A stretch of 33,937 nucleotides of DNA from Sphingomonas sp. (GTDB lineage Bacteria > Pseudomonadota > Alphaproteobacteria > Sphingomonadales > Sphingomonadaceae), in contig NZ_JANMWY010000210.1 in NCBI RefSeq assembly GCF_031380695.1, positions 1 through 33,937 on the forward strand. Direction: 5' to 3'. The translations under genes were made by a program, and so were the position numbers. The stretch's first letter is position 1, and each line of letters begins with the position of its first letter. Below, in pieces: positions 1-33,937 of this stretch. The notes beneath the pieces are model-generated. The model saw only the letters and a program-made list of their open reading frames with translations, had not been told where the DNA came from and did no database searches.

Positions 1-480
1 CGACCGCCCGTCGCCATTGAAATCGCCGACACCGACGACCTTCCAGTCGATCGGCACGCCGATCAGCGCGGAGTTATTGATGTCGAAATTGCCGCTCGCG
101 TTACCGAGCCAGTCACCGAGCGCGCCGCTATCGTTCCGCCACAAGATGTCGCTGCGTCCATCACCGTTGAAGTCGCCCGTCGCCGTGATGTGCCAGTCGT
201 TCGGGATATTCTTAAGCGGCACCGCGCTATTCACCGCGAAATAGCCGTTCGGATCGCCAAGCCAATTGCCGAGCGATCCATCGCTGTTGCGCCACAATAT
301 GTCGCTGCGGCCATCGCCGTTGAAATCACCGGTCCCCACGACGCGCCACGCGGCGGGTACGGCGAACAGCTGCACATTGATCGTGAAGCCGCCAGCACTG
401 CCGAACCAGTCGCCGAGCGTGCCGTCGATGTTGCGCCACAATATGTCGCTCCGCCCGTCGCCGTTGAAGTCGTTCGCGGC
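1..480 (-). repeat. Four FG-GAP/VCBS-like coding repeats (DFNGDGRSDILWRN), about 48-51 aa period
   Basis: DFNGDGRS begins at 471, 327, 174 and 24 on the minus strand (spacings 144, 153 and 150 nt). The last copy is cut by the window edge. Confidence 0.9.
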
Positions 481-3400
481 TCCATGGGCGACGCGCAGCT
501 CGACCCCACCGCCGGGCGCGGCCGACGCGACCAAAGGTGCGGCCAGCGCGTTCGCCAGCGTCAGCGATCCACCGCTGTAAGAAAGCGTCGGACCTGTCAG
601 CGAAAAGGCGAAACTCGCCGGGTTCGCGTCGCTGAACACGATCCGGTCGCCTACCGCGAAGTCGAGGATAGTGTCGCCCGCATGCCCCGCCGCCGTGTCG
701 CGATAAAGGTCCGCCCCCGCCCCGCCGCTGAGCACGTCCGCACCGCCACCGCCGGTTAGGACATCGTTCCCGCCAAACCCGCGCAGCACGTCCGCTCCCA
801 CACCGCCCACCAGCACATCCTCCCCCTCGCCGCCGAACAGGATCGGCACGTCCGGCGCGGCGATCGGTGGCGGCGCGGCCGGCGGCGCGGGAGCGGTCGG
901 CGCAGCGGGGATGACAATGCCGGCAATCGCGGCGGCATCGAACGTGAACAGCGCCGGGGCGATCGCCGCCACCTGCTGCCCCCGCAGCAGCAGCACATCC
1001 CCCGCCGCGAACGTCACCGCCACATCGGCGCCCTGCTGGACGATGCTGGCCCAGCCAGAATAGCCGCGCACGACGATGCGGTCACCCGCCGCCGGATTGA
1101 AGTCGGTGACGATGTCCGCCCCATAGCCCGCCTCGAACCGGAACAGGTCGGCCCCGGCCCCGCCAGTCAGCACGTCGCTGCCCGCCCCGCCGGACACAAG
1201 ATCGTCCCCCGTCCCGCCGTCGATCGTCTGGTCCCCGGTCCCGGCCAGCAACACATCGTCGCCCGCCCCGCCCGACAGCGAACCGACCAGCACGCCCTGC
1301 CGCCCGTCGTACACATCAGCTCCGGCGTGAAGGCTGACATTGCCCATGATCGACCCGGAGTTGATCAGCACCACCCGCTGCACGTCGGCGCTGTCGCCGC
1401 TGCGCAGGTCAATGTCGCCGATCAGCGACCCGCTGTTGAAGATCGACAGGGTCGACTGGTCGTAGCCGGGGATCAGGTCGGCACGGCGCAGGGCATAATC
1501 GGCGCGGATCGCGCCGCTGTTCCACAACGACGCGCTGCCAGACCAGTCGAGCGCAATCCCGGCACTATCGCGGGCCAATGTGTCATCCGCGACGATGATT
1601 GAACCAGCGTTGACGATGACGCTCGGCGACACAGCCGCGAACGACCCTGCCTTCCACTCGATCCCGACGCTGGCCGTCCCGCCGTGAACGCTGATTGCAC
1701 CGCTGTTGACGATCGACCCGGCACTACGGCCGGTCCCGAGGGACTGGCCGATGCCAACCGCGCGCGTCGCCGCATCCACCGCGATCGTCCCGCCGTTGAC
1801 GACGACCCCCGACAAGGCGGTGGCATCGATCAGCCCGGTCACGCGCCCGGCGATGTTCGTCACGCGAATTGTCCCGTCGTTCCACACGCCGCTCAGGCCG
1901 CGCGTCCCAAACAGGTCGATGGCATTGCCGTCGACCGTTAGCGCCGCCCCAAAGCGGTTGACCAGCTCCGCCGCCGGATTAAACTGCGACAGACCATTGC
2001 CGACCCCGGCAAAGCTGTCGCGAGCGCCCGAATCCGATACCGCGATCGCGCCCGCATTGAACAGCTGCGGCGTCACCCCGGTCGAGCTCAGCAACAGCCC
2101 GGCGTCATGCGCGATACCGGCGAAACTGGCCGCCTCCGCATCGGCGATCGCGACCGTCGTTCCCGCCGGAAAGGCGATCTGCTCATCCACCACCAGCATC
2201 GCTGGCTGAGCAATCGTCACCGGCGTGTCAAGCAACGCCGCCGCAAACGTCAGCCCGGCCTGGACCGTCGTCAGCTGCGTGGCGGCAAAGCGGATGCTGC
2301 CCCCGCCCGCCAGCGTCAGCACCACGTCCGGCCCACTTTGGACCAGCGACTGGGCCGCGGCAAAGCCATAGACTCGCACCCGGTCGCCGTTGGCGAAATC
2401 GGTGATGGTGTCGGCCCCGTCGCCCGCCTGATATTGGAATAGGTCGTTACCTGCGCCGCCGCTGAGCAGGTCCGCCCCGCTATCGCCGCGAAGGACGTCG
2501 TTGCCGACGCCGCCTTCGATCCGGTCGTCACCGCTCAGCCCGCGCAGACTGTCCGCCTGACCGCTCCCGATCAGCACATCGTCGAACCGCGACCCGACCA
2601 GCGCCTCGATGCCGAGCAGCCGGTCCCACCCAGCGCCATCGAACCCGGTGCCGGCGGCGAGGTCGGCGAGCACCCGGCTCGGCGATTCCGCATAGGAGGC
2701 GGTGTCATAGCCCGCGCTGCCATCAATCCGGTCGCTGCCCCAGCCGCCGTCGAGCATATCGTCGCCACCGCCCCCCACGATCTGATCGTCGCCAGTGTCG
2801 CCGAACAATGTGTCGGCAAATGATCCGCCGGTCAGCTGGTCGCTGCCCGGCCCGCCTTCGACGCTGCCATCGTGGCGGCCGCTGCCGCCGGCATATTGGT
2901 CATTGCCCTCGCCCAGGAGGGTCCGCCCGTTCATCGCCCCGCTGTTGATGACGACGTCCGCGCCAAGGCCCAGCCGGACGTCGCCCAGAATCGTCCCGCT
3001 GTTACGGATCGTATCGGCGATCGCCCCCGGTGCCGTCGCATCCGATACCATGATCGCGACGTCGGCCTCGATCATTCCGCTATTGACGATCTCGTTGCCG
3101 CCGCCGCCCAGCGCGCTCGTTTCGCCGAGGAAGAGGCCCACGCTGGCATGGGTCGAGGCAAGGCCGGTCGTCACCCTGATCGTGCCGCTGTTGGCGAAGC
3201 TCGTGCCCGTCGCGCTATCCCAGTGCACCCCTTCGCCGAACACGCCGCCCTGGACGATGATAGTGCCGCGATTGTCGAACGGGCTCGACACCCGGCCGAA
3301 CAGCCCGACCGCATTGAACGGACTGGTGACGGTGACGCTGCCCTGGTTGAGGAAGGACGCGACTCCCGCGCTCCACGCTCCAAAAGCATCGCCAGACGAG

Positions 3401-3801
3401 GCACGGACGGAGAAGACGCCGTCGTTGCGGAAACCGATCGCAAGCTGCGGTTCGAACAGGCCGGTGGTGAACCCGCTCGACATGTCGCCGCCGCCGTCGG
3501 TCCAGCGGTTGTCGATCGAAAAGGAAGCGCCCGCCGCGTTGAAGAACTGCGCCTGCGCACTCGTCGCCGAAGTCCGCGCCACGGCGAGCCCGTGCAGCCG
3601 TCCGGCCGTCGTCGCGCTCAGGATCGCGGAAATGCTGCCAAGGTTGGTGAACCGCGCCGTGCCGCTGCTGCTATCATAGACGTACAGCGGCCGGTCGGGA
3701 TCGCCGGGCTGGCCGACCGCATAGAGGTCCGGGTCGATGACGCTGACCAACATGCCGCTGCCGATCGTCAGGTCGCTCAGTACGAACCGCGTCGATGGCA
3801 T
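1..3801 (-). CDS. Large secreted calcium-binding RTX-repeat protein with C-terminal FG-GAP/VCBS-like repeats (3' end outside window, >1267 aa)
   Basis: Manual translation from ATG at 3801 (MPSTRFVLSDLTIGSG...), preceded by GGGAAG. The same frame was checked at 3800-3400, 2900-2250, 1500-700 and 480-1. It contains GGxGxDxL nonapeptides and GDFNGDGRSDILWRN repeats. It is missing from the ORF track because there is no stop codon in the window. Confidence 0.9.
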   Translation of the reverse strand, partial: MPSTRFVLSDLTIGSGMLVSVIDPDLYAVGQPGDPDRPLYVYDSSSGTARFTNLGSISAILSATTAGRLHGLAVARTSATSAQAQFFNAAGASFSIDNRWTDGGGDMSSGFTTGLFEPQLAIGFRNDGVFSVRASSGDAFGAWSAGVASFLNQGSVTVTSPFNAVGLFGRVSSPFDNRGTIIVQGGVFGEGVHWDSATGTSFANSGTIRVTTGLASTHASVGLFLGETSALGGGGNEIVNSGMIEADVAIMVSDATAPGAIADTIRNSGTILGDVRLGLGADVVINSGAMNGRTLLGEGNDQYAGGSGRHDGSVEGGPGSDQLTGGSFADTLFGDTGDDQIVGGGGDDMLDGGWGSDRIDGSAGYDTASYAESPSRVLADLAAGTGFDGAGWDRLLGIEALVGSRFDDVLIGSGQADSLRGLSGDDRIEGGVGNDVLRGDSGADLLSGGAGNDLFQYQAGDGADTITDFANGDRVRVYGFAAAQSLVQSGPDVVLTLAGGGSIRFAATQLTTVQAGLTFAAALLDTPVTIAQPAMLVVDEQIAFPAGTTVAIADAEAASFAGIAHDAGLLLSSTGVTPQLFNAGAIAVSDSGARDSFAGVGNGLSQFNPAAELVNRFGAALTVDGNAIDLFGTRGLSGVWNDGTIRVTNIAGRVTGLIDATALSGVVVNGGTIAVDAATRAVGIGQSLGTGRSAGSIVNSGAISVHGGTASVGIEWKAGSFAAVSPSVIVNAGSIIVADDTLARDSAGIALDWSGSASLWNSGAIRADYALRRADLIPGYDQSTLSIFNSGSLIGDIDLRSGDSADVQRVVLINSGSIMGNVSLHAGADVYDGRQGVLVGSLSGGAGDDVLLAGTGDQTIDGGTGDDLVSGGAGSDVLTGGAGADLFRFEAGYGADIVTDFNPAAGDRIVVRGYSGWASIVQQGADVAVTFAAGDVLLLRGQQVAAIAPALFTFDAAAIAGIVIPAAPTAPAPPAAPPPIAAPDVPILFGGEGEDVLVGGVGADVLRGFGGNDVLTGGGGADVLSGGAGADLYRDTAAGHAGDTILDFAVGDRIVFSDANPASFAFSLTGPTLSYSGGSLTLANALAAPLVASAAPGGGVELRVAHGAANDFNGDGRSDILWRNIDGTLGDWFGSAGGFTINVQLFAVPAAWRVVGTGDFNGDGRSDILWRNSDGSLGNWLGDPNGYFAVNSAVPLKNIPNDWHITATGDFNGDGRSDILWRNDSGALGDWLGNASGNFDINNSALIGVPIDWKVVGVGDFNGDGRS
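712..840 (-). repeat. RTX nonapeptide block 3
   Basis: LFGGEGEDVLVGGVGADVLRGFGGNDVLTGGGGADVLSGGAGADL. Confidence 0.85.
1145..1290 (-). repeat. RTX nonapeptide block 2
   Basis: LSGGAGDDVLLAGTGDQTIDGGTGDDLVSGGAGSDVLTGGAGADLF. Confidence 0.85.
2440..2865 (-). repeat. RTX nonapeptide block 1 (split by a DTASY...IEALVGS spacer)
   Basis: EGGPGSDQLTGGSFADTLFGDTGDDQIVGGGGDDMLDGGWGSDRIDG...LRGLSGDDRIEGGVGNDVLRGDSGADLLSGGAGNDLF. Confidence 0.85.
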
Positions 3802-3863
3802 GACACTTCCCGTGACGCACTGGCGGGACGCACCGGCGTCCGCCGCCCCGGTCCCTCAACGCA

Positions 3864-3895
3864 GCATCGCGCCCGGCGCGTGCCGGGCGCGATGC
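3864..3895. other. Perfect 14-bp GC-rich hairpin in the divergent intergenic region
   Basis: GCATCGCGCCCGGC-gcgt-GCCGGGCGCGATGC, with no flanking T-tract. Function unknown. Confidence 0.6.
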
Positions 3896-4083
3896 AAGCA
3901 TTGGTAACCGACCCAAGGCCCGCCGCGATGAGGCCCTCTGGACCTCGATGCTCAGGCGGCCATTGTTAACAGCATGTCAGCGCGCCGCAATGGTACGTTT
4001 CGGACTACCCCTGCGACAATGAAGGAGTTTGGTGCGGTCATTTGCACCTTGAGCGCGCGCCACCGCTCTGCTTGAACCCGATC

Positions 4084-7000
4084 GTGAGCCGAACCTGGTC
4101 CTTTGCCATCGATCGCGGTGGCACCTTTACCGACGTTGTCGCCCAAAGTTCCGATGGACTGCAGCGCGCTGCCAAGCTGCTGTCGGTCGGTCCCGGCATT
4201 TACGACGATGCCGCGCTCGAGGGGATCCGGCGGATCATCGCGGCCGACGGCGGCACCATCGGCGACGTGCGGATCGGGACCACCGTCGCCACCAACGCCC
4301 TGCTCGAGCGCAAGGGCGAGCGCACCGCGTTGCTGACGACGCGCGGCTTCGGCGATGCGCTGCGAATCGGCAACCAGGCGCGGCCCGACATTTTTGCGCG
4401 CCATATCGTCCTGCCGCCGATGTTGTACGATCGCGTGGTCGAGGTCGACGAGCGAATCGGTGCCGACGGGGCCGTCCTTGGTGCGCTGGACGAATCGGCG
4501 GCGACGGCCATGTTGGCCAAGCTTCGCGCTGACCTGTTCGACAGCATTGCCATCGCCCTGATGCATGGCTGGTACCACCCCGTGCACGAGCGCCGCCTGG
4601 CCGCGCTGGCGCAGCAGGCCGGCTTTGCCCAAGTCTCGGCCAGCCACGAGGTCGCGCCGTTGATCAAATTTGTTCCGCGCGCCGGCACTACAGTGGTCGA
4701 CGCCTATCTGTCGCCGATCCTGCGCCGCTATGTCGACCGTGTCGCCGACGGCCTGGGTGCCGACTGCGACCTGAGCTTCATCCAGTCCAACGGCGGCCTC
4801 ACCCACGCCCGCGCCTTTCGCGGCAAGGATGCCATCCTGTCGGGTCCGGCCGGTGGCGTGATCGGAATGGTCGCGGCCGGGAAGGCGCACGGCGAGGAGC
4901 GGCTGATCGGCTTCGACATGGGCGGCACCTCGACCGACGTATCGCATTATGCCGGCCGCCTGGAGTTGGCCGAGGAAAGCCTGGTCGCCGGCGTTTCGAT
5001 CCGCGCGCCGATGATGCAGGTTCATACCGTCGCCGCCGGCGGCGGATCGATCTGCCGGTTCGACGGGATGCGCTTTCGGGTCGGGCCGGAATCGGCGGGC
5101 GCGTGGCCGGGGCCGGCCTGCTATCGCAATGGCGGGCCGCTGACGGTCACCGACTGCAACCTGGTCACCGGCCGGATCGACCCTGCCCGGTTCCCTTCAC
5201 TCTTCGGCCCTGACGGCGACCAGCCGCTCGATCTCGAGGCGGCCCGCGAGCGGCTGGCGGAAATCGCGGGCACCCTCCCCCGATCGATGCCGATCGACGA
5301 GATCGCGCGCGGCTTTCTGGCTATCGCAGTCGACAATATGGCGGCCGCGATCCGCCGCATCTCGATTGCCCGCGGCCACGACGTCACCCGCTACACGCTG
5401 GTTTGCTTTGGGGGCGCTGGCGGACAGCTCGCCTGCGCGGTGGCCGATGCGCTGGGCATGGCGAAGATCCTGATCCATCCGCTGGCCGGGCTGCTCTCGG
5501 CTTATGGCATTGGCTTGGCCGACGTGAAGGCCATCCGCCAAACCAGCTGGCGCAAACCGCTGGCCGACCCTTTCGAACAGGCGTTCGCGCCGCTGACCGA
5601 CGCGGTCCGCGCAGAGGTAATGGCACAGGGCGTCGGCGCCGACCGGATCGAGATTGTGCAGCGTGTCCGCTTGCGGCTGGCCGACAGCGACAGCTCGATC
5701 GAGCTCGACTTGGCCGAGCCTGCAGCGATGAAGGCCGACTTCCACCGGCTTCACCGCACACGCTTCGGCTATGCCGACGAGACTGCGGACGTCGTCATCG
5801 AAGCGCTGGTCGCCGAAGCGATCGGCCGCACGCGCCGGGCCCAACCGACCATCGGCAATGCCGCTCGGGAGGAGCGCTTCGCTGGGCCGGAGATGGTCCA
5901 CGAAACGGGCTCGACCATCGTCATCGACGAGGACTGGAGAGGTGCTCGGCAAGGCGACGGCACCCTCATCCTGACTCGCTCCACCCCGCTCAGGCGCCAG
6001 CGCGCGGCGGGGACCGACGCCGATCCGGTACGGCTCGAGATATTCAACAATCTGTTCATGGCGATCGCCGAAGAAATGGGCGCCGCACTCCAGGCGACGG
6101 CGAGCTCGGTCAACATCAAGGAGCGGCTCGATTTTTCCTGCGCGCTGTTCGACCGGACCGGCGCGCTCATCGCCAACGCGCCGCACATCCCGGTCCACCT
6201 CGGCTCGATGGGCGAGAGCATCCGCACAATCCTCGCTGCGCGCGGCGACGGGCGCGACGGTCGCGGCATCCTTGCGGGCGACGCCTATCTGCTCAACGAT
6301 CCCTATCGCGGCGGCACCCACCTGCCCGACATTACGGTCATCGTGCCGGTCTTCTATGGCGCGAGCGAGGGTCCCGACGCCTTCGTCGCCGCGCGCGGAC
6401 ACCATGCCGACGTCGGCGGGATCGCGCCCGGATCGATGCCCCCCGACAGCCGCACCATCGACGACGAAGGCGTCCTCATCGACAATGAAGTGCTGGTCGA
6501 TCGGGGTCGCTTCCTTGAAGTTGAAACCCGCGCCCTGTTCGCGCGCGGCCCGCACCCGGCGCGGGATATCGACCGCAATATCGCCGATCTCAAGGCCCAG
6601 CTCGCGGCCTGCACGCGCGGCCTCGAGCGCCTCGTCGAGGTGGCCCGAGAAGAAGGCAAGGCGGTCGTCGACGCCTATATGGCGCATTGCATTGCCAATG
6701 CGGAGGAATCGGTCCGCCGTCTCATCGACCGGCTCGACGACGGTGAATTCGCGTACCCGATGGACAATGGTGCCGTCGTTCGAGTCACGATCCGGATCGA
6801 CCGCGCGGCGCGTGGCGCGACCTTCGATTTCAGCGGCACCAGCGCGCAGCTGCGCGACAATTTCAACGCGCCTTATTCGATCACGCGCGCCGCCGCGCTC
6901 TATGTCGTACGGACGCTGGTCGACGATGAGATCCCGATGAACGATGGCTGCCTGATCCCGATCACGCTGGTCGTTCCCGACGGTTCGATGCTTCGTCCCC

Positions 7001-7569
7001 ACCGGCCAGCCGCAGTGGTCGCCGGCAATGTCGAAACCAGTCAAGTCGTCACCGACGCACTGTTCGCCGCGACCGGCCAGCTCGCACCGAGCCAGGGCAC
7101 GATGAACAATTTCACCTTCGGCGATGCCAGCCACCAATATTACGAGACGATCTGCGGCGGCTCCGGCGCCGGCCCCGATCATGGCGGGACCGACGCGGTC
7201 CAGACCCACATGACCAACAGCCGGCTGACCGATCCCGAAATTCTCGAGACCCGCTTCCCGGTGCGGATCGAGCGATTTGCAATCAGGCGGGGATCGGGCG
7301 GAAAAGGTAGACACGACGGCGGAGATGGCGTGATCCGCGAGTTCATGTTCCTCGCGCCGATGCAGGCCAACATCCTGTCCAACCGCCGCGCAGTACCGCC
7401 GCGCGGGATTAGCGGAGGCGGGGATGCGCTGCCCGGCATCAACCGGGTCATCCGCCGCGACGGGACTGTCGAGGATTTGCCCGCCTGCGCCGCGGTTGAC
7501 ATGAAGCTAGGCGACCGGTTCGTGATCGAGACGCCGGGCGGCGGCGGCTATGGCAAGGAGGAGCAATGA
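4084..7569 (+). CDS. oplA: ATP-dependent 5-oxoprolinase, fused hydantoinase A/B (OplA/OPLAH type)
   Basis: Motifs [96 protein letters not shown] 4084 is preferred as start over TTG 4042 because the family N-terminus (W.F.IDRGG) begins there. Confidence 0.88.
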
Positions 7570-8237
7570 ACTACTGGCCGCTGATCGGCATCCTGATGGT
7601 TGTCGCCGGCTTCGCGCTGCGCCTGAACCCTATGCTGGTCGTAACCGCTTCCGCGCTGGTCACCGGCCTGATCGCGGGGATGGAACCCGTCACGGTCATT
7701 GCGACGTTCGGCAAGGCGTTCAACGACAATCGCGTCATTGCCATCGTCTGGATCGTCCTGCCGGTCATCGGCAGCCTCGAGCGATTTGGGCTGCAGCAGC
7801 GCGCGGCGGATCTGGTCCGGTCCTTCAAGGGAGCGACCCTGGCGCGGCTGCTGATCGCCTACCTCGCCTATCGCCAGGCGATTTCCGCCGTCGGTCTCCA
7901 TTCAACTGCAGGTCACGCGCAGACGGTTCGCCCCTTGGTTGCACCGATGGCGCTGGCCGCCGCCGAGCGCGAGCATGGCCTGCTTGATGACACCCAGGCC
8001 GATGCGGTCAATGCGATGGCGGCGGCGACCGATAATGTCGGCCTGTTCTTCGGCGAGGACATCTTCATCGCGATCGGCTCGATCGTGCTCATCCAGCAGA
8101 CGCTCGCGACCTACGGCTATGAGCTGACTCCGATCGAGCTGGCGGTCTGGGCGATACCGACCGCGCTGGCGGCATTCCTGGTCCATGCCGTCAGGATCCG
8201 CCTGTTCAGCGCGCGGCTGCGGCGGACGGCGCGGTGA
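7566..8237 (+). CDS. DUF969 family membrane protein (putative 5-oxoproline transporter subunit)
   Basis: Hydrophobic 223 aa with [24 protein letters not shown] and [18 protein letters not shown] motifs. ATGA overlap with the oplA stop. Confidence 0.85.
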
Positions 8238-9187
8238 TTACGCTCGACTGGATCTACATGCTCGCCGGCGCGATGTTCGCCGCCTTCGCGATCCTTGGCC
8301 TGAGCGACCGGTCGAACCCGAAGCGTCTCGGCAATAGCGCCTTCTGGGGCCTAATGGCGCTCAGTCTGCTGGCCGGCGACCGCATTGGCGATATCGCCAA
8401 TGGCGTGCTCGTGCTCGGCTTGGCCGGCCTGGGCGGGTTCAGACTGATCGGCCGGAGCCACCCTGCGACCACGTCGAGTAAGCAACGCGAGGAGTATTCG
8501 ATCCGCCACGGCAACCGGCTGTTCCTGCCCGCGCTGATCATCCCGGTGACGGCGCTCGCCGGCACGCTGGCCTACAATTACACGCCGCTCGGCCAAGCCG
8601 GCTGGATCGAGCCCCGGCGTGAGACCTATGTCTTCCTCGCCCTCGGCGTTCTGCTCGCCCTCGCCGTCATCTTTGCCTGGCTCCGCCCGCCAGCGCTCGC
8701 GCCGCTCAACGAAGGACGGCGATTGATCGATGCGATCGGCTGGGCCGCCGTCCTCCCGCAAATGCTCGCCGCCCTCGGAGTCCTGTTTGCCACAGCCGGC
8801 ATTGGCAGCATCATCGGCGGGCTGTTCGGGTCGATCATTCCCGACGGCAGTGTGCTCGTCGCGGTGATCGTCTTCGCCGTCGGCATGGCGTTGTTCACGA
8901 TGATCATGGGCAACGCGTTTGCGGCCTTTCCGGTCATGGCGGCGGCGATCGGCGTGCCCGTGCTGATCCAGCATGATCATGGCGATCCGGCGGTGATCGG
9001 CGCGGTTGGGATGCTGGCCGGATTTTGCGGCACGCTGATGACGCCCATGGCCGCCAACTTTAACTTGGTCCCGGCGGCTTTGCTTGAACTCAAGGATCAA
9101 TATGCGGTGGTCAAGGCGCAGGTCGCGACCGCGCTGCCGCTGCTTGCCTTTAACATCTTCGTCATCTGGCTGGCGGCCTTTCGATGA
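8234..9187 (+). CDS. DUF979 family membrane protein (putative 5-oxoproline transporter subunit)
   Basis: Multi-pass membrane protein with LPQMLAALG, GMALFTMIMGNAFAAFPVM and GFCGTLMTPMAANFNLVPAALLEL motifs. GTGA overlap with the upstream gene. Confidence 0.85.
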   Translation: MITLDWIYMLAGAMFAAFAILGLSDRSNPKRLGNSAFWGLMALSLLAGDRIGDIANGVLVLGLAGLGGFRLIGRSHPATTSSKQREEYSIRHGNRLFLPALIIPVTALAGTLAYNYTPLGQAGWIEPRRETYVFLALGVLLALAVIFAWLRPPALAPLNEGRRLIDAIGWAAVLPQMLAALGVLFATAGIGSIIGGLFGSIIPDGSVLVAVIVFAVGMALFTMIMGNAFAAFPVMAAAIGVPVLIQHDHGDPAVIGAVGMLAGFCGTLMTPMAANFNLVPAALLELKDQYAVVKAQVATALPLLAFNIFVIWLAAFR

Positions 9188-10194
9188 ACCTCGACCTACC
9201 CACGGCCGAACGGTTCGCGCGGATCGCGCTCGGCCATGTCGGGCGCGAATATCCGCACAAGCTCGACCATGTCCTGACGTCGGACGACGATGCGCGGACC
9301 CCGCGAGACCTCCACCCGATCTTCTTCGGCAGCTTCGACTGGCACAGCTGCGTCCATGGCTGGTGGACCTTGTTGACGCTGCGCCGGCTGTTCCCCGCCA
9401 TCGGCCCGGCGGCCGAGATTGCAGCGCTCGCCGCCGAGCGGTTCACCCCGGCCCATGCAGCGGTCGAGCTGGCCTACCTCGACCGGCCGGAGTCGGCGGG
9501 GTTCGAGCGGCCCTATGGCTGGGCGTGGCTTCTCGCGCTCCATCATGAAGCGGCCCGCCATGATGATCGCGACTGGGCGGATATCCTCCGGCCGCTGGCG
9601 ATCGCGTTCGCCGACCGGTTCACACCCTATCTCGCAAAGCTCAGCTATCCGATCACCGTCGGCACGCACTTCAACACCGCCTTCGCGCTGGTCCTCGCGC
9701 GCAGTTGGTCGGTGGCGCGCGACCCGGCCTTGACTCGGGCCATCGACGAATGGGCAAGGCGGGCCTTCGCGGACGAGCGCAACTATCGCGGGTGGGAGCC
9801 GGGCGGCGACGAATTTCTCTCACCTGCGCTAACCGCTGCGCTGCTGATGAGCCACGTCATGGACCGGGCGAGCTTCTCGGCCTGGTTCGATGCGTTTCTC
9901 CCGGAGGCGGCAATGGCGCGGTTCGAGCCGGTCGCCGTGTCCGATCGCAGCGACGGCAAGATCGCCCATCTGGACGGGCTCAACCTCAGTCGTGCATGGT
10001 GCCTGCGCGCGATCGCGACGGCGATTGCTTCATCCCCGAGGGCATCCGCGCTGGAATTGCGCGCGCGCCGTCATCTCGACGCTTCGCTGCCCCACGTCGC
10101 GGGCGACTATGCCGGCGAACACTGGCTTGCGACCTTCGCGCTCTTGGCACTGTACCCCCAACCACCCGGAGACGAGTGGACAGTTTGTCGTTAG
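9184..10194 (+). CDS. DUF2891 family protein
   Basis: Motifs EYPHK, LHPIFFGSFDWHSCVHG, FERPYGWAW, GTHFNTAF, DGKIAHLDGLNLSRAW, GDYAGEHWLATFA. ATGA overlap with the upstream gene. Confidence 0.82.
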   Translation: MNLDLPTAERFARIALGHVGREYPHKLDHVLTSDDDARTPRDLHPIFFGSFDWHSCVHGWWTLLTLRRLFPAIGPAAEIAALAAERFTPAHAAVELAYLDRPESAGFERPYGWAWLLALHHEAARHDDRDWADILRPLAIAFADRFTPYLAKLSYPITVGTHFNTAFALVLARSWSVARDPALTRAIDEWARRAFADERNYRGWEPGGDEFLSPALTAALLMSHVMDRASFSAWFDAFLPEAAMARFEPVAVSDRSDGKIAHLDGLNLSRAWCLRAIATAIASSPRASALELRARRHLDASLPHVAGDYAGEHWLATFALLALYPQPPGDEWTVCR

Positions 10195-10309
10195 TATCTT
10201 CAATCGACCTACCGTAAGGCTGCCGAGCGGATCACCGTGTCAGATTCCGCCCTGTCAATCGCCGCGAACCACGGCCCGCGGCGTTGCAAGCTGAGCGCCG
10301 ACGCGAAGC

Positions 10310-10337
10310 GGCCCGTCAGCCGACACTGGGCCTTTTT
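10310..10337 (+). terminator. Probable intrinsic terminator between the convergent oplA operon and dps
   Basis: Bulged stem GGCCC-GTC-agcc-GAC-act-GGGCC followed by TTTTT, 6 nt from the dps stop. Confidence 0.45.
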
Positions 10338-10343
10338 CGAAAC

Positions 10344-10937
10344 TCAGGCGACCAGTTGAGTTCCTGCCAGATGCTCCGCCACGAACCACACCTGCGGTTC
10401 GTTCGTCCGGATCACGTTGCTGACCAGCATGTCGTTCGTGCCGTCATCACCCGCTTCGTCGGCACTCGACGCACCTTCATGTGCTTGACGAAGGATGATC
10501 TCATGCGCCTCAAGCAGGCGGGCAAGTTGCGACGGCACATCCTCCCGACCCTTCGGGGGCCGCGGGATCTTGGTCATCTCGGCCACGTCGGGTGCCATCG
10601 CGATGCTGATTCCGCCAAGCGCCATGATCCGTTCGGCGATGAGATCGACGAGTGCAGCCTGCTCCTCGTAATGCTTGTCGAGGAGGAGGTGCAGCTGATA
10701 GAAAGTCGCGCCCGACATTTGCCAGTGATGCTTCTTGTATAGGTCGCGGATCGTCATCGTGTCGGCCAGTACCTGATTGAGGATCGCGACACTCTGCGCT
10801 CGGGCATTGTCCTCAAGGCCGATCGGCAGGTCCTTTAGCGTACCAAATGCCTGAATCTCGCGATATTCCACCTGGTATCGAGGTTGCGCCTCGTCGTTCG
10901 AGCTAGTGACTCGGGCGGGGGCAGACTTCTTGGCCAT
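10344..10937 (-). CDS. dps: Dps family DNA starvation/stationary-phase protection protein
   Basis: Ferroxidase motif KKHHWQMSGATFYQLHLLLDKHYEEQ...DLIAERI and DDGTNDML. AAGGAG Shine-Dalgarno sequence 5 nt upstream of the ATG. Confidence 0.93.
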   Translation of the reverse strand: MAKKSAPARVTSSNDEAQPRYQVEYREIQAFGTLKDLPIGLEDNARAQSVAILNQVLADTMTIRDLYKKHHWQMSGATFYQLHLLLDKHYEEQAALVDLIAERIMALGGISIAMAPDVAEMTKIPRPPKGREDVPSQLARLLEAHEIILRQAHEGASSADEAGDDGTNDMLVSNVIRTNEPQVWFVAEHLAGTQLVA

Positions 10938-10975
10938 GCGTGCTCCTTGTACAGCCGGGTTGGTCGGCGCTCGTC

Positions 10976-11000
10976 AACGGTATGCTTTGACGATGGTTCC
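10976..11000 (-). promoter_or_regulatory. EcfG/sigmaT general-stress promoter of dps
   Basis: Minus strand GGAAC-catcgtcaaagcatac(16 nt)-CGTT, an exact match to the GGAAC-N16/17-CGTT consensus, 38 nt upstream of the dps ATG. Confidence 0.8.
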
Positions 11001-11051
11001 CGTGTGCGGATGCCCACGCCATGTGTCGCCAGAGACCACAGCCGTCCTGCT

Positions 11052-12602
11052 CTAACGAGCCCAACCATCTGCAGCGGGCTGGAGCGTCTCGAGATAGGAA
11101 CTAGCGCTTGTTCGATATGCCTCGCGCGTTGCTTGATCCATTCGATCCCAGCTGGCGTAAATCTTCATCATTCGGCGATTGCGACGAAAGCGACGCTCGT
11201 GTCGGGCAAGGAAATCCCAATAGAGCGCGTTGAATGGACAGGCGTTAGGCCCGACCTTTTGCTTCACGTCGTAACGACAGCGACCACAATGATCGGACAT
11301 GCGGTTGATGTAGGCACCGCCGGCGGCATAGGGCTTAGTTGCAAGGCGACCGCCGTCGGCATGCTGGCTCATCCCGATTACGTTGGGCAGTTCGACCCAC
11401 TCATAAGCGTCGGCATATGCGACGAGGAACCAGTCGGCGACGTCCTGCGGCCGCACGCCGGCGAGCATGGCGAAATTGCCGAGCACCATCAGTCGCTGGA
11501 TGTGATGCGCATAGGCGTGATCGCGCGTGTTGCGGACGGCCTCGGCCATGCACAGCATGTCGGTTTCGCCAGTCCAGTAGAATTCGGGCAAGGGTCGCGT
11601 CGCACCAAGCGCATTGGCATTCGCGACCGCCGGCATCTCCAGCCAATAATAGCCGCGGACATATTCGCGCCAGCCGATGATCTGGCGGATGAAGCCTTCG
11701 GCCGCGTTGAGCGGCACACGGCCCGCTGCATAGGCATCGGCGGCCGCCTGCGCGACCTCGAGCGGCGTGAGCAGGCCCGTGTTCAACGCCGGGCTCAGCC
11801 AGCTGTGGAAGAGCCAGTCTTGCCCCGTCACCATCGCATCCTGATAGGTTCCGAAATCGGACAGCGCGGTCTTGATGAAGTGGTCTAGCGCCGCGTGTGC
11901 CTGGACAGTGGTCACGGGCAGGCCGAACTTCTCCAACCGCCCGAAATGATCAGCGAAGCGGTTGACAACCAGCGCCATGACCTCGCCGGTCGTCTCGTCA
12001 GGCGCGAAATGCAGCGGTTCGGGATATTTCATCCCGCACTTGGGCGGGGCCCGATTTTCCTTGTCGAGATTCCACTGACCGCCTTCGGGCTTGCCGTCGG
12101 CATCCATCAACAGCCCGGTCCTGCGGCGCATGTCGCGATAGAAATATTCCATCATGAGTCCGTTGCGCGACTGGGCCCAGGTCTGGAACTCGAGGATACC
12201 GCAGATGAAGCGGTCGTCGGCGATCACTTCTACCGGGATGCCGATTCGGCTCGTCCAGCCGTCGATCTCAGTCTTGACCCGCCACTCGCCCGGCTCGACG
12301 ATGCGGATCGATTCCGGGCGATGCCGATCGACCGCGCGCATGACTTCGCCGGTGAAGCTGCCGCAGTTGGCGGGATCGTCGAGGCGAACATAGTCCACCG
12401 TCCATCCGGCGTCGCAAAGTTCGCGCGCGAAGTGGCGCATGGCGGAGAGGATGAGCGCAATCTTGCGCTTGTGATGGCGAACGTAAGTGGTTTCCTCGGC
12501 GACTTCCATCATGAGGACGATTGCGCCGGACGGACCGACGTCCCGCAACGATGCCAGTGAGTGCGAAAGCTGATCGCCCAGGACGGGGATGAGAATGGTC
12601 AT
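11052..12602 (-). CDS. FeS-cluster bacterial cryptochrome/photolyase (FeS-BCP, PhrB/CryB-like, probable (6-4) photolyase)
   Basis: N-terminal LGDQL, HHKRKI...SAMRHF, MEYFYRDMRRR, GGQWNLDKENR, IRQIIGWREY, YAHHIQRLM. Four candidate FeS cysteines: MLCM, HCGRC, ACPFN. Confidence 0.9.
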   Translation of the reverse strand: MTILIPVLGDQLSHSLASLRDVGPSGAIVLMMEVAEETTYVRHHKRKIALILSAMRHFARELCDAGWTVDYVRLDDPANCGSFTGEVMRAVDRHRPESIRIVEPGEWRVKTEIDGWTSRIGIPVEVIADDRFICGILEFQTWAQSRNGLMMEYFYRDMRRRTGLLMDADGKPEGGQWNLDKENRAPPKCGMKYPEPLHFAPDETTGEVMALVVNRFADHFGRLEKFGLPVTTVQAHAALDHFIKTALSDFGTYQDAMVTGQDWLFHSWLSPALNTGLLTPLEVAQAAADAYAAGRVPLNAAEGFIRQIIGWREYVRGYYWLEMPAVANANALGATRPLPEFYWTGETDMLCMAEAVRNTRDHAYAHHIQRLMVLGNFAMLAGVRPQDVADWFLVAYADAYEWVELPNVIGMSQHADGGRLATKPYAAGGAYINRMSDHCGRCRYDVKQKVGPNACPFNALYWDFLARHERRFRRNRRMMKIYASWDRMDQATREAYRTSASSYLETLQPAADGWAR

Positions 12603-12695
12603 GCGGGTTCCTGTGTGTCCGGTCGTGCCTCCAGCGCCTGCTTGCCTACCGGTGATTTGGCCCGCGGCGGGACAACCGGTTCGGCGCCGGCGCCG

Positions 12696-14018
12696 TCACG
12701 AGATGCGGTGTGCCAGTTCCTTGTTGATGCCCAGCGCGATCAACGTACCAATCGCACCGGAAAGAAGGTAGGCACCCGCCGCCACCAAGCCGAACCTGCT
12801 TGCCAGCACCAGCCCGACGAGCGGTGCGAAGCCGGCGCCGACGAGCCAGGCGAGGTCTGAGGTGAGCGCGGCACCGGTATAACGGCGCGAGCTCCCGAAA
12901 TTGGCGGCGACAGCGCCTGAGGACTGGCCAAAGGCAAGTCCCATCAGGGTGAAGCCGACGACCATGAACACCACTTCACCCACTGCGCCGCCGTCGAGAA
13001 GCTGTGGCGCAAATCCGCTGAATACCGCGATGCCTGCCGCCGATACGCCGAGAAGATAGCGCCGGCCAACGCGATCAGCAATTAGCCCCGATGCGACGAC
13101 GGCAATTGTTCCGACGACGCCACCAACAATCTCGATCCCGAGGAAACGCGCTGCGCTCTCACCCGTAAAGAGTACAATCCAGGAAAGCGGAAAAACCGTG
13201 ACCATATGAAATAAGGCGAAGCTCGCCAGCGGTGCAAAGGCGCCGATGACGATGTTGCGCCAGTCGCTTCGCACCGTATCGATCAAGCGTGACGGCTGCA
13301 GCTCGCGGCTTTCGAACAGCGCTGCATAATCGGGCGTCGAAACCATCCTCAACCGCGCGAACAAGGCAACGACGTTGATCGCGAAGGCAACGAAAAAGGG
13401 GTAGCGCCAGCCCCAGTCGAGGAAGTCTGCGGGTGACAGGGTCGTGATGAAAAAGGCGAACAGTCCGCTCGCCACGATCAATCCGAGCGGCGCGCCAAGC
13501 TGCGGAATCATCGCGTACCAGCCGCGCTTATTCTCTGGCGCGTTGAGCGCGAGCAAGGACGACAGGCCGTCCCATTGCCCACCAAGCGCGATGCCTTGGC
13601 CGATGCGGAACGCGGCCAGCAACACGGCCGACCAGATGCCGATCGTGTCATAGCCTGGCAAAAAGGCGACGGCGGCGGTCGATCCGCCGAGCAGGAATAG
13701 GGCAATCGTCAACTTCGTACCGCGCCCGAGGACGGCATCAATGCCAAGGAAAATGAGCGAACCGATTGGCCGCGCCACGAACGCGAGCGCGAAGATGGCG
13801 AAGGAATAGACGGTGCCGGTGAGGCGATCGACGTAGGGGAAGACCAGGGTCGGGAAGACAAGCACTGAAGCGATCGCATAAACGAAGAAGTCGAAGAATT
13901 CCGACGTCCGCCCGATGACGACTCCGATCGCAATCTCGCTCGGTGCGATGTCGCCGTGCCGGGCATTGATCGCGCGAGCATCGCGTTCCGCGACCTGGGA
14001 TGCGGTGGGGGCATTCAT
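12696..14018 (-). CDS. MFS transporter (metabolite:H+ symporter-like), divergent from cyoA
   Basis: About 12 hydrophobic segments, with EFFDFFVY, ARPIG, WGWRYPFF and ADRVGRR motifs. Confidence 0.88.
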   Translation of the reverse strand: MNAPTASQVAERDARAINARHGDIAPSEIAIGVVIGRTSEFFDFFVYAIASVLVFPTLVFPYVDRLTGTVYSFAIFALAFVARPIGSLIFLGIDAVLGRGTKLTIALFLLGGSTAAVAFLPGYDTIGIWSAVLLAAFRIGQGIALGGQWDGLSSLLALNAPENKRGWYAMIPQLGAPLGLIVASGLFAFFITTLSPADFLDWGWRYPFFVAFAINVVALFARLRMVSTPDYAALFESRELQPSRLIDTVRSDWRNIVIGAFAPLASFALFHMVTVFPLSWIVLFTGESAARFLGIEIVGGVVGTIAVVASGLIADRVGRRYLLGVSAAGIAVFSGFAPQLLDGGAVGEVVFMVVGFTLMGLAFGQSSGAVAANFGSSRRYTGAALTSDLAWLVGAGFAPLVGLVLASRFGLVAAGAYLLSGAIGTLIALGINKELAHRIS

Positions 14019-14038
14019 CGATTACGGTTCCTCGACCC

Positions 14039-14054
14039 TGCGGCATGCTGCCGG
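14039..14054. promoter_or_regulatory. Possible RegA/PrrA/RegR-type box
   Basis: TGCGGCATGCTGCCGG contains the inverted repeat CGGCA-N3-TGCCG and is close to the GCGGC-N5-GNCGC consensus. Confidence 0.35.
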
Positions 14055-14090
14055 TCGATCATCAGATGCCCCATAGCGTGATCCGGGGAT

Positions 14091-14109
14091 ATTGGACAAA
14101 ATGTCCAAT
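14091..14109. promoter_or_regulatory. Palindromic operator upstream of cyoA, candidate site for the operon-linked RegA-type regulator
   Basis: Perfect inverted repeat ATTGGACA-aaa-TGTCCAAT in the roughly 125-bp divergent promoter region. Confidence 0.6.
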
Positions 14110-14143
14110 GTTGCGCTGCAGCGACCGCGCCTAATTGCTTGGC

Positions 14144-15229
14144 ATGTTGTTGTCCCGCCGCTCCGCGGTCACCCCGCTTGTGATCCTTCGCCTCCTGCCG
14201 CTCGCCGTGCTGCCCGGGTTGCTCGGCGGCTGCAACATGGTCGTGATGAACCCGATGGGCGATGTCGCGCTCCAGCAGCGTAACCTGGTGATCTTCGCCA
14301 CCGCGCTGATGCTGCTGATCGTCATCCCAGTCATCGCTCTCGTCGGGATCTTCGCCTGGCGATATCGTGCAAGCAATACAGCGGCGCGCTACGAGCCGGA
14401 CTGGGATCACTCGACCCAGCTCGAGTTGGTGATCTGGGCAGCGCCCCTGCTAATCGTGATCTGTCTGGGGGCGGTGACGTGGACCGGAACGCACCTGCTC
14501 GACCCCTATCGGCCGATCGAACGGCTGGCGAAAGGCCGCCCGATGCCGCCCGGCACGAGGCCGCTCGAGGTCCAGGTCGTCGCGCTCGATTGGAAATGGC
14601 TGTTCATCTATCCCGAATATGGCGTGGCGACGGTCAACGAGCTGGCCGCACCGGTCGATCGGCCAATCAACTTCCGGCTGACCTCGTCGTCGGTGATGAA
14701 CGCCTTCTACGTGCCGACGCTCGCCGGAATGATTTACGCGATGCCGTCGATGGAGACGAGGCTCCACGCGGTCATCAACACGCCAGGCAATTATGCCGGC
14801 TTCTCCTCCAACTACAGCGGTGCGGGTTTTTCGGGCATGCGCTTCCGTTTTCACGGAATGGACAATGCGGCCTTCGCGGCGTGGATCGCGCGTAACAGGG
14901 CGGCGCCGACGACCTTGTCGCACACGGCCTACCTGGCGCTCGAGAAGCCGACCGAGAATGCCCCGGTGATACGCTTTGCGTCGATTGCGCCGGGGCTGTT
15001 CGACGCGGTCGTCAGCCAGTGCATCGCGCCCGGCACGACTTGCCCGAGTCCCAAGATGCGCAAGGATACGGGCGTTGTGACTGGCATGAAGCACCTGCCC
15101 AGCGTGCCGACGCCGAAGATCGCGCGACCGGCGCTGACCGGTGGCGACGCCGGTGAAGCGCCGCCCAAAAGCCCGCGAGACGTGCAGCAGCGCAGCAACG
15201 CGTCGCCGTCCAATCCGACAACGCTGTGA
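14144..15229 (+). CDS. cyoA: Ubiquinol oxidase subunit II (lipoprotein)
   Basis: Lipobox LGGC, two TM helices, [44 protein letters not shown]. No CuA ligands. Start uncertain (14144 or 14180). Confidence 0.93.
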
Positions 15230-15240
15230 CCGGAACGACA

Positions 15241-17250
15241 ATGCAGACGACCACCAGCCCCGCGCTGAGCCCGATCTTCGGCCGCTTCACGATCGAAGCC
15301 CTGCCGCTTCACGAACCAATCGTCGTGGCGACGTTCGTCGCGGTTGCGATCGGCGGCATTGCAGTCCTGGCCGGCGTCACGAAATTCAGGCTGTGGGGCT
15401 ATCTGTGGAAGGAGTGGTTCACCAGCGTAGATCACAAGAAGATCGGGGTCATGTACATGATTCTCGGCATCGTCATGCTGGTCCGCGGTTTTTCCGACGC
15501 GATCATGATGCGGCTTCAGCAGGCGATGGCGTTCAACGGTTCGGAAGGATATCTCAACGCGCACCACTACGACCAGGTGTTCACCGCCCACGGCGTCATC
15601 ATGATCTTTTTCGTCGCGATGCCGATCGTGACCGGGCTGATGAATTATGTCGTCCCGTTGCAGATTGGTGCGCGCGACGTGTCGTTCCCGTTCCTCAATA
15701 ATTTCAGCTTCTGGATGACCGCTGGTGGCGCGGTGACCGTGATGATGAGCCTGTTCCTCGGCGAATTCGCCCAGACTGGCTGGCTGGCCATGCCGCCCTT
15801 GTCGGGCATCTCGGCCAGCCCCGGGGTCGGCGTCGATTATTACATCTGGGCGTTGCAGATTGCTGGCATCGGTACCCTGCTGTCGGGCGTCAACCTGATC
15901 GCGACCATCGTGAAGATGCGCGCGCCCGGCATGTCGATGATGAAGATGCCGATCTTCTGCTGGACGGCATTGTGCACCAACATCCTGATCGTCGCGGCCT
16001 TCCCGGTGCTGACCGCAGTGCTCGCGCTGCTCAGCCTCGATCGCTACGCCGGCACGGCGTTCTTTACGAACACGCTGGGCGGCAACCCGATGATGTACGT
16101 CAACCTCATCTGGATCTGGGGCCATCCGGAGGTCTATATTCTCATCCTGCCAATGTTTGGCGTGTTCAGCGAGGTGACCTCGACCTTCTCGGGCAAGCGC
16201 CTCTTCGGCTACACTTCCATGGTCTACGCGACCCTGGTCATCACGTTGCTGGCCTACCTCGTGTGGTTGCACCACTTCTTCACCATGGGATCGGGCGCCA
16301 GCGTCAATTCCTTCTTCGGCATTACCACGATGATCATCTCGATACCCACGGGTGCGAAGATCTTCAACTGGCTGTTCACCATGTACCGCGGCCGCGTGCG
16401 GTTCGAGCTGCCGATGATGTGGACGATCGCATTCATGATCACCTTCACACTTGGTGGAATGACGGGGGTACTGCTTGCCGTCCCGCCGGCTGACTTCGTC
16501 CTTCACAACTCGCTGTTTCTGGTCGCTCATTTCCATAACGTGATCATCGGCGGCGTGCTGTTCGGAGCCTTCGCGGCGATCAATTACTGGTGGCCCAAGG
16601 CATTCGGCTTCAAGCTCGACCAGCGCTGGGGCAAGCGGTCGTTCTGGTTGTGGGTGATCGGCTTTTATTTCGCGTTCATGCCGCTCTATGTTCTGGGCTT
16701 GATGGGCGTGACGCGGCGCCTGCGCACGTTCGACGATCCAAGCCTCCAGATCTGGTTCGTCATCGCCGCGTTCGGGGCATTCCTGGTCGCGCTGGGGATC
16801 GCCGCCATGCTGGTGCAATTTGCCGTCAGCATCCGTGACCGTAAGACGCTGCGCGACGTGACGGGCGATCCGTGGAACGGCCGGACGCTCGAATGGGCAA
16901 CTTCGTCGCCTCCGCCCGATTATAATTTCGCCTTCACGCCCGTAATTCATGACGGTGACGCGTGGGCCGACATGAAGGTCCGCGGCTATCAGCGTCCGAC
17001 CACCGGCTTCCGCGATATCCACATGCCGAGCAACACCGGTACTGGCGTCATCCTCGGCGCACTCAGCGTCGGCTTCGGCGTTGGGATGATCTGGTACATG
17101 TGGTGGCTGGCGGTGGTTAGCTTTGCCTGCATCGTCGCGGTATTGATCGGCCATTCTTTCAACTATTCGCGCGACTTCCACATCCCGGCCGCGGACGTGA
17201 CCGCGACGGAAGACGCCCGCACCGCAACCCTCGCGGGAGTGATGGCATGA
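15241..17250 (+). CDS. cyoB: Cytochrome bo3-type ubiquinol oxidase subunit I
   Basis: [56 protein letters not shown]. The ORF track uses GTG 15226, which overlaps the cyoA stop and is an alternative start. Confidence 0.96.
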
Positions 17251-17867
17251 ACCAGAGCGCCACCTTCGACCCCGACCTGTTTCACCTCGCGGAGGAGGTG
17301 CATCATCCAGAAGGATCGAGCACGATGCTCGGCTTCTGGATCTATCTGATGAGCGACTGCCTGGTCTTCGCGATGCTGTTCGCGACCTACGCAGTCCTCG
17401 GCAGCAGCTATGCCGGCGGTCCCGGGCCCAAGCAATTGTTCGATCTTCCGCTCGTGGCGCTCAACACGACGATGCTGCTGTTGTCGTCGATCACTTACGG
17501 CTTTGCGATGCTGGCGATGAACGAAAGCAAGCGCGGCGTGATGCAGGCCTGGCTGGCGGTCACGGCCGTGTTCGGCCTCGCCTTCCTGGGCATCGAACTG
17601 AGCGAGTTCAGCCACCTGATCTATAACGGCGCGACACCGCAGAGCAGCGCGTTCTTGTCCGCCTTCTTCACATTGGTCGGAACGCACGGCCTCCACGTCA
17701 CCTTCGGAGTGATCTGGCTGGTCGTGCTGATGGTTCAAGTCCAGGTTAAGGGCCTGATTCCCGCCAATCGCCGCCGCCTGATGTGCCTCAGTCTGTTCTG
17801 GCACTTCCTCGACGTCATCTGGATTGGCGTCTTCACCTTCGTCTATCTGACGGGAATGCTGCGATGA
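17247..17867 (+). CDS. cyoC: Ubiquinol oxidase subunit III
   Basis: [35 protein letters not shown] overlap with cyoB. Confidence 0.95.
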
Positions 17868-18232
17868 GTGCCTCGCCCCACGCCGATCCGGCCACTCACA
17901 TTGACGAGGAGACGCATGGGTCGCGCAAGGATTACCTGATCGGCTTCGTGCTCGCGGTGGTGCTGACGGCGATCCCGTTCTGGCTGGTGATTACGCGCCC
18001 GTTGGCGAGCCAGGCGACGGCGCTGATCATCATGGCGTTCGCTGCGGTGCAGATGGTCGTCCACATGATCTACTTCCTGCACATGAGTCGGCGGGCGCAG
18101 GGCGGCTGGTCGATCATGGCACTGCTGTTCACGGTCGTCCTCGTCCTAATTGCGCTCAGCGGGTCGCTGTGGGTGATGTATCACATGAATTCGAATATGA
18201 TGCCCGGAATGGACATGAGTTCGACGGGGTGA
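17864..18232 (+). CDS. cyoD: Ubiquinol oxidase subunit IV
   Basis: YLIGFVLAVVLTAIPF, VQMVVHMIYFLHM, GSLWVMYHMN. ATGA overlap with cyoC gives start 17864. Confidence 0.93.
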   Translation: MSASPHADPATHIDEETHGSRKDYLIGFVLAVVLTAIPFWLVITRPLASQATALIIMAFAAVQMVVHMIYFLHMSRRAQGGWSIMALLFTVVLVLIALSGSLWVMYHMNSNMMPGMDMSSTG

Positions 18233-18924
18233 GGAACGCCCGACGCCCGGTGGCGCTTATCGCGATTGCAGGAGCGTGGATCGTAGCGATCCTGGCGTTG
18301 CTGTCGCTCGGTACTTGGCAAGTCGAGCGCTTGGCGTGGAAACGCAACTTGATCGCGCAGGTCGCTACACGACTGGCCGCGAAGCCGGTGCCAGCGCCTA
18401 TCGCCGCCGGCCCGGAAGACGCCTATCGCCGCGTCACCGCGATCGGTATTTTCAAGCCCGCACGCGATAGTTTCGTCCAGGCATCGACCGTTAGCGGTCC
18501 CGGCTGGTGGGTGATCACTCCGTTGCACACCGCCGACAGCCGCGTCATCATGATCAACCGCGGCTATGTTCCGGCGCGCACCGCGCCACCGTCTGCTTCC
18601 GGGATCGTTACCGTGACAGGTCTGCTGCGCATGACCGAGCCGGGCGGCGGGTTCCTGCGAAGCAACGACCCCGCTGCAGATCGCTGGTATTCGCGGGATG
18701 TTGCCGCGATCGCCGCCCGGCGCGGGCTGGGGATTACGGCCCCCTATTTCATCGACGCCGATGCGACCAATGCGACCGGGCCTGTCGGCGGACTGACCGT
18801 GGTACGCTTCAGCAATAATCATCTGGCCTATGCGATCACTTGGTTCATACTCGCGATCATGGCAGTCGGGGGCTTCATATACTGGTTTGCAGCGAGTCGT
18901 CGCAGCGCCGAATCGAACGAATGA
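18229..18924 (+). CDS. SURF1 family heme-copper oxidase assembly protein
   Basis: LGTWQVERLAWK, INRGYVP, PYFIDAD, NNHLAYAITWF. GTGA overlap with cyoD. Confidence 0.92.
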   Translation: MRNARRPVALIAIAGAWIVAILALLSLGTWQVERLAWKRNLIAQVATRLAAKPVPAPIAAGPEDAYRRVTAIGIFKPARDSFVQASTVSGPGWWVITPLHTADSRVIMINRGYVPARTAPPSASGIVTVTGLLRMTEPGGGFLRSNDPAADRWYSRDVAAIAARRGLGITAPYFIDADATNATGPVGGLTVVRFSNNHLAYAITWFILAIMAVGGFIYWFAASRRSAESNE

Positions 18925-20231
18925 CCCGCAGTCTGATGGTCCGACCGACGCTCGCGACCATCGATGCCGCCGGTCACGCGAACATGGTCCAGCTGGTGCA
19001 GTTGCGTTGGCTCGCGGTGGCGGGGCAACTCGCCACCATCCTGCTGACCCAGGCATATTTTCAGATCCGCCTGCCAATGGTGGCGATGCTTGGGGTCCTA
19101 TCGGGCCTTGTCCTCCTCAACGCCGCCAGCCTTGCGCTGTTGCGGTCCATCGGACCGATCACCAACGGGGCGTTGTTCGGAGCCCTTCTGCTCGACGTCG
19201 CAGCGCTGACCGCCCAGCTATATCTCAGCGGAGGGGCGACCAATCCGTTCGTCTCACTGTTCCTCCTGCAGGTTGTGCTCGGGTCGGTACTGCTTGATCG
19301 GTGGTCGAGCTGGATGCTCGTCGCCGCGACCAGCATCGCCTTCGCGCTCCTGACCGCCTTTTATCGCCCGATCACTCTTCCGCCGACGATCGACCGCAGC
19401 CTGTTCGAGCTTCACGTGCAGGGAATGTGGGTCTGTTTTGCGCTGGTCGCGGTGTTGCTGGTACTCTTCGTTTCCCGGATCAATGCTAACCTCCGCCTGC
19501 AAGACATCCGCCTCGCCGCTGTCCAGCGGCAGGCTGTCGAGGAAGAGCATATCGTGCGGATCGGAATGCTCGCCTCGGGCGCGGCGCACGAACTCGGCAC
19601 GCCTCTGTCGTCGCTGGCGGTGATCCTGGGGGACTGGCGGCACGTGGACGCTATCGCGCACGATCCCGATCTTGTCCGCGATGTTGAGGTCATGCAGGCC
19701 GAGATCCAGCGCTGCAAGGCGATCGTCACCAGCATCCTCATGTCATCGGGCGATCCGCGCGGCGAGGAGGCGGCAGCGACGACGGTGCGTCACCTGTTTA
19801 CCAGAATCGTTGCTGACTGGTCGAAGGCGCGAGACTTCAAGCCAGTCCGCTACGACGATCGCTTCGGCGTGGACGTGCCGATCGCTTCGGACGTCGTGCT
19901 GCAGCAAGCCGTCTTCAACCTGCTTGACAATGCAGCGGAGGTGTCGCCCGGCGGTTTCGACGTCATGCTCTCGCGTGAGGATGACATGCTAGTGCTAACG
20001 GTCCGCGACCAGGGACCAGGCTTTGCGCCCGAGCAACTCGACAACCTCGGCAAACCCTATAACAGCAGAAAGGGCGAACTTGGCCGCGGGCTGGGATTGT
20101 ACTTGGTCGGCAACGTCGCGCGCAAGCTTGGCGGCACATTGGAGGCGCGCAACGCCGCAACCGGTGCGGAGGTGACGATCCGGCTGCCGCTTGCGGCAAT
20201 CCGACTGGGAAGCAAAGTCGATGTCCGATAG
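18921..20231 (+). CDS. RegB/PrrB/ActS-family sensor histidine kinase
   Basis: LRWLAVAGQ, quinone-site motif GGATNPF, H-box AAHELGTPL, redox Cys in QRCK, NLLDNA, DQGPGF, GLGL. ATGA overlap with surf1. Confidence 0.92.
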   Translation: MTRSLMVRPTLATIDAAGHANMVQLVQLRWLAVAGQLATILLTQAYFQIRLPMVAMLGVLSGLVLLNAASLALLRSIGPITNGALFGALLLDVAALTAQLYLSGGATNPFVSLFLLQVVLGSVLLDRWSSWMLVAATSIAFALLTAFYRPITLPPTIDRSLFELHVQGMWVCFALVAVLLVLFVSRINANLRLQDIRLAAVQRQAVEEEHIVRIGMLASGAAHELGTPLSSLAVILGDWRHVDAIAHDPDLVRDVEVMQAEIQRCKAIVTSILMSSGDPRGEEAAATTVRHLFTRIVADWSKARDFKPVRYDDRFGVDVPIASDVVLQQAVFNLLDNAAEVSPGGFDVMLSREDDMLVLTVRDQGPGFAPEQLDNLGKPYNSRKGELGRGLGLYLVGNVARKLGGTLEARNAATGAEVTIRLPLAAIRLGSKVDVR

Positions 20232-20754
20232 GCCGCTGCTCCTGATTGTCGAGGACGACTCGCACTTCGCCCGCACCCTCCAACGCTCGTTCGAACGGCG
20301 CGATTACGAGGTCGTCGTTGCCTCGAGCTTGGCCGAGGTCGAGACGCTGCTCCAGTCGCGGACTGCCGACTATGCGGTTGTCGATCTCAAGCTCACACAA
20401 GCCTCCGGCCTGACGTGCGTCGAACGGCTCCACGCGCACGACGCGGACATGATCATCATTGTCCTGACCGGCTATGCGAGCATCGTCACGGCGGTGCAGG
20501 CGATCAAGCTCGGAGCGACCTCGTACCTCGCCAAGCCCGCGAACACCGACGACATCGAGCGCGCGTTCGGCACGCTGAGCGGCGATGCGCAGGTACCGAT
20601 CGGCGAGCGCCAGACGTCGATCAAGACGATCGAGTGGGAGCGGATCAACGAGGTGCTGGCGGACACCGATTTCAACGTCTCCGCAACGGCACGACGACTT
20701 GGGATGCACCGTCGGACGCTTGCCCGGAAGTTGGAAAAACGCCGCATCGTCTAG
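20221..20754 (+). CDS. RegA/PrrA/ActR-family response regulator
   Basis: Receiver domain (VEDD, VVDLKL, LTGYASI, YLAKP) and Fis-type HTH (EWERI...NVSATARRLGMHRRTL). Confidence 0.93.
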   Translation: MSDRPLLLIVEDDSHFARTLQRSFERRDYEVVVASSLAEVETLLQSRTADYAVVDLKLTQASGLTCVERLHAHDADMIIIVLTGYASIVTAVQAIKLGATSYLAKPANTDDIERAFGTLSGDAQVPIGERQTSIKTIEWERINEVLADTDFNVSATARRLGMHRRTLARKLEKRRIV

Positions 20755-20831
20755 GTGCCTCCTCGAGGCGCTCGGCTGTAGACGCCACCTTCAAGGTTGC
20801 GACCGCGGCGCGAGTCCGCCACGCCTTGCCC

Positions 20832-21507
<676 letters not shown>

Positions 21508-21518
<11 letters not shown>

Positions 21519-24036
21519 GCCGGGCCTGTGGTCGGGGCGACTCTCGCTCGTCTGGCTGATCGGCGGAGAGTGGCGGTTTCATCCCGCTCGCTTTCTCATG
21601 ACCGCAGTCGCGATCGCCGTCGGGGTGGCGCTCGGATTTGCGGTCCACCTGGTCAACGGATCGGCGCTCGCCTCGTTCGACTCCGCGATGCGCGGGGTCA
21701 GCGGTGCTGCCGCATTGTCGGTGCGCGCGACCAGTTCTCTGGGGTTCGACGAGCAGCTCTATCCGCGTGTGGCGCGAGCCAACGGAGTTGCCGACGCCAG
21801 CCCGGTCGTCTGCCTCGACGCGCGTATCGGTGCGACGCGGCTGACGCTACTCGGCATCGACGTGATCCGCGCCGCCGGGGTGACGCCTTCGCTGATCGGA
21901 ACCCAACCCGGCCGAATCGGCAGCGACAACGAAGCCGCGTTTGATCAGACCGCGCTGTTTCTCTCCCGCGCCGCAATGACCCAAGCGCGAGTAGCCGTCG
22001 GCGGGCGGGTAACGGTAACGGCCAACGGGCACGCCGTACCCGTCCGTATTGCCGGCACGCTGCCGGGCGCGGGCGATGCGGCCGCGATCGGCGTAATTGA
22101 CATCGCCGCCGCGCAGTGGCGGTTCGGGCGGCTCGGCCGGCTCGACCGGATCGACCTCGCGCTGTCCGATCGTGCAGCGTCGGAGACCGCGCTCGCCGCG
22201 CTGCTGCCGGCGGACGCGCTCCTCTCCGATGCCGAAGCTCAGGATGCGCAGGGCGGGTCGCTGTCGCGGGCCTATCGTGTCAACCTGGACATGCTGGCAT
22301 TAGTAGCGTTGTTGACTGGCAGCTTTCTCGTCTACTCGGCGCAGTCGCTATCGGTGGTCAGGCGGCAGCGCGCGTTTGCTCTGCTCCGGACGCTCGGCAT
22401 GCCGCGCGGCGGAGTCGTCGCCGCAGTCGTCATCGAAGGGCTGGTGATCGGGCTGATCGGCGCCTCGGTCGGCTTGGCGGCAGGCTACGGCCTCGCCTGG
22501 GCGGCCCTGCACTGGTTCGGTGGCGATCTCGGTGCCGGCTATTTCGGCGGCGGCACCGGCCGCGTCGTCTTCCAGACGGGTGCCGCGCTCGCTTTCTTCG
22601 CGCTTGGTCTATTCGCCGCCTGCCTCGGCAGCGCGCTGCCTGCCCGGATTGCCGCCCGCGTGGCGCCCGCCGCAGCACTGAAGAATGCGGGCGACGTGCT
22701 CGATCCGCGCCAGCCCGTCGCTTGGTGGCCGGCCGCGGCGCTGCTGGTGGCGGGCGGGACGGCGGCACTGCTACCGGCCGTCGGCGAACTCCCGCTGTTC
22801 GGGTTCGCGGGCATGGCGCTGATGCTGGCGGGCGGCGTCGCCGGAGTGCCCTTTTTTGCGCGCATGTTGCTGGCGCCGCTGGCCCGGCGGACGAACGGCA
22901 GCGTAGCCGGCCATCTCGCGGTGCGCCACCTGCACGGCGCTCCCGGCGAGGCGGCGACCGGCCTGTGCGGGATCGTCGCGTCCACCGGGCTGATGATCGC
23001 GATGGCGACGATGGTGACGAGCTTTCGCGGCGCGGTCGACGACTGGCTTGGGCAGGTACTGGGCGCCGACCTTTACATGCGCACGATTGCGGGGGCGAGC
23101 TTCGACCCTGCGACCCGCACCCGCCTCGCCGCGACGCCCGGCGTGGCGAGGCTTGCCTTTAGCCGCCAGCTTCCGCTCACCATCGCCCCCACGCGCCCGC
23201 CGATCAGCCTCATCGCCCGGCCCGAGCGCGATGGCCGCGATCCGCTGCTCGTGCTGATCAACCAGGTCCGGGCACTGCCGGCGGACATACCACCCGTCTG
23301 GGTGTCGGAACCGGCTCAGCGACTATACGGCTGGGATCCGGGCGAGCGCATCGTCTTGCCGATCGCGGGACGCACTAGCTTTGTGATAGCTGGCGTGTGG
23401 CGCGACTATGGCCGTCAGACAGGTGCCGTGATCGTGGACGAGGACGATTATCAGCGGCTGACCGGCGACGACGGTCGCGACGAAGTCTCAGTGACGATAG
23501 CGTCGGGGACGGACATCGGACGGATCACGCGTGACCTGACCGGGAGTCTGCCGTCGGCACTGCGAAACCATGTGGAGGTGACACGCCCGGCAACACTGCG
23601 ACGACTCGCGCTGACGCTGTTCGACCGCAGCTTCGCCGTGACCTATCTGCTGGAAGCAGTTGCGATCCTGGTCGGCCTGGCCGGGGTCGCCGCGACGATG
23701 TCCGCCCAGACAATAGCGCGCGAGCGGGAGTTCGGGATGCTCCGCCACCTGGGTCTGACCCGCGGCCAATTGATCAGCATATTGGCGAGCGAAGGCGCGA
23801 TTCTCGGGCTGACGGGCGCGCTGACCGGTATCGCGCTTGGCCTCGTCCTCGCGCAGGTGCTGATCCACGTCATCAATCCGCAGTCGTTCAACTTTACGAT
23901 GACCACGCGCGTACCGATCGGAACGCTGCTGGGAGTCGCAGCGGCGCTGACGGGCGCGGCGGCGGCGACCGCAGTATTGGCGGGACGACGCGCCACCGCC
24001 AAGAGCGCCGTACAGTCGGTGCGCGAGGATTGGTGA
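21508..24036 (+). CDS. FtsX/MacB-like ABC permease with duplicated halves (AttFG-like)
   Basis: Two repeats of TM - large periplasmic domain - 3 TM, with RQRAFALLRTLG and REREFGMLRHLG motifs. Ends SVREDW. Confidence 0.88.
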
Positions 24037-25103
24037 TGGGCAGAATACGACTTCTTATCCTGTCGATGGCCGCGATTGGCATCGCCGCACCTCCCGCTAC
24101 GCCATACCCGGTCGTGCGGCCGGGCATCACGCTCCGTTTCCCCGCCGATCACGGCGCCCACCCGGGGTTCCGTACCGAATGGTGGTACGTCACCGGTTGG
24201 CTTCGCACCGCGACCGGCAAAGATCTCGGCTTCCAGGTGACCTTCTTCCGAACGAGTCCACCGGTCGACGAACGCAACCCCAGCCGTTTCGCCGCCCGCC
24301 AGCTCTTGTTCGCCCATGCCGCGCTGTCCGATCCGGCGACGCGCCGCCTGTCACACGGCGAGCGCGCGGCGCGCGGCGGCTTCGGCCTTGCCCAGGCGCG
24401 CACCGGCGAAGCCGACGTTGCGATCCGCGACTGGCGGCTGTGGCGCGCGCCGAACGGACGATGGGCGACTCGCGTGACGGCCGATGGCTTCGCGCTGGCG
24501 CTGGAGTTCCGACCGACGCAACCGCCCATGCCCCAGGGTCGGGGCGGATACAGCCGCAAAGGCGCGCGCCCCGACGAAGCGAGCTATTATTATTCGATCC
24601 CCCATCTGCGCGTGACAGGCAGCGTCGGCCGCGGCGGCGCGACCGCCGCCGTCACCGGCGAGGCATGGCTCGACCAAGAATGGTCGTCCAACTTTCTTGC
24701 CCCCGCCGCCCAAGGATGGGATTGGACCGGCCTTAACCTTGATGACGGGTCCGCGCTAATGGCGTTTCATATCCGTCGCAAGGGCGGCGGTACGCTGTGG
24801 GCGGGCGGGACGTTCCGCCGACCCGACGGCACGACGACCGTGTTGGGGCCGCAGGACGTCGCGTTCCGTCCGCTGGCTACGTGGCGAAGCGCGGCAACGG
24901 GCGCGGTCTATCCGGTGATGCAGGAAATCGACACCCGCATCGGCGGGCAGGTCGTGCGGTGGCGCCTCCAACCGATGTTCGCAGCGCAGGAACTCGATGC
25001 CCGGCGCAGCGGTCTGCCGGTCTATTGGGAAGGTGCGGTGCGCACCCGCGGGGGGCGTGGCTACCTCGAGCTCACCGGCTATGACCACGCACTCACAATG
25101 TAG
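24036..25103 (+). CDS. Secreted AttH/CrtC-like (lipocalin-like double barrel) protein
   Basis: Signal-peptide-like N-terminus, FPADHGAHPGFRTEWWYVTG, GFQVTFFR, SYYYSIP, AWLDQEWS, GWDW, QELD, YWEG, GYLELTGY. TGATG overlap with the permease. Confidence 0.85.
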   Translation: MGRIRLLILSMAAIGIAAPPATPYPVVRPGITLRFPADHGAHPGFRTEWWYVTGWLRTATGKDLGFQVTFFRTSPPVDERNPSRFAARQLLFAHAALSDPATRRLSHGERAARGGFGLAQARTGEADVAIRDWRLWRAPNGRWATRVTADGFALALEFRPTQPPMPQGRGGYSRKGARPDEASYYYSIPHLRVTGSVGRGGATAAVTGEAWLDQEWSSNFLAPAAQGWDWTGLNLDDGSALMAFHIRRKGGGTLWAGGTFRRPDGTTTVLGPQDVAFRPLATWRSAATGAVYPVMQEIDTRIGGQVVRWRLQPMFAAQELDARRSGLPVYWEGAVRTRGGRGYLELTGYDHALTM

Positions 25104-25129
25104 GCATCCTGATCGGCGGCAGCACCTTG

Positions 25130-25480
25130 GGATTTCACTGACGTCGATCCAATCTTCGCCATTCGCGCCCGCCTCCAACCTTTGGATTTCTGAGTTGTGG
25201 GGCGAGGAAGAGCCGGTCTTCGACAGCACCTAAGAACTGCAGGCCGCTCTCGATAACGTCATGAGCCATTGCAACGCGGTCATCACACAGATCGGCAGCA
25301 AGAGCCCCCAGATGGAAGCCGACGTTCTTTGCTGCCGGCAGGGCTGATGTCGAGCAATGCAGCCACTGGGTGCGCGGCTTATGGAAAGCGATGATGATTA
25401 ACCCCGAAGCTTGGCTGGGCCTCGCTGACGACGAGCGGACCCAAATCCTCGTCGAGCCATTCACCGTGTCAATCGATGCT
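25130..25480 (+). pseudogene. YecA/UPF0149-like protein remnant
   Basis: WISELWGEEEPVFDST*ELQAALDNVMSHCNAV with an in-frame TAA at 25231-25233. After a frameshift at the C-run near 25305-25309 it reads RWKPTFF...CSHWVRGLWKAMMINPEAWLGLADDERTQILVEPF. No start codon found. Confidence 0.55.
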
Positions 25481-25489
25481 ATCGACAAC

Positions 25490-25710
25490 CGCGCCCTTAT
25501 GGCTGACTCTCATGGCCATCGCCGAATTTGATCCGGTTCGCGACGAAGGCAAGGCGTTCGCGCACATCGCCCGCGGCGGGGGTCGAAGTCACCGCGCGGC
25601 GCTATCTCGGCATGACCCACGGCTTCCCCAGCATGCCCAGACGACTCCGGTGGCTAGCCGGGCGATCGGCTGACCTCGCCGCCAACGTCGCGCAGAGCCT
25701 GGCCGCCTGA
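25490..25710 (+). pseudogene. C-terminal remnant of an HSL-family alpha/beta hydrolase (esterase)
   Basis: TLMAIAEFDPVRDEGKAFA, then a frameshift to GVEVTARRYLGMTHGF. These are the catalytic Asp and His motifs; the HGG and GxSxG half is missing. Confidence 0.75.
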
Positions 25711-25715
25711 GCCGA

Positions 25716-26462
25716 TCAGGCGGCGGTCATGCCGCCGTCGATGACATGTTCGGCACCGGTGATGAACGAGGATTCATCCGACGCCAGGAACACGACCAGG
25801 CTCGAGATTTCAACGGACTCGGCGAAGCGCCGCAGCGGAATTGCCGCCGCCGCTCCGCCGCCATCCTCGTCGGTCGCGGCGATCATCATCGGCGTCTTGA
25901 CGTAGCCCGGATGGACCGAGTTCACGCGAATGTTGCGATCCCCATACTCGACCGCGACGTGCTTGCTCATCCCGCGCACGGCGAACTTGCTGCCGACATA
26001 AGCGAGGTTGGGCGAGCCAACGATCGCCACGATCCCTGAAATCGACGAGATGTTGACGATCGACCCGCCGCCCGCCGCCAGCATCCCCGGAAGCACCGCC
26101 TTCATGCCGAGGAAAACCCCGGTCTGGTTGATCGCACAGACCCGGGCATAGGCGTCTTCGTCGAGATCGGCGCTCATCGCCACCGGGCCGATCACCCCGG
26201 CATTGTTGACCAGGACATTGACCGGCCCGAAAGCGGCTTCGGCGGCGTCGACCACACGGCGCCAGCCGGCACCGTCGGATACATCATGCTCGACGAAAAT
26301 CGCGTTGTCGCCCAGGCTGCTGGCGAGCGCGTCGCCATCGGCGGCATTAAGGTCGGTCAGTACGACCTTCGCGCCCTCGTCGATAAATGCCTTGGCATGC
26401 GCGCTGCCCATGCCCTGCGACGCGCCGGTAATTATCGCGATCTTGCCCTGGAGACGGTTCAT
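25716..26462 (-). CDS. Short-chain dehydrogenase/reductase (3alpha,20beta-HSD-like, probably NAD-dependent)
   Basis: TGASQGMG, acidic residue after beta2 (LTD), NNAG, NISS, YVGSK, NSVHPG, ITG...IDGG. AAGGA upstream of ATG 26462. Confidence 0.92.
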   Translation of the reverse strand: MNRLQGKIAIITGASQGMGSAHAKAFIDEGAKVVLTDLNAADGDALASSLGDNAIFVEHDVSDGAGWRRVVDAAEAAFGPVNVLVNNAGVIGPVAMSADLDEDAYARVCAINQTGVFLGMKAVLPGMLAAGGGSIVNISSISGIVAIVGSPNLAYVGSKFAVRGMSKHVAVEYGDRNIRVNSVHPGYVKTPMMIAATDEDGGGAAAAIPLRRFAESVEISSLVVFLASDESSFITGAEHVIDGGMTAA

Positions 26463-26479
26463 GTGAAAAATCCTTTTCC

Positions 26480-27035
26480 TTAAATGCTGTTCGTCGGTCG
26501 CGTAGCCCATTCCGTAGCCAGCCGGCCAAGCTCATTGCTGCGCTCGACGATCGTGTAGGGTATGCCCGTCTTCGCCAGTTCGATCGCGGCGCACAGCTCG
26601 TAAATGCCCGCCCCGATGATCAGCGCGGTGAAGCCCGGCGGAGCCGCAGGCGCATCCTCCACCGCCGATTTCCCGACAAGGCCAAGCTCGCGTCGGATCA
26701 TCGGGACATAGCCGGCGGTAACTTCCTCGCTGAGTGACACGCTCATCATCTCGCGCAACAGTTTGCCCAGTGGTTCGGGGAGCACCGAAGGAGATCCGGC
26801 GAACCACTTGCAAAGCTCGACTGCCGCCGCCTGCCGCACTTCGGCCTGAACCTCGGGCGACAGTCCGCCGTCGTCATTCTCCTCCAGCCCGCGCGACCGG
26901 CTCGGCACAAAACGACCGTGAACCCAGTCCGCATCGCCGGTCGGCTGGACGAGCATGCAGGCGAGCGCTGGACGTTGGCAGCCGCAGTCGCTCGTCCAGC
27001 CAATCGCCGTCACGGACCACGTTCACCACCGTCAT
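26480..27035 (-). pseudogene. Truncated flavin-containing (Baeyer-Villiger, HAPMO-like) monooxygenase
   Basis: N-terminal extension (ANV/PALACMLVQPTGD...DDGGLSPEVQAEVR...MMSVSLSEEV...YVPM) with frameshifts near 26965-26990. The degenerate Rossmann motif IIGAGIYELCAAIEL...YTIVERSNELG is followed by a stop; the rest of the enzyme is absent. Confidence 0.72.
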
Positions 27036-27050
27036 CCTTCGCGGCCGCGC

Positions 27051-28247
27051 CTACGACTGCTTTTCGGGAAGCGCCTCGATCAACTGCGGGGCGATATTCT
27101 TGTCGCCCTTCTCATCGATGTGACGCTGGATTCGCGCCTGGATCGCTGCTCCGATCTGCTCGGCGAGTTCGGGCCGCGCGGCGCGGCATTCGTCCTCGGA
27201 AATCGCGCGATTGTCGGGCAGCGTGTCGACTTTGGGCATGACGTAACGAGCAAACATCTCATAACTGCGCTTGGTCTGCGGCCAGTCGGCCCAATTGTGC
27301 GCGAACAGGATCAGCGTGCCGAACCCTCCCGACTGCGCCCTGAGCCGCTCGATCTGCGCGACCGCATCGTCGGGGGTACCAATCAGCGCCATGCTCGAAT
27401 CGAGCAGTGCGTCGATCACGTCGCCCCCGCCCGGGACAATCGGCAGCGCCGCGACATTGCGCAGATAATCGGCCCAGCCCTCGATACCATGCTTGACCTC
27501 GGCACGAGCTTGTTCCCGCGTCTCCGCGATATGCATCGGCGCGACCAACCGCCAGTTGGCGCGGTCGACCGTCTGGCCATGATCGCGCGCGATGTCTTCG
27601 CAAATTCCCCAGTTAGCGGCGAGCGCATCAAATGCCCCGCTCGAGGTCGCGCCGAACGACAGCATGCCGATGCCGTTGCGGCCACTGGCGCGCGCGCCGG
27701 TCGGCGAGATGGTGCTTGCGGCAATCATGTCGATGCACGGCCGCGAATAGGGCGTCATGTGGATGCGGGCGTTATCGAGTGTGAACCAATCGGTCTTGGC
27801 CGTAACGGTTTCGCCGCGCATCAGACGGACGATGACGTCGATCGCCTCGTCCATCATGTCGCGCTGCTTGGACACTTCGATGCCCATCATCTTAGCGTCG
27901 GAGGCGAGCGACCCCGGCCCCATGCCGAGCATCGCCCGGCCATGCGTCATATGGTCGAGCTGGCTGAACCGCTCGGCGAGCATCAGTGGCTGGTGATAGG
28001 GGACCGAGCTTACCGCCGAGCCCAATTTGATCCGCGAGGTGCGTTCCGCCGCGGCCGCGATCATCACCTCGGGACTGGCGATCAGCTCCCACCCGGCCGA
28101 ATGATGCTCGCCGTACCACAGCTCGTCATAGCCGAGATATTCGAGGTGCTCGGCGAGTTCGAGATCACGCTGCAGGCACAGCGTCGGATTTTCGTTCAGC
28201 GCATGGTGCGGGCCGCAGAAGGCACCGTAACGAAGCTTGGTCGACAT
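27051..28247 (-). CDS. LLM-class (luciferase-like) flavin-dependent monooxygenase, limonene 1,2-monooxygenase-like
   Basis: ENPTLCLQRDLEL, WYGEHHSAGWELIASPE, QLDHMTHGRAMLGMGPGSLASDA, SYEMFARYVMP. GAGGAG spacing favours the second ATG (28247) over 28250. Confidence 0.9.
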   Translation of the reverse strand: MSTKLRYGAFCGPHHALNENPTLCLQRDLELAEHLEYLGYDELWYGEHHSAGWELIASPEVMIAAAAERTSRIKLGSAVSSVPYHQPLMLAERFSQLDHMTHGRAMLGMGPGSLASDAKMMGIEVSKQRDMMDEAIDVIVRLMRGETVTAKTDWFTLDNARIHMTPYSRPCIDMIAASTISPTGARASGRNGIGMLSFGATSSGAFDALAANWGICEDIARDHGQTVDRANWRLVAPMHIAETREQARAEVKHGIEGWADYLRNVAALPIVPGGGDVIDALLDSSMALIGTPDDAVAQIERLRAQSGGFGTLILFAHNWADWPQTKRSYEMFARYVMPKVDTLPDNRAISEDECRAARPELAEQIGAAIQARIQRHIDEKGDKNIAPQLIEALPEKQS

Positions 28248-28296
28248 CATATTCTCCTCGGTAAGCGGCTACGGCCGCCCTCTTCCCTGTCGTTTG

Positions 28297-28953
28297 TCAG
28301 CCCACTGTCGCGGCGAGGTCAAGCGCCATGTCCTGTGGGCGCGTGGCCACGAACGACGGACGCTGTTCGATGCTTACGACGAATTTGGTCAGCGCAGGAT
28401 ATTTCCCGCGCCAGCGCATTGCGGCGATGTCGGGGCTGTAGCCCGCCGTTACCGCATGTTCAAAGACGAGCACCGTCGTTGCCACGGCGATATCGCCAAG
28501 GTCGATCGTCTCGCCGGTAATTGCGCGCTGCTCGTATAGCTGGTCGAGCGCGGCCAGCCCGCCGTGCATCTTGCGTGTCTGGCGATCGACCCAGTCCTTG
28601 CCTGGTTCGGGCCGATGAAGTTCGAAGAGGAGCAACGTCATCACTTCCATCAGCCGCTCACCGAGCATCTGCCGCTTGCGCGCGGCGAGGCGACCATCGG
28701 CGTCCGCGGGTAGCAGCGGCGGCTCGGGAAAGCGGGTCTCGATCCACTCTAGGATGTAGCTCGAGTCGTAGACCGTCTCGCCATCGGCGATCAGGATCGG
28801 CAGTTGTTCAAGCGGGCTGTGGTGCGGCGTGATCGTCCCCGCCGCCCATGGCGTGTCGAGCACGACATCGAAGTCGAGCCCTTTTTCAAGCAGCGCGATG
28901 GCGACCTTGCGCCCGTACGGGCTGGGACCGGCATTGATCAGCGTGAACGCCAT
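28297..28953 (-). CDS. Glutathione S-transferase family protein
   Basis: SPYGRKVAIALLEKG, SPLEQLPIL, YDSSYILEWI, DLGDIAV, RPSFVATRP. Confidence 0.9.
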   Translation of the reverse strand: MAFTLINAGPSPYGRKVAIALLEKGLDFDVVLDTPWAAGTITPHHSPLEQLPILIADGETVYDSSYILEWIETRFPEPPLLPADADGRLAARKRQMLGERLMEVMTLLLFELHRPEPGKDWVDRQTRKMHGGLAALDQLYEQRAITGETIDLGDIAVATTVLVFEHAVTAGYSPDIAAMRWRGKYPALTKFVVSIEQRPSFVATRPQDMALDLAATVG

Positions 28954-28991
28954 CGCATCTACTCGCTATAGCAGGGCCATCGCAGGACAGG

Positions 28992-31394
28992 TCAGAACTT
29001 GAAACGCGCGTCCACGAAGAATGTCCGCGGTGAACCGGGAACGACCGTGTTGAACTGGAACAGTTCCCCGGTGGCGATGCCGCCGGCATAGTAGACACGA
29101 TTGAACGCATTCTTCAGGTGCGCAGAGACCGCCCATCCGGCAGCGCTGTCTTCGACACCAAGGCGGAAGTTGACGAGCGTGTAACCGTCGACATGCGCGC
29201 CCGGGCTGCGATTGCCGGTCGAGGCAAACCAGAACAGCGACTGCGAATACACATCCGATCGCAGACTTGCCGTGATCGAATTGTGGATCGGTACATTGAC
29301 TTCGCCGAACACGGAACCCGACCATTTCGGCGTGTCGGGGTACGTGCCGAACAGAACAGGCGCACCGCCCCCGATCGATACCAGACTGTCGGTGAAGCGT
29401 GCATTGGTATAATTTACCGCACCGCCAAGCGTGAGCCAGGATGCCGGACGGATCGACCCATCGAACTCGACACCGCTGACCTTTGAGCGCGGTATGTTGA
29501 CCGTGACCGCAGCCGGGGTCGAACCAAGCAGCGTGTAGGCGACGCGCTGCCCATCTTTGATCCAGTCCTGATAGACGGCGATGTTGAAGTTGGTCGGGAT
29601 GCCACCAATGCGGCCGCGGTACTTGAGCCCGACTTCCGCGTCGGTCAGCGTCTCCAGCCCGTAGCCGTTGCCGCCCGTCGGGCCCAGCCCCGGCACTGGG
29701 TTCTGGATGCCATTATAGCCGCCATTCTTGTAGCTTCGGCGCGACGCAACATAAATCAGCAAGTTCGGATTGACTTGCTCCTGGAGGCCCAGTGTCCAAC
29801 TGACATTGCCGAACGACTTTTGCTGATGGAAATCATAGGTCGCCAGCTGGGCGGGTGGCGCAAGATAAGCGGTGTCGGCAGGCAGGACATCGAACTTGAT
29901 CTTTTCATGGGTGTAGCGCGCACCCACCGTTATACCAAGGCCTTGAACGCCAATTGCCTCGCTAAGATCGTATGTGCCCTGTCCGTAACCCGCATACATG
30001 CCGCGCGTAGTAAGCTTATTGTACACAGTCGTGCTAGTCAGCGGCGGGAACTGCAGAAGCAGGCTGGTAGTCAAGTTTTCGTTGGTTTCATGCGAATAAA
30101 ATCCGCCAACGACAAAATTGAGTCTTCCTCCGAGCGCCTTGCCGACAAGCTGTAGTTCTTCAGAATACTGGCGAGTGTTGTCATTCTTACCGCCATTGCC
30201 ATTATCATCGATTCCGTAGGGTGTACCATCGATATCGCCTGCAATGCCGTTCTTGAGGTAAGTATAGCCGAAGATATTCCGTAACTTTGTATCGGATCCG
30301 ACATCAATCGACGTGATGTTGGAAATGATGATATTGCGACCTTTATACTTTGACGGACCATCGGACTCGATCTTATATGGGCCGCGAGCTTGCTGCGTTG
30401 CCAAGTAAGACGCGATTCCGCCTGGGTCGAGCGTGGGATGGGCGGCCGCATATGCCGCAGCGCAATTGTTGGTGGTCGCGTTGCATCCCGCCGCGCCGCC
30501 CGTAAAAGCATTGATCAGGAAATTATATTGTGCCTGATTGCCAAAATTCGTGAGCGCGATCAGGGGAACAAGACCCGTCGGTTCCAGACTATTGATTAAG
30601 CCGCCTAGGCTGTTTCCGTCCGAATGGAGATAATCGACCACCAAGTCATTCGAAATCGAATTCGATAGCCCGATGTGTAAGCTGCCCCGCAACCCGTAAC
30701 GATCGACATCGCCGACGCGCTTGTTGTTGAACAGGTTGAGCTGGTAGCCGTCTCGCTTTTCATAGAAGCCGGCGACTCGGAATAGCACCGTGTCGCTGAC
30801 AACCGGGAGGTTCAGGGCACCTTCGACCTGGCGCAGTTTATAGTTGCCAAGGCGGCCGCTGATATATCCGCCGAATTTGCGAGTTGGCTTGGTCGATGTG
30901 AAAAGGACTGCGCCACCGGTGGAGTTCCGACCGAACAGAGTTCCCTGCGGGCCCTTGAGGACCTGGACCGATTGAAGGTCGTAGAAAGCGGAAGACCCGC
31001 CGCCGACGCCGTCGAGCTGAATTTCGTTGAAATAGGGCAAGACGCCCGGTCGCGTATCGCTGAAGGCGTCGAGCGACTGACCGCGCAATGCATAATTTAG
31101 CTGGTTCGAATTCTGACCAGCGCGGATCGTCAGGCCGGGCGTAGCCACCTGGAGATCGGCTTCGGTGGCGATCGCCTGGCGTTGCAGCAGGGCACCACTC
31201 AACACACTGACCGCGACCGGGGTCCGCTCGAGAGTCTCCGACCGTCGTTGAGCGGTGACGATAATTTCTTCCTGCGCAACTGGTTTCGACGCTTCCGGCG
31301 GAGTCGTGGATGAGCTCTGCGCAAACGCCGGTACAGACTGGATCATTGCAATCAGACTGGCCAGCGAGGCAGCCCCAACACGAATCTTGAACAT
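28992..31394 (-). CDS. TonB-dependent outer-membrane receptor
   Basis: Signal peptide (PAFA-Q), TonB box EEIIVTAQRR, plug motif VLKGPQGTLFGRNSTGGA, C-terminal ARFKF. AAGGAG/GAGG Shine-Dalgarno sequence. Confidence 0.95.
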   Translation of the reverse strand: MFKIRVGAASLASLIAMIQSVPAFAQSSSTTPPEASKPVAQEEIIVTAQRRSETLERTPVAVSVLSGALLQRQAIATEADLQVATPGLTIRAGQNSNQLNYALRGQSLDAFSDTRPGVLPYFNEIQLDGVGGGSSAFYDLQSVQVLKGPQGTLFGRNSTGGAVLFTSTKPTRKFGGYISGRLGNYKLRQVEGALNLPVVSDTVLFRVAGFYEKRDGYQLNLFNNKRVGDVDRYGLRGSLHIGLSNSISNDLVVDYLHSDGNSLGGLINSLEPTGLVPLIALTNFGNQAQYNFLINAFTGGAAGCNATTNNCAAAYAAAHPTLDPGGIASYLATQQARGPYKIESDGPSKYKGRNIIISNITSIDVGSDTKLRNIFGYTYLKNGIAGDIDGTPYGIDDNGNGGKNDNTRQYSEELQLVGKALGGRLNFVVGGFYSHETNENLTTSLLLQFPPLTSTTVYNKLTTRGMYAGYGQGTYDLSEAIGVQGLGITVGARYTHEKIKFDVLPADTAYLAPPAQLATYDFHQQKSFGNVSWTLGLQEQVNPNLLIYVASRRSYKNGGYNGIQNPVPGLGPTGGNGYGLETLTDAEVGLKYRGRIGGIPTNFNIAVYQDWIKDGQRVAYTLLGSTPAAVTVNIPRSKVSGVEFDGSIRPASWLTLGGAVNYTNARFTDSLVSIGGGAPVLFGTYPDTPKWSGSVFGEVNVPIHNSITASLRSDVYSQSLFWFASTGNRSPGAHVDGYTLVNFRLGVEDSAAGWAVSAHLKNAFNRVYYAGGIATGELFQFNTVVPGSPRTFFVDARFKF

Positions 31395-31496
31395 CGGCGA
31401 TCCTCTCCTTTTGATCCATCGTCTGAATCGACCGTACGGTGGCGATGGCTTGGTCTAATGCCAGTCGACGCCAGCGCCAAGTTTCTCACCTGTGTT

Positions 31497-31521
31497 TTGA
31501 CACTAGTGTTGATTGTGTCAA
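31497..31521. promoter_or_regulatory. Inverted-repeat operator/promoter upstream of the TonB receptor operon
   Basis: TTGACAC-N11-GTGTCAA with the nested perfect palindrome ACACTAGTGT (31500-31509). It gives a TTGACA -35 hexamer on both strands within an AT-rich patch. Confidence 0.6.
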
Positions 31522-31579
31522 TAGGGCTGTTGACTGAGAGAGCATGCTTGCAGAAATCCATCGGGCACTGTCGTCAGCA

Positions 31580-31950
31580 CTGATCGCCCGCCTTCAACGA
31601 GGAAGGCATCACGTTCCGTTACAAGGACTATCGCCGGAACGGCCTCGACCGCCAGCAGGTGGTGCACGGCGCTGGCGAGTTCATCCGACGCTTCCTGCTA
31701 CACGCCCTGCCCAAGGGCTTTCACCGCATCCGCCATTACGGCCTGCTCGCCAGCGGCAACCTCGAACGGCGCCCGCCGGCTGCGCGCGGTCGCGCCGCCT
31801 GTCCTCAATGACGTGGCGGTCGAGCCGACAGATGTCGGACCGCCGGGCCCGTGCTGCAGCGGCCAGATGGTCATCATCGAGATCCTCGAACGCCGCTATC
31901 AGCCGAGTGCCCCGGCGCCCTTCGCAAGCGCAGCCGAGAGATCAGCGTCG
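31580..31950 (+). mobile_element. IS91-family (Y2 rolling-circle) transposase C-terminal remnant
   Basis: AFNEEGITFRYKDYRRNG...EFIRRFLLHALPKGFHRIRHYGLLASG (frame from 31590). After a frameshift it reads PPGPCCSGQMVIIEILERRYQPSAP. The N-terminal part is missing. Confidence 0.85.
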
Positions 31951-31964
31951 TCACCCACGGCTCG

Positions 31965-33937
31965 TCACCGATAAACGCGGCGACGCAGTAGCAGGAAAGC
32001 TGCAGGGATCACGAGCATCGACAAAAGAGGTGCCGTGACCATTCCGCCGATCATTGGGGCGGCGATCCGGCTCATCACTTCGGAGCCCGTCCCGGCACCG
32101 ATCAGGATGGGAAACAGGCCGACGAGGATGACCGCAACGGTCATCGCCTTTGGCCGCACGCGGAGCAGCGCGCCCTCGCGCACGGCTTCTTCGATCGCTT
32201 CATCGTCAGGTGTCGGGCCGCGCTCGGAGAGGGCATGCTTGAGGTAGATCAGCATCACGACGCCGAACTCGGCCGATACACCGGCGAGTGCAATGAAGCC
32301 GACTCCCGTCGCGACCGACTGGTTGTAACCGAGCAGATACAGCAGCCACAGCCCGCCCGTCAGCGCAAACGGCAGGGTCCCCATGATGAGTGCCGCCTCG
32401 TCGAGCCGTCGGAAGGTCGCGTAGAGCAGCAGGAATATAATCAATAGCGTGGCAGGCACGACGATCTTCAGTCGCTCGATCGCGCGCTGAAGGAACTCGA
32501 ACTGGCCGGTGTAAGTGACGCTGATCCCCGGCGGCAGCTTGACCCTTGCCGACACCACGCGTTGCAGATCGCCGACGATCGCCGTGAGCGGGCGATCACG
32601 CCCGTCGATATAGATCCACGTCACCGGCCGGCCGTTTTCGCTACGAAGCATTGGCGGGCCGTCGCTGACGCGGATATTGGCGACCGTCCCCAGCGTGACC
32701 TGCTGGAGCGATGGCGTCACCACCGGCAGGTTGCGCAGACCGTCGATGCTGTCGCGCACCTCGCGCGGATAGCGCACGCTGATCGGATATCGCGCCAGTC
32801 CCTCGATCGTCTGGCCGACCGTTTCGCCGCCGATTGCGCCTGACACGACGGCCTGGACGTCCGCTACGTTCATGCCATAGCGCGCCGCAGCGGCACGATC
32901 GATCTGCACGTCGATGTAACGACCGCCCGTCAGGCGCTCTGCAAGCGCCGTGCCGACGCCGGGCACGCTTTTTGCGAGCATCTCGATCTCACGCGCCACC
33001 TTGTCGATCTCGGCCAGACTGGAACCCGCGACCTTGATGCCGATCGGGCTCTTGATGCCGGTCGACAGCATGTCGATCCGGTTACGGATGGGCGGGATCC
33101 AGAAATTGGCCAGCCCCGGCACCTTCACGGCACGGTCGAGTTCGTCGATGAGCTTGTCCTGAGTCATCCCCGGGCGCCACTGGTCCTTCGGCTTGAAGCG
33201 GATTGTCGTTTCGAACATTTCAAGAGGCGCGGGATCGGTAGCGGTGTCGGCGCGTCCCGCTTTGCCGAACACGCTGTCGACCTCGGGAACGGTTTTGATC
33301 AGACGGTCGGTCAGCTGCAGCAGGCTTGCCGCCTTGGCGGTCGAGATGCCGGGCAGTGCCGAAGGCATATAGAGCAGGTCGCCTTCATTCATTTGCGGAA
33401 TGAACTCGCCGCCGAGCTGGCTGATCGGCCATATGCTGGTGGCGAAGATAAGCGCGGCGATCACCAGCGCCTTCTTGGGCCGCGCGAGAACCCAATCGAG
33501 CGCCGGGCGATAGATGCGGGTTAGCCAGCGGTTGATCGGGTTGAAATCTTCCGAGGGGATTTTGCCACGGATCAGGAATCCCATCAGCACCGGGATAAGC
33601 GTGATCGACAAGATCGCGGCGGCGGCCATCGCATAGGTTTTGGTAAAGGCGAGTGGCGCGAACAGCCGACCTTCCTGTCCCTGCAGCGAGAAGATCGGGA
33701 TGAATGAAAAGGTGATGATGAGCAGGCTGAGGAATAGTGCCGGGCCAACCTCGGCCGCAGCTTCAGTAACGATCACCCACCGTTCGGACGATTCCAACGT
33801 CGAATCGGGATGGTCGCGCGCCCAATGTTCGAGATGCTTGTGCGCATTTTCGATCATGACCACGGCGGCATCGACCATCGCGCCGATGGCGATGGCGATT
33901 CCGCCCAGCGACAGGATGTTGGCGTTCAACCCCTGAA
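31965..33937 (-). CDS. cusA: CusA/SilA-type heavy-metal RND efflux permease (5' end outside window)
   Basis: [76 protein letters not shown]. The frame is open to the right edge. Confidence 0.93.

What the first reader, a model, noticed from the sequence alone, without database searches (positions are those of the whole stretch)
4084..10194. Translationally coupled oxoprolinase-DUF969-DUF979-DUF2891 operon: candidate pyroglutamate uptake and salvage system
Seen: four genes joined by three consecutive 4-bp start/stop overlaps (7566, 8234, 9184), with a probable terminator downstream. Known: DUF969/DUF979 pairs cluster with the PxpABC 5-oxoprolinase and pyroglutamyl peptidase and are proposed 5-oxoproline transporters. 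Here they accompany the unrelated single-chain OplA/OPLAH-type enzyme, with no pxpABC or pcp in the window. Inference: linkage to two non-homologous oxoprolinases independently supports a 5-oxoproline role for three uncharacterised families.
Basis: partly seen in the sequence, partly recalled or inferred. Interest (0 to 1): 0.7.

Follow-up and report, generated by a model that had tools for sequence, protein, structure and literature searches.

The report
Pyroglutamate salvage operon with candidate peptidase
Four overlapping genes, kept together in many related bacteria, likely import pyroglutamate and turn it back into glutamate, and the fourth, uncharacterised gene (DUF2891) sits where other bacteria keep pyroglutamyl peptidase, so it is predicted to be an unrelated enzyme doing that job.

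Summary
The four genes and three 4-base overlaps are real; the terminator is weak. The operon is ordinary among relatives (oplA-969-979-2891 in 61 of the 80 closest loci). The 1161-aa enzyme groups with animal 5-oxoprolinase rather than hydantoinases or caprolactamase, and it is complementary to PxpA across genomes. The new result concerns DUF2891. All 44 sampled genomes with DUF979 carry Pcp (21), DUF2891 (20) or both (3), and both genes take the slot right after DUF979. A separate metagenome sample gave Pcp 36, DUF2891 34, both 0, neither 10. An exported DUF2891 clade sits beside a different 5-oxoproline transporter and pxpABC. DUF2891 is a His-lined (alpha/alpha)6 barrel unrelated to Pcp. 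Best reading: a non-homologous enzyme that releases pyroglutamate from peptides or amides (about 45%); 5-oxoproline salvage by the operon about 88%. Against: only 2-5 independent swaps, not significant, and some operons hold both genes.

The parts
4084..7569 (+). oplA: single-chain ATP-dependent 5-oxoprolinase of the eukaryotic (OPLAH) type, 1161 aa; ATP motifs DRGGTFTD (10-17), DMGGT (278-282), GAWPGP (339-344); candidate metal ligands D683, H746, D749, H773/H774
   Evidence: Pfam; 41% identity over 1253 columns to a protein annotated as beetle 5-oxoprolinase; motifs as defined in PMC8453981
7566..8237 (+). DUF969 membrane protein, 223 aa; predicted half of a split IT-superfamily transporter
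   Evidence: PF06149 E 2.8e-83, weak Na_H_antiport_2 hit; hydrophobic, GRAVY 0.73; PMC11467057
8234..9187 (+). DUF979 membrane protein, 317 aa; predicted other half of the transporter; conserved MGN.FAAF and TPMAANFN motifs
   Evidence: PF06166 E 1.6e-115; about ten hydrophobic segments; alignment A2
9184..10194 (+). DUF2891 protein, 336 aa, soluble, no signal peptide; (alpha/alpha)6 barrel with invariant D52, W53, H54, S55, H58, E95, Y111, H262, H313, W314; candidate pyroglutamate-releasing hydrolase
   Evidence: PF11199 E 6.9e-119; model pLDDT 87; matches C. jejuni CJ0554, PDB 8IEU, Z 39.2, rmsd 2.2 over 321 residues; conservation
7566..7569 (+). ATGA stop/start overlap oplA-DUF969
8234..8237 (+). 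GTGA stop/start overlap DUF969-DUF979
9184..9187 (+). ATGA stop/start overlap DUF979-DUF2891
10310..10337 (+). Possible weak intrinsic terminator (bulged hairpin plus five U), just past the end of the convergent dps gene; not beyond chance
   Evidence: z -1.33; not called by the scan
3802..4083 (.). Intergenic region between the operon and a divergent RTX-repeat gene; expected to hold the promoter, none identified

Best explanation
The four overlapping genes likely form a pyroglutamate scavenging pathway: DUF969 and DUF979 are predicted to pair into one membrane importer of 5-oxoproline and its small conjugates, DUF2891 is predicted to cut pyroglutamate off peptides or amides in place of pyroglutamyl peptidase (Pcp), and OplA likely uses ATP to open the ring and give L-glutamate. 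Shown here: the gene layout, families, conservation, fold and co-occurrence. Published for homologues: the C. jejuni trio is needed for growth on 5-oxoproline (preliminary, triple deletion), and the 969/979 heterodimer is an AlphaFold prediction. Inferred: co-transcription, the OplA substrate, ion-coupled import, uptake of conjugates, and the DUF2891 reaction. My odds by step: operon serves 5-oxoproline salvage 0.88; OplA is a 5-oxoprolinase 0.9; DUF2891 releases pyroglutamate from peptides or amides 0.45.
For: OplA: phmmer 910.5 bits to an annotated animal 5-oxoprolinase against 403 bits to N-methylhydantoinase 7hk5 and 241+106 to caprolactamase; below all NCBIfam lactamase and carboxylase cut-offs. 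In 62 genomes with DUF979 or DUF2891, pxpA occurs in 39, OplA-type in 26, both in 4, neither in 1, with swaps inside families f24, f55 and f61. Transporter: PMC12795558, PMC11467057. DUF2891: of 44 DUF979 genomes, 20 have DUF2891 only, 21 Pcp only, 3 both, 0 neither, against 29 of 356 other genomes with either. Locally the gene after DUF979 is DUF2891 in 19, Pcp in 22, both in 1, neither in 3 of 45 loci, and those 3 genomes carry one of the two elsewhere. In 80 metagenome loci chosen on DUF979 alone: Pcp 36, DUF2891 34, both 0, neither 10, 4 of them cut short. DUF2891 also lies directly behind oplA without the transporter (L058, L059) and before a YcsG-like transporter plus pxpABC (L036, L043, L044, L047). 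A signal-like hydrophobic stretch lies upstream in 14 of 23 DUF2891 without DUF979 and 0 of 22 with it, which places one form before import and makes ATP dependence unlikely. Invariant polar residues sit at the starts of the inner barrel helices and are kept in CJ0554. Some orphan DUF2891 genes abut peptidases (L055 M20, L172 P1 family).
Against: No activity has been measured. The pattern rests on few events: on the DUF969+979 tree the DUF2891 label needs 2 changes and Pcp 5 (quick tree), and independent-pair tests found 2 pairs (locus labels) and 5 pairs (genome labels), never in the opposite direction but not significant (median p 1 and 0.5). Two loci hold both genes in one operon (L027; Streptomyces plasmid L174), which fits different rather than identical substrates. 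The exported forms are one clade (13 of 14), so one event. After 8IEU the nearest folds are sugar hydrolases and epimerases (Z 13-15.5, 8-13% identity), not peptidases. DUF2891 fusions involve many unrelated domains. DUF2891 does not track glutaminyl cyclase (7 of 43 genomes; none in this genome). The C. jejuni deletion removed all three genes, so it cannot assign roles. The genome-level survey covers one phylum only.
Confidence: 0.5

Rival explanations
1. The operon salvages 5-oxoproline, but DUF2891 acts on the free ring: a cofactor-free D/L racemase using two histidines as AGE-family epimerases do, or an ATP-independent glutamate/5-oxoproline interconverting enzyme like the periplasmic one of Alcaligenes faecalis.
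For: The fold neighbours include AGE, cellobiose 2-epimerase and YihS (Z 13-14.7); H54, H58, H262, H313 are invariant and H162 nearly so; an exported subfamily exists, and a Sec-exported ATP-independent 5-oxoprolinase is on record (PMC13274462 Introduction); operons holding both pcp and DUF2891 are expected under this reading.
Against: It does not explain why DUF2891 and Pcp exclude each other in the same slot. The A. faecalis family was reported in 10 of 984 genomes, DUF2891 in 43 of 400 here. The A. faecalis sequence could not be obtained, so identity with DUF2891 is untested.
Confidence: 0.2
2. DUF2891 releases 5-oxoproline from a non-peptide conjugate, such as a sugar adduct (fructosyl-pyroglutamate type) or a gamma-glutamyl amide by cyclotransfer.
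For: The nearest folds act on carbohydrates; the one Atlas lead is a DUF2264/GH88 cluster at 0.76, a weak score; one locus follows a gamma-glutamyl-hydrolase/glutamine-synthetase-like/aminotransferase cluster (L026); this too would fill a '5-oxoproline releasing' slot.
Against: No sugar kinases or sugar transporters recur among the neighbours annotated (97 selected proteins); fold similarity at about 12% identity shows no function; the Amadori idea is from memory.
Confidence: 0.15
3. DUF2891 is a non-catalytic binding or accessory protein of the transporter or of the oxoprolinase.
For: It is fused to DUF979 in 2 and to an Nramp domain in 1 of 56 long proteins; exported lipoprotein forms lie next to a transporter.
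Against: About half of DUF969/979 loci lack it; it occurs with two unrelated transporters, two unrelated oxoprolinases, or alone; the invariant His/Asp/Glu set looks catalytic.
Confidence: 0.08
4. The operon handles another lactam or hydantoin, and the link to 5-oxoproline is historical.
For: The family includes hydantoinases and lactamases, one of them single-chain (PMC8453981); no bacterial enzyme of this clade was assayed in the papers I could read.
Against: Much closer to annotated 5-oxoprolinase than to those enzymes; complementary to PxpA; the genome has separate, distant hyuA/hyuB-like genes at 26-36% identity; the C. jejuni phenotype.
Confidence: 0.07

Closest known systems
pxpABC-DUF969-DUF979-pcp clusters (Niehaus et al. 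2017, not held; known through PMC11467057, PMC12795558, PMC13274462)
   Same: Same DUF969-DUF979 pair in the same order, next to a 5-oxoprolinase; seen here in 17 of 45 sampled loci.
   Different: Here the oxoprolinase is the unrelated single-chain OplA, and DUF2891 stands where pcp stands. The genome lacks pxpA, pxpB, pxpC and pcp.
Campylobacter jejuni cj0552-cj0554 (PMC12795558; CJ0554 structure PDB 8IEU/8IEV)
   Same: Same three families in the same order; DUF2891 about 41% identical with the same fold and invariant residues; deletion reported to abolish growth on 5-oxoproline as nitrogen source.
   Different: The passages read name no oxoprolinase in that operon; only a triple deletion and a preliminary growth test; no role proposed there for DUF2891.
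Eukaryotic ATP-dependent 5-oxoprolinase (OPLAH/Oxp1)
   Same: Fused A+B chain, ASKHA ATP motifs, candidate metal tetrad, 41% full-length identity to an annotated animal member.
   Different: About 120 aa shorter, with a trimmed linker near residue 595; embedded in an uptake operon; activity not measured.
Pyroglutamyl peptidase I (Pcp, PF01470)
   Same: Same gene slot after DUF979, near-exclusive distribution, same pathway context.
   Different: No sequence or fold relation: Pcp is a cysteine peptidase (recalled); DUF2891 is an all-helical barrel with no invariant cysteine, and has exported forms.
pxpT/ycsG-pxpABC 5-oxoproline uptake operons of C. glutamicum and B. subtilis (PMC13274462)
   Same: Transporter plus oxoprolinase for growth on 5-oxoproline; a DUF2891-ycsG-pxpABC form occurs in 4 sampled genomes.
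   Different: Different transporter superfamily (Nramp/APC rather than split IT fold) and different oxoprolinase.

Membership tests
Eukaryotic-type ATP-dependent 5-oxoprolinase (OplA/OPLAH) | Hydantoinase A and B domains in one chain | tested here: met
   not diagnostic alone, since 7hk5 is also single-chain
Eukaryotic-type ATP-dependent 5-oxoprolinase (OplA/OPLAH) | ATP motifs DxGGTxTD, DxGGT, GxxPGP | tested here: met
   motifs from PMC8453981; shared by the whole family
Eukaryotic-type ATP-dependent 5-oxoprolinase (OplA/OPLAH) | Asp-His-Asp-His metal site in the B domain | tested here: inconclusive
   D683, H746, D749, H773/H774 present and kept in the animal protein; assignment by motif spacing, no structure
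Eukaryotic-type ATP-dependent 5-oxoprolinase (OplA/OPLAH) | Closer to animal 5-oxoprolinase than to hydantoinases and lactamases | tested here: met
   910.5 bits against 403 and 241+106; the animal protein is named by annotation, not assay; no tree was built
Eukaryotic-type ATP-dependent 5-oxoprolinase (OplA/OPLAH) | ATP-dependent conversion of L-5-oxoproline to L-glutamate | not testable with these tools
   needs an assay
Caprolactamase / acetophenone carboxylase | NCBIfam equivalog cut-offs | tested here: not met
   326/1000, 138/1000, 153/1500 bits
DUF969/DUF979 putative 5-oxoproline transporter | Adjacent PF06149 and PF06166 membrane genes | tested here: met
DUF969/DUF979 putative 5-oxoproline transporter | Heterodimer completing an IT-superfamily fold | not tested
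   predicted for the C. difficile pair in PMC11467057; no complex job run here
DUF969/DUF979 putative 5-oxoproline transporter | Uptake of 5-oxoproline | not testable with these tools
   indirect support from the C. jejuni triple deletion
DUF2891 family (CJ0554-like) | PF11199 and the 8IEU barrel with invariant histidines | tested here: met
Pyroglutamyl peptidase I (C15) | PF01470 homology | tested here: not met
   no PF01470 match in the genome; DUF2891 is at most an analogue
Pyroglutamyl peptidase I (C15) | Removal of N-terminal pyroglutamate | not testable with these tools
   needs an assay
AGE / cellobiose 2-epimerase superfamily | (alpha/alpha)6 barrel with catalytic histidines in register | tested here: inconclusive
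   barrel shared, Z 13-14.7 at 8-12% identity; residue register not available from the tools
ATP-independent 5-oxoprolinase of Alcaligenes faecalis N-38A | Sequence homology | not testable with these tools
   papers not held; no sequence at hand

The most novel reading that the evidence does not exclude
DUF2891 is a second, structurally unrelated family of pyroglutamyl peptidases built on an (alpha/alpha)6 barrel, as common as Pcp in Pseudomonadota, with cytoplasmic forms paired to DUF969/979 (which then imports pyroglutamyl peptides as well as free 5-oxoproline) and exported forms paired to YcsG-type importers.
Probability: 0.4. Interest if true: 0.75.

Novelty: new variant of a known kind. 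Interest (0 to 1): 0.55.

Why it matters
Pyroglutamate blocks the N-terminus of many peptides and forms spontaneously from glutamine and glutamate. About one in ten sampled Pseudomonadota genomes carries DUF2891, and nearly all of those lack Pcp. If DUF2891 is the missing deblocking enzyme, a family with a solved structure and no function gains one, an amide-hydrolase activity appears on a fold known mainly for sugar chemistry, and the DUF969/979 cargo widens to peptides. The test is a one-day chromogenic assay. The operon itself, without this, is a modest variant of a known salvage module.

Tried and rejected
Terminator: fold no better than shuffles. Promoter scan: nothing upstream. Single-sequence fold of DUF2891 failed (pLDDT 41); the alignment-based model was used. 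Fold searches found no peptidase or other clear relative beyond 8IEU; the Atlas gave one weak lead. Link to endogenous glutaminyl cyclase: not supported (24 of 400 genomes with a strong PF05096 match, 7 of them among the 43 DUF2891 genomes; none in this genome). Fusion search gave mixed partners, not diagnostic. Phylogenetically corrected test of the Pcp/DUF2891 exclusion lacked power; the naive Fisher p of 1e-9 overstates and is not relied on. The careful tree did not finish; the quick tree was used. No RNA holder was listed. A genome-level survey outside Pseudomonadota could not be set up; other phyla are seen only through plasmid records and unlabelled metagenome loci. Niehaus 2017 and the two A. 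faecalis papers were not held, and the CJ0554 structure paper did not appear in searches.
Full report
Observation. The four ORFs and the ATGA, GTGA and ATGA overlaps are as described, and Pfam confirms the families. The window is a whole contig of a 2.2-Mb, 96.7% complete genome; its closest named relatives are sphingomonads. The genome yields no pxpA, pcp, pxpB or pxpC. A hairpin with five U at 10310-10337 may be a terminator but is not beyond chance. Upstream lies a divergent RTX/FG-GAP gene, downstream a convergent dps.

How common. DUF2891 was found in 8 of 18 same-genus genomes, and the full four-gene order in 6 of the 8 fetched, one of them frameshifted throughout; the other two are cut by contig ends. 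Among the 80 closest DUF2891 loci from species genomes, 61 have oplA, DUF969 and DUF979, 12 have the transporter pair without oplA, 7 are too short to tell, and none has pcp or pxp genes; of 57 with at least 6.5 kb upstream, 50 have oplA. The operon is therefore ordinary in this part of the Alphaproteobacteria. The four families also appear as neighbouring rows in a table of PMC10040529, without comment on the DUFs in the passages read.

The enzyme. The 1161-aa protein has the ATP motifs and candidate metal ligands of the family. Being single-chain is not diagnostic, because 7hk5 is a single-chain N-methylhydantoinase. Similarity is more telling: 910.5 bits to a protein annotated as beetle 5-oxoprolinase (41% over 1253 columns), 403 to 7hk5, 241 and 106 to the caprolactamase subunits. 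I looked up names for 10 of the 150 hits; 4 clusters carried names, three including 5-oxoprolinase and one hydantoinase. Distribution agrees: in 62 of the 64 genomes with DUF979 or DUF2891 (two divergent DUF2891 genomes left out), pxpA is in 39, an OplA-type gene in 26, both in 4, neither in 1.

The transporter. DUF969 and DUF979 are hydrophobic. PMC11467057 places DUF979 in the ion-transporter clan as a single repeat and reports an AlphaFold 969/979 heterodimer at ipTM about 0.9 (passage read). PMC12795558 reports that deleting cj0552-4, the same three DUFs, abolishes C. jejuni growth on 5-oxoproline, calls the test preliminary and credits the transporter (passages and supplement legend read, figure not seen). 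Of 45 DUF979 loci from a draw of 400 Pseudomonadota genomes, 8 had oplA within the fetched stretch, 17 pxp genes, none both, 20 neither.

DUF2891 and Pcp. The same draw was searched for DUF2891 (43 of 400), DUF979 (44 over cut-off) and Pcp (67 matches). I counted 33 canonical Pcp matches (E below 1e-60) and set aside 27 divergent and 7 weak ones; none of those 34 genomes has DUF979, so the table is unchanged by this. Of the 44 DUF979 genomes, 20 have DUF2891 only, 21 Pcp only, 3 both and none neither; of the other 356, 29 have either. Locally both genes take the slot after DUF979: DUF2891 in 19 loci, Pcp in 22, both in 1, neither in 3, and those three genomes hold one of them elsewhere. Eighty metagenome loci chosen on DUF979 alone gave Pcp 36, DUF2891 34, both 0, neither 10, four of these cut short; they collapse to 57 groups at 90% identity. 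The HMMs for searches were built from the genome loci. Named plasmid records add Pcp after DUF979 in Bacillus, Embleya, Enterococcus and Melissococcus, DUF2891 in Gemmatirosa and Niveispirillum, and both in a Streptomyces.

DUF2891 without the transporter. It directly follows oplA in L058 and L059, and directly precedes an Nramp-like gene and pxpABC in L036, L043, L044 and L047. Those Nramp proteins lack the DPGN and MPH motifs I recall for MntH, and their position matches YcsG/PxpT, shown to be needed for 5-oxoproline use in B. subtilis and C. glutamicum (PMC13274462, Introduction and passages read). A signal-like hydrophobic stretch precedes 14 of 23 DUF2891 without DUF979 and 0 of 22 with it (my list by eye differs in two rows). 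So DUF2891 is tied to 5-oxoproline through two transporters and two oxoprolinases, and in one arrangement acts outside the cytoplasm, before a free 5-oxoproline importer. That fits an ATP-independent step that produces 5-oxoproline.

Structure. The model (pLDDT 87, 62 sequences) matches CJ0554 at Z 39.2; next come GH88, MmpH, YihS and AGE-type barrels at Z 13-15.5. D52, W53, H54, S55, H58, E95, Y111, H262, H313 and W314 are invariant in 46 of 46 diverse members, H162 and E205 in 45, mostly at the starts of the inner helices. I recall that the CJ0554 paper described a His-lined cavity in a dimer and no function; I could not read it.

Against. The exclusion rests on few events: 2 changes for DUF2891 and 5 for Pcp on a quick tree, and 2 or 5 independent pairs, never opposite but not significant. 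Two operons hold both genes. The exported forms are one clade. The fold points to sugars, fusions are mixed (56 long proteins), and there is no link to glutaminyl cyclase. A racemase, cyclase or glyco-conjugate hydrolase remains open, and identity with the A. faecalis ATP-independent 5-oxoprolinase could not be checked.

Mechanism. Inferred order: pyroglutamyl peptides or free 5-oxoproline enter through the 969/979 importer; DUF2891 frees the ring; OplA spends ATP to make glutamate. Odds: 0.88 for the pathway, 0.45 for the DUF2891 step.

Novelty. Nine literature searches found five listed papers that mention DUF2891; in the three whose passages I read none proposes a function for it or notes the exchange with Pcp. 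Niehaus 2017 and the CJ0554 paper were not readable and may say more; bioRxiv supplements were closed. Other papers seen as passages: PMC8453981, PMC6904757, PMC10434189, PMC10653852. Two earlier notes of this scan link DUF2891 to a peptidase-plus-oxoprolinase locus and to exported esterase fusions; they are unchecked leads. Verdict: a new variant of a known salvage module, with one sharp, cheap-to-test prediction. Interest 0.55.

Noticed in passing
window 3801..1 (- strand): Divergent gene of at least 1267 aa with RTX calcium-binding repeats and FG-GAP repeats, cut by the contig end; probably a secreted surface protein.
   Followed up: partly
window 10344-33929: Ordinary neighbours by Pfam: dps, photolyase-related protein, MHS-type MFS carrier, quinol oxidase subunits, sensor kinase, ABC-FtsX-CrtC lipocalin cluster, SDR, luciferase-like monooxygenase, GST, TonB receptor, AcrB.
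   Followed up: no
window 4084-7569, near residue 595: OplA has a shortened linker relative to the animal enzyme and no Hydant_A_C hit; several close relatives share the short length of about 1160 aa.
   Followed up: partly
L075 (G041): DUF969-979-pcp in a genome with neither pxpA nor OplA detected; suggests import of pyroglutamyl peptides for their other residues.
   Followed up: partly
L064:7949-9100 and L203: A DctP solute-binding gene lies between DUF979 and pcp in L064, and L203 has a gap of the same size; Bordetella DctP6/7 bind 5-oxoproline (PMC13274462).
   Followed up: partly
L026, L030, L055, L172: DUF2891 loci beside a gamma-glutamyl-hydrolase/glutamine-synthetase-like/aminotransferase cluster, an asparaginase II, a peptide ABC system with M20 peptidase, and a P1-family peptidase with a 4-base overlap.
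   Followed up: no
L173: 35 Klebsiella plasmid records carry DUF2891; in L173 the DUF969 and DUF979 genes are each split in two pieces while DUF2891 is intact.
   Followed up: no
L023 (G016), L095: Operon genes broken by many frameshifts, most likely assembly errors.
   Followed up: no
P0289-P0344: DUF2891 fused to DUF979, Nramp, carboxylesterases, MlrC-type and other peptidases, Sua5 and sulfatases.
   Followed up: no
families f12 and f19: A divergent Pcp-like subfamily (E 1e-11 to 1e-34) in 27 genomes, none with DUF979.
   Followed up: no
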